64,000 nucleotides of DNA from Hydrolagus affinis (lineage: Eukaryota), in the NCBI GenBank assembly GCA_012026655.1, contig JAAILG010001296.1, positions 1-64,000 on the forward strand, read 5' to 3'. The position numbers were made by a program, and so were the translations under genes. The notes beneath the pieces were generated by a model that saw only the letters and a program-made list of their open reading frames with translations, did no database searches and was not told the DNA's origin. Shown piece by piece: positions 1 through 64,000 of this stretch. Positions within the stretch are counted from its first letter, which is position 1. Each line of letters opens with the position of its first letter.

Positions 1-357
1 ATTATTGCCCTTGTTGTAACCATATGTCAGAATGCTCGGGACAACACACTTTCCCTTCACAACTGCTGCTCAAGAGAGAGCAAAGCGAATGACAGATTCC
101 AACATTCAAATTTCAACCTTCAGATAGTACCAGAATCCAAGCTAATCGCAAATTATGTTGAAGTTCGTGGGTCTGGGTCCCGTTCCGAAACCCTGTGTTA
201 CAAGGTGCAGTCAGCCGTAGAAAACGATAAGGTGGACTTCATGCTGTTTACCCCGTATAGTCCAGGACCACATCAAAGCAATATCAGCGAACCTGAAAAT
301 CAAGCAACAGAATACACCAGGAAATCACTGAACAATAGTTCTGGCATGCGCAGTGAG
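1..357 (+). CDS. cPcdh variable exon A1, 3' fragment (end of TM and variable cytoplasmic domain)
   Basis: Frame 1 reads IIALVVTICQ...YVEVRGSGSRSETLCYKV...DFMLFTPYSP...RSE, matching the C-termini of the downstream paralogues. It ends at GAG|GTGAGT, phase 0. Confidence 0.93.
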
Positions 358-2235
358 GTGAGTAATAAGTATGCGAGTAATATGTGAGTAATTCTGAGAT
401 AATCAGAATTCAGTGTGTGTTACATCCTTATTTATATGGCTCTTGAATCATTTACCAATTTCGTCCAGGCGAAATTAGGTAATCTAGTCATAATAAGAAT
501 GGCAATGTCAATGTCGTGGTCAATTGTGATGCAATTGACCACTTGACAAATTTAACTTTGTATTAAATAAATCACATTTGAAGGTTACTAACGTACTAGA
601 GGGTATCTCTTTCAGTCTTCACTGGTTTGTTTTGGCATAGTCAGTAGCATTGCACTTTTATATCAATTTGAAAGAAGCAAATGCATCCCCTTAGCCAAAA
701 TACAGGTTATTTACAGAGGGATATCTATTGCAAATTAATAATTAAACAATTCAGAGTAAGTCAGAATCCGATGATTTTTTTTTAATTTCAGCTACGTGTT
801 TGTTGATTTGCCTGTTCAATTGGTTACATGTACCGAAATCCATCTCCACTGTATTTGCTTTTTGCATAAAATTTACTAGAGTTCTGTTCTAACAAGGTTC
901 TCCATTGGTTTCCAATGCCTCATTCTGGAGCCGTTTTTCATGTTCGAATTCAGACTGTATTCCCATTAAAATAGTGAGACGTAGAATCCTCTGGTTTCAG
1001 AGCCAAGTCAAGTTCTCCTTGGATCCTAAATGTCAGAACTTTCGCAAACTTTAGAACTATAATTTTGTTGTTCACTTTGTTCTGATGAAGGAGAGTCACG
1101 TCTGTTGCCAGCGTCAGTAATTTTCTCTCCCTGCAGGGCTACCATATGTATGATGCAATGTACTGTATTCTATAGAAACTTCAGAATGTATACAAGGCTG
1201 TGACATCTACATTCTTTATGTTTGGCTCAGTGACTGTGCAAAGCTATTGCAAATTAGGTCCGAATCATGTGCATCTTTTTCTGATAAGAATTTGTGAAAT
1301 GTAATAGCGGACTTGAAAGCTCCTGTGAACCACATCATGAATTTAGTGCTCCAGTATATCACTCAGCTCATCGTAACTTCGGGTTTCTCACCAAAATTAC
1401 ACGTTTGGCTATCAAACTCACCTAGAAGCAAAGAAAATAGCAAACCAGAAATCTGTTTTGTGGCTGGATTAATGGTTTGGTTAGACTTTTCGCGCATTTT
1501 TCTCGGCTTTCGGAAACCGGAAGTGAGATGGGTAAAACCGGTTGTGTGATCCAAATGTTGAGTTTCCACTCCAATATGGGATGTGCTGTATGGTTTTCTC
1601 AATGAACATTATTTGTGAATCATCAACTAACTGGCGAGGATAGAATCCACAATTCACAACTATATGAAATGAAGAAGTCATGTTAATTTTCTAGTGATTG
1701 TCACAAACGTTAGGGAGTTAAGTATTAAATTTAATTACCAAAATCAAAATATCATCTCTTCATATTCATATTCCTTTTGAATGCCTTGAACGTGGAATGC
1801 TATCATTGATAGTGATACGTTTGAGGATTATGTTCAGAATTTAACTATAATTGTGATAACCATTTCACACTGCTTCAATTAGTATTTTTTGTCTGACCTT
1901 TATAATTATATTTAAGTAGATTTTTTGGAAAAATATTTAGTACTGTGAATATGCACTTAAGAGTATGATGGTATTGTTTTGCGAGGAATTACTCGCTGGA
2001 CATATTTATAGACCAAGTGTCTTGGGTACGCTGAAAAAATCATTTCTATTCTACAATTAAAATAGAGATTAATTATGTATGTAGTATTATATTTATTCCT
2101 CCTACTCCCCAGTAAATATTCTCATAGTTTTTATTAGTTTAAAATGCAAAGTTCATCTTCAAGTTACAATAAATATAGCCAAACTCTATGACTCCATCAT
2201 TTGGGGGTTAAATACTAGTTTTAATAGGAACCCAG

Positions 2236-2277
2236 TGTAGTTATGGCCTGAGACTCTCTGTGTCGCTGTCTACCAAT
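2236..2277 (+). promoter_or_regulatory. Pcdh promoter conserved sequence element (CTCF-type CGCT box) plus CCAAT
   Basis: TGTAG-N12-ACTCTCTGTGTCGCT-GTCTA-CCAAT, about 245 bp before the ATG at 2504. The motif recurs before other variable exons. Confidence 0.85.
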
Positions 2278-2503
2278 AAGGAGAAGAAATTGAGCAGGAG
2301 ATCCACCACCCATCCCCCAACACCGAGAACAGGAGGCATGCGCAGTGCTGGCCTTTATATTCACGTTCGGAACAACCTCTCCACAAGGTATACCGGATTT
2401 TCCAATTTGGAACTGAAATATATGGGATTATGTTTCGAGTCGACATAGACCACTGACCAAGGGAACCATTTACCCGTCACAAATTTTCGCACAGCAGAGA
2501 GAA

Positions 2504-4981
2504 ATGGCACATTCAGGCAGACTGTGGGTGCTGAGAAGGCAAGTATCGTCCATTTTCCTGCTTTGTGTTTGGCGTGTGGTTTCGGCGCAGATTCGGTACT
2601 CCATTCCCGAGGAACTGAAACACGGTGCTTTTGTGGGGAAAATCGCATCGGATTTAGGATTAAAAGTAGAGGAATTGCCAAATCGCAAGTTCAGGATCGT
2701 CTCTGACGCACAGACTCAATACTTGGATGTGAATCTCAACAGTGGGGTGTTGTTTGTGAATGAAAGGATAGACAGGGAGCAGCTTTGTGGAGAGAGCCTT
2801 TCCTGCCTCCTACCATTGGAAGTGGTGATCGAAAACCCCGTGGAACAGTATCGAGTGGAAGTGGAGGTTTTGGACATAAACGACAATTCTCCCAGTTTCC
2901 CAAAGAATGAAATTATTTTGGAAATCGCCGAGTTGGCGACAGCTGGAGCGCGCTTTCTGTTAGAGAGCGCGCACGACCCTGACGTCGGAACGAACTCTAT
3001 CCGCACTTACCAGCTCACTCCAAACGATCACTTCGCTCTGGATGTACAGACTCGTGGAGAATGGATTCTGGCCGAATTGATACTAGAGAAGCCATTGGAC
3101 CGAGAAACGCAATCGAACCATCAATTGTTACTCCAAGCCTTTGACGGTGGAACTCCTGAGAGAACAGGTACAGCCCGTATATCTATCATTGTATTGGACG
3201 CGAATGACAACGCACCGGTTTTCGAACAATCTCTGTACCGGGTCGGTGTAACGGAAGACGTGCCACTTGGTACTCTGGTGATCAAACTTAACGCCACCGA
3301 TTCGGACGAGGGTTTCAATGGTGAGATAGTTTATTCTTTCAGCAGCTACAACAAGGAGAGGATTCCAGAACTGTTCAGTATTGATCGCAAATCTGGGGAG
3401 ATTAGGGTGAAAGGGACATTGGATTTTGAGGAAGCAAGTGTTTATGAGATTAATGTAGAGGCTAAAAACAAGGGTATGTTTCCTTTAACCGCACACTGTG
3501 CCGTTCGAGTTGATATTAAGGATGTGAATGATAACACTCCGGAACTGGCGTTAAATTCAGTGACGAGTACAATAAGTGAGAAAGCAGAGACTGGAACTTT
3601 GGTGGCTCTGATTAGTGTAACAGACCGGGATTCCGATGAAAATGGGAATACCCATTGTCAGATCCTGCCAAATCTCCCCTTTGAGCTCAAATCTTCCTTC
3701 AAGAATTCATACAGACTGCTCACCAATGGCCCGCTAGATCGGGAAAGCGCTGCGGAATATCAAGTGATGGTTACCTGCACGGACCAGGGGTCTCCTCGAT
3801 TATCTACCAACAAAACCATCGCTGTGCATATCTCAGACATAAATGACAACGCGCCCAGATTTCCCCAGTCTTCTTATACAATTTATGTCACGGAGAATAA
3901 CCCCCCTGGCACTTTAATTGGATCAGTTACAGCTTCGGATCCTGACATGGAGCACAACTCCCACGTTACCTACTCTGTCCTCGACACCCAAATCGAGGGG
4001 ATGCCAGTAACTGCCTATGTATCCATCAACCCAGAGACTGGTGACATCTATTCGCAGCGCTCCTTTGATTATGAACAACTGAAACATTTTCGGATTCACA
4101 TTGAAGCTCAAGACGCGGGACTGCCATCACTTTCGGGTAATGCCACCGTTAACGTAATTATTCTTGACCAGAATGACAATACTCCTGTAATCATATCGTC
4201 CAAGACCACAAAGGACACCCAAATAAGGGTTCCACGGTCTGTGGGTGCTGGGTATTTGGCGACCAAGATCACCGCAACTGATGCCGATTCGGGCCAGAAT
4301 GCGCGGCTGTTCTTCCAGCTTCTACAAGCCACCGACCCCGGTCTGTTTACCGTTTCGCACAATTCAGGAGAGGTCAAAACCGCTCGCCGGCTTGAGGAGA
4401 AGGATTCCACTATACAAAGGCTCGTGATCCAAGTCAAAGACAAGGGACACCCGCCACTCTCAGCCACAGCTACTGTGACTCTTACAATCGTTGAACCTGT
4501 TGGAGAGTTGAGTTCCGATTTCCGTGAAACCCACACGATTTCTGAACATTCTTCTAATCTAGCCTTCTATATTATCATTTCCTTAGGAGCAATCTCATTC
4601 GTCCTTCTCGTGGTTATCATTGCCCTTGTCATTACCATCTGTCCCAATAACAGACACCATGCCTATGGTAGGACTTGGCCTCCTGTAAATTGCTGTTGCG
4701 TCAGGGAGCTGAACTCCAATAGTAGACTCCAGAGTGCCAATGCCACCCTTCAGATAGATTCCAAGTTCATGGCAAATATTGTCGAGGTGCGTGGAAATGG
4801 ATCCCTTTCTGATACATACCGTTACAAAGTCAGATCAGCACCGGAACCAAACAAAATGGAATTCATGTTTGTCACACCTTACAGTCCAACAACCTCTGGG
4901 AGTATGAAGAGGATCCCCAAAACATATCTGTCAGACCAGAGCGCGCCATCAACCAACAACTGGCCTGATAGATCAACTGAG
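2504..4981 (+). CDS. cPcdh variable exon A2 (826 codons: signal peptide, EC1-6, TM, variable cytoplasmic domain)
   Basis: QIRYSIPEE mature N-terminus, repeated DRE/DxNDNxP/AxDxD cadherin motifs, [24 protein letters not shown]. Donor GAG|GTGGGT, phase 0. The unspliced ORF runs on to 5017. Confidence 0.96.
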
Positions 4982-5013
4982 GTGGGTAGCAGATACAGTA
5001 CCAGAGCAAATAT

Positions 5014-5350
5014 ATAATAATAATAATAATAATCCTTGCATTTGATATAGCGCTTTCCACATCTTATATCAACGTCGCAAAGCGCTTCACAGAATATACT
5101 GTAAAGTGAATTGACTGTATATATTTGTGGGCGAATCGCGGCAGCCAATTGCGCACAGCAGTGTCACACACACAGTCGTGGATTGAAATGACCAATTTTA
5201 TTATTGTATTTTTTTGGATGGATTATTATTAGGCGTGTGGAGTAAGGAAACTTGCCCAAGGTTTCGCCCTGACCTGCCTGGATTCGAACACAGGTCTCCC
5301 CAGCTTGGTTTCCCCAGCTTGCAAGACAACCACTGAGCCACGGGAGCTCC
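5014..5350 (-). mobile_element. tRNA-headed Deu-type SINE, near full length
   Basis: The minus strand starts GGAGCTCCCGTGGCTCAGTGG (A box), has GTTCGAATCC (B box) and the core CTGCTGTGCGCAATTGGCTGCCGCG, and ends in an L2-like tail GCGCTATATCAAATGCAAGG(ATT)n. Family recognised from memory. Confidence 0.75.
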
Positions 5351-5597
5351 ATATGCGAGAAGCAGTAGCAGTTTACTTGTGTGTCTACTTTGTCCATTTT
5401 GCATTTAAGTCTATCAAAATATGCATGATTGCCATAATTCTATTTCGTAGTAAGATATTTTATTGTAGATTTTAAAAAATATTAAACGAACCTGATCTAA
5501 AGATGGTGGTTTCAACATACCAGATTGAATGGACACTGTGCTAATGAGGAGGTATTTGATACAAATGTATGTTTACCACATCTAACAATTCAGAATT

Positions 5598-5876
5598 GGA
5601 GCCCTGCAGCTCAGTGGTTAGAGCATTTGCCTTACATGCGAGACACCTGGGTTCAGTTCCAGGCAGCACAAATCCTTGGACAATTTTCCTTATCACCACA
5701 TGCCTAATAATAATCTCTCTAAAAAAATAAATTTGTCATTTCAATCTATGACTATTTGTGGGACACTGCTATATTTCGCCCATATATTTAGTTAATTCAG
5801 TTCACAGTATATTCCATGAAGTGCTTTGAGATGTCTAGAAGAGATGAAAAGTGCTATAACAAATGCAAGGATTATT
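5598..5876 (+). mobile_element. tRNA-headed SINE, same family as 5014-5350, opposite orientation
   Basis: tRNA-like head GGAGCCCTGCAGCTCAGTGGTTAGAGCA...GGGTTCAGTTCC, shared body (CATTTCAATC..GACT..TTGTGGGACACTGCT) and tail AAATGCAAGGATTATT. Confidence 0.75.
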
Positions 5877-7760
5877 TTAATACAAATGTTAAGGAAGAAA
5901 ACACATTGAATATGTAAAACAGTATCAACGGTGTTATATTGAACAAATTGAACCATGATGAATTTTAGCTATGATAAATTAATGCTTTTAAATATATTTG
6001 GCTAATCTTAATTTCTAATGTAACATAATCCTTGGAATATAATTTGAGGTAAAGGCAAAACTAATGTATTCTAGAGAGAAAATGAAGGATATGCAGACCA
6101 ACTGCAAAGGTGGACTTTGTTTTGCTTAAATAAGTAAATTGGAGTGGAATGTAACCTTTTGCACGAAGGTCAAATATAAAGTTTGCCTTTTACCGTCACA
6201 TCAAATTAATAATTATTTCAAGTATATATTGGTATATAAACACATGTTCTGCTTATATATTCTGAAATGCTTAATAGATCTGTTGCAGCACAGCAAATCA
6301 ATACTTTTGATAGAGATAGTTGTGGTAAGGCTGCCAACTCACTCAGAATTCCACATGCTTGATCCAATGAACATAACGAGTTTGTGATCAACTGATTGTG
6401 TGTGTCATAGAGACATTGATAATCAATGCAGCGACCTCCAACAAAGTTACCTTCATAACAGCAGAGAAGATAGTGAGAGCTTAACAAAATATGATGTAAT
6501 CATATTCGTCAGCATTATGCGTTGCCGTGGTACAAATATAATTTGAATGCATTTTTCCTCTACTGCAAGAAACTAAATAGTGTCACAGTGAAGGACATTC
6601 GTCCCGTTCCGGAAATGTATCTAAGTGTGATGTGGAAGTTTGCATGAACACCTGGACCTGGAAAGTTAAACACTTTCACTAATTTTGTATGCTTCATCTC
6701 AGTGGACATTCAATTAGTGGTGGTATATTCTATGTTGAAATATTTTTCTGTAAAGTATGATATTTATCATTATACAATTATCTTCCAAAAATATCAGGTT
6801 CGTTTTCTTTCAAATATATCATATAATTCATAATATTCTTTTACCTCAGAATATAGTATATTCTGAGGTAAAAGACACTTCGAAGGTCAGATTCAAACCG
6901 TACAATCCGTGGGTGGTCTGCAACTGGATCGTTACACACAGTTCCAATCCCAGCAACATTTTGGAGAACCAGGCACAGAGACAGTACAGCGAGAAGGAAC
7001 AAGTCTGACCATCCCTAAGTATTACAGGGATTATTTTACGAGGAGCAAATAAGATATGTTTGAATGTTTTGGAGAAACCATACCAAGATATTTATTTGTT
7101 ATACTAAATGGCATGGAGAAGTTAAGCATTGCCTTCAGGTCCGCAGAGACTCCTGGACAAGTCTGCACGGTTTCAGACTTATGGAGAACGATTTATGTCA
7201 AGATACCAGTACGTATGTCTTTATACAGAAGAAGTACTTCCTGGTGTACTGGTATAAATTGATTGACTTGTCTCTGCAAACCTGGAAGGGAAGCAAAGGC
7301 AAGAATATAGGAATCAGTAACAAAAAAGAGCTTAGTACTGTTATGTTCATAAATTATGATGAGTTTTCCTAAAGCAAGCAAGTGGGCAGATGGATCATAA
7401 TCTGAACCATTCCTGTGCTCTTGTAGCTTGAGTGATGATGTTCCAAGCTTCAAATGGGTATTGGTAACATTCCGATAGACTATGCAATCTGAGGATGGGA
7501 AATTAGAGTTGTCTTATTTAGGTGAGTCATCATTTTTTTTCTGTACATACGTCCTGTGGCCTTATTTAAATCTTCTCGCTGTGCGTCATAAAAACATATT
7601 TACATATTTACCTTGGATCTAAGCATTAATAGGACATTTATTTTTTATTTGAACAAGTACTTCTGGCATTGCTTGGATGAGATTCTGGGTCAACTGATGG
7701 TTGTGTTCTGACAAATAATTTAGGGTTCATGGGAATATATATGGTTGAGAAACTGCTACG

Positions 7761-7802
7761 TGTAGTTATTGGGCGAGACACTTTGTGTCGCTGTCTACCA
7801 AT
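7761..7802 (+). promoter_or_regulatory. Pcdh promoter CSE plus CCAAT
   Basis: TGTAG-N12-ACACTTTGTGTCGCT-GTCTA-CCAAT, about 277 bp before the ATG at 8061. Confidence 0.85.
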
Positions 7803-8060
7803 GAGGAACTGAAATATGACCAGAGATCCATCAGTCCTCCCCCAACACCATACAGGGTGGAAAAGAAGGCAAGCTGGAGCGCCGTTTGCATTTATATATC
7901 AGCCATCTTTCGTTCCGGGCACATTCTGCATTGGTAGACATGCGATTCATCGTTTACTTTCCTTTGGATTTCATACAAAGATAAGTGGCTGTGAGCAATA
8001 TTTCTTTTTCATTGTTATTTACGCAGCATTGCGAATGAAAAGGCGCATTCGGGTTGGAGG

Positions 8061-10505
8061 ATGCAAACGTTGCCCCTGCTGATCCTGCTTTGTGTCTGGG
8101 ATTTCTGTTCTTGTCAGATTCGATATTCTATACCAGAAGGATTAGAATCCGGCTCTTTTGTTGGGAATATTGCTAGAGATTTTGGATTAGATGTAAGAAA
8201 GCTCTCCGATCGCAGATTCCGGATCATCTCCGCCACAGAGGAGAGGTATTTCGAGGTAAATTTAGAAAATGGCGTTTTGTCCGTTAGAGAGAAAATCGAC
8301 CGGGAGCAGCTCTGTGATCAAAGTTCCCCCTGTTTACTGAACCTGGAGGTTGTTATGGAAAATCCTTTGGAACTGTACCGAGCTGAAGTCGAGATACAAG
8401 ACATCAACGATAATTATCCCAGTTTTTCGAAAGCTGAGCTACATTTGGAGATCCTTGAATCCATCCCCCCGGGAACTCGCTTTCCACTAGAAAGCGCTCA
8501 CGATCCAGATGTGGGTATGAATTCCATCCGCACTTATCGCCTCAGTTCGAACGAGCATTTCACCCTGGAAATCCAGAAAAGGAGCGATGGCACTCCAATC
8601 GCACAAATGGTCCTAGAGAAATATTTAGACAGAGAAAAGAAAGAGGTTCATCGTCTCCTATTAACTGCCATCGATGGCGGAAATCCCGAGAGATCAGGTA
8701 GTGCCCAGGTCATCATCACTGTGCTTGACGTCAATGACAATTTGCCTGTTTTTGATAATTCTGTCTATAGAGTCAGTGTGGTGGAAAACGTGGCTGAGAA
8801 TAGTTTAGTTATTGATCTGAACGCTACTGATTTGGACGAAGGTTCCAATGCCAATATAATCTATTCCTTCAGCAGCCACACTCCGGATAAAGTCCGTGAT
8901 CTGTTTAATTTAGAGCCTGAAACGGGAGAGATCAGAGTAAAGGGGGTGTTGGACTATGAAAAAGCCGCTAGTTACGAAATCAATGTTGAAGCAAGAGACC
9001 AAGGCGCAAACTCTGTTCCAGTGTATTGCAAAGTTCTGGTTGACATCGTGGACCTGAATGATTTTAAACCCGAGTTGACGGTGATGTCCTTATCCAGTCC
9101 AGTGCCCGAAGATGCTGCAATCGGGACTATGATAGCTCTATTCATTGTAAAAGACCCAGATAGCGGAGAGAACGGCAGGACGAGTTGTCACTTAGCCCCC
9201 AACCTTCCCTTTGAACTGAAGTCATCTTTCGAGAACTCCTACATGCTGGCCACCAAACATACCTTGGACAGAGAAACGGTTTCTCGGTACTCAATTAACG
9301 TCACCTGTGTGGATGGAGGTTCCCCCGCCCTTTCCACCGAGAAAGCTTTACTGGTGGAGGTTTCAGACATCAATGATAACGCCCCACGTTTTGAGAAGTC
9401 GTCTTACACAGCGTACTTACCGGAAAACAGCCCACCCGGCTCTTTGATTTGTACCGTGAGAGCTCGAGATCCCGATTTGGGTCAAAATTCCCATCTTTCC
9501 TATTCCATCCAGGAGAAACCCATTCAGGCTGCTCCTATCAGCTCGTTTGTGTCCATTAACTCAAACAATGGAAACTTATTTTCACAGCGTTCCTTTGATT
9601 ACGAGCAGCTTAAACTTTTCCAGGTCTATGTTGGAGCCCGAGATGCAGGGACCCCTCCTCTGAGCAGCAGCGTTATTGTGAACGTGATCATTCTCGACCA
9701 GAATGATAATCCTCCCACCCTTAGCTATGCCCTGGCGAAGGATGCATCGCGGGTAACTGTGCTTCGGTCGGCCCAACCCAATTCCTTGGTGACCAAGTTA
9801 GCTGCAACTGACGCTGATTCGGGCCAGAATGCAAAGTTGTTTTACAAACTGCTCCAAGCCACCGACCAAAGTCTGTTCACAATACTACACGGTTCAGGAG
9901 AGGTTCGAACTGTGCGCCCATTTGACGACAGGGATTCCAATGAGCAAGTGTTGGTTATTATGGTGAAAGATAATGGACATCCTTCTCTGTCGTCCACTTT
10001 CACCATCACATTGTTACTGATGGATGGTGTGGCAGAAATTCTCTCTGACTTCAGCGATCTTCCCCCAGATAGCGAGCCTCCCTCCAGTTTAGCCCTGTAC
10101 ACAATCATATGTCTGGGTTCTTTCTCATTCATCCTTCTTGTGATAATAATTGGCCTAGTGACCACCATATGCCACAATGATAACGGCAACAAAATGTGCT
10201 CTCTGGTCATTTGTTGCTTCAGAAGGAGAATTTCGAACAATGTTTCACGGCAGTCTAATATACACCTCCAGATACACCCTGATTCGAAACTGATTTCAAA
10301 CTTTGTAGAAGTTCGTGGGACCGGCTCCCTCTCACAAACCTATTGCTACAAAGTTGCTTCGACCTTAGAACCCGCCAGCAATGACTTGATGATACTCACT
10401 CCTTTCGGTACTGCAACGCGTGGAAGCAGAAGTAAAAACACTGAGATGTATTTCTCGGAGTGCAGTGAGCAAACTTCAAAGAAAAACGTTCATGTTGCCA
10501 GAGAG
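8061..10505 (+). CDS. cPcdh variable exon A3 (815 codons)
   Basis: Signal peptide, QIRYSIPE, six cadherin repeats, TM and a FVEVRGTGSLSQTYCYKV motif. Donor GAG|GTGAGT, phase 0. Confidence 0.96.
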
Positions 10506-11574
10506 GTGAGTTATCAAAAAAAAGGCCTATGCCCTCTATATACAAAGAGGCAATGTCTCGTATTGTATATGGATCTGTAATCATTTGAGCATTTATAAAT
10601 GACCAATAGTTGGCAAAAATGTTACTTGGATCTTGGCTTCAAATAGTAAACGAGTTCCCTTAATATCTTGCAGGTAAAGGTGTCACTTTACCCGGTGCAG
10701 TGCCAGTGCACGTTACTGGAAGGTTATAGGTTCAATGTCTGTACTTGATCACATGCCAACCAGCTTGTTCCAACAGGAATCGAAAGGAATGACCAGTATT
10801 GGGAGCTTCCCACACTGTTAACCGGGTAGTGTGATGCAACTTGGATAAAGCAATGTCAGCTTGACAAAGTGTATCACAGATCACAACAAGCTATTGAGTT
10901 TAGGTTAGTCCGGCAGATATCTAAACTATCCCTGAGTACATTATCTCTTGCAAACCTGTGTCTAATACTTTCAGGAATTATGTGGGGAGCAGGAGAGAAT
11001 ACATTGTATTTCAATGAAATGAAAATTGTTCATTGGATGGCGGGAAGCATATTTAGAACTTTCAATCTGCTTTAATTCTTTTATGCATGACGTTAGATTT
11101 CCTCAAGAGTCAACCACCCGGTTGGTTAATATTAAAAAACACAGGGAGGAAGAGAAAGTGGATGGTACATGTTGACAAAGAAAATAGATTGAGGAATACT
11201 ACACATAGAATACATCAGCGCTTTGGGTCGCCCCTCTGTCTCAAACAGATGACAAGCTACTAATGTTTTTAAACGGTATATGTTCATGTTTTGTTGTGTT
11301 ACTGGATTGGGCCTGATCCTTTCGACTTAAAAGGCGACACATAAATGCAAGTTGTTGTTGTTGCTGTTCTTGGTCCAGATGTAAGTGATGGTTTATTGAA
11401 GTGCAATACACACAGGTACAGCTAGGTGGCTAATGTTTATCGTTTGGTGCTATTTATGAAAACATTAAATGCAATTAGTATGCTAATTGCCTTTGTTACG
11501 CATAAGCATCATAAAACAAGATTTCTCGTGGCTTTGTTTTATATGCAAGTCCAACAATATCGTCAATTTGTCAA

Positions 11575-11617
11575 TGCAGTTATTATTACAATACTCTCTG
11601 TGTCGCTGTCTACCAAT
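11575..11617 (+). promoter_or_regulatory. Pcdh promoter CSE plus CCAAT
   Basis: TGCAG-N13-ACTCTCTGTGTCGCT-GTCTA-CCAAT followed by a C-rich tract, about 297 bp before the ATG at 11896. Confidence 0.85.
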
Positions 11618-11895
11618 GGGGAGCCACAACGCTACTGGTAATCCACTCCCCCCCCTCCCCCCTCCCCCAGCACAACGCATAGTACAGAGCAGCAGAGGAA
11701 AAGCAATCTCCTGTTTACCATTGACATTGTGCCTGAGACGCTGATTATCACCGTGAAGGACAGAACAGTGGTCAGCATCTCCTTAGTATTTACTGTACAG
11801 TATATCAAACACAGGTGAGGGGCGTATTTTTCGCGAAACCGTATATTATTTTTTACACCATTACGAAACGAAAGGGCAGAGAATTCAGCCAGAGA

Positions 11896-14346
11896 ATGCA
11901 AGCCTTCCCTACGTTTTTCCTGCTTTGTGTCTGGAATATCGTGAACGGACAGATTCGCTACTCCATCCCTGAAGAATTGAAACACGGCACTTTCGTTGGG
12001 AATGTCGGTAAAGACGTGGGACTGAATGGAGGAGAGCTGCCTGGTCGGAGGCTCGGGATCATGTCTGCCACAAGGAAACGCTATTTAGAGATAAATGAGG
12101 ATTCTGGTATTTTGTTCGTGAATGAATTGATAGACCGGGAGCACCTCTGCGGGCGGAGCCCTGCTTGTTTTGTGAATGTTGAAGTGGTTGCGGAGAACCC
12201 CTTGGAATTATACCGCGTGGAAGTGGAGATATCAGACATAAATGACAATCCTCCCGGATTCCCAAGCGATGAATTCCGTTTGGAAATCATGGAGTCGGCG
12301 CCGCCGGGAACTCGCTTCCTCCTGCAGAGCGCGCATGATCCAGACGTGGGCGTCAATTCCATCCACCATTATCGCTTGAGTCCAAATGAGCATTTTGTTT
12401 TGGAAGTGCAGAGCAGCGGTGATGGCAGCAGACATGTCTACTTGGTGCTGGAAGACCACTTAGATCGGGAACAGAAGGCTAGTCATCACCTGGTACTGAC
12501 TGCCGTGGACGGCGGGACGCCAGAGCGATCTGGGACCACCCAGGTAATCATCAGTGTCCTTGATGTCAACGACAATGCTCCTGTGTTTGATCGGACCTTC
12601 TACACAATAAACCTAAAAGAAAGCGTACCAGTAGGCACAATAGTTACCAAACTAAACGCCACCGACCTGGATGAAAATATGAATGCAGAAATAACGTACT
12701 CTTTCAGTAGCCTCACCCCAAAGAGGGTTGGAGAACTTTTCAGTGTAGAACCCAAAACAGGCGAGATTAGAGTAAAAGGAGCGATAGATTTTGAAGAAGC
12801 CAATGTTTATGAAATCATCGTGGAAGCCAAGGACAATGGTGCAATCCCCGTGCATTGCACTGTCCGAATAAACATCGTAGATGTAAATGACAATGCTCCG
12901 GATTTGACTATGATATCAGTGTCTAACACAATCCCAGAGGATGCAGGGATCGGAACTGTGATAGGGTTGATCAGTGTGAGCGATCAGGATTCCAGTGATA
13001 ACGGTCGGACGAGTTGCAGAATCCCTTCCAACCTGCCATTCGAACTGAAGTCCACTTTTATCAACTCGTACACGCTGGTCACAAGTCGTGCAATGGACAG
13101 AGAAACTGTAGCAGAATACCAGATTGACATCTCATGCCGGGACATGGGATCTCCCGCTCTGTCCAGCAACGCGAGCATTCAAATACAAGTGTCAGACATC
13201 AATGACAACCCCCCTCGCTTCTCAGAGAATCCTTACACTCTGCAGATAATGGAGAACAATCCTCCTGGGGCTTCCATCGGCTCAGTCTCTGCTTTAGATC
13301 CTGATGGGGGACAGAATGCTCACCTTTCCTACTCAGTCCTGGAGAGCCAAGTTGTGGGAATGCCCGTTTCCTCCTTCGTCTCCATCAATTCACACAACGG
13401 CATCGTCTTTTCCCAACGTTCCTTCGACTACGAAGAACTCAAGAACTTCCAGATCCACGTTGGTGTGCAGGATGCTGGGTTCCCCCCGCTCAGACGGAAC
13501 GCTACAGTGAAGGTTGTCATTCTGGATCAGAATGACAACGCTCCTGTAATCATGTCGCCCCGGGTAAAGAATGGTTCCGGATTAACTATACCGCGATCAG
13601 CAGACTCCGGCTACTTGGTGACCAAGGTCGTGGCAACGGATGCTGATTCCGGGCAGAACGCACGCCTGGTCTATCAACTGGTTGGAGCCTCCGATCGGAC
13701 TCTTTTCACCATTGGCAGTAACTCTGGAGAAATTCGAACAATTCGCCCACTCAGAGACAAGGACGCCAGCACCCAGGCGTTAGTCATCCTGGTGAAGGAC
13801 AACGGACACCCATCATTATCTACAACCACCACCGTCTGGCTCAACCTGGTAGAGGTTGAGACGGAAGTAGTTTCTGGCGTGCCACCCAAACTCCAACCCC
13901 ACCAGGAGTCATCGGAGACAGCCTTTTATATCATTATACCTTTAGCTACCATCACAATGGCGCTGTTGGTAGCTCTCATTGCCCTTGCTATCGCCATTTG
14001 TCACACCGACAGGAGTGCTGCTGGCGGCTCAGGCTGCTGTGTGACCTGGTGCTGTTGTTTGGGGCGGAGGCATTCGGACGAGAGGTTTCAAAACCCCACC
14101 CTGAACTTTCACGCAGTGCCGAACTCCAGGCTGGTCAAAAATGTGGTTGAGATCCGTGGAACCGGTGGCCTGGCCCAAACGTACAGCTACACCATACGGT
14201 CGGTTCCTGGAATGATTAGAAACGATTCGAAATTGCCTCCACCTTTCTGTGCGGTGCCTGTCAGGAATCAATCCCACGATGCTGACAGATATCGCTCAGA
14301 GTGGAATGTGAAGGGAATGAACAACGCATCACATTTCCCTGATCAG
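11896..14346 (+). CDS. cPcdh variable exon A4 (817 codons)
   Basis: The first ATG in the frame (11896) gives MQAFPTFFLLCVW, matching paralogue signal peptides. Six EC repeats and TM. Donor CAG|GTGAGT, phase 0. Confidence 0.95.
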
Positions 14347-15139
14347 GTGAGTCACCTAACCCAAAGACCAATTAAAATAACTGCCTCAGCAATGATTCCC
14401 GAATACACGCTTCTTGCATTTCGCTGGCGTCTTTGTCTGGGACAGTCAAACACCAAACAGTGGACTAGACATTGTAAATATATCCTACAATTTTTTTCTC
14501 CTCCAATATTACATTCCAATGCCCTCTATACCCGTCTTCTCCTCTAGGTGGAGACTCATACAGGAATATGATTCCAGTGAAGTACTGCTAAGCTTTACTT
14601 CCCCAACTGGACAATCTTCATGTGTGAACCTGGACTGTGAGTGCAATCGTGTATTGAACTATGAGTCAGTTCTCACCTAAGATCTAGCCAACCAGTAGGC
14701 TTTACTGGATAATTAATGAGGATTCAGAATCCTGAATCTGGGTGCTAAATCCAATTATCTTGCTTCTACTACGAGAAAATGAGATTAATAGTATCTATTT
14801 TTGGAGAGGTTCACATGAACAAAGAGTTGGTCAGATGGGTACCAGCAATGCATCCAAATGCTTAAGAGTATTCACACCAACCTGAGAGTTCCATGCATTC
14901 CACCAGTATATGAGAATTTAAGAGATATTTATTGGAATAGAATGGGTACTCTCTCCCTGGAGAGATACAGTCTGGTTACCTAATTCTGGAAGGTATTAAG
15001 CACAGGTTGCCACAGTGGGTGGCCTCACGTCTGACATTTCATTGCCAAACATGGCACCTTGGTTTGCGGGGGAGGGGGAGAAAATATTGTCTTCAAACAA
15101 GAGCATGTCAAAGAGCCATGAGAATGAATGATTATAACA

Positions 15140-15745
15140 ACATCTTGCACATAATTATATAGCGCCCTGTATACTGGGTAGCATCTCAGAATGGTAACAG
15201 TGGTGGAGCCTGACTCCAAGCTATGAAGGGGTGGGGTAGGGGGAGAGAGGGGGAGGTTGCTGTAAGCATGGTCAAAGAATTTCAGGTTGGACTTGAAAAG
15301 GGGACCAGGTAGAGCGATTGTTGGAGTGTTCCAGTGTTTGGGGAGTTTCCAGAGTGTCTGAAAGCTCGGCCTTCAATGGTGGAGTGAAGGGTGTGAGGAA
15401 TGAGTTGGTGGCCAGTCCAGTTGATTAGAGGCTTCGGGTGGTGGTTTGGGGAATGAGGAGGTCAGAAAGGTAGAGAGGAGCCAGTGAGTGAGGGATTTGA
15501 ATGTGAGTGTGAGGATCTTGAAGTTGATTTGTTTGGTGATGAGGAGTCAGTGGAGCCAGAACTGGTGAGATGTGGGCACAGAGTTTCGGCCTGGTTTGTA
15601 CCCTGCAGAGTTCTGAATCAGCGGATCTTTTGGTTGGTGGAGCATGTGAGACCGGTGAGGAGTGCATTTGAGTAATGCAAGCAGGAGTTGATAAACACAA
15701 GCATGAGGGTTTCAGCTGCATCTACGGTCGGAGATGGGCAATGTG
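15140..15745 (-). mobile_element. L2-like LINE 3' fragment
   Basis: The minus strand has degraded ...LAPLTPHHQTNQLQDP (frameshifted LHWLP..RI.FKIL region) and an L2-type tail ending GGCGCTATATAA. Boundaries approximate. Confidence 0.55.
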
Positions 15746-15914
15746 GATTATTCTGAAGTTTTAACTTGATTACTTAGGGGAATAACAAGTATGCATGCAA
15801 CATATTGCCACAGAAGATAAGAACCCAGAGAAACAATGTCTATGGCAGGCAGTTTGTGTTGGGAATGTTAGTGCTGGAAAACATAGAGTTAACAATCCCG
15901 GCAACAACCACATT

Positions 15915-16470
15915 ATAATAAAAACAACAGCAAATTAGATTGTATTGCACGTTTCAGATTGTGAGGATGTTTTCCCAACCCTAGCTGGGGGTCAGGGATG
16001 GTGGAGGGTAGTTGGGAAAGGAGGGTGATTGAAGACAGTCGAAGAGGAGAGCTATGAGATGGGGCTTGAAGAATGCAGTGGGTGAGACAGAGGGATTGCG
16101 GGATGGAGTTCCAGAGGGTGGGGCAGAGTGGCTGAAGTCTTGCCTGCCGATGGTGGGGTGGATGAGGTGTGAGATGTGAAGCAGGCCAGATCCTGCTGAG
16201 CAAAGGGAGCAGACAGGTTGGTGGGGGATTGGGAAGATGCAGAGATAAAGGGAGCAAGGGCATGGAGAGTTTTGAGGGTAAAGAAAAAGATCTTGAACTG
16301 TATCCTCTGTGTGATCGGAAGCCAGTGGAGTGGCGCAAGAGTAACGGAGATAGTGTCATGGGGCCTGGTGCGGGAAAGGACATAGGCTGCAGAGTTCTGG
16401 AAAATCTGCAGTCTATTGAGGGAGCAGTTGGGGAGGCTGATAATCAGAGAGCTTAGCATACATTAGATGT
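15915..16470 (-). mobile_element. L2-like LINE ORF2 C-terminal fragment and 3' UTR
   Basis: ORF 16052-16459(-) reads LNRLQIFQNSAAYVLSRT..HDTISVTLAPLHWLPITQRIQFKI, typical of the L2 ORF2 C-terminus. Confidence 0.8.
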
Positions 16471-18339
16471 ATTAAGGGGTGGATGAATCCAGATTTGAGC
16501 CCTCTCGCATTTACAGTACAGCTCAATCTCACACTAAGGTATTGTTGCCCTAATCGAAAGCTAGGGCTGAACAGTGGAGATTGATACGTTTGAAGTTTTT
16601 GAAGCTTGCTTGTTTATGCTTGGGGGATTGAATGCACAGAATATTCATGGTCCAGTGGAAAAAAAATCGATAGACGTTATTTCATTCTTCAAGATTTCTT
16701 AAGCTTTTGTTTTTTTTAAAAAGAGTTTATTCATCCCCTGCACTACTAATCTGCTTTGATAACATATTTTTTATAACTCAACAAATGGTACTGATCATGA
16801 CTCTCTCAGTGATTCCAGACAACCCACTCCATCCGGGTTGGCATTTGATTTGAAAGAGATATGTGTAAATCCTGTACTCCTCGACATTGTATAACATTCA
16901 GAAATGTTGTAACTACAGAATCGTTCCTGAGTTTTTAACCTTTTCAAAATGACTAGAAAATCTTCAACCCTGTTATTAGCTGGAGAACTGGATCACAATT
17001 AAGGTGTAGAATTGCCATTTAATAGATCATGTTATCGCTAACCTGCCTTTTAATCAAATCCTAATCTTATTGTTATTAAATGTTTGTTCGGTTTCCCACA
17101 AGTCTTATTTAAGGCAGCAGGGCAGGATTATAGAACACGTTTCTTCTCCATTGGTCATCAATTATTGTCGCCTTCCCCAATATACTTTTCCCTTGTGAAA
17201 TGAATACTGGAGACATGACTGTCGTGTTGCAATATCCCCGAGTGACAGGTGCTTTGTCTGTCTGGACTGGAACACATCCTGCAGGAATTGTGTCTGACTA
17301 AGCTGTCGACATTATAATGAGGCATTTTGCTGTACAGCCAAGGTGTGGAGAAGCAATGAAGTACTGTATTTATTCTGATTAACCACAGGAGTGTCAGAGG
17401 CGAGATCCGAGCAGGCAACACACAAACGTTAAAGTTCAGATGAAATTAAATCTGCTGCAGCCCAAAGCTTGTGAAAAGAGAAATTAATTTTCCAATGAAC
17501 ACTTTCGCTGCTGTTCTTGTCTGAACCATTGCTCGTGTGTGGAATACTTAATAAACCGTGTGTGATAGCATCACACAGTTCTGCTCGTTTTGGCAGGATT
17601 TTCGCTGCCCGCCCCCATCCCCCTCCAAATGCCATTCGCAGATTGGCTGCAATGTGCTAAGGAACAGCAATTTGCTAAGTGGAATCAAGCGGGTTGTTAT
17701 TTAAGTTACAATTTTAACAAAGATTAAGGGGCTATTGTAATGTATTTTCTCCAGGCATTCTAATGTTCGTGAAACGAAGTAGCAATATCTAAGATCATGC
17801 AAGACAGTTATAATGGAAGACAATTGATTGCTCTGCATAACACGTGTGTCATTAGCAACTATCTGTGAAAATTGAACCGGGAGGCACACATGTAACACAA
17901 AGCCAAGACATGTTCCCAGGCGCGATTTGTTCATGTCAGCTACTTTTAAAGTAAAAATAAGGACGGATTTTGAAAGAGTTAAAGGTTAAAAAAATTTCAA
18001 TACGGATTGCACATGGTGTGGGGTGGGAGGTGGGGGCGTGGGGGGGCGGTGGGATGGGGTGGAGAAGGAAGGGTTTCGACCTCCCCCTCAAAAAAAATTA
18101 TGTGGACGTTTCCTCCATTGTAATCACAGACATCTGACGGATTTAAAGCAGCAGTTACATTTCATTGGGCTTTTTTTGAATTAAAACGTTAGTCCTCCCC
18201 ACCTTTTCGAGGAAATCGTCAGCATATGGCAAAGATTATTCTCGTCTGGTTCCAGAGAAATTGTTTCCATTTGCTGGAATAATATGGCAAAGGACAACTT
18301 CCGCACTTTTGGCGCAGTCCAGCTTTAACAAGGATACGA

Positions 18340-18381
18340 TGCAATTATTGGCTGGGACTCTTTGTGTCGCTGTGTACCAAT
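18340..18381 (+). promoter_or_regulatory. Pcdh promoter CSE plus CCAAT
   Basis: TGCAA-N12-ACTCTTTGTGTCGCT-GTGTA-CCAAT, about 297 bp before the ATG at 18660. Confidence 0.85.
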
Positions 18382-18659
18382 GAGGTACTCAAACACTGCT
18401 CCCAGTCCCACCTCTTTCCCCCCAGCTAACACGTACAGCAAAGATTCGGAAAGAAGGAAAGGCAGGGGTTTGGTGTGTTTACATCCATCGCTGAAAAAAA
18501 CAGCCATGTTTTTCAACACAGTGTTGCTCAACTGCTTAGGAAGTGCTTTAAGCCTTAACTAGTTCAATCGGATATTAAACTGGATACAGGTGGTCGCCGT
18601 GTTTTCTCAGTTTGCATTGGCAACAACACTCCGAATGCAAGGATTAGCTCGGACAGAGA

Positions 18660-21104
18660 ATGCAAGCGTGGTCGTTGGTTTTCCTGCTTTGTATCTGGGA
18701 GAATGTCTCTGGACAGATCCGCTTTTCGATTGCTGAAGAACTGGAATACGGCTCCTTGGTTGGGAATGTCGCTGAAGGTTTGGGGTTAGACATAAGGGAC
18801 CTGGCGAGTCGCACGCTCCGCGTTATGTCTGAGGCGAGCGAACGGTATTTTGATGTCAACTTGGAAACTGGCGATTTGTTTGTGAGTACTAAAATAGACA
18901 GGGAGAAGCTGTGCGGGCAAAGCGCCAAATGTTTCCTCAATAATGAAATCGTGGTCGAAAACCCCTTGACCCTATACAGCGCGGAGGTAGAGATATTGGA
19001 TATCAACGACAATGCCCCCAGTTTCCCTAACGGTGAGCTCCAATTGGAGATGGTGGAATCGGTTCCTCCGGGAACTCGCTTCTTGTTGCCCAGCGCTTAC
19101 GACCCAGACGTGGGAGTTAATTCCATCAGGACTTATCACCTAAGTCCGAATGAGCACTTCTCGCTGGAAGTTCAGAATAGTAGTGACGGCGGGATAGTGG
19201 CGGAGCTGCTGCTCAAGAAGTCTTTGGACCGAGAAGAGGTTGGGACGCATCGATTGCGCCTGACAGCCGTCGATGGCGGGATTCCGGAGCGGTCCGGCAC
19301 GGCTCAGTTTGTTATTACCGTGCTCGACGTTGACGACAACTGGCCGGTGTTCGGTCAGACCGTCTATCGGGTCAGTTTGATGGAAAACGCACCAGTGGGG
19401 GCTTTGGTCATCAAACTCAACGCCACTGATTTGGACGTAGGTCCCAATGCGGATATCACATATTCCTTCAGTGACCGCACCCCCCACAGAGTGCGTGACC
19501 TATTCAGCCTGGGACCCAAAACAGGGGAGATGAGGGTCAGAGGCGTGTTGGATTTCGAAGAGAACAATCTTTACGAGATCAACGTCGCGGCTAAAGACAG
19601 CCTCCACTTTGCGGTGTGTAAAGTGATGGTGGAGATACGTGATGTGAATGACAACCCACCCGAGATGACGCTGATGTCGGTGTCCAGCCCTATCCCGGAG
19701 GATGCACAGATCGGCACCATGATCGCTCTGATCCGCGTAACCGATCGGGATTCCGGTCCAAACGGCCACGCCGAGTGCCGCGCCCCACACCATGTGCCAT
19801 TCGAGCTCAAGGCCTCGCTGAAGAACACTTACACCCTGGCTACCAACCGTGCCCTGGACCGGGAAACGGAGCCCCAGTACAACATTCAGATTGTCTGTCG
19901 AGATGAAGGGACCCCGCCTCTCGTCACCAACAAAACCATTCTGGTCGAGTTATCCGACGTCAATGACAACGCGCCACGTTTTCCCCAGGCTTCCTATACC
20001 GTCTATGTGCAGGAGAACAGTCCACCGGGAACTTCCATGGGTTCTGTTTCTGCCCTGGACCCAGATCAGGACCAGAACTCCCACTTGTCATATTCAGTCC
20101 TGACCACCCAGATTAATGACATGCCTGCATCAGCCTATGTCTCCATCAGCTCAGCCAATGGTGTCCTCTATTCCCAACGCTCCTTTGACTATGAGCAACT
20201 CAAGAACTTTCAGATCCTGGTCCAAGTTCAAGATGCTGGAATGCCTCCACATGATAGCAACACAACCCTGAATGTAATAGTTCTGGATCAGAACGATAAT
20301 GCACCTGTCATCATTTCTCCATTGACAACCAATGGCTCCAAAATAGTCCTCCCTCAGTCTGCAGACCCAGGTCACTTGGTGACCAAAGTGGTGGCCACTG
20401 ATGCCGATTCTGGCCAGAATGCACGGTTATTGTTTCAGCTCCTCCAGGCGACTGATCCGAGCCTGTTCACCATAACCCACAATTCTGGGGAAATCCGGAG
20501 CACTCGTCGATTTTCAGAGAACGACGACTCCATTCAAAAGCTTCTTGTCCAAGTGAAAGACAATGGGCATCCACCTCTCTCTGCAACTGTCACCATTATT
20601 GTGTCAGTGACAGATGCTGCCGGAAAAACTCTTTTGGGTGAAACTGAACAAACCAGCGACTTGGGGAAGGCGTCCAACTTGGCATTTTATTTAATAGTCA
20701 CGTTAGCCTCAACCTCTTCCATTCTACTGGTGATTCTCATTGTCCTTATTGTCACCATGTGCCACTGTGACAGCAATTGGTCTGAGTGTTGCAGTTCTTC
20801 CTCCTCGTGTTGTGGTCTCAGTCGCTGGAATTCCAGTGATCCATTCCCAAATTCTCACTTGTACTTTCAGACAATGCCAGACTATAAAGGAACCCCACAG
20901 TTTGTTGAGCTGGTTGGGAATGGCTCCCTCTCCAGAACATATACTTATAAAGTTCGGTCCGATCCCTTATCACGTAAGGGAGATTTTGTCTTTTTAGCAC
21001 CATATAGTACAGCAACCCTACAAAATGACTCTGCAAATACAGAAACGCTTCTTGCAGAATGGAGAGGGGAGATGGCAAATAAATGGACTAATGTACCAAA
21101 TGAG
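18660..21104 (+). CDS. cPcdh variable exon A5 (815 codons), last before the constant region
   Basis: Signal peptide MQAWSLVFLLCIW, QIRFSIAEE, six EC repeats and TM. Donor GAG|GTGAGT, phase 0. Confidence 0.96.
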
Positions 21105-21522
21105 GTGAGTGGTACAAACTAAGAGCTGAAGAGCTAAATTTCTCTCAAGGAATCTGAGAAAGGTGGTAAGTGGTGAGAACTTGATAAACCAGCTTATTTA
21201 ATAGCTTCATCAATGTATTTGCAAAATCTATTCTATTAAGTTTCTAATTAATATAAGTCTATGACTATCAATCAGCAATGGACACTTTCAAGATTAGGGT
21301 CAATAGGAAGGTTCATATCTGATATATGTAATGTTAATATCTGTTGATTTGGCAGGACAGGCAAAACTCACTGAGTGAGAAAATGTGTGTTTGTTAGTCA
21401 ATAATAACATTTTGTTGAGTGGAATATATAATGCTTCCTTGCAGTGTGAGTTCCTTTAATGTTCTTTATTGTCCGATGGTTTATTGATTTTATTTACAGT
21501 TTATACATATGTATATTTACAG

Positions 21523-21581
21523 GTAGGACAACTGAACACAGACTGGCGTTCTTCAGAACCTTACATAGCGTCAAAGATCAG
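21523..21581 (+). CDS. cPcdh constant exon 1 (59 nt)
   Basis: tttacAG|GTA GGA...ATC AG|gtattg, encoding VGQLNTDWRSSEPYIASKI. The NTDWR motif, 59-nt length and phase 0-2 match alpha/gamma constant exon 1. Confidence 0.92.
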
Positions 21582-22031
21582 GTATTGTATTTCATCTTTG
21601 TTTAGTTCAATTTGGGCAGCTGCTGTTGACCTTGGCTCTCCTGGATGTCAAGGTTTAAAGTATCTGATTGGAATCTAGTGGCCTCTGTTGGAAAGGACTA
21701 TGTTGGGCATTGAATAACTGGGTTGTGTTGGTTTTGTAAGAATCAAATTATCTGGTAACACTTCATTTCAGTTTCATAGTAATCCAGTAACAGGTGTAGG
21801 TCATTTAGCTTGATTAGCCTTTTCTGCCATGTAAAGCTTGGCTATTTGATTGGGATATTGTTGTGCTGTTTATTAAACTATCTCAGCTGGAGTCTTGATT
21901 TAAGGAGGGGAGAGAAGGAAAGGAAGATAATTGCAAAATAAAACCTCAAAATTAACATCATGTCAATGTTCTCATATGGTTATTTCTGATTATAAATAAT
22001 TTCAAATGTTGTTTTGCTTTGTTTTTCCCAG

Positions 22032-22117
22032 CTCCCAGTACTTGGAAGAAAACCTAGCCCAAGATGAAATTAAACGAGAATTCAACAGGCGACACACGGC
22101 TATCACTTCAGCAGCAG
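22032..22117 (+). CDS. cPcdh constant exon 2 (86 nt)
   Basis: gtttttcccAG|C TCC CAG...GCA GCA G|gtgagt, encoding (S)SQYLEENLAQDEIKREFNRRHTAITSAA. Phase 2-1 joins exons 1 and 3 in frame. Confidence 0.88.
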
Positions 22118-24189
22118 GTGAGTGTTCGAAACAAGGAGGAAACTATTCATACATTGTACATGATACAAGTGTTCATCATTTCACCACGTAAATTCAAGTT
22201 GTCTAGATTCAGGTATAGATTTATGTGTGTGTATTTAGAATTATTCAACCCTAAAATTGATCAGTTTCTTTCCAGCATTACTAACAGTGATACCATTAAA
22301 ATCTGTATATGAAGTTAGCTGATACATCAAAGTGTTCTGAGAAATAATAATTAAACAAAATGGCAATAAATGTCTTTAGATAGATACAGATGCAAATAAT
22401 TATGAGACATAACAAAAAGTATTAACTTTTTTATAATATTCAAAAATATAGACATGTGCATGTAAAATTAATGCAGAAGTTATTACAGACAGAATAACTG
22501 CATTTTTGCTGCAGTAAAGCTTCTGCTCTCATCAACACAATAAAATTTAGTTCAAAGGAATGTTATCTGTTACCATGGTTTGATCTCTTGGATGTTTACT
22601 GCTCATATGCCACTCAACCTAAAATGTACATGAAGAAAATATAAACCTCACCCAAGATTATGTGTGCTCTCAAATGATAATTCCAGATGCCTTGCAAAAG
22701 TCCTGATATGAAAGCAGGGATTTTGTTTCTATTGTGTTAAACTTGAAATTTCACTATCTACATTGAAAATATGTTTTACAGTATGTGTTAATACATTTAA
22801 AATGAATGTGTCTTATTTGTTCCTTCTGATTTGAGAAAAATACAAATAGCAAGTTTATTTGCAACAAAATGTACTTCAAGGCACAGTGCCTGGAGCTATT
22901 TATATATTTAACTGGTTATTGTTAAGAAGATTAGGTGGTATTTGCAATTATTTATAGGAAATATAAACTCCCACCTTAAGCTGTCATACTATTTACTTTA
23001 TGTGTGGTTAACCTGTTGGAGGATGGATATACTTTCTCCTATTCGTTCCGTTTGAACTTTCGTGTCATATTAATATCATGGTTACATAACAAAAACTATA
23101 AATCCACAGTGAAATCCTTTGAAGCTGAATTTTGAATATTTCTGAAATCAGCAATCTATGAAATGTCAACTGGATATTTAATTTATATTGATTGCTCCCT
23201 AATTTTCAGTAATGCAGAATATTATCATCATCAGTCTTACTTTGGTGCTGAGTAGTATCTAGATGGATGGACAGGGACTTGTAAAAATGAAGTGAAGCCA
23301 GAAGAATGGCCCATTAAAGCAGAAAAAACTATAATTTAATGCAGGGTTGCATTTAAATATGTACTTATCACCCTTACTGGAAGATAAAATGTAAGTTTCA
23401 CCCTTCGTATTTTCAAGGGAATTGAATGGAAATATTTAATCATTATTATAGAGTATAATTAATATGAATAGACAGCAAATATCCTTGGGCATTTAACCTT
23501 GAGCAGAGTATTGGACAAAAGTTCCGAACCTTCCCATTAAAATAGCCATAGCTGGCTCCTTTGGAAAAATATGGAACTTAGAGCTTAACTATTATCAGAC
23601 CTTATGGCTATGTTGTACTAGAAGCATATATTTAATGTTAATAAGTGTGTTAGCGATGTGAAAACTGACTGTATAGAGCTCCATGGTTTTGGATTAATGC
23701 AAAATATAGTTCTATTAATTGATTCATGAATTCTATTAAAATGTTGAACATTACCAAAAAAATGATTGCTCCATTGACATTGGTAATATACAAATGACTT
23801 GTGAAGTTGCTAAAATTCAGTTTGCATTTAGATTTTGGATTTTTAAGCACAATTATAACACAGTTTCTATACTGATGTGATATGAATTTAACTACAGATG
23901 AACATAGAAATTGCAATGCAATTACTTATTGACAATATTCCCAAGGTTGCACAATAGAAAATTGGAATATTTTAAATTTACTTTGTTGGGTGAAAATGAA
24001 ATATTTTATTGCATGCTTAGATAAGTTATTACCTTTTGATTTAAGGATTTTTTTTTAAGACAGAAAGTGCCTCTGTTGTGCCTAATAATTTTTTTTTACA
24101 AATGTGACTCCCAAGTACACAGCATTGACAAATAATTTGGTTAAAATCCCCTAAAAAATACTTGATTGATGAGCATTCTGAGACTGAAT

Positions 24190-24535
24190 AGATTGTCTCA
24201 CAGGAATTGAATGTTGTTCTTTAGGTCCAAACTCAGTCCAGACTGGTGGAATGAAAGATGTCTTTCTTTTGGCCAAATAGTTCTTAAGTGACATGAATTT
24301 TATCAGTCTCAGTCAGTTCTTTAACCATTGTGCTGTCAGGGTATGAAATCTGCCTGGAATTGTGCATTAGTGGACACCAAATTCAGTTTCTCGCTGAGGA
24401 TTGTTGACTTAGACACATTATATGCAACACAAAATTGAACTCCATGCCAAGGGAATTGTGAATTGGTGGATGGAAGAAACTTCACACTTCATGTAGTGAA
24501 TATTGTCTCTGAGTTCAGGTGCTTGGCATTGGGAG
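24190..24535 (+). mobile_element. Ancient LF-SINE-like relic
   Basis: Blocks GTCCAAACTCAGTCCAGACT..GAAAG, GTGACATGAAT..AGTCTCAGTCAGTTC and GAATTGTGCATTAGTGGACACC resemble the LF-SINE consensus in order. Recognised by eye and highly diverged. Confidence 0.4.
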
Positions 24536-27523
24536 GAACTGTGTTAAATTTGCTAGCCTCAGTGGTCTATAAATGGGGAAATCCCATATTAGAAATGCAC
24601 AAATAACAAACAGAATTTCAGCGCAGTGTTGAAATGGCTGGAAAGGTTTGATTCTTCATTTAATTAATGTTCACCCAAACAAATACATGGAACTTTCACT
24701 TCTAAATGTTATTTCTGTAAGCAGCCATTGCAAAGATTAAATTTACCCTAAATAAAACTCAAACAGTTAGTGCCTGGCAAGTGATAGGGATAATGATTTG
24801 TTAACAAGGGCATATAGTAAATATCAGCATGAGTACTGCCCTCAAGTCAATGAAGTAACCATTAATGTCAGTATTGATGGGTTATGACATGTGCATCCTT
24901 TTAGCCATTCTGTATTTGTGAGTCCTGGTATTGAGCTGACTGCACAAGATAATGAAGTGCAATAATATGTTTGATAACATGACCCCCCAAGAGCATTTGT
25001 TTTTACTTTCATAAGCATATGAGCCAAATTTGCTACTCACATGTATCTGTGAGTAGCAACAGAGTCATTTTACTCCTAATAGTAACCCAGACTGCATGAA
25101 TAACAGGTAAACTCCAACATGGGTCTTAAACCTTTGTAGTCTGTACTATCCTGTGTCACACTATACACTCAATCAACCATTTCATTGAATTATTTCCAAA
25201 TCATAGGCCATTAACATCAAGTGGTTCAAATTCATGTGAGGATTCTCAATAACCTCCAAATACCATTGTATGTTGGATTGGGAGACAATTGGCATTATTA
25301 CGAATTCTCTGTACAATTTCAGATAAACATAAATCAGCAAGAACGTATCTTCTTCTTTTCTTTATGATTTAATGTTGAATGTTATTTTTGTTTGGTGGGG
25401 TATGAGATCTGCAATATATTTCCATTGGAATAATAATAATATTTGCATTTTTATAGCGCCTTATCAAGTCTCTGATACAACTCAAAGAGCTTCAGAATAT
25501 AGTGTAAAGTGAATTGACTGTATATTTTGTGGAAGTACTGAAAATGCTACGAACGGATAAAATATGAGGCTGTTACAGAAGATAGAGTTACATTTGTATC
25601 GCTTCGTGAGAAATGAATTGCTGTTGTTCTTCATTCAGAAGCTCTGTGTAATGTGGCACATCAAATTAGTTGTGCTGCAGATGCCTTTTCTGTAGTAAGA
25701 CTGGATGAGGCACTGGTAGCTAGTGATAATGACTGTGGAAACATACCATTGCATGATTCAGCCCCTTCAAAAAAAGAAAGTGGGGAGGAAAGAAAGAATG
25801 TTGGATAGAAATGCTAATGAGGAAATTGCAGCACAAAGCAGAAAGAAACACTGACCAGAATATAGTTGAAACAAAGCCAGTAGTTTTCACATCACAAAGA
25901 ACGTAACAAAATGATTTGTAAATGGTTTAGGACGGCAGGAACCAGTTTGGAACACATGACAGAAGGATGGAGGATGGTGTGGTACAGTATGTGATAGTAT
26001 GTGAATCACATTCAATGTTGGATTTCCCCCATACCTGTACTTCCTTTCTTCAGAGAGTTTTGATATATGTGAGGAATTGGGTTTATAAAAGTATAAGAAT
26101 TTGCTATGCAAAAGAAGACCAGGTCGATCCAGTTCGCCATCCAGTTTGCCTTCCACCATCCTGGCAGTGTTTGACATGGAGTGTTCCCAAACTACAGCTG
26201 TATACAGAGATTATTTGTTTTTCTAGCAGAAATCTATCTAATTTGTTCTTGAAACAAACAGCACTTTTTGCTTCCACCATCTCCCTAGGGAGCCTATTGT
26301 ATAAGTTTTCTACCCGCTCACATAATTCGATAATATTCCATAAGGTAATATCTCAAATAACGCAGGTAGATACCATAGCAACCGCATGCTCACTCTACAA
26401 AATTCAAACTACTGAGATGTAGGCTTTACTCTCTCTGCATTGCGCTATTTATATAAATGCACCATACCCTGCTGGTTTAATGGCAGGACTGTATGAGCAG
26501 TGAAAGTAACATTTCAAGGCAGTTAATGCATTTTGATCTTATTATCAACAGTTCTTCTGCAATCACAAAGGCATCAGCAATTATAAGGAATGATGATAAT
26601 TGGCAGGCACTGTTTTATTAAACCTTGGTTACTGTTAATCATTCCATGAAATAGGAATTTTGCATTAGAATATTTATTCAGGGTAACTAATCATCTTGAG
26701 TGTTTATAAGTCTCACAAGTCTAGTATTGTAGTGCCAACATCATTGCTTGTATTAAATTACCAGGCATTTAGAGTCAGTGAGCATAGGGAATTGTTGTGA
26801 TTTCATTAAATTGTAGGGTATCTCAATGGTTCTTTGATGAGAACATTTTGCTTTTGTCTAGAACGTCTGATTGTGTAATTTTTTAAAATTACCATTTTTT
26901 AATGCATCATAGTATTTTTCTCTTCAATTTTCTTTCCTCCTTAGCTGAAGGATCTCAGCTGAGATGTTAGTCAGTTGCCTAAATGTCCTTGAGCTGGGGG
27001 GAGAGGGTAAAATCAGACAGAGTTTCTACTAACCCATCTTTGTGGTACTCGTATGGACCTGAAACACAGATAGTGTCAGGTGCCATCCTTTAGTTTTTTG
27101 ATGGATGAAGGTCAAAATATTTAGTAGTTTACACTCTAGATTTACACCTCGGAATGACAATGGACAGCCGTTAGCACTTGTGTATCTATTTCCTAATATT
27201 TGTCATTGTAGTATGGAAAGGAAGCTGAAAGAAACATTGAGTGAAAGAAAAAGAATAGTGTGTCATTGGGGTCATCAGCACAGTTTCCCATGTCAGTGAA
27301 AACTCTATTGGCATATGGTTAATAGTTCCATTTAAATAATCTGGAATAAATTTAGTATTCACCAGTTTCCACAGTGATAAATGATTACCTCCATTTATTA
27401 TAAATAAATGAGTGTCACAATATGGTCAAACAAATTGAAAAATGATCTGAACATATTCTGTAATTAACAGCAAAGAAGACATCTTCACTGCCGATTTAAA
27501 TTCCAGGCCATCTCTATATTTAC

Positions 27524-28390
27524 AACAACAACAAAATTACACTTGAGGACCAGGATCTTGAGTTGGATCCTCTGGATGATGGGGAGCCAGGAGTCAGGCA
27601 AGGATGGTGAAAATGGGGTCATGGAGTTTGAAACAGTAGAGGACACAGGCCGCAAAGTTCTCGATCATCTGAAACCTGTGGAGGGAGGAATTGGGAAGGC
27701 CGACAAGCAGGGCATTTGCATAGTCGAGCCGGGTTGTAATGAAGGCATGAATGAGGGTTTCAGCAGCTTTGGGGGTGAGGTAGTGGCAGATTCAGGAAAT
27801 ATTGCGGAGATGAGAAAAGGCAGAGCGAATCATTGCTTAGATATGGGGGAGGAAAGACAGTTGAGGGTTGAACAAGAACTAAGTTCTTGACTGGTTGGTG
27901 AGGTCGAGGGAGCAACCATGGATGTTGATGCTGCCAGCGCCTGATGTGTGAACGTGCTGGTGCGAGCCAATCAAGACGGCCTCAGTATTGTTGACATTCA
28001 ACTGAAGAAAGTTAGCTCTCATCCATGACTTGATGTCTGACAGACAATCTGTTTAGGCAACATTGATCATGGAATCGAGGGTAGAGGCAGAAAGATATAG
28101 TTGGGTGTCATTTGCATACATGTGGAAGTTGACTCCATATCTGTGGATGATGTCACCAAGGGTGGGAGCACATCGATATTGAAAAGTAGTGGCCAAGGAC
28201 AGAATCCTAAGGGCTGACAGTACAGGGACTGGAGGAGAAGCCGTTGGTGGCAACAAAGTGGAAATGGTGAGAGAGGTAAGAGTCAAACCAGGCAAGAGCT
28301 GAGATTGAGCTGAGAGAGGTGATGTAAGAGGATGAAGTGGTTGACAGTGTCGAAGGCAGCAGAGAAGTCAAGGAGGACATGTAGCCAGAG
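27524..28390 (-). mobile_element. L2-like LINE fragment containing a degraded reverse transcriptase
   Basis: The minus strand has LGDIIHRYGVNFHMYANDTQLYLS (YADD-type motif), a CTTGACTTCTCTGCTGCCTTCGACACTGTC (LDFSAAFDTV) block, and a tail next to (CAA)n. Confidence 0.85.
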
Positions 28391-28919
28391 AGTGCCCTCT
28401 GTTTTCAACAGCATAAATAATGGCATTGTTATTCCAGACAGACTTGGTAATATTCAAAATATTTGCACCAGGGTTGGAATTATTCATTAGAATGGAGCCG
28501 AGCATAAACTAAAATGATTTTTGTTACCAGTGGTGCTGTACTCCCTTTCCCACAGAATACATTGTTTCATAGGCCAAGGCAATCAATGTATTTTATTTTG
28601 TACCCTGAGGTAAGACTGGTGTCCCATCTGACACTTCACTTGAAAGTTGCAACTTCAGATTAGTTATGAATTTGCTGTTGGCTTACAGTAAAATGAATTG
28701 GTATGTGTTGCAGTGCTATTTATTAAAAATTATTGAACCTTCCCTAGAAAAAAAAGAGATCTGCATTGTTGAAGTCAGCTATAAATCAATGGATTTTTCA
28801 CCAGACTGGTGAAACGAGCTGTCAGAAATGGAAACACAGCGTACGCCCTGCGTGGTCAGCTCAAAAACACTTGCGCATTAACTGAACCATGGCTGAGAGG
28901 GTCAACATTATGGCCAAGC

Positions 28920-29342
28920 TTAATTGGGCCTTATTTTCAAAGCCCTCCACGGCCTTGCTCTCCCTACCTATGTGGCCTGTTAACCTCTATATTGACCTGT
29001 CAATCTCTCCACTCAGCGGGATATGAACTGCTGCCTGTCCACCTTCACAGTCTGCCCCAACATCAGTCTGCCCCAACATTTAGCCTTTCTCTCTCCCGTA
29101 TTTGGAACTCCATTCCGTAGTTCCTTTTCTTCACTCACTCCCTTGCTTCCTTCAGGGCACATCTCAAGACCATTCTCTTCAACTCAACCTTCGATTACCC
29201 TCCTACCCCTACCCTTCCTGCCCTCCACCCATTCTGATCCCAACCCCCTGCTCGGGTCCGAATCCCTGACTGACCAGCACCTTGGGACTTCTTCCCGACA
29301 TGAAAGGCACTGTGTAAATGTAATTTCTTATTGTTACTGTTG
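28920..29342 (+). mobile_element. L2-like LINE 3' end
   Basis: ...KALHGLALPYL..., RIWNSIP and tail CAGCACCTTGGGAC...GAAAGGCACTGTGTAAATGTAATT. Confidence 0.7.
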
Positions 29343-32300
29343 GTAATTCAGATCTTCCTTCTCCTCAGAAGTGAATGTAGTTTTTGTTGTATTCATCTGC
29401 CTCTGAAGTGTTGGAAACTCATCACTTGTCAGTCTCCAAGTATGAGTGACAGTCATGATCAAGCATCAAACCTTTCTCTTGGCTTTGGACAAAAAGAATA
29501 TTTCCCTGATAGGATCTGACTGCCTATTTTTTTCTAGAATTGATGTCTGAATACACTAACCTACATTTTCAGCATTTTGAATGTAGGTGACATGATAATG
29601 GTAAATAAACACACATTGAAGGCAGACACCTCAAATCTTTATTTAGAATCATGGTATGATACAAAAAGTAAGGATTTTTGCTTTTTGAATGACCTATATG
29701 ACAACGAATTTGACTACACAAATAATAATATTTGTACATGCTATTTGACAATAGATTGCTACTTGCAACAGAAGTGAATTTTTTCCTGATCAAAGATTAT
29801 TATTGTTTGCAGTGAAGATGCATTCTTATAAATGTGGAGCTAGTGTGAAAAACCTTCACAGCAGTATGCGTGTCACTTGCAAGTTGCTGCTAATTTGTGA
29901 CAGTGTTCTAAAGTTAGCCTGAAATGGATTAAGACTGTTTAAATCCAGTTTTCATGTAGAACCTCTACAGCAGTAAATGATTGTGTTGAGTGAGTTTTTT
30001 TCCCTCCACAGTGGACAATTACACTGAAGAAGGATACAACTAATTGCTGTAATTACACTTCATGGATAATTAACATTTAAATTAAAATCCGACTATATTT
30101 GGAGAAAAAATATTCATGTGGTTATGGTTGTTTTTCTCGCTTCACTGAATACCACCGTGTCTTACTATATATGGATAATATTAATTCAGTTGAAAGTACT
30201 AATGTGAACCACATACATATTTCATAAATAACATCATCAATTATGAATAATCATATTCAGAAAAATTTCAAAGTTTAAAATGTGTACATGATTTGAAAAT
30301 ATATTTGAAAGATCTGCTTTGTACATATAATGATTTAGTGTCGGTTATTTTAAAACCCCCTCTTTAACGATTAATTCTGGTTTCTCATAGGAGCTATGAG
30401 AGAATTGTTCCTCAATAAAGGATTAAAAGATGAAATACCTCCAACCGAGTTCAGCAAACTGTAGCAGAGATTTAGTATTTGACAAAATTAACAAATATTA
30501 ATCAAGCAGGAAAATGACTGCTTATCTAAGGGAGGGCTTAATTTAATTTAGATTGATGCCCATTTTGTAGAATTCTTTATTTGTTATGTTGTATGGCACG
30601 CTGTACCTGCTTAGAATATGACTCAATATTCATTTGAACAACTGTGAACAGAACTGAGCTAATTATGCCAGTATGTACTGTATTTCCTTTCAGGGTGCTA
30701 TCTCAATCACTCTCAGCTCTGTTTCCAAACACCCTTGGGGAACTCAAGTCTTGAATTCATTTCAGATTCATAGAGAAAAATATGTTTCATAGATATAATC
30801 AGAGAAGTTATAGCACTTACTGTACCCATTGTGCCCATTGAGCCCTTGCCAGTGCTCAAGCTTTCTGATCTTTTGATGGGAAGTAAAGAAAAACACGTCA
30901 AAAAAAGTAATGATTTTATGAATTTTCACAAGCATTTCAACCTGAGCAAAGCATCACTGAATTGGTAATCAGTTGTCTGAATGCAAATCTTCCTCCTTTA
31001 GGCAGTGAGCAGGGGGCGTGTGACATATGGTAGAGAGTGGTAATGTCATTTTTTTTTGCCTTTTGATTCTATCTCCCTGGAACATTCTGTCCGTTTAAAG
31101 TTAGCAAAATGATATTGTGACTTTTAGTTCTCTACCCAAACTGATTTCATCTTGGCTGCTCTACTTGTGACACTCAAAGAGCAGGATGAGTGTTTTTTGT
31201 TGACATCAGACTGACTTGAAAATCTGACCGACAAGCAGGGCTTGTGGCAATGGATGAGTGGCTTGTGGGTCACAGCCATCATGGCGGGCAATTGGCCGAC
31301 ACCATCTTCCAGTGTGAAAAATGCTGAACAATAAATTACATTTGTACATTGCCTTTCACACCAGGATGATGTCCCGAGGTGCTGTCAACTGCCATAGTTA
31401 AATACCTGGGATGAGAGAGGTGGATAGAGAATTCCTCCTGCAACACCCACATGAAGTCTATTCCATATCCTTAAATATGGAATGAATTGTCCTCAGTATT
31501 GCTAAAATGACTCCCAAGCTTTATGGGAGAGAACATTGGAATGCAGGAACAAGAATAGCCATTCACTCCCTTATTCTTTTTCCGCCATTTCTAAAGGATC
31601 ATGGCTGAATTTGAGTCAGGACGATAGGAAGGAAAACAGTTTAGATATAATTAGTTTGTAGTGCATGGTGACTGTGTGTAAGGGACCTATGGAGGCAAAT
31701 TGTTTAAAATAAAGGTGGATTTGGATAGCTATTTAGAGGAGTGAGAGGTGTGAGGAAAAGAGGGTTGGTGTGATTTACTATTGTTCTGGACTGGCCTGAT
31801 GGGTTGGATTGTGTGGGTTGAGATATCTAAGATCTAGGTAAGAAATTGGATAGTTAAGGAAATGCAGCCTTATATTGTGTCGTGCCTTCAGGAGAGGAGA
31901 AATTAGGGGTGAAGAAGTAGCTTTAATAATGCACTGTCTTTGAGAATCATATAAAACAACATCTTTATAGAGAGAAATTCAAACAAGTTATGTCAGGTGC
32001 ATTACTCATCATTCCAAATGGTCACTAAGTTATGCAGTTCCAAATCAGCCAGTGATTAATTTTCCATTAAGCCGCCAAGTATCATTGCATCTGTTATTCA
32101 TCCACTCCTTTAGATTGTAAAGTACATTTGCGCAATGTAGAATACAGTAAGATATATTATTCTTGGTGAGGTGCCTTGCTATTAAGGCAGATTACTTTTC
32201 AGTGCTGTTTTTGTGGCTAACACTTAGCTGCTTGCTACTTGTGTGTTGCTATGGTGATGGGGAAAAAGACTTGTGCAGTTGGAAAGAATACTTACACTGT

Positions 32301-32356
32301 GTGCCGTGTGGGAAACCAAAATGCTGTCTGTCTTCTGTATTGCTGTGTTAATAAGT

Positions 32357-32703
32357 GGATTTCTGTAGTGTAGTGGTTAGTATTCTCTCCTCGCAAGCGA
32401 GAGACCTGGGCATGATTTCCAGACAGAGCGTAACCTTTAGGCAAGTTTCTTTAGTCTACTCACCTCTGCTTACCTAGAAGTAAGTTGCAACCTGGTTGTC
32501 AGTGAACTAGTGGATTGCTTTCCGAGTGTCTTAATCCTTTTTTTAAAAAAATAATTTGGTCACTCAATCCACAACTCTTTGCTGTTGCTGTGTTTTGCCC
32601 ACAAAGTCCACAGTCGATCCACTTTGCAATATATCCTATGAAGTACTTTGAGACGTCTCAACAACGTGATAAGATGCTCTATCAAATGCAAGAATTATTG
32701 TTA
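32357..32703 (+). mobile_element. tRNA(Val-like)-headed SINE with a different middle segment and the shared tail
   Basis: Head TTTCTGTAGTGTAGTGGTTAG resembles the 5' end of tRNA-Val, with a decayed B box. The 3' half and tail (CTATCAAATGCAAGAATTATT) match the SINEs at 5.0-5.9 kb. Confidence 0.65.
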
Positions 32704-33272
32704 TAAACTGCTATCATACTACAGTAACTAATAATCTTAGCAAAGTGCCACAAGAATCATGTTCAACAAACATCATCTTAATGTTCTGACCTACCCTTAA
32801 TCAAAAGTTCATTTAAAGGAAATGTCTAGAGTGGTCTTCAGTTATAGTATCACATGTTGTAATTTTGACCACACTATAATTTGTTTTCTATGTACAGTGA
32901 ATGTGTTGGTATAATTTCTCAGTAATTTAGATGTATAAATATTTGCATCCTCCTGCTTCTGTTGCAGTGATATTTATGTAAATTGTAGACTTAACCAATT
33001 GTAATGCACAAAAAATGCCATTACCTAATCAGTGTCAGTTACTGTGTAAGTATATCACATCACACACAATGAACAATGTATATGGACAGTATACCTAAGG
33101 CACTCAGCCCCAATTTAATCAACCAGTTTTGAATACTTTTCACTTTATTAACCAGATTGAGCCTGTATCTGTCCAAGTGTAGGGTTGATTAAAGTATACC
33201 CGAAGGCATGAACCTACAGTGAATCATTTTGAACTGCAGCAGTTTTAAGATAACAGAACATATATTTGATAT

Positions 33273-33507
33273 AAAAACAAAAGTTGCTGGGGAAACTCAG
33301 CAGATGAAGCAGCATCCATAGAGAAAGGAAAAAGAGTCAATGTTTTGGGTCTACAACCCTTCGTCAGACGGTTCTGATGAAGGGTTGTAGACCTGAAACA
33401 TTGACTCTTTTTCCTTTCTCCATGGATGCTGCTTGACCTGCTGAGTTTCCCCAGCAACTTTTGTTTTTGTTTCAGATTCCCAGCATCTGTAGAATTTTTT
33501 GTTTTGT
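33273..33507. mobile_element. Penelope-like palindromic element with hammerhead-like cores
   Basis: About 95-bp inverted arms (33273-33367 and 33374-33468) with few mismatches. CTGATGA...GAAAC core at 33374-33399. Confidence 0.7.
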
Positions 33508-34221
33508 TCATATATTTTATATATTCTTGATATTATGAAATGAATTGTGGGCCAAGCACTGTAGATAGCAGTGGCTCCACAAGTAGTCATGGTAATCCTC
33601 TCTGTAAATACTGTATTTAGTTTGATGAAAAGGTCATTTTAATCTGAGTTCACATTGTTTGACTTTGAACATCACAGATAAAGTTATAGTAAAGTTAAAG
33701 GGTTAAAAAGCTGACAGGGTAAATTGAATGTACCTAAAGTAACAAGTGTCTACTTAGTGGAATTGTCACCTTGAAATGAGACATTTCATTTTAAATCAAT
33801 ATAAATCATGTAACACAAGTTTGGAGGTGTTTGGGTGGAATGATGAATTATTGAGTTATAAACAGATTCCACAGCAATGGTAAGTGGTGATGGGGAGAAA
33901 CATAATTATTATCAAAGAAAATAAAAGATAAGCATTGGATTTAAAAAAATACATATTTTGTGAAATGCACTCGGTCCATTTAAATAAATAAATATTTGAA
34001 CACATCCATTTGTGTATACATTGAACTTTTCCTAAAATAGTAAACTTCCTGCACTCTTCTCAGTTCAACTCACTTGTTTTTAATCTTTTCTGTTTATTTA
34101 TTTTCCCATCTACTTTTAACTTTCTCAATATTGCCTTTAAATCTGATTTCCAATGGATTGCTTCACTTTGTATTATTATTTGCAATTAGTATTATTTGCT
34201 CTCTATACCATTGACTAAATA

Positions 34222-34730
34222 CGACAACAAAATTACATTTGTGTAGAGCATTTCATGTCGGAAGGACGTCCCAAGGTGCCAGACAGTCAGTATTTCAGAC
34301 ACGAGCTGGGGTCTGCATTGGGGAGGTTGGAGTGAAACAAGATGATTTGGGGTGACCGATGGGACCGTCGAAGAGGATTTTTTGAGGCGGGACTTGAACG
34401 AGACTAGGGAGGCGGTGAGGCAGAGGGAGTGCAGGATGAAATTCCAGAGGTTGCAGGCAAAAGGACTGAAGGCTCGCCCGCTGATGGTGAGGCGGGTGGG
34501 TCAGAGCACATGGCGCAGGTTGGAGCCTTATGAGCAGAGTGAAGGGAACAGGCAGTTTGGTAGGGGTTTAGGAGGTCACAAAGGTAAGTTGGGGTGAGGC
34601 CGTAGAAGACTTCGAAGGCAAGGACCAGGATCTTGAATTGATTTCTCTGGATGATGGGAAGCCAATGGAGTTGGGTGAAAATGGGGGAGATGGGGTCGCG
34701 GAGCTTGGAGTGGTAGAGGACACGGGCTGT
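34222..34730 (-). mobile_element. L2-like LINE 3' fragment
   Basis: ORF 34404-34793(-) contains ARVLYHSKLRDPISPIFTQLHWLPIIQRNQFKILVLAFEVFYGLTPTYL, with an L2-type tail near 34222. Confidence 0.8.
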
Positions 34731-34871
34731 CTTTGTTTTTGTACTGTTGTTCTTTAATCTTTTTCTCTCTCCTACTTTTCCTATACCATTCAATCATTTT
34801 CTGCCTTGCCTTCATTTCCCAAAACAATCTTAATAATAATTTTAAAAATTCTTTTATAAATGAAATATACT

Positions 34872-35030
34872 TAATAATAATACTTGCATTTTGTATAGTA
34901 ACTTATCATATCTTTGAAATGTTATAAGTGCTTCACAGAATATACTGTAAACTGAATTGACTGTATATTTTGTGGGCAAAACATGGCTGGTAATTGCGCC
35001 CAGCAATGTCCCACAAACAGTCGTGGATTT
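34872..35030 (-). mobile_element. Deu-type SINE 3' half
   Basis: Near copy of 5014-5190 (GCTTCACAGAATATACTGTAAA..GAATTGACTGTATA..AATTGCGC..CAGTCGTGGATT). Shorter copies lie near 25431, 37325, 40445, 42415(+), 43985, 46845 and 51765. Confidence 0.75.
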
Positions 35031-35479
35031 AATTTGATTTTTTTTTTACTCTTAACTTTTTCTGTCAGACCTGTTGCACATAATCTATTAAAATAGGGAG
35101 CTGCACAATGTTTTGGAAGAAAAATATCTGAATGAAATTACTTCCATTTTCAGAATAGATTACATTTAATTCATCTTAAATTGATGTGAGCTGGATTTCA
35201 TCTTCCTGGAAATTTATTCACCACCTTCTCATCAGCCACTACATTTGTCAGATAGCATCAAGTTACTGACTAATGAATATATTGTGTAGTTAATGGGCCA
35301 GAAATTCAGGAGAGATTTGAATCAGATTGTATAAACAAACCTAGTTTGAATCAATTTGCTATACAGGTGGTGTAAACAGCCCATGAATTTTAAAGTTGGT
35401 GCATGCATTATTTTGGAATAAAATTCTGCTAATTTGAAACAGGTAGAAATTGCGAACAAATTGCAATGAAAAGCTAAGG

Positions 35480-35745
35480 CATAATATAGGAATAAGAGGA
35501 GGTCATTCAGCCCCTCAAGCCTATTCCGCCGTTCTATTAGATCATGGTTGATCTGATCTGTACCTCAAAATATCCGCCTTTGCCCCATATCCTTTGACAC
35601 CATGACCTAATAAAAATCAGAAATTTTGAATGGATCCAACATCCACAGTCTTTTGGGAGAGAGAGTTCCAGATTTCCACTATCCTTTGTGCGAATAATTG
35701 CTTCCTGATTTCACTTCTAAATGGTCTAGCTCTAATTTTAAACAG
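35480..35745 (-). mobile_element. CR1-like LINE 3' end
   Basis: The minus strand reads KIRARPFRSEIRKQLFAQRIVEIWNSLSQKTVDVGS, typical of the CR1 ORF2 C-terminus, followed by a CR1-type 3' UTR. Confidence 0.75.
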
Positions 35746-37033
35746 GGTGTTACAGCTGTTGATCTCACTGTGTGAGTGGAAGTTGAACACAAAACAGTAG
35801 AAAAATATCACACAGTCCTTGACACCTCCCAACTGAGAGATGGGATGTTTTTGGAGATCATAGAGGAGCTCCGCACGGCAGCAGTCAATCTGCATTCATA
35901 TATCACGCAAACCAATTCTCGAGTGGGAAATATGTTTATGGATTGATTGTGTAATATAAGCTGTGTGTGCGTCAGTTAGTGATTTTTTCATTTCATTGAT
36001 TGACCTCAGGAACCAGATAGAAGAGCATAACCTACAAACAGACACAGTCACTATACTTTACAGAAAATCCTGTAAAGCACTTTGAGACATCCTCCCAATG
36101 TGAGATAAATTGACGGATGCAAAGATGTACATTGTTCAGATGTAAAATGGATTAAATTAGAAATAATATGAGGGTGAAAAGTTATTGTGGCCAGGAAACT
36201 CAATACACTTCTTCAAGAAACAAATGGAACTGGTTATGCTTTCCTTGCAAGTAGGATTATTTTTAGTTTGCCATTGTTCTCAATTACATTATATGTAAGG
36301 ACAGATAGCCAAGGAATAAGTCGGCAGCTACCTGGTAAACAATGCACATTGACACCAGGTATGAATCATCACCACTAAATGAGTTGCAGGATGACTCACG
36401 GTTTTATCCTGGTAAACTCTATAATATTATTACCAGAGGTGAAGGGAATACAATAAATTCATGACACACAGCCTTTGGTTACAAAATAGATTACTTTTAT
36501 GAAAGCATTTATCACTGGTGCATTTATCGCTGGTCTTGATTAAGAAATGCTTTTTTTTTAAAGGTCCAGTCTGCCTGTTCAGTTGGATTTGAAAGAGAAT
36601 GGAGATAGATCCTCCTCATGTTGCTGAGCAACAATTCACACAGATTTTTTAAAAATTAATGGCTGAACTTCATGGCTGTTTTCCAGGCATATCTCCTGGT
36701 TTCAGATACCATCACAGGGGTAGTGGAGGTCACAAGACATTTCTCATAGTGTTTCTAACAATCAGTGAATGTCTTAATGTGATCACAATACTTACACAAA
36801 GGCATCATGTCGAAGTTGGTGCACTGTGTGGTATTTGACACAAGTGGTCTCCAGAAGACTCTAGTAACTGCATAAAATAAGCGGAGGATTGAAACCTGGC
36901 AGTATCCATTTCAAATCTGCGAAAATATAATGTATAAGTGGAATTAACAGACACTTGTACTTGCCAGTCTCACACTAGTGCCAAAATATCACTAAGCCAA
37001 CTTTACAAAGCCCTACTTTATTTCATGTTTCAG

Positions 37034-37039
37034 TTGCAA
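37034..37039 (+). other. Candidate 6-nt alternative microexon (TTGCAA) of the constant region
   Basis: ctactttatttcatgtttcAG|TTGCAA|GTGAGT: polypyrimidine tract, CAG and a consensus intronic donor. Phase 1-1 and frame preserving. Branch-like CACTAAG lies about 40 nt upstream. No transcript evidence. Confidence 0.5.
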
Positions 37040-40000
37040 GTGAGTATTTCACAGCACAAACTAGCTTGACTGATACCCAATTGCATCAAAGTGTGCTCGA
37101 GGGTGCGACAGACAGCAGTGATGACGTTAGACATCTGGCAGGATGACACTGGGACCTAAGGAGGAAGAAGAATTTCCTGTTCAGATAATGCAGTCCCTAT
37201 GCATACATTTGAGCTCAAATCACATTAACAGGAATATAAACAGCCAATTGTCCTCTCTTCACTCTCATGGGCAGGGGTTAACCTTTTCCCAGGGAGGCTT
37301 TGAAAAAAAAGACATTAAACCTGTATAATAATATAAATAATAATAATCCTTACATTTATATAGTGCTTTCCATGTCTTATCGACATCTCAAAGAGCTATA
37401 TAGGAAAATACTGCAAAATTAGGTAAAGCCTTGGTGATAAATCTTGAGGAAAATATAATAGGAGAAAGGAATATATACAGCCACAACTTGCAAAGGTGCG
37501 CATCCACATTCAGTTGACTATTTAACTCTGCTGCCTCAGAGATAGGCCAAACCCATTACATTTAATGGAACTAATATTTCTAAATATCTTAAGTGTGTGT
37601 GTATGTCTGCGCGTGTGTGTGGCAGGATTGAATGCATTATCTCTTGGGAAGTAAGCGAGATCTCCCCTGGGGCAGCAGCGGCTCTGAGTAGTTTTGGGCA
37701 GTATTCAAAAGCACCGATAATGGTTAGAGCCCTAAAACATTGTATTATTAAAAACATGAAATCTGTGGCTCCGTTTAAACCCATTGCTCGCTGGGGAAGG
37801 AGATTGTTTGCAGACGACATTTCTCGTAATGATGTATGTTTTATTACCGGAAAGTAAGAAATTTTTTGCGGTTTAAGAGAATATCCTAAAACTGTTCTGA
37901 AAGTAATAAGAAACAGTGACTGTTGAACAAAAAAAATGATTTGGGGTGAATTTGTAAAGATATATTGCCTTGCCGCAGCAAATACATTATTTAACACTTG
38001 CAATTTTCATCCTTATATTTCAGCAAATAACATTAATAATAATCACATCAATAAACTTGTCAAAGACAAAGCTAGCAGGCAGCAGGATTTGATTGAAATA
38101 GGGTCAGGTTACAGACCTTTCACGATTAGTAAAATGGAGCGCTGCATTGCTGAATGTAAGAAACGGGAACAAAGTTGTTTACTTTAGTAAATACATCTCA
38201 GAACAACTCTTTGATGTATTTTTCAACGTAAACCCCTAGAAAGACTGTAGCTGCTCTGACTGTAACATGGTGGGAGGTTCTGTAAGGAAGCACGATGCAA
38301 TGGTTGACCCCTGAAGAGCAAAACACAGACTCTGCACATCAGGGCTTCCCCCTGGAGGCAAAAGCCGATTTTAATAACTACACTGGAGCCTTTGAAACAG
38401 ACTAGGTCTCTTTCATGTTTAATCCATTGCAAAGCAGACCAAACCTCAGTATGAATGGAGTTTATTATGCGAAATTCTAACAGAAATTCAGTTGTTAAAT
38501 ATATCACTGAGATTTTTGGCTCTTTATAGACATACATGCAATCAGTCTCTTTCTCCCTTCCTTCCAACACCTACAAGCAGTCAAGAATTGACTCATTGTA
38601 CAGTAATATGGTTGCATTTTCTTCTGATATTTCACGAGAAAAAATATTTGAGAACAGGATTGTAATAGAACTTTTATAAGTTTTATAAGATTACACAAAA
38701 AAGTCGGACAACTGATATCAAAAGCCAAATTAATGACCCACAGAATTTTAACACTGATGTAAGTTTATGAAACCCACTTTAATGAGATGTGCAACAATAA
38801 ATATTTTTGCTGCACTGCCGAGACTTAAAGCACAGGATGAATGTGCCTAGGACTAGAGCCTGGTTCCTTCGAAAATGTGATAAAATGGTTTTAGGAGCAA
38901 TTTGATTTGCTGCAGCATAAATAAAAAGGTAGCAATCAATACCAAATATAACATGGGACTTTCAGTCACTTACAGTTGGTTTGGGAAGTGCAAAGTGGCA
39001 CTTGTGAGATTTCGACTGAGTCACAATGTTAGGGCTTTGCTCCGCATCTAACCATTCCTCATCCTTCTGGGAGTGCTTGACACCAACACCGACAGGCTGA
39101 AATGGAACAGGGTTCCAGTTCCCACTACTAACATCCATCACCTTGAAAAGCATAAAATGTACCAATTTTGTATTAAAAAATTTAGAATTTATTACATTGC
39201 ATTCAGTCATGGCATGAATAAAATATTTGTCTTGGGAGCTGTGGGCTGTGCAGAAATAATGCAGCTCATAGATTCAGCATACAAATAGCCTACAAACACT
39301 TTGATGCATAACTTTCTTATATGCCTATGTTCTCTGTCAACTGTCTATTACTTGCCAATCATCAGTATTGTAATTATGTTCACTGACATTTTCATTACAT
39401 GTAGAGTATGGTCACAACCCAAATTATTAAAGTCTGAGCGTCTGACAGGAGTATTCTGTAGAAAATTAATTTTTATTTTATTGTGTCTTATAGAAGCCCC
39501 ATTCTGGAAAACAAACACACTTGAATAGGCATTTTCAAATGTCACTTTTTAAAGTAACAAGAAATTACAACAACAAAATTACATTTATATTGTGCCTTTC
39601 ACATAGAAAGAATGTCCCAAGGTGCTGGTCAGTCAAGAAATTTGCAAATACACCTTCAAATGCCAAGGTTTGATTGAGTGCCACATTGCTCAAGCTCAAA
39701 ACCTAATGACTAGAATTTTGTGGTGGGTTTACCTTATCGGATAGATTTATCTGCTGTGGGTTGAAAACAGCTGTATACTTGTTTAATCATGATCCTTTCT
39801 GTCTTGGTTCATTTCAATAGCAGTTGTCGAAGTTTTCTATCCTGTTGCCTAGCAGAAGGTATTTGCATGAGCAAGAGTATATAACCAGGTTTATTTCTCA
39901 TGTATGGAAAAATCTATAATTCACAAGCACTGCGGGCATGACAGAATTATCACATCTCTTATGCAAGTAAAATAAATGAATACGTGAAGCTGCCAGTGCA

Positions 40001-43000
40001 ATAATCTATTTATTATTAATACAGGCTACAGCGGGATGCTCATCAATATGGCTCCTAACTGGTTACAAAGAGATGCTTGAGAATGGACCCGAGATAGATA
40101 AATACACTGTCTATATTTGCTGGTTCGCCACAGTGAATGACACTGAGGTCAATTGTTTGTAGAGGGAAACCTAACCACTACATGATAGCGTGTCGCAGTG
40201 TCACCCTTGTTGAGGACCTACTCCAATTAAACACATATTATTTTATCATTAAGTGTACAGAAGGAGGCCATTCATCTCATAGTGATTTTGCCAGCTCTCT
40301 AAAAGAGCTGCCATTTATTTACTTTCCCCCTTTAGTTTTTCACGAACGTTTTATGTATTTTCTTTGGCAATTATCTGCCCGATTCTCTTATCAACAAAAC
40401 TGTTGTTCACCAACAAAATGCACAGTTACTACACCTTACACTATAACAATAATAATAGTAATAATAACCCTTGCATTTGACATAGCACCATATCACGTCT
40501 TTGAGACTCTCAAAGTGCTTCACGCAATATACTGTAAAGTGTATATTTTGTGGTCAAAACTATATCCAGTCAAGTGCTTTAAGACATTGTCCTGATGTAA
40601 AAAGGCTTCATATCAAACTTTATATCAAAAGATTATTACTTCAACAACAACAAAATTACATTTATAGAGCGCCTTTCACATCAGAAGGATGCCAGAATTA
40701 AACATTCACAGGTCAATCCATTCAAGTCGTAAAACTGGAAAACAGCTCTGATTGAAAAAAAACTATTGGGTTCACAGGCTGAATAAAAGTCTGTCCTGTT
40801 AAAATGATCCACAGTTGCTATCTCTTCCTGGAAGACATGTGATGGTGTCATGACAACAGTTTCCAGGATTGAACATCTTATGACCTCATCTAAATCATTA
40901 GGGGATTCACAGGTAGTTTACGGGATTTAACCCTTAACCTGCTGAGAAAGAGATAATTGTACTGTAGAATTAATTCAACTAATTCTTTTAACTGGAGAAT
41001 CAAGCGTTAACATCTAAATTCATCTCAGAGCTATGATCTTTGGAATGTAATATGGGTTCCAATATCTCACTAACAGCCGAACTTTTGCAGTCCATATGTT
41101 GCCTTTTTGCACAATGATAGGAAAATCAGATGAGAAGCTGACAGCCCTGCATGAGCCTGAGAGATGAGATGAATATAGCACTTCTAAACAGGATTAACAC
41201 TTAAGCATTTTAATAAGACATTGTTTAAAACCGAGATTCTCTATTGCTATGGAGACAAAATGCTTCACAACAGAATAGTAAACAGTTATAATTTCATCAT
41301 TTGAAGGTTAGTTTACTGGTGAGTTAATACAAATGTAATACAAATGTAATATTTGCAACCTGGATTCACCCAGAATTCTTTTTTTTATATATCCTGCTGA
41401 TAATGGGATGTGCATTGCACAAATTGGCAGGAGCTCTAGTCTGACACGATTGGAAGTAGATTGAGTTTGAAGCGGACTTTATCCCAGGTCTTATTTCCAG
41501 TTGATAGGGAAGCAGCTGCTCTTTGCACGTTGCACCGGATTGTGTCATAATGGTTCACAAATTACTGCTAGATTTGGTTGGATGTTTGAATCACAGAGAA
41601 AATGAAACGAACACGCACCTCAAGTACAGACACATATCCAAGCCAATGGATTTGCAATATACTGTTCTATCGCATGGTAATATTGCAATGGACAAGCACT
41701 GTTACAAAGGACATTGTGACAAATTGAAATGTTGTGTTCCTTATAGCAATCCAGTGAAGCTGTCTGGGTGAGGACAGGTGTTTATTGGCAGTGATGCTCT
41801 TGCAGTCAGACACTGTGCAGAAGCTCACTGTCTAGACAGACTTATCAAGGTTACTTGACCGAGGTATCTGAAGGCTGCCAAGACTCACAGTACTGTCTGC
41901 TGGCAAAGGAAAGCATAAAATCAAAGATATTGTTGCAGAATTAACTAGTGGATGCCGATAGAATCCTATTATCTCAATTTCAGACTTATGCGTTGCAGAT
42001 AAAAGGAGAAAAACGTGACCGCTGGGAATCTGAAATAAAAAGAGAACATTCTAGAGAATGCAGAGCACATCAATCAGCATCTGAAAGAGACAGACAGGTT
42101 AAGACTTCAGGTGATGTGATAACAAAGAGTCTCTCATTCCTCTTTCTCTTTCAGATACTGATCCAAAATTTCCCAAACCCGTTTCTGTTTTAAAATGAAG
42201 AGTCACGCTGTTTCTATCCGATAGGATTATGCTGTATAACTTCAGTTAAAATTTGCATTTTGTTGCTTTTTCTGTCGTGCTCTTTCTGCATTCATTTCTC
42301 TGAGGCTCAGGTAGAGGAGGATCAATCATTTGATCATTGATTACTTGTCTGGGTGTCTTCGTGAGGCTGAACCAATTTTTTTGTTAGCGCTAGCAAACAC
42401 ACAAAGACAGAGCGGTGAGAATGGAATTGCAATTTGCCCACAAAATACACAGTCAATTCACTTTACATTATATTCTGTGAAGTACTTTGAAATGTTTCAA
42501 TGATTTGATAAGACACTATATCATATGCAACTATCAGTATTACATTTCTCAATGAAGCTTATATGGGGAGAAGAGTGGTTTGATTAAACGTTTGTGCTAT
42601 TTGGATATTTGTAAGTGCAATTATTTTTTGGAACGTTATCGTGAATTTCGGGAAAATGAAGCTTGTCAGGGTGAACCTTTATGCTTGTGTAAGCACCTTT
42701 CATCTACCATTTTCAACATGCACACAGCACTTGCCCATTTGCACTTTGTAGATCGGTGATTGAAATTAAACGTGACATTAAGGTAATTTTAATGTGAATC
42801 TGACTGGCGGCATATTTGATTTGAAGCAAATCTGAAATCCCAATTTGTTTGATGTGAGTTTGGCTCCTGGCGTATAATTTTTGTGAAAGTTTAGCATCAG
42901 AGGAAGATTTTTTTTAATTGATTTTATCTGCTGGGGAAGTGATTCCTCTGTTGGTGAATCGATTGTCATTATGCTTTCAGATGTACAAGTGGTTGTTGTG

Positions 43001-45104
43001 TTGACAATCTATATGAAGAGCCTTGGTCAACAATGGGCTTCATTGTTCCTGGGTTAGTGGGAGAGTAAATTAGCCAACGTCTGTTGATTACTACATCAGA
43101 ACTCCTGATGGAAGGTGTATGTATTAGTGCATGTCCAGTGAGGAAAGAAAAGGGTTTGATTGAATGACCCTCTCCCCACTCCATTTCCAGGAGCTTGCTG
43201 ACACTCAGTGTCAATGCATAGACATGAATAATGGGCAACTTGGATGAATTACTGTAGCATGCCACAAGAAAAGCTGAAATGCATACAGATGAGTCAGAGA
43301 GAAATTTGAGGCAAATCGGATGAGAGAAAACAAATCGAAACAACAGGAGATTTTCAGATCCTGAAAAGTCCAGCTAAAGCAAGATGGAATTTATATTGCT
43401 TTTTTTTCCCTCCAATTTTGTGAAAATTTGACTTTGTGTTATATCATTTAGGACTTGCCGAGTTTCAGCAATACATCATTTATTTTCCTCATTACTTATG
43501 CAGTGTTACTGAGCACGTACTGAGTAAAATGGTGATAAACCATAAAGCTCACATTTACCAGTGTTTTACATGGAAATATCACATTATGGTCCCAACAACC
43601 ATTTACAAGCAGCTCCTTAATTATTAAAGACCAACATCTTTTAACAACAGATTTGAGATCTCTTTAAAGATGATTTAGTACAAAGAACATAGAAACTGCA
43701 AGTGTGTTCACTTTCTGTTTCTTTCTCCATTTTTCTGCCCCACACTGCATGGAAAAACAATCTTCCCCAGATCTTAAGAAGCTTTTTAGCTACAGATACA
43801 TTTTGTATCGAAAAGGCAGTTTACAAGCAGAGCTTGACAAGAGATTCAGCTTCCTATTGAAACTGACAGAAGCTAATGTTAAACAAAAGGTTTTATAGCA
43901 ATCAATGAACAACATCATTCAAATCACAGATTTCAAATAAGAAAGTCAATTTCTGCTGCGACTATTTTTTAAAGGTAACATTTTAATAATAATCCTTGCA
44001 TTTGACATAGCGGCTCATCAAAGAGCCTCACAGAATATACTGTAAAGTGGATTTGATAGAGTCTCATGCTTAGGAACAATTAAATTTTATGTAGTCATAA
44101 TTCACCATGTCATATTCTACTAAAAAGTAAACATAATTTTCTCTTAACCATCAGACTCCAGTGGTGGACTGCAGTTTCTGCTGATTCTATGACTGGACCT
44201 GTATCAGCAAGAAAGATGCCACATACAATTTCATTCCGCCATATTATTTTATTCTTTGTAATTCGATTTAATGCAACTCATTCAGAATTCATTGTACCAT
44301 CACCACAATTAGACATAAAACTAATTAATATATTTCTCAAATGACCAGTTTCAAATCCACAAACATTTTGTGCTTCCAGGCATGCTTCCAGTATTCCTGT
44401 AAGGGCAGTTATTTGTGTTAGCCTCAAATAAGATTGCACTGTTAATTTATCCAATGAACCAAAAGTAATTTCCATTTTTCTTTTATACATTTCTCTGAAT
44501 CAAAGCTCACAATATTTAGAAAAGCAAGTTCATAAATATATTATCAAGAAACTGCATATTTTTAAAAGCAACTGAGAAAATTAGGGATGAAAGAAATCTT
44601 TAGCCAGGCATTCTTTGCTCTGATATGTAGCAATAACTCAGAAAGAAAATTTAAATTAATCTGATAATTGCAGATGATGTTTATGCTCACTAAATTTAGC
44701 AATTAAATTTACTGTATGGGGAGTTGGATATAATTATCTTTTTTTCTGACATTTAATTCATTTAAAGATTCAAAAAAGATTTGGCAATCAAAAACCTGGA
44801 GTTTTTTTTAGTTCCTTCTGTTTACATTATCTCTGTAACCTGGGTTTGAATTTATTCCAGTCTGATAGGATACAATATAATGTCTCAGCAGTAAGGGTCT
44901 CAGTGAAATTAGTTCAGGTTATTTCAGCAAGCCTCAATGGACATAATAGTCATGTACAAAACTGTGAACTAATTTGGTACCAAAGAGGGTGAATGCATCC
45001 ATCGCACTTCAGGTCTTAAACAAAAATGCCTGTTGTGTTTGATAGGAATTCTAGAATTGTATTGCTGATGTATTCTGTGATAAAGAACATGTCACAATTT
45101 AAAT

Positions 45105-45310
45105 TTCAGGCACGAAACTTTGCAACAGTCTTCCTCTATCCCTCTATCTTGCCCCCACTCCTTCCACATCTCCAGGTCCCTGCTGAAAATCTTCCACTTC
45201 AACCGTTCCTATGGTCTCTTCTTCCCCCAAGCTCAGTGTCATACTTCATTACTGTCAATTGCTCTGGGACACTACCCTGCATGAGGAGGCGCTATATTGT
45301 TATTGTTGTC
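45105..45310 (+). mobile_element. L2-like 3' tail just upstream of constant exon 3
   Basis: C/T-rich L2-like 3' end finishing CTGGGAC...GAGGCGCTATAT(TGT)n. Confidence 0.55.
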
Positions 45311-45353
45311 ATGAACTGTAATAGTCTTGACTTTATTTCATTTCTTTTAATAG

Positions 45354-45631
45354 ATGCAGGATACATTGAAGCATCTCCGGATCTAGAAGATGGCATTCCT
45401 ACTTGGGTTCCACGATATGGACCACAGCAGGTTGAGCACCAGGAATCTGATGAGTATCAGCCCGGCATCTACATGGGAGGTAGTCCAGTCCGATTGCCCG
45501 CTAAACAGGACCAAGTGGCTAAACTGGACGGGCAGCAATCTGCCTCGTCCACCAAGAAAAAGAAGAAACGCAGCAAACGAACGGAAAAGAGGGAGAGCAA
45601 AGTTACCATTGAGGAGCCACAGAATGAGTAA
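45354..45631 (+). CDS. cPcdh terminal constant exon
   Basis: tttcttttaatAG|AT GCA..., phase 1, encoding (D)AGYIEASPDLEDGIPTWVPRYGPQQVEHQESDEYQPGIYMGGSP...KKKKKRSKR...PQNE*. It has RYGPQ, an IYxxGS motif and the Lys-rich tail of cPcdh constant regions. 59+86+278 = 423 nt = 140 aa plus stop. Confidence 0.92.
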
Positions 45632-48600
45632 TGCATCGTGTAATGACAATCTGAGAACTATCAGTATCCAGATCAGGGCACTAGGATAGACATAAGGGTT
45701 TTGCGAATTAAAATTAAAATCACTTTTTAAAAGAGGTATTGTACTTTCAATGCTTAACTGTTTTTCTTTGTTAAATTCCATTGACTCCGTAAGAGGGAAT
45801 CTCTCATCAGGACTTTGATGCCTGGATTAATCAATTCTCATCTCTTCTATATCCAACTGTAGCCAAATAAAGTCAATGGTAAGAACAAATGAAAAACAAA
45901 ATTAACAAAATAGCTTCTTGCTAATACAAAACAGCAGTAGACTGACCTACAATTAAGGCAATGCCCTTGTGTGACAAACGTATTAGCAATTTTATGCACC
46001 CTTAAGTGTCTTATCCAGGAACTGACCCACAGAACAGATTAATTGTACTATACATGTTTGAAGTGGAAAATTATGTATGATGTAAGTGAATATTGATTAA
46101 ATCTTGAAATAATAACAAGGGGATAACAATCAGAATTCATCTGAATGGAATGAAAACAAATGTACACAAAAATCTGAATCCTGTATTAAGCAGTAATTAT
46201 TTCCAGTGCCAATCTAGATGCAGTTTACTCCACAGAACCTAAATTAAATAGTTCTTGAACCAATGCATGTCATGCCAACCAAGCGGTTACATTTACACAG
46301 CTTATCCATGTCTCAATTAACCTTGGCCTGGATAGAATAAAAGCATGTGTTTGCCGCTTTTTCTCATGGTCTCCAAACAGCTGACTGTATACCTGTTGAG
46401 CATGGATCGCCCAGTAAACTGTCTCCAGCTACACCTTGTAGCAAAGTCAGGCTGGTTCTGTACTGCTTAATAGCCATATGAAATATATTGTGCTGTTCTC
46501 AAATCAGTAATCACAAAAAAGGTCAAAATTTGTTCAATCACCTGCGGCAAACTATGCATTTTTTTGTTACATTTGTACCAAAGGTGGCTTCCTTTCCCAA
46601 TAATGTCTAATGTAATCTTTTTATGCTTTAGTCTATTTTCAGATGTATTCTGTTTTGCATGTATAAGTAAACGTGATCAGGACAATCTTTACTATGTATG
46701 TGTTTATTGAGAACCAAACACTTCATCACTTGCGTTCTACAGTTTTAGAACATACTCCACACAAATAATGTGTACACATTTCTAACTAAAGTTTAGCTTC
46801 ATTTATATTTTGTAGCAAGTTATTTGAGTGGTAATCCTTTTTCAATAATCATAATCTTTGCATTTGATAAACAACAACTTGGATTTATATAGCGCCCTCC
46901 TCGCCGGAGACATTTCAAAGCACTTCACAGAATATATTTTAAAGTGGGCTGACTGCTTATTGTGAGTCTTTTACTGAAAGATTTTGAAACATTACTCCAA
47001 ACATAACCATGATGAAGTCAAAAGAATCTAAACATTGCATTTGAGCCCATAGAATAAGTTAACATACATGATTGTCCCTGAAACAATGGCACACACATTG
47101 GTTTGGCTTCTGTTGCAATGTTCTGGTAAAATAGCGATATAACATTAAACAACACTTACATCTAAAATAAAACAGACAGATCTGAAAATACTGGATCCAA
47201 ATAATACTTCAATTTGATTGCTTCCTCTCTGTTAAGACGTAGAAATCAAATACATTGGAACTGGAGCAGCTATATTGTCTATCAAAAAGAACATAAAACA
47301 ACAGAACAATTTGCACATCATGGGGACAAGGTGAAATAGTGCGTGAAAACGTTATCTTTTTCAAGACTTATAGACCATAGGTTCAATCCAAGCTAGATGA
47401 AATGAGTGATTATTATCCCTCTCAAAGTGAGCACCAACATTTCTACATCAATCGATTAAGAAAAGTCTCGCCCAATTGCAATTTTATACCCACAGCAAAA
47501 TGTTATTAATTCGAGCATCAATTTGTATTGATTTGGCTTTTTCATCCAGAGTAAGCTAACATAGGAGTACATGATGATGACCATGAAATAAAGAAAGCCA
47601 TCTTGCTCTGACAGGCAAAAAAAAATTATTTGACTGCTGCAAGGGCACGAGAAGAACTGAGTGGTTTGCAGTTAATTCCTGGACTACAAAAGCCAAAAAT
47701 CAGAAATATTCCACTCCCAAATTTTATCCTTGGTGCAAAATATCTGTGAATATTTCTCAATGAGACAATTGAACTATGTTGTGGGTTCCTGGGCTGAACA
47801 CCTACTGGACAGCTCACAATGTAAGATCACACGCAAAGATATATGGTGAGGCTTCAGAATGAGGTAGCATCTTTTGAAGCAGAGAATAGACAAGCCACTC
47901 TATGAGAATAAAGACTGACACTTTTTACAGTTCAGAATGTGTTGAACAGAAACATGGAATCATAATCATGTACTTTATGTTTAGTTTAAGAGATTTCTAA
48001 AAGCTAGGTAATTTTGATGCAGAATTATTAAATTGTACTTTCCTGACAGGTACACTCGATGTGTACACGATTAGATAGATTTCTTTTCGGAAATAATATT
48101 ATGGGATAATACATTATATCATTTAGACTTTGGTCTTCTTTCATCTAGCAATTCCTATATATGATTGTGTGAAGGATTCAGGAAGGGTTAGGTTCAAAAA
48201 CTGACTCTGTGATGAGGTCACACAAACTAAAATGGATTGATCCTATCCATTCTCTTATTGGAATGGAATTTTTTTTTTGGCAAATCTACCAGAATCTGTA
48301 TCTATAAGACAAAGAATCTATTAATTTTATAATATTATTCCACTTTTATTAAAATGATGCAACCCATCTGCAATCTACATCAGTTTGACTTGGACTGGGG
48401 CATGCAGAGCATTTTGGAGTGCACAGGCAACAAATTATTCTAATCAGTTGAGAGAGGTGAAATTTCAGATTATATCTAGAGGGATGCATTGATATATCTG
48501 GAAAATAATATTCAACTTGACATGCTCAGAAACTTCATTTACTTGTTAATCTTACTTTCAATTGTAAACTAGTCATTTCTGGATTAGCAATAGTGGGAGG

Positions 48601-51600
48601 GGGGTGGGGGGCGGCGGGGGGATGTTGGGGGGAACTATCCAATAATGATTTGTCTTTGCTAGGTGTTACTTTGCTATAATTTATCTTCTTTTTGGTATGC
48701 TAATAAAGATAGATTCTTATCTGCTGAACCCAGCAGCATGTTCAATCAAGCGGAATGCAGTCATTATGCATTGATCCTTCAACTAATTTTGAGCTATTTT
48801 AAGTATCCCTTGACCTCCACCCGCTTCACCCCGCGGAGCTTTCCACTGATTTAAGTATTTTTAACGAGATGGCGAGAGAAGCAATGCTGAAAAAATGTCC
48901 TACATAAATTTGCACAGTTAATTACTAAATGTGGACTTAAAACTTAAAAGCTTATGTTTGTATATGGTTTATGCGTAAACACGTTCGCTCTGTGCATAGA
49001 ATCTGTAATATGCACTCCAAAATACAGACAGGCAAATGCCATGTTTATTTACATATTCTAGTCTTGCTGTATAACACTGAATAAATGTCATCATTAGCTC
49101 AATGAGATGGCTTGTATCCTACGCATCTCAATTTCTACACAAATGATTGCTAGTTTTACTTAATGTAGTGATAAATAGAAAAACAAAGAGTAGACGGTAA
49201 AAATTTTAATTTGGAAACAAACAGCTGATTAATGTATCTTTATATTTTAAAATACTGATTGGCCTAATTTCCATTCTTTTCACTGTTATTGCTTTTTTTT
49301 TCGTTATTATGACTACTTGTTAAACCACTTAGGCATTAAGTGGAATAACTGATTTCTAACAAGAATTCTTTCTGCATTTGGTGGAAATGATTGTAAAATG
49401 CAAATTTGGTTTTATGTTCAGAGCAACGCATTAGCAACATTATAGATGGATTCCTAAAACACATGCCTATAAAAGTAACGCATCATTTGCACTGTATCTT
49501 TCTAATTTACTTATTTAGAGATTATATACATTTATCTGAAACAGCAAATGCGAATAGACCTTCTTCCCAACCTGAATAGCCAAAACACCAAATACTGAGT
49601 ATTATTTCTGAACCTCAGATGCTTACAAACTGGAACACTGTAATGTAAATGCAAATTCTAATATCAAGCAGATCAGTTACCATGTAATATTATTCAGATT
49701 GCATTGTCAGCAGAAAAATGCATGTATTTGTACATCAATGTTAATCTACGTGGTGTCATATGTTGCTTTGAGTCAGACCAAAAATGACAACTTACAGTTT
49801 CTGGTCATTGTGTTTTATTTACACTGAGCAAAACATATCCATTGCCACAATGAAATCTATAAGTAATTAGTATAAGCATCTGGATGAATAGTTTGAAATG
49901 ATAATTACAAAAATACAGAGTAATATGTAATGAAATGTACAGGGAAGTTACCTTTGGAGCAGGTAACCAGTGTTTCAAACCATGCTAATCATAAATCTAA
50001 GATGAATTTATGAAATAGTTCAAAGGATTTTTTTAAATCCTAAACCAAGTTGTTTTAAATTACAGAAGATACATTCTTGCCATACCTTGTGCCTCCTTTC
50101 CTAATCCAGGACTAGATTTATTTGGCAAATAATAATAGCATTGAACTGGACTATTGTATCCTGCTGATCTCTTTGGGGTTAACAGTGAGAATTGGCCTGA
50201 GTCCACTGGGTTTCATCCCAGTTGCTATTCAGTGGCACTTTAAAATGTGCTGGGTATGAATGTGGGACAGTACATGACCTGATATAGCTGTGATTTCCCT
50301 CTCTCCCAAACTCCTTACAAACTCAAGAGTCTTATTGTCTTGCTGACATTCAAGATCCCATCTCAAACCATAAAGTGCAGTCACTGGGCTAAGCAACCCA
50401 AAGTGTGGCTTCTAACTGTGGTAATGTATACCATGACCTGACCTGATCGTGTGTTTTCAGGGGTGAAGGAGAATAAACATAAGAAGGTAATTGATGTTTC
50501 CAAGATAAGTTTAGTATTTGTAGAATATCTAAACTGAAAAAGCAAAGTATGTGAAATGCAATTGCATAAAAATAACTAATTGTATTGAATTAAAGGTTAC
50601 ACTGTGCAGAAAAAACTCAACATCTATAATAGTCAATAATCTCAACAATTATAATCTTTTAAAGAAACGAAAATCAATGCTTGAAATGAACCTTGGATTA
50701 TTTTTATTTCAACATTGTTTCTTTTTGCGTTTAGTTTGTTCCATTCAATTATGTAAAAATATTACAAAAATACTTGGATAATGTTACATAATTACTTGTG
50801 TACTTGTGTAAATCATGTTGCAGTTGTTTTGATTTTCTTTCCAGGTTAAGCATTTAGTTCACAAATCTACCTGTAGAATGAATATTATACTGTTGCTTTA
50901 TGTGTGTTAGCATTCAAATCTGCAACCATTTACTTAAATAAAGTGTATTATGCACATGCATGATAAAAAATTCAGAAGAAATTTTGAACTGAAATGATAT
51001 GACTTCTTGAATGATGACTGCTCATAAACGAACACCAGTTTTATATTTAACATTTTTTAATATAAAAACGCCCATGTAAATACATTAATTAAGCATTTCT
51101 TTAAATAGTTTGTAACCTGACACAATTGTGAGTGGAAAGAAAATACAATAAATTCTTTTAAAATGTTCATTGTTGTCTTTTTTCTGGAATATAAGATGTG
51201 ATTTCAACATTCATGGCATGAATTGAAGAAAACATGAGGTTGAACAATTAGCCCCATTGAGCCTTGAAGGAGACTTCTGTGGTACAACTTGTATGTTTTA
51301 AGGATATTCACAGTTAATAAGCTAATGTAAAGGATATGTACCCATTTCCATCAAAAGATGCACTTACCCCCTAAAAGAACTGATGGGATTTATTGCATAT
51401 TCACTGTACATATTTGATTATTGTTGTTGATCAATTGATCAGCTGTCAAACCATTTTTGGCAGACTTATCCCAACTTTTACATTGTACCTTACTTTCTGT
51501 CAGGATGAAGCAATTCCTCTCCCAATGCACCATTCAATTTGTGCCATTGTTTTGCAACTTCAGACATTTCAGAGTCGATTTGCCATTTGTGCCGCTTAGC

Positions 51601-51849
51601 AACAGAGCCTGTTTTCATTTTCAAAAATAAAAGAAAACTCCAAATGCAATTTACCAATAATTTTCCTTGTGTGACATTTTCCCTAAAGCGTGATTTCACC
51701 CCGAATCTAGAGGAACTGACAATTCCACAATAATACTAAACCACTCACTTCATGGAATACAACAATAATAATCCATGCGTTTCATATAGTGGCTGCCTTA
51801 CTACCTCTTTGAGACTTCTCAAAGTGCCTCACAGAGTACACTAGTACTT

Positions 51850-52052
51850 ATAGAATCATAAAATGTTATGGCACAGAAGGTAGTCATGTGGCCCATTGTG
51901 CCAGCTCTTTGAAAATCTGTCCAATTAGTCCCACTCCACCACTCTTTCCCCATAGCCTTGCAATTTTTTTTCCTTTCAAAGTATATATCCAACACCCTTC
52001 TGAAAGTTGTTATTGAATCTACCTCCACCAGCATTTCAGGCAGTGCATTCTG
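51850..52052 (-). mobile_element. CR1-like LINE 3' end
   Basis: The minus strand reads NALPEMLVEVDSITTFRRVLDIYF, with a TTCTATGATTCTAT-type terminal repeat. Confidence 0.75.
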
Positions 52053-54505
52053 AAATTGTCCCTTATTTCTGCAAAAGTAGTTCTGCAGAATTATAATTCC
52101 TTTGCTATGAATTGGTAGCACTAGTTAGCATTAGACACATATCCGCTGAAACATCATTAAGCTGTTTCATTACTGTAGTATTGTATGGAACATTTCACAT
52201 GAAAAGACATTTCGAAATACCGTGACCTTTCAAAGCACCATGTGTTTATAACTCATGACATTCAGTCGCTACCACTATAATTGTAACCTCACTCTTGTGC
52301 CATGGATTTGACTGGGGAGAGAAGAAAGATGTGACTCCCTCCATGAGTGTCACCATATGAGAGTGTGGTATGGCTGTGAATGAAACAATCAATTCCCCTT
52401 GATGCAATCAACAAATTCAATTGGCTTTGGAGTCAAAAACCATTGCAAAGATAAAAAGAAGAAGGAAAAAAATGATTTATTTGCACATCACAGAACAAAT
52501 CGAAAGCACTTCGGGGGGAAATGAAATGAAAACTCATCTAAGGTACATCTAGTAGAAGATTCCACATCACATTCTGGCAGAGGTAAAAATGACAAGTTCA
52601 GGGGAAAACGCAGAAAGCACCTCTGTGATCTCAGTAGCTCTGATTTTACCTGTAGGGATCACTTTTTAACAAAAAATTACATTTATATAGTGCCTTTCAC
52701 GTCATAAGCACGTCCCAAAGATACTCCATTAAAATTGCTCAGGAATCATAATATATGAATCTAAATTTTCTCCATCTTGCATCTCACCAGATTGGCTCCA
52801 TCCAAAGGGATTATGTGTTGTACGCAAGCACGTTGTCCAAATCGTGATCATCTCACAAAATTAATGCTTGTTCTAGACATTCTCGATCAATTTCAGCTCC
52901 ACTTGAAACTTGAATAATTCTACTTGTAGGAATAGAATATTTTGCTTCGGTTGTTTCCCTGCAAGCCTCAAGACAGTAACAGTGGCAAACTTTTGCCTTT
53001 TATCATACGTGCACACCTAACTTCTTCTCTCTTGGCAATGTCCAATCAAAACCAATTTTGATCAAATGCCGACTTGTACCTTAGATATTAGCTTAGGATT
53101 CAAGGAGCAAGGAGTCAGACACTCCGTTTCCTTGACAACAGGGCTAAAATCCTTGTGCAGAATTGATTCCTGAGGTGTATCTGATAAACATTCACGTTCA
53201 ACCTAACAGTTTTCACAGGAGTTATGTGTGTTACAATTGAAGGGGTTTCAAAAGAGAGCAAGATTATTTCTATTTCAATTCTCCCTATCAGCCAAAAGAG
53301 TTATACCACAACAGAGAAACACTAGGAGAAAATGTTATAGGTGCAATTCGTTCATTTACAGCAACAATGCATTGCACGGAATTATATTGTTATTATTTGC
53401 CTCCAACGATTGTATGCAATATTTACCAATCTGTGTTGTGCAAGGTAAAACTTGCATTCTCCTGGGAAACCATATTAAGTTTCAACCAAGTTCCGATTTT
53501 AGAACCAAAGTTTGCTGGGCCAATTACAAAAGTGCACAGAAAGTTTCATGTACTCCAGATACTTTCAAGAAGTCTATTAGTTTATCGACGACAAAAGTAC
53601 TTTGAATACGATTGCTGTAAAACACAATTACCTCACCAATTCCATGCCGCAGATATGCACATCTCACTCAGATCCAAACATTCAAAATAATCCCCAGAAT
53701 TATTTGGGTTACCGTTTCCAGCTGCATCTCACTTGGCAACTAGGCTGCATTCATTCTAAGTGACAACAATCTATTTCAGATTGAGTGTTAACGTCTTTTT
53801 CTTCATAGATAAAGAGATAAACATATTTTTACGTGTTTAATTTTAATTAATTTGCTCTTTGTTGTATTTTTTCAATCAGAACCGCCGTTTCTACCACTTC
53901 ACCACTGTTTACAACTCCCGGTGAACATTATTGACAGAGAAATAAGCCTTCAATCTGCATTTCCCTCTTCAAAGGCCCCATTGCTTGCTGCTTAGATTCG
54001 TCTTTTATTTATAAGATAACACAGCGGAATCCCATCAACATAAATTTCAACCAACCACAAATGGGCAATCCAGGCCATAAATGTACGTTTTAATATATAT
54101 AAAACTGTTAGACGAAATGATAGAAAAAAGCAGTAGGCATACTTAAGGGATGACTTTGTTTCCTTTGCTTATTATCCAGTATTGAGTGCAGAATTAATTC
54201 TCTCCCCCTCCGGGAATTCTGCCAAAGGTCGGATGAAAAATATTCCAAGGCTCATTAAGTTTGGACATTCGCTAAGAACTCCGGGAGGCAATTTTCACGC
54301 GAGTGCACAATAATGAGTTTAATAAGTTGACTCCAAGAAAACACACACATATATATTCAGAATACTGCCGAACATGCAGAAAGAATACTGGCAGTTTAAT
54401 AGCTATATAGTAATTTCGCTTTGGGTAATGTGTTGTACAAGCAGAATAGCACTTATTGATCGCTGAAAAGTTTGAATTTCAAAGCACTTTTAAATTCCTC
54501 CTTTT

Positions 54506-54605
54506 NNNNNNNNNNNNNNNNNNNNNNNNNNNNNNNNNNNNNNNNNNNNNNNNNNNNNNNNNNNNNNNNNNNNNNNNNNNNNNNNNNNNNNNNNNNNNNN
54601 NNNNN
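54506..54605. other. Assembly gap (100 N, true size unknown)
   Basis: Run of exactly 100 n. Confidence 0.99.
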
Positions 54606-54779
54606 TGCACCGTAGAGTGAAGCATTAATTCCTCACTTTGAAAACTACCGTGAAGCATAAACCAGAATAGCGCTATCTATATATGTGCTATTGTTGTTGG
54701 AGAGGTGTGGGGGAGGGGGGTCCTTAAGTGAAGCTGAATCTTTCTTTGCATTAAACTGTTACGCGTTGAATCTCTTGCA

Positions 54780-54805
54780 GCTGCTGTCCGCTACTCGGTG
54801 CTGAA
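54780..54805 (-). promoter_or_regulatory. Non-canonical (gapped) REST/NRSF binding element
   Basis: The minus strand reads TTCAGCACC-GAGTAGC-GGACAGCAGC: a perfect left half-site and a strong right half-site with a 7-nt rather than 2-nt spacer. Confidence 0.65.
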
Positions 54806-54865
54806 ATGTGAGCGGTACTTAACAAAAAACCCTGCACAACAACACACACAAGCCAATCCACCTCC

Positions 54866-54918
54866 ACACACACTCACTCACATACACACACACACATTAC
54901 ATACACACACGCGCGCGC
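54866..54918 (+). repeat. Imperfect (CA)n microsatellite ending in (CG)n
   Basis: cacacacactcactcacatacacacacacacattacatacacacacgcgcgcgc. Confidence 0.9.
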
Positions 54919-55241
54919 CTGTAGCCTAATTAAAGTACAAATCGGCGTTACAAGAGAGCATTACATTCCTTCCCGGGTCGATGTCTGGAGAACAGATTGA
55001 GATCGGCGCTCCAAAAGAATCCTCTTCCCCACCTCCCTAGCTTGATCATTTCTCAGGCAGCACAGAATCTGAACAACTGAATGTGTTTCGCAACGCACGG
55101 GAACTTCTCCTAAAAGTGGATAGCTACCAGTCAATAATATCTGTCTCCCCCACCACCATCACCCACCCCTTCAACCTCTCTCTGATCAATACTCACAAGA
55201 ACAAGGGAGATATATTTTACCCTCACCTGCGGTTGTGGAAA

Positions 55242-57812
55242 ATGTTTACTGGATGGAGAAAGGGGACACTAGCCAGGCAAGTGGTGTGTTTTATCGCCGT
55301 ATCCTTCATCGGCGACTTGATTTCTGCCCAGATCCGCTATTCGATTCCCGAAGAGTTGAAACACGGCGCTTTTGTGGGGAACATTGCTGACGATTTGGGT
55401 TTAGATATCCGAAAACTCTCAGCCCGAAGGCTGCGCATCGTTTCCGGGGCTATCAAACAATACCTGGAGGTGAACTTAGGCAACGGCATCTTGTTTGTCA
55501 ATGAAAAGATAGACAGGGAACTATTGTGTGGCGAAGGAATTACCTGCTTTCTGCACCTGGAGGTGATCATCGAAAATCCGCTGGAGCTTTACCGAATCGA
55601 GGTGGAGATTCTGGATGTGAATGACAATTCCCCGGTCTTCTTGAGGAAGGAGCTCGAGTTGGAGATCATAGAGTCGGCTGCGCTCGGCACTCGCTTCCCC
55701 CTGGAGAGTGCGCACGATCCAGATGTTGGCAGCAACTCCGTCCGCACCTACCGACTCAGCCCCAATGAACACTTCATCCTGGATGTAGAGACGCGCAGCG
55801 ATCGTAGCAAATTCGCCGAACTGGTGCTGGAGAAACCGCTGGATAGGGAACAACAGCGCAGTCACCACCTGATCCTGACCGCCATTGACGGGGGGGTCCC
55901 GGTGAAGTCTGGCACGGCTCTGGTCAGCATTCTGGTCCTGGACGCTAATGACAACGTGCCTGTCTTCGAGCAGTCCGTTTACAAAGTTAGCTTGTTAGAA
56001 AACACGCCCAAAGGCACACGAGTCGTGAAACTCAGCGCCAGTGATTTGGACGAAGGCTCCAACAGCGAAATAGTGTATTCCTTCAGTAGTCATACTCCGC
56101 CTAGTGTCCACCAACTGTTCAGTGTGGATCCCAATACGGGTGAAATTAGAGTCAATGGTATTGTTGACTACGAGGAAGCATCTGTTTATGAGATTTATGT
56201 GCAAGCCAAGGATAAGGGCGGCCCATATGCAATCCCCGTCCATTGCAAGGTCCTAGTGGAGGTAATTGATGCCAATGATAATGCCCCAGAAGTGGTATTG
56301 ACCTCGCTGTCCAGCCCAGTCCAGGAAGATGCTACACCCGGAACTGTGATCGCTCTCATTAGCGTTACAGACCAAGACTCTGGTAAAAATGGCCAAACAA
56401 ATTGTAGGATAGGCCAGAACCTTCCATTCAGACTCCAAACCTCCTTCAAGAACTATTACACTCTCGTGACCGCCGATACTCTAGACCGAGAGCGTGTCTC
56501 TGAGTACAATATCACAATTACAGCCACTGACATGGGAACTCCTTCTCTGTCCACCCAAAAATCTATAGTCCTTAAGGTCTCAGATGTGAATGACAATGCA
56601 CCAACATTCTCCAAACCTTCCTACACAGTTTATATCATGGAAAATAACGCTCCCGGAGCCGCCGTTTGCTCTGTATCTGCACTTGACCCCGATTTGAATC
56701 AGAACTCCTACTTGTCCTATTCCATCCTAGATAAATCCATCCAGGGGTTGTCGTCCAGAACCTACGTGTCCATTAACTCCGATAACGGCAATATTTACGC
56801 GTTAAGGTCCTTCGACTACGAGCAACTCAAAGGGTTTCAGATCGAGATCCAAGCCCAAGATGCCGGGTTCCCACCACTCAGTGGCAAAGCGCATGTCAAC
56901 GTCATTATATTGGACCAGAACGACAACGCTCCGGTCATCTTGTCCCCACAACCCAACAATGGTTCCGCAGCGTTAGAGACGATCCATCGGTCTGTAGAGC
57001 CAGGTCACTTGCTGACCAAAGTCAACGCCGCGGATGCCGATTCGGGCAAGAATGCACGGCTGTGTTATCAGTTGCTCCAAGCCACCGATTCGACGCTGAT
57101 TAACGTGGCGCTGTACACTGGAGAGGTTAGGACAACCAGGCGCTTTGGGGACAATGAGGCCCGCAAGCAAACGTTGCTGATCCTCGTGAAGGACAACGGA
57201 CAACCTCCGCTTTCAGCCTCCGTTACCATTATCCTTTCAATCGTGGACAGTATCACGGAGCCTATGCCTGATGAGGTCGCTGACTTGTCTACCAAAGCAG
57301 AGCACACGTCCGACCTCACGTTCTACTTAATTGTCACCCTGGGGTCCATTTCGTTCGTCTTTCTGCTGGCCATCATTATCGTGGCTGCCACCAAGTGCCA
57401 CCAATGCAGAAATAATGTCCACGATTACAGCTGTCCCTTGGGACATTGCCCATGTCTCCAGCGAGTTAATTCGACTGATGTCTTGAAAACATCGAAACTC
57501 AACCTTCAAGTGACCACCAACTCCAAGGTGCCCCCTGAGTTTCTGGAGGTTGGAGGGAGTGGTCACCTCCCTTGTACCTACTATTACAAGGTGTGCCTGA
57601 CTCCTGAATCCGCCAAGAGCGATTTTACTTTTCTCAAACCATTCAGTCCTGCAACCCCGAGCGACAACAACAGGAAAAATATCGACCCACAGGAGACGCC
57701 CTGGCAGAAACAGGCCACAAAACCTCTCAACAATTACCTGTCACCCACGAAGATCAACCGCAAAGCTATTGAATCTCGCAGGGTAGAGTCGAGTAGGCCT
57801 CCATCCCACCAG
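55242..57812 (+). CDS. cPcdh variable exon B1 (857 codons), C-type-like, first exon after the constant region and gap
   Basis: First in-frame ATG at 55242 ([20 protein letters not shown]), QIRYSIPEE, six EC repeats, TM and [21 protein letters not shown]. Donor CAG|GTGAGA, phase 0. Confidence 0.95.
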
Positions 57813-58495
57813 GTGAGACCTGAGCTCACTTGTGATTTTGTTTACTTAGAAGATTTTTTATTTTAATTATTCATTTCCATGTAGTTTACATGTTAAACGT
57901 ACCTCTGCAAATCTTCCTGATTGCATTACCATGAGCCGAACTTTTTGACTTGCCTTTGGGTGCATTCATAACCTCTGCTTTATACATTATGCATACCTAA
58001 TGTTAATCGCTAAGATGATGTTTAATTAATCCTTGGAGTACCAGATTTCACTTGAATTGATAAGACATCTGGGTTTGCTTCCACTATCTATCATTTTTAA
58101 TGATATAAAGTGAAATACTCTACCATTTAAGCATAACAGAGGTGGAAGAGGGTAAATTGAAGAATTGCAATCTGCAATCGATATCATTTTGAATGTGTAC
58201 AATATGTAGTCTTTTTAAAGAGCTTGGTTCAATGTGTTTGATTGGACCGTCTGCTATTTTTAGATGGCGAATTCTTCCCATGACATTTTAACATGAGAAA
58301 TCCGATTGTCCTAATGAGTTGTCTCCTTGCAAATAGTGAATCGACGTAAGGCAGTGCGTTGAGCTGCTGTTCTTCTGATAGAGAATAAGAAATAATGAAA
58401 TCAGATCGTTCGACGCTACAGGATAATTTGGAATGTGTAGTGCAGCACAGGTATCAAAGTAGGGTTTCACAGATGCCAGCACGGGTTGGAGAAGT

Positions 58496-58700
58496 AAAAG
58501 CAGACATGGCTGGGAACACTCAGCAGGCCAGGCCGCATCTATGGAGAGAGGAAAGCGAGTCAATGTTTTGGATCCACGACCCTTGGTTCTGACATTGACT
58601 CACTTTCCCTCTCTCCATGGATGCTGCTTGACCTGCTGAATGTGTCCACGGATTTCTGTTTTTGTTTCAGACTTCCAGTACTGTACCTGCAGTATTTCGC
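58496..58700. mobile_element. Second Penelope-like palindromic element, centre deleted
   Basis: Arms CTCAGCAGG..GCATCTATGGAGAGAGGAAAG.GAGTCAATGT and ACATTGACTCACTTTCCCTCTCTCCATGGATGCTGCTTGACCTGCTGA match the 33.3-kb element. A more decayed copy lies near 41995-42190. Confidence 0.7.
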
Positions 58701-61157
58701 GTTGCGTTGCAGGAGTGTTAGGTAAGGAGTAGAAACAGCGCGCCGAATAGTGGCAGAGTTAGGGAATTTTACAAGGAATGAAATAAAAACTGCGCCTCCA
58801 ATAAATCTTAAACTATGATAATTCTACTAATTCGAGATATTCAAACGACGTGAGTACAGCATTCATCATGTGGAATTAGTGTGTGTCAACTGCGCTGAAA
58901 GTGTAGTGACGATTCTGTATATTTAAGCAAATATCTTCTCCGTATGTATCCACGCTATTTAATAAATTGCGACATACGTCAGCTCCAAGATATAGTTTTC
59001 AGACACATTAATGATTAAAATAATTGGTCATTTGAGCATTAAATGTGAAACTTTTCAGTGGAAACAGTAGAAACGCAAAACAACACAATCCATTATATCG
59101 GTAAAACAAATATCCGAACTTTCCAAGTGTAATTGATCCCAGATACAATTTCAGCAAGTTACATAACACTGGATAATAATAATAATGTACACGGACTACA
59201 TATCATTCACTCTGGCATATCTACGGTGTCACGCAGGCTCCGAAATTCTGTGCTGTGGATTTGGGCCGAATAGCTTGTGAATAAACTCTGCACCTGATCA
59301 AGGTTTCAACGATGAAGGGGTGGAATTGGAATTGACCTCAAAACGGATTGCATAGTTTGGGATTGTTTTGATAGAAAAATACATAACAACTAAAGAGAAG
59401 TCCAGGGTTTTTATGATATACCTTAATACAACAATTAGTAACAACACATGTATATTAATATGGCGCGTTTCGAGGTTGGAACACCTGTCAATGAGATGGG
59501 GCAAGGCGTCCCCAATAGATTCCAGGCAGATGGATCTATTGGAATGTATATTGACATACACCACAGAACGTGATTTAATGTTCAGTGAGAAGGTATCTAA
59601 TTTCCGCAAGGACAGAATGTTTATTTAGCACTTTTTATGTACCAGTGATATTCTGAATCTACATAAAACATCCCAACATTTTAGAATCTCAGGCGGTGTC
59701 TGTTTTTATCAGACAGGACTATGTAGTATTGCAATATTTCGGTGATTAAGATAAATTTGTGCATTCAAGTGTCGTGATTCTGCTGGAAAGGGCGCTTCTC
59801 GGCATACAATCTATTTTGGAAATAAAAGTAATAATGAAAAAAAAGTACGCCTCTAGATGTAATAGTGCGCCTTGGTAATGATTATATCACAGCACAAACT
59901 TGTGTTGTTGGTTTTTCATGGCTAATTTGTTTAAGAGAGTGCTGGATATTACAATGCCACATACTATATGTTTAATGGTCGTATTGCGAACGGGTCCCAG
60001 CTGGTGGGAATATTTACTATTCAATTTCTGACGAATTAGATCTCACTAGCCTGGCTTATAATATTGCAAACTATTTCGGGTTAGATTTTTATACAGTTTT
60101 CTGCTCGTAGCTGTCTAATTATATCTGAGTCTAGGTGGGAATAATTTTGTGCAAATATAAAAAATAGTAAATTAAAATAATTTGGAACAACTTCACTGAC
60201 AGAACGTAGCGTGCCGAATCAACCTTCCAACCTTCCACTGACTTTAAAATACACTGATGCGATTAAACTTGATGACGGAATCAGGTCACATTAACCGTGA
60301 AACAATTGCACCAATAAAAATACGAGAAGCCAATCAACAAGTATTTATCTGTCTTCCTTTTAATCATCCCAATCCATTCTTAAGCTTCTGGTGTATCCGT
60401 TGTGTGAAGATGTGTGTATTACTTCATCTCGCTTTAATATTAATGCATTGTCCTATAATTTGGGATCCCTCGGTTGAAATGAAGAGTCGTCAATAGTTGA
60501 CTTGTCTATCTCTCTTTATTTGAAGAAAAAACTTCAATACGACTATCCTATCCTGATCAACTATTCTAGGCAGTATATGGGGAGGGAGTGTGGATGGGAG
60601 GGGGATGGGGGGATATCTGACAGTAGAAGAGGGGGGCATTGTACATGGGCCTCTGGCAAGGTCTGTGGCCGTGAAGGGTATGTGTGTGTGTTTGTTTTGG
60701 GTGGGGGTGGGTGGGTCTATGTCTATTATTCTATTCTATTGTATTCTATTCAACTCTAGGAAACTTATTCCACCAATAACTAACATTTATTCACAGCAAG
60801 TTTCAACAGTGGGGGGAGGGGGGAGGGGCTGTGGTGGGTGGGGGGGTCGGGGGAATCTACTGTTGTCAACCTTCCCAAGCCAGTGAGCAACCTTTTAAGG
60901 TTGGGGAGTTCAAAACCAGACACAGTGCTACAAGTGAAACTCCACATAACTTTAACATCACATCTTTGCTTTTGTATTTCTGACTACATCCCGAAAATGA
61001 CCGCCCAGTCATTTTGACTGCGCCATATGTTGGATAGCTAACGTAAGGAAATTAATAATTAATAGCCAGATGAATTCAGTCAATTTGCACAACATTAAAT
61101 GTAAATAGTAATATGCCATTCAGCAGCGGCAGTATTGCTTTAAGAACGGTTGATTTG

Positions 61158-61194
61158 ATTATTGGTCAATCGCTTTGTGTCACTGACGACCAAT
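61158..61194 (+). promoter_or_regulatory. Divergent Pcdh promoter CSE plus CCAAT
   Basis: ATTGG..TCGCTTTGTGTCACT-GACGA-CCAAT, about 315 bp before the ATG at 61491. The CGCT box reads CACT. Confidence 0.7.
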
Positions 61195-61490
61195 CAGGTG
61201 AAGAAATGTATTCCGCGATCCCTTAACACGCCCCCTTCCCATCGCCAACCTCTGCGCAGAATCAGTGCTCATTATTATTCCAGGTTTTCCATTCAACTCG
61301 GAGGATGGGCCTCAAATACTCTAAGGAGATTTGTACAATTACTTCTGGGCATTATGACCAACACAGGCCGGCCTTTCACTCAGAAGGCGTCTATTCTGGA
61401 AGCGGGAGGTAACGAATCACAATATTATTTGATACATGAGTAATTATCGCGCCCCTCTATCAGCGCTTCTCGTGAGGCTTTGTTGCAGAA

Positions 61491-63965
61491 ATGGCTTGTT
61501 GGATGGATCATGGGGTGTCACGCTGGCAAGCCCTGTATTTTATTCTGATCTACGTTTCGGATTGTGTTTGCGGAGACATCCGTTACTCGATTCCCGAAGA
61601 GTTAGACCGTGGGGCCTTTGTGGGAAATGTCGCCAAAGATTTGGGATTGAACGTGAAACGGCTGGGCGCCCGCAAGTTCCGGATTGTGGCCGATCACGGG
61701 AAACAATACCTGGATGTGGATGGACAAGGGGGGACATTGTTCGTTGATGAGAGAATCGACAGGGAGCGGCTGTGTGAACAAAGCCTGGCTAAGTGCGTGT
61801 TGGAGATGGAGGCTGTGGTTGAAAATCCCCTCCATCTGTACCGTATTGAGGTTGAGATTGTGGACGTGAACGACAACTCACCGGCGTTTCAAGGCAGCGA
61901 GTTTCGCTTAGAAATCTCGGAGACGGCTGCCCCGGGAGCTCGCTTTCGGCTCCAGAAAGCGCACGACCCCGACTCGGGTACCAACAGCGTCCGCTCCTAT
62001 CACCTGAGCGACAATGATCACTTCTATTTGGAACTACAGACTGAGAGCGAACAGGGAGTCATCCCGGAGTTAGTCCTTCAACGGCCGTTGGACCGAGAGG
62101 AACAGCCGACTCATCAATTAACTCTGACTGCAGTTGATGGCGGGATCCCAGAAAGATCCGGAAGCACCCGTATAGTTATCAACGTCTTTGATGCCAATGA
62201 TAACTCGCCCGTTTTCGTTCAGGACGTCTATCAGGTCACCACCACCGAAAACGTGCCCAAAGGTTATTTGATAGTGAAAGTGAATGCGATAGACGTGGAC
62301 GAAGGTTCGAACGGTCAGGTAATCTATTCCTTTGGCGACTACACGCCGGACAGAGTGCGCAAACTGTTTCACTTGGACTCTCAAGCCGGGGAGATCACTG
62401 TAACTGGCGCGTTAGACTTTGAACAAGCCGAGGAGTATGATATTTCAGTACAAGCTAAAGACATGGGTCTATTTCCGGAGCCAGTGTACTGCAAAGTTCT
62501 AGTGAAGGTCACGGATGTTAATGATAACAGCCCAGAAATATCGCTAACCTCGCTTTCAGGTCCCATCCAAGAGGACGCGGCCGTGGGAACGGTGGTGGCT
62601 CTTTTTAAAGCAACGGACAGGGATTCTGAAGAGAGAGGGAACGTTTATTGTCACATTAGCCCAAACATCCCCTTTAAGCTGGAAAGCTCATTTAATAACT
62701 ATTACACGGTGGTGCTGAATGGTCCGCTTGATCGGGAGCAAGTGGCCGACTACAATGTGACCATGACATGCAGGGATGGCGGATCGCCTCCCCTCTCCGC
62801 CAACCAAACCATCGCGGTTCAGGTCTCGGATACAAACGATAACGCGCCACGCTTTACGCAGCCAGCGTTCACCGTGTACTTAATGGAGAATAACGCCGTG
62901 GATACGTCCATTGGCTCTGTCTCCGCTTTCGACCCAGATTTCAGCGAGAATGGCAGGCTGCGGTACTTTATTCTGGACAATACCATCCAGGAAATGCCTG
63001 TCTCCACACTCCTCCTCCTCCATCCGGACAGTGGAGTCCTGTCAGCGCAACGCTCCTTTGACTACGAGCGCCTCAAGACTTTTGCCGTCAACGTGGGAGT
63101 CAGCGATGGCGGGTCGCCTGCTCTCAGTAGTAACGCCACTGTGAATGTGGTCATCGTGGATCGGAATGACAATATCCCTGTCATCGTATCACCCCCTTCG
63201 AGTCCCCAATTCCCAGCAGAGGAGACGATGCCTTGGTCCTCTGATCCCGGTTATCTAGTTACCAAGGTTACAGCCACAGACGCCGATTCGGCGGAAAACG
63301 CCCTACTCACCTACCTGCTTCTTCACCCAACCGACACAAGCCTCTTCACTGTGGCTCCACAGACGGGAGAAATCTGGACCATCCGGAATTTGGCCAACAA
63401 AGACTCTCTCCAGCAGAAACTCGTGGTCCGTGTAAGGGACGACGGAAAGCCACCCTTATCATCTACAGTCACCATCAACGTGGCGGTGCTGACTGGTGGA
63501 ACCGTACATCTATCTGATGCCACCGCGTTGGGAAACCCGGGACTCTGGACCACTAATTTAAGATTTTATTTAATCATATCGTTTGGCACAATCTCACTTA
63601 TTTTTCTGGTGGTTATAATTATCCTCGGGGTTAAGGTGCACAGGGGTAGGAGTGGTGATGGCGATTGCACCAGTTGTTTTTTGGGCGCCTTACTCTGCTG
63701 CGAGCGGGGAAATTCGCCGCACGGAATTCAAAAGGCTAGTGTAAATATTCAAAGGCAACCAAATTACCCAGAGGTTTACGAGAGCGAGGCTTTTACTCAA
63801 ACATTACGCTACGGTGTGTGTCCAACTTTAGATTTGCCCATGAATGATTTAATGTTTCTGAAGTTGTACGGGTCAGCTGCCCCCACGATCAATGTCAAAA
63901 CGGGAACTTGTATGGCGAGTGACACTGGGAAGGCATCAAATTCTGCAGCCACTGATTTCCTTGAG
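61491..63965 (+). CDS. cPcdh variable exon B2 (825 codons)
   Basis: Signal peptide, DIRYSIPEE, six EC repeats and TM FYLIISFGTISLIFLVVIIILGV. Donor GAG|GTGAGA, phase 0. Confidence 0.96.
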
Positions 63966-64000
63966 GTGAGACCAGAGATATAAAAATAAGTGTAATGTTT

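What the first reader, a model, noticed from the sequence alone, without database searches (positions are those of the whole stretch)
54780..55242. Gapped REST element in the promoter of the one variable exon without a clear CSE
Seen: B1 lacks the TGTGTCGCTGTCTACCAAT cassette found 245-315 bp before the other five complete exons. At most a relic GTCGATGTCT lies at 54977-54986. B1 instead has TTCAGCACC-N7-GGACAGCAGC on the minus strand about 440 bp upstream, a CCAAT and a CA/CG repeat. Known: REST binds non-canonical sites with widened half-site spacing, and most mammalian C-type Pcdhs lack the CSE and escape stochastic choice. Inference: B1 is a C-type-like, deterministically expressed neuronal isoform gated by REST rather than by CTCF-based choice, and it sits unusually at the 5' edge of its block. 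The nearby gap could hide other elements.
Basis: partly seen in the sequence, partly recalled or inferred. Interest (0 to 1): 0.7.

Follow-up and report, generated by a model that had tools for sequence, protein, structure and literature searches.

The report
REST site recast from protocadherin CSE
In a chimaera-like fish, the first gene of a protocadherin subcluster carries a perfect gapped REST motif that is likely the altered form of the standard CTCF promoter element, which would link neuron-only silencing and random promoter choice to one ancestral DNA element.

Summary
The motif is real: exact TTCAGCACC-N7-GGACAGCAGC at 54780-54805 (minus strand), 437 bp before B1. B1 is the orthologue of elephant-shark protocadherin nu1 (92% identity). 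Spacers of 7-9 bp are about ninefold enriched over 4-6 bp in this genome (55 vs 6).

Of 50 exon starts examined, only delta1, epsilon1 and nu1 carry a gapped RE1 upstream, all on the same strand. The ordinary CSE cassette, read backwards, is itself an 8-bp-gapped RE1 with two mismatches. The delta1 and epsilon1 sites match the CSE consensus at 22/26 and 21/26 and keep its CCAAT. B1's site therefore most likely is its CSE homologue, shifted towards REST and away from CTCF.

B1 is not the only exon without a CGCT box: 12 other nu exons lack it too. RE1s occur at both stochastic and C-type mammalian genes, so determinism does not follow. A human reporter study found no repression from 7-bp gaps. 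No binding or per-cell expression was tested.

REST control of protocadherin clusters is known. CSE-RE1 homology was not found in the searched papers.

The parts
54797..54805 (-). RE1 left half TTCAGCACC (in register with the CSE cassette's 3' tail)
54790..54796 (-). 7-bp spacer; 8 bp and CCAAT-containing in delta1, epsilon1 and ordinary CSEs
54780..54789 (-). RE1 right half GGACAGCAGC; on the + strand it is the GCTGTC of the CSE, with the CGCT box reading TGCT
54754..54778 (+). 5' flank with residual likeness to the CTCF-side of the CSE cassette (degraded)
   Evidence: score -3.5, p=0.004 against random positions; exceeded by 1 of 32 unrelated gapped RE1s; typical CSE median 33.6
54777..54784 (.). 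E-box GCAGCTGC overlapping the RE1 right half (label recalled; nu1 only, not in delta1 or epsilon1)
   Evidence: sequence; function untested
54853..54857 (+). lone CCAAT box
54857..54922 (.). CA/CG microsatellite; epsilon1 also has a CA run between its RE1 and ATG
54977..54986 (+). CSE-core-like 'relic' with no module 1, CCAAT or tail; unresolved
55242..57812 (+). B1 variable exon, orthologue of Callorhinchus milii protocadherin nu1; splice donor GTGAG at 57813
54506..54605 (.). assembly gap of 100 N, more than 630 bp upstream of the ATG; not closed
2259..2277 (+). CSE of A1 (comparison)
7784..7802 (+). CSE of A2 (comparison; 3 mismatches from an 8-gap RE1)
11599..11617 (+). CSE of A3 (comparison)
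18363..18381 (+). CSE of A4 (comparison)
61176..61194 (+). degenerate CSE of B2 (CACT in place of CGCT)
21523..21581 (+). predicted constant exon 1 of the upstream subcluster (mu-type, inferred from position)
22032..22117 (+). predicted constant exon 2 of the upstream subcluster
45354..45631 (+). coding part of the last constant exon of the upstream subcluster; transcribed in RNA runs X13 and X14

Best explanation
B1 is the protocadherin nu1 gene, and the gapped REST motif upstream of it is likely B1's own copy of the CSE promoter cassette, changed so that it is predicted to bind REST rather than CTCF. SHOWN: the ordinary cassette in this genome has a TGCAGT module with an inverted CCAAT, then the CGCT-box core, a second CCAAT 25 bp after the first, and a conserved tail. 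On the minus strand the core, CCAAT and tail read as an RE1 with an 8-bp gap and two mismatches. Delta1 and epsilon1 carry the RE1-matching version with CCAAT still in the gap; nu1 carries it with a 7-bp gap and no CCAAT. All three have weak or lost CTCF-side modules. INFERRED: REST binds the site in non-neural cells and progenitors and keeps nu1, perhaps also neighbouring promoters, off. When REST falls in neurons the promoter is released without needing a CTCF loop or a CGCT-methylation switch, so nu1 would be set by cell type rather than by the CSE lottery. That last step is the least secure (about 35%).
For: Exact motif, with 7-9 bp spacers enriched genome-wide, 55 vs 6. Three of 50 exon starts carry a consensus RE1 within 1.5 kb upstream, all minus strand: delta1, epsilon1, nu1. 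A relaxed scan of 300,910 bp found 6 sites, 5 of them in the CSE register. A CSE matrix trained on 21 other promoters has its best 1-kb hit on the RE1 in all three (scores 9.5, 7.6, 5.6; maximum of 62 null windows -3.0). CSE tails differ from the RE1 left half at 2.71 of 9 positions at spacer 8, against 6.0-8.8 at the other 13 spacers. Delta1 matches the CSE consensus at 22/26 and epsilon1 at 21/26, and epsilon1 keeps the CGCT box. CCAAT occurs in the gap in 0 of 32 unrelated gapped RE1s. The nu1 flank outside the RE1 resembles the CSE (p=0.004; 1 of 32 controls higher). The epsilon1 and nu1 promoters align with their RE1s in register (score 71.5, shuffle maximum 52; 447 vs 459 bp from ATG). 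Each of the three genes has shark orthologues (SH-aLRT 100). REST ChIP-nexus gaps are 2 or 7-9 bp (PMC8096226). Gapped NRSEs from fish Pcdh promoters bind REST in EMSA (PMC2926608).
Against: No binding was measured. A human reporter assay found repression only with 8- and 9-bp gaps, not other spacings (PMC9903721, passages), and B1's gap is 7. For nu1 alone the homology signal is modest: the 5' module score of -0.3 is below the null maximum of 2.9, the delta1-nu1 alignment (53.5) does not beat shuffles (maximum 57), and the epsilon1 flank is not significant (p=0.08). The promoter alignments are partly driven by the RE1 itself and by CA repeats. The relic at 54977 lies at the usual CSE distance and is nominally non-random (p=0.004-0.006 in that slot). 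The tail also persists in 10 nu promoters that have lost the right half, so NF-Y flank preference (recalled) may explain part of its conservation. No NRSE was found in the fugu Pcdh1 cluster, which includes delta1 (PMC2926608). RNA runs X13 and X14 (one sample, tissue unknown) gave zero depth on B1 while the upstream last constant exon had depth 19-84.
Confidence: 0.6

Rival explanations
1. One reading: the RE1 is an independent element gained at B1, the 54977 relic is the decayed CSE, and B1 is a C-type-like, deterministically expressed isoform.
For: The relic core scores 7.1, higher than the core score at the RE1 (2.1), and lies 262 bp from the ATG. Mammalian alphaC2, gammaC4 and gammaC5 lack the CSE (PMC7811963). 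The EMSA primer list of PMC8096226 includes c1 and c2 promoter probes. B1 is slow-evolving and single-copy.
Against: The relic has no module 1, CCAAT or tail (whole-cassette score -38.9). Core scores of 7.6-10.3 also occur off-cassette in 3 other promoters. An independent gain does not explain the same-strand RE1 with CCAAT in the CSE register at delta1 and epsilon1. RE1s also mark stochastic isoforms (PMC8096226).
Confidence: 0.17
2. The element is a CSE/RE1 homologue, but in nu1 it is a decaying or weak site: the 1-bp loss (gap 8 to 7) left a motif that binds REST poorly or does not repress, and nu1 is driven by other elements.
For: PMC9903721 reports no repression at spacings other than 8 and 9. 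Nu1 has lost the CCAAT that delta1 and epsilon1 keep.
Against: Both halves are perfect after a long divergence from delta1 and epsilon1. Exact 7-gap sites number 8 in the genome, against 6 for gaps 4, 5 and 6 together. PMC8096226 reports 7-bp gaps as bound.
Confidence: 0.13
3. The site acts mainly as a long-range silencer for the nu array or the upstream subcluster, like the gapped NRSE in the mammalian HS5-1 enhancer downstream of the alpha constant exons.
For: It lies about 9 kb after the last upstream constant exon. None of the 12 other nu promoters examined has an RE1. One NRSE can regulate neighbouring Pcdh promoters in fugu constructs (PMC2926608).
Against: A generic CTCF scan (recalled consensus, up to 2 mismatches) found no site between 38358 and 57388, so there is no HS5-1-like flanking CTCF pair. 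The upstream subcluster was transcribed in X13 and X14 while B1 was not. This role is compatible with the best explanation rather than exclusive of it.
Confidence: 0.07
4. Chance motif with no function.
For: A low background of exact pairs exists (6 at gaps 4-6).
Against: About 3e-4 expected per window, and the motif recurs at two paralogous promoters on the same strand and in the same register.
Confidence: 0.03

Closest known systems
Non-canonical (gapped) RE1/NRSE sites in vertebrate clustered Pcdh loci (PMC2926608; PMC8096226)
   Same: Same half-sites, a gap within 7-9 bp, located in a Pcdh promoter. Five NRSEs were already predicted in the elephant-shark cluster.
   Different: The passages and sections I read do not tie NRSEs to the CSE; PMC2926608 says its canonical fugu motif does not overlap the CGCT element. 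Its Table S2 was unreadable and may list the nu1 site.
CSE / promoter CTCF site with CGCT box (PMC7811963; PMC3333863)
   Same: The ordinary chimaera cassette has the CGCT box about 250-300 bp upstream of the ATG.
   Different: Here it is flanked by two inverted CCAAT boxes 25 bp apart and a tail that completes a degenerate 8-gap RE1. In nu1 the CGCT reads TGCT and the cassette sits at -459.
Elephant-shark protocadherin nu1 (ABV59348), with paralogues delta1 (ABV59318) and epsilon1 (ABV59319)
   Same: 92% identity over the variable exon, first exon of its block, same splice position.
   Different: Its promoter DNA could not be fetched, so conservation of the RE1 between species is untested.
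Mammalian CSE-less C-type genes alphaC2, gammaC4, gammaC5
   Same: No intact CGCT box; a REST site is present; slow-evolving and not duplicated.
   Different: C-type genes sit at the 3' end of their arrays (PMC2764143 for alphaC2 and gammaC), B1 at the 5' end. Orthology is not shown; B1's best bony-vertebrate hits are delta-type.

Membership tests
Non-canonical RE1/NRSE | Left half TTCAGCACC and right half GGACAG in canonical order with the GG intact | tested here: met
   exact match
Non-canonical RE1/NRSE | Spacer in the REST-bound range (7-9 bp) | tested here: met
   7 bp; range from PMC8096226; genome enrichment
Non-canonical RE1/NRSE | Spacer in the range that repressed in a human reporter assay (8-9 bp) | tested here: not met
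   nu1 gap is 7; delta1 and epsilon1 are 8; PMC9903721
Non-canonical RE1/NRSE | REST binding and repression | not testable with these tools
   needs EMSA, ChIP or a reporter
Non-canonical RE1/NRSE | Conservation between species | tested here: inconclusive
   an X9 contig spans the site (54610-54856) with 3 substitutions whose places were not listed and 2 indels outside it; paralogue conservation met
Pcdh CSE (functional promoter CTCF site) | CGCT box with intact core | tested here: not met
   TGCT; core score 2.1 against a typical leave-one-out range of 13.3-28.6
Pcdh CSE (functional promoter CTCF site) | Upstream TGCAGT module | tested here: not met
   score -5.7 against a typical median of 16.8; p=0.11
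Pcdh CSE (homology by descent) | Same strand and register, with likeness outside the RE1 halves | tested here: met
   strong for delta1 and epsilon1 (CCAAT in gap; 22/26 and 21/26), modest for nu1 (flank p=0.004)
Protocadherin nu1 | One-to-one orthology with C. milii nu1 and first position after a constant region | tested here: met
C-type Pcdh (alphaC/gammaC) | Groups with alphaC/gammaC variable exons | tested here: inconclusive
   no verified C-type sequences were available for the trees; in PDB searches C-types rank high for both B1 and ordinary A4
C-type Pcdh (alphaC/gammaC) | Position at the 3' end of the variable array | tested here: not met
   B1 is first in its block
C-type Pcdh (alphaC/gammaC) | Biallelic, non-stochastic, cell-type-set expression | not testable with these tools
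   one search gives pooled depth only, tissue unknown

The most novel reading that the evidence does not exclude
The CSE, the CTCF site behind stochastic protocadherin promoter choice, and the gapped REST silencer are two states of one ancestral promoter cassette, two substitutions apart. The slow-evolving head exons delta1, epsilon1 and nu1 keep the REST-gated state of the ancestral single gene. Tandem copies tuned the same bases towards CTCF, creating the lottery, and REST and CTCF can compete for one footprint at intermediate promoters.
Probability: 0.22. Interest if true: 0.82.

Novelty: new variant of a known kind. Interest (0 to 1): 0.52.

Why it matters
How stochastic protocadherin promoter choice arose from an ordinary neural gene is an open question. 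A cassette in which the CTCF core doubles as the right half of a gapped REST site offers a short mutational path between the two modes. The locus also supplies a natural graded series: perfect RE1 (delta1, nu1), one mismatch (epsilon1 and the C1552:1940 CSE), ordinary CSE, and CGCT-less nu cassettes. That series can be tested directly by EMSA and reporters. It also predicts that the nu subcluster of chimaeras largely does without the CGCT switch.

Tried and rejected
Closing the gap: not achieved. The X9 contig starts only 37 letters before 54610. A CSE hidden there would be more than 630 bp from the ATG.

Shark or bony-fish promoter DNA: a metagenome scan found 394 pattern matches and no relative. 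No tool holds those genomes.

Expression: no RNA holder was listed. Raw RNA runs X13 and X14 were laid on 44001-64000 only, with no control on A1-A4 and tissue unknown, so B1's zero depth cannot tell REST silencing from 3' bias or low expression.

C-type affinity by PDB rank: not discriminating. The careful 79-row tree did not finish; only quick trees are cited.

HS5-1-like enhancer: no flanking generic CTCF motifs.

Mammalian CSE flanks: not obtained. The supplement of PMC3333863 was not searchable, PMC3529044 is not held, and the text search was uninformative.

The elephant-shark cluster paper (PMC2268768) is not held, and Table S2 of PMC2926608 is unreadable.

Two look-ups of earlier scan findings returned nothing.

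Rejected: 'B1 is the only CSE-less exon', and 'the first exon of every subcluster has an RE1', since the exon I infer to be mu1 (C5045:7963) has an ordinary CSE.

Full report
LOCUS. The window is G000:C1296:1-64000, from a 1.11-Gb fragmented genome. It holds six complete protocadherin variable exons, three predicted constant exons at 21523, 22032 and 45354, and a frameshifted exon just beyond the window. B1 (ATG 55242, donor 57813) is 92% identical to a Callorhinchus milii protein whose cluster contains 'protocadherin nu1'. Shark and ray orthologues are 71-79% identical; C. milii delta1 and epsilon1 and bony-vertebrate delta-type proteins are 62-67%; its window neighbours are 48-54%. The organism is therefore chimaera-like and B1 is the first nu exon. 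The label 'mu' for A1-A4 is inferred from position; no call named them.

OBSERVATION. All coordinates check. Exact half-site pairs total 141 for gaps 0-12 (100 listed), 55 for gaps 7-9 and 6 for gaps 4-6. This repeats the human REST pattern of 2 or 7-9 bp and never 3-6 (PMC8096226, passages). The B1 site is not a chance match.

CLUSTER-WIDE SURVEY. A search with B1's first 200 residues gave 63 matches. I fetched 28 contigs and located 50 exon starts, 45 with at least 700 bp upstream; the remaining matches (weak, partial or duplicate) were not examined. Only 3 of 50 have a consensus RE1 within 1.5 kb upstream, all gapped and on the minus strand: the delta1 orthologue (gap 8), the epsilon1 orthologue (gap 8) and B1 (gap 7). 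Twenty-nine of 50 have an ordinary CSE (21 non-redundant). Of the other 18, 12 group with C. milii nu8-nu17 and lack the CGCT core; 10 of these 12 keep two inverted CCAAT boxes 25 bp apart, as in the ordinary cassette. The last 6 are B3, epsilon2, a broken exon on C25546, C47837, and two exons with only 89 bp of upstream sequence. B1 is thus not the only exon without a CGCT box.

THE RE1 IS IN THE CSE REGISTER. On the minus strand the CSE consensus reads TTCAGCTCC, an 8-bp gap, then AGACAGCG: one mismatch in each RE1 half. Across 21 CSEs the tail differs from the left half at 2.71 of 9 positions at gap 8, against 6.0-8.8 at the 13 other gaps tried. The two systematic differences are A for T in the tail (3 of 21 have the RE1 base) and the first G of the GG pair (2 of 21). 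Delta1 and epsilon1 match the consensus at 22/26 and 21/26 and keep CCAAT in the gap; epsilon1 keeps the CGCT box. None of 32 unrelated gapped RE1s has CCAAT in the gap. A matrix trained without these three genes picks the RE1 as best hit in each promoter (gapped scores 7.6, 5.6, 9.5; 62 null windows, maximum -3.0). Because any RE1 would score on that matrix, I scored the flank outside the halves: nu1 p=0.004, delta1 p=0.006, epsilon1 p=0.08 against random positions; 1 of 32 control RE1s beat nu1. The epsilon1 and nu1 promoters align with the sites in register (71.5 vs shuffle maximum 52); delta1-nu1 also aligns in register but not above shuffles; delta1-epsilon1 does not. A relaxed scan of 300,910 bp found 6 sites, 5 in the CSE register, including two ordinary epsilon CSEs with an intact GG. 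Homology is strong for delta1 and epsilon1 and moderate for nu1 taken alone.

CAVEATS ON THE CASSETTE. The tail partly persists in 10 nu promoters that lost the right half, so NF-Y flank preference (recalled) may hold its first bases; paralogues are also not independent samples. The 54977 relic scores 7.1 on the core matrix (p=0.004-0.006 for that slot) but -38.9 on the whole cassette, and equal core scores occur off-cassette in three other promoters. It stays unresolved. Which state is ancestral is not determined.

PHYLOGENY. In quick trees (no bootstrap) nu1, delta1 and epsilon1 each group with shark orthologues at SH-aLRT 100 and have short branches. Together with bony-vertebrate delta they form only a weak group (82; 92 including C47837), which may reflect shared slow evolution. 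Holding nu1 with the other nu exons and B2 is rejected (p-AU 0.018). Kinship with alphaC/gammaC could not be tested: in PDB searches C-types rank high for both B1 and A4, and B1 is also closer to non-clustered Pcdh10/17/18/19.

EXPRESSION. In RNA runs X13 and X14 (one sample, tissue not given, 27% and 30% of reads examined) the last upstream constant exon had stranded depth 19-25 and 64-84, B1 had 0 in all five bins from 54673 to 58007, and B2 at most 0.55. This speaks against ubiquitous high nu1 expression in that sample and fits REST silencing if the tissue is non-neural.

MECHANISM. Shown: the motif, its register, the paralogue pattern and the degraded CTCF modules. From established work: REST binds gapped sites and represses Pcdh promoters in non-neural cells, and one site can act on neighbours (PMC2926608); CTCF binds the CSE and methylation of the CGCT box blocks it (PMC7811963, PMC3333863). 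Inferred: REST holds nu1 off outside neurons, and release in neurons does not pass through the CSE lottery. Against: only 8- and 9-bp gaps repressed in a human reporter screen (PMC9903721); REST sites occur in stochastic alternate exons as well as in all five C-types (PMC8096226); 12 other nu promoters also lack the CGCT box, so its absence cannot single B1 out; no NRSE was found in the fugu cluster that holds delta1.

WHAT I READ. PMC2926608: passages, sections 18 and 19, supplements 1-2 (Tables S1/S2 unreadable; S2 may already list this site among five elephant-shark NRSEs). PMC8096226: passages, sections 3 and 20, supplement part 1 of 2 (figure S4 sequences are images). PMC2764143: passages and section 7 part 1. 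PMC7811963, PMC4978886, PMC3333863, PMC9903721: passages only. PMC2268768 and PMC3529044: not held, nothing seen. Eight searches turned up no statement that the CSE overlaps or is homologous to a gapped RE1; subscription papers were not covered.

VERDICT. The element is real and belongs to a known kind, REST sites in Pcdh clusters. The likely new part is that the gapped RE1 and the CSE are one cassette, with the REST-matching form confined to the three conserved head exons. Determinism is unproven. Interest 0.52; new variant of a known kind.

Noticed in passing
L001 (C1296:65901-68336): The third nu-block exon, B3, is frameshifted near 66180 and 66685 (pseudogene or assembly error) and has a degenerate cassette without a CGCT box at about 65543-65590.
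   Followed up: partly
L046/L047, L050, L052, L056, L057, L063, L065: Twelve nu8-17-like promoters lack the CGCT core; 10 keep two inverted CCAAT boxes exactly 25 bp apart, which suggests NF-Y-driven, CTCF-poor promoters for most of the nu subcluster.
   Followed up: partly
L032:1916-1940 and L062:1932-1955: Two ordinary epsilon-type CSEs have a perfect RE1 right half and 1-2 left-half mismatches: candidate dual CTCF/REST sites.
   Followed up: partly
G000:C1552:5287-43528: Epsilon1 is separated from epsilon2 by about 36 kb with no variable exon found, whereas the other epsilon exons are 3-7 kb apart; epsilon2's cassette also lacks the CGCT box.
   Followed up: no
L059 (C47837:1118): A divergent variable exon of uncertain subcluster with neither CSE nor RE1 in the 1114 bp available upstream.
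   Followed up: partly
window 46669-50670: Stranded RNA reads continue past the last upstream constant exon in X13 (depth 2-6): readthrough or a long 3' UTR.
   Followed up: no
window ~44018-44049, 46870-46946, ~52685, 58500-58680: Short pieces of an abundant transcribed repeat that attract many partial RNA reads on both strands.
   Followed up: no
G000 genome-wide: Nine identical 9-bp-gap RE1s (spacer AGGGAAGCT) on different contigs suggest a repeat family that spreads gapped REST sites.
   Followed up: no
L048 (C25546:2979): A broken epsilon-type exon keeps an intact CTCF-side cassette and a tail close to the RE1 left half, with one base missing from its CCAAT.
   Followed up: no
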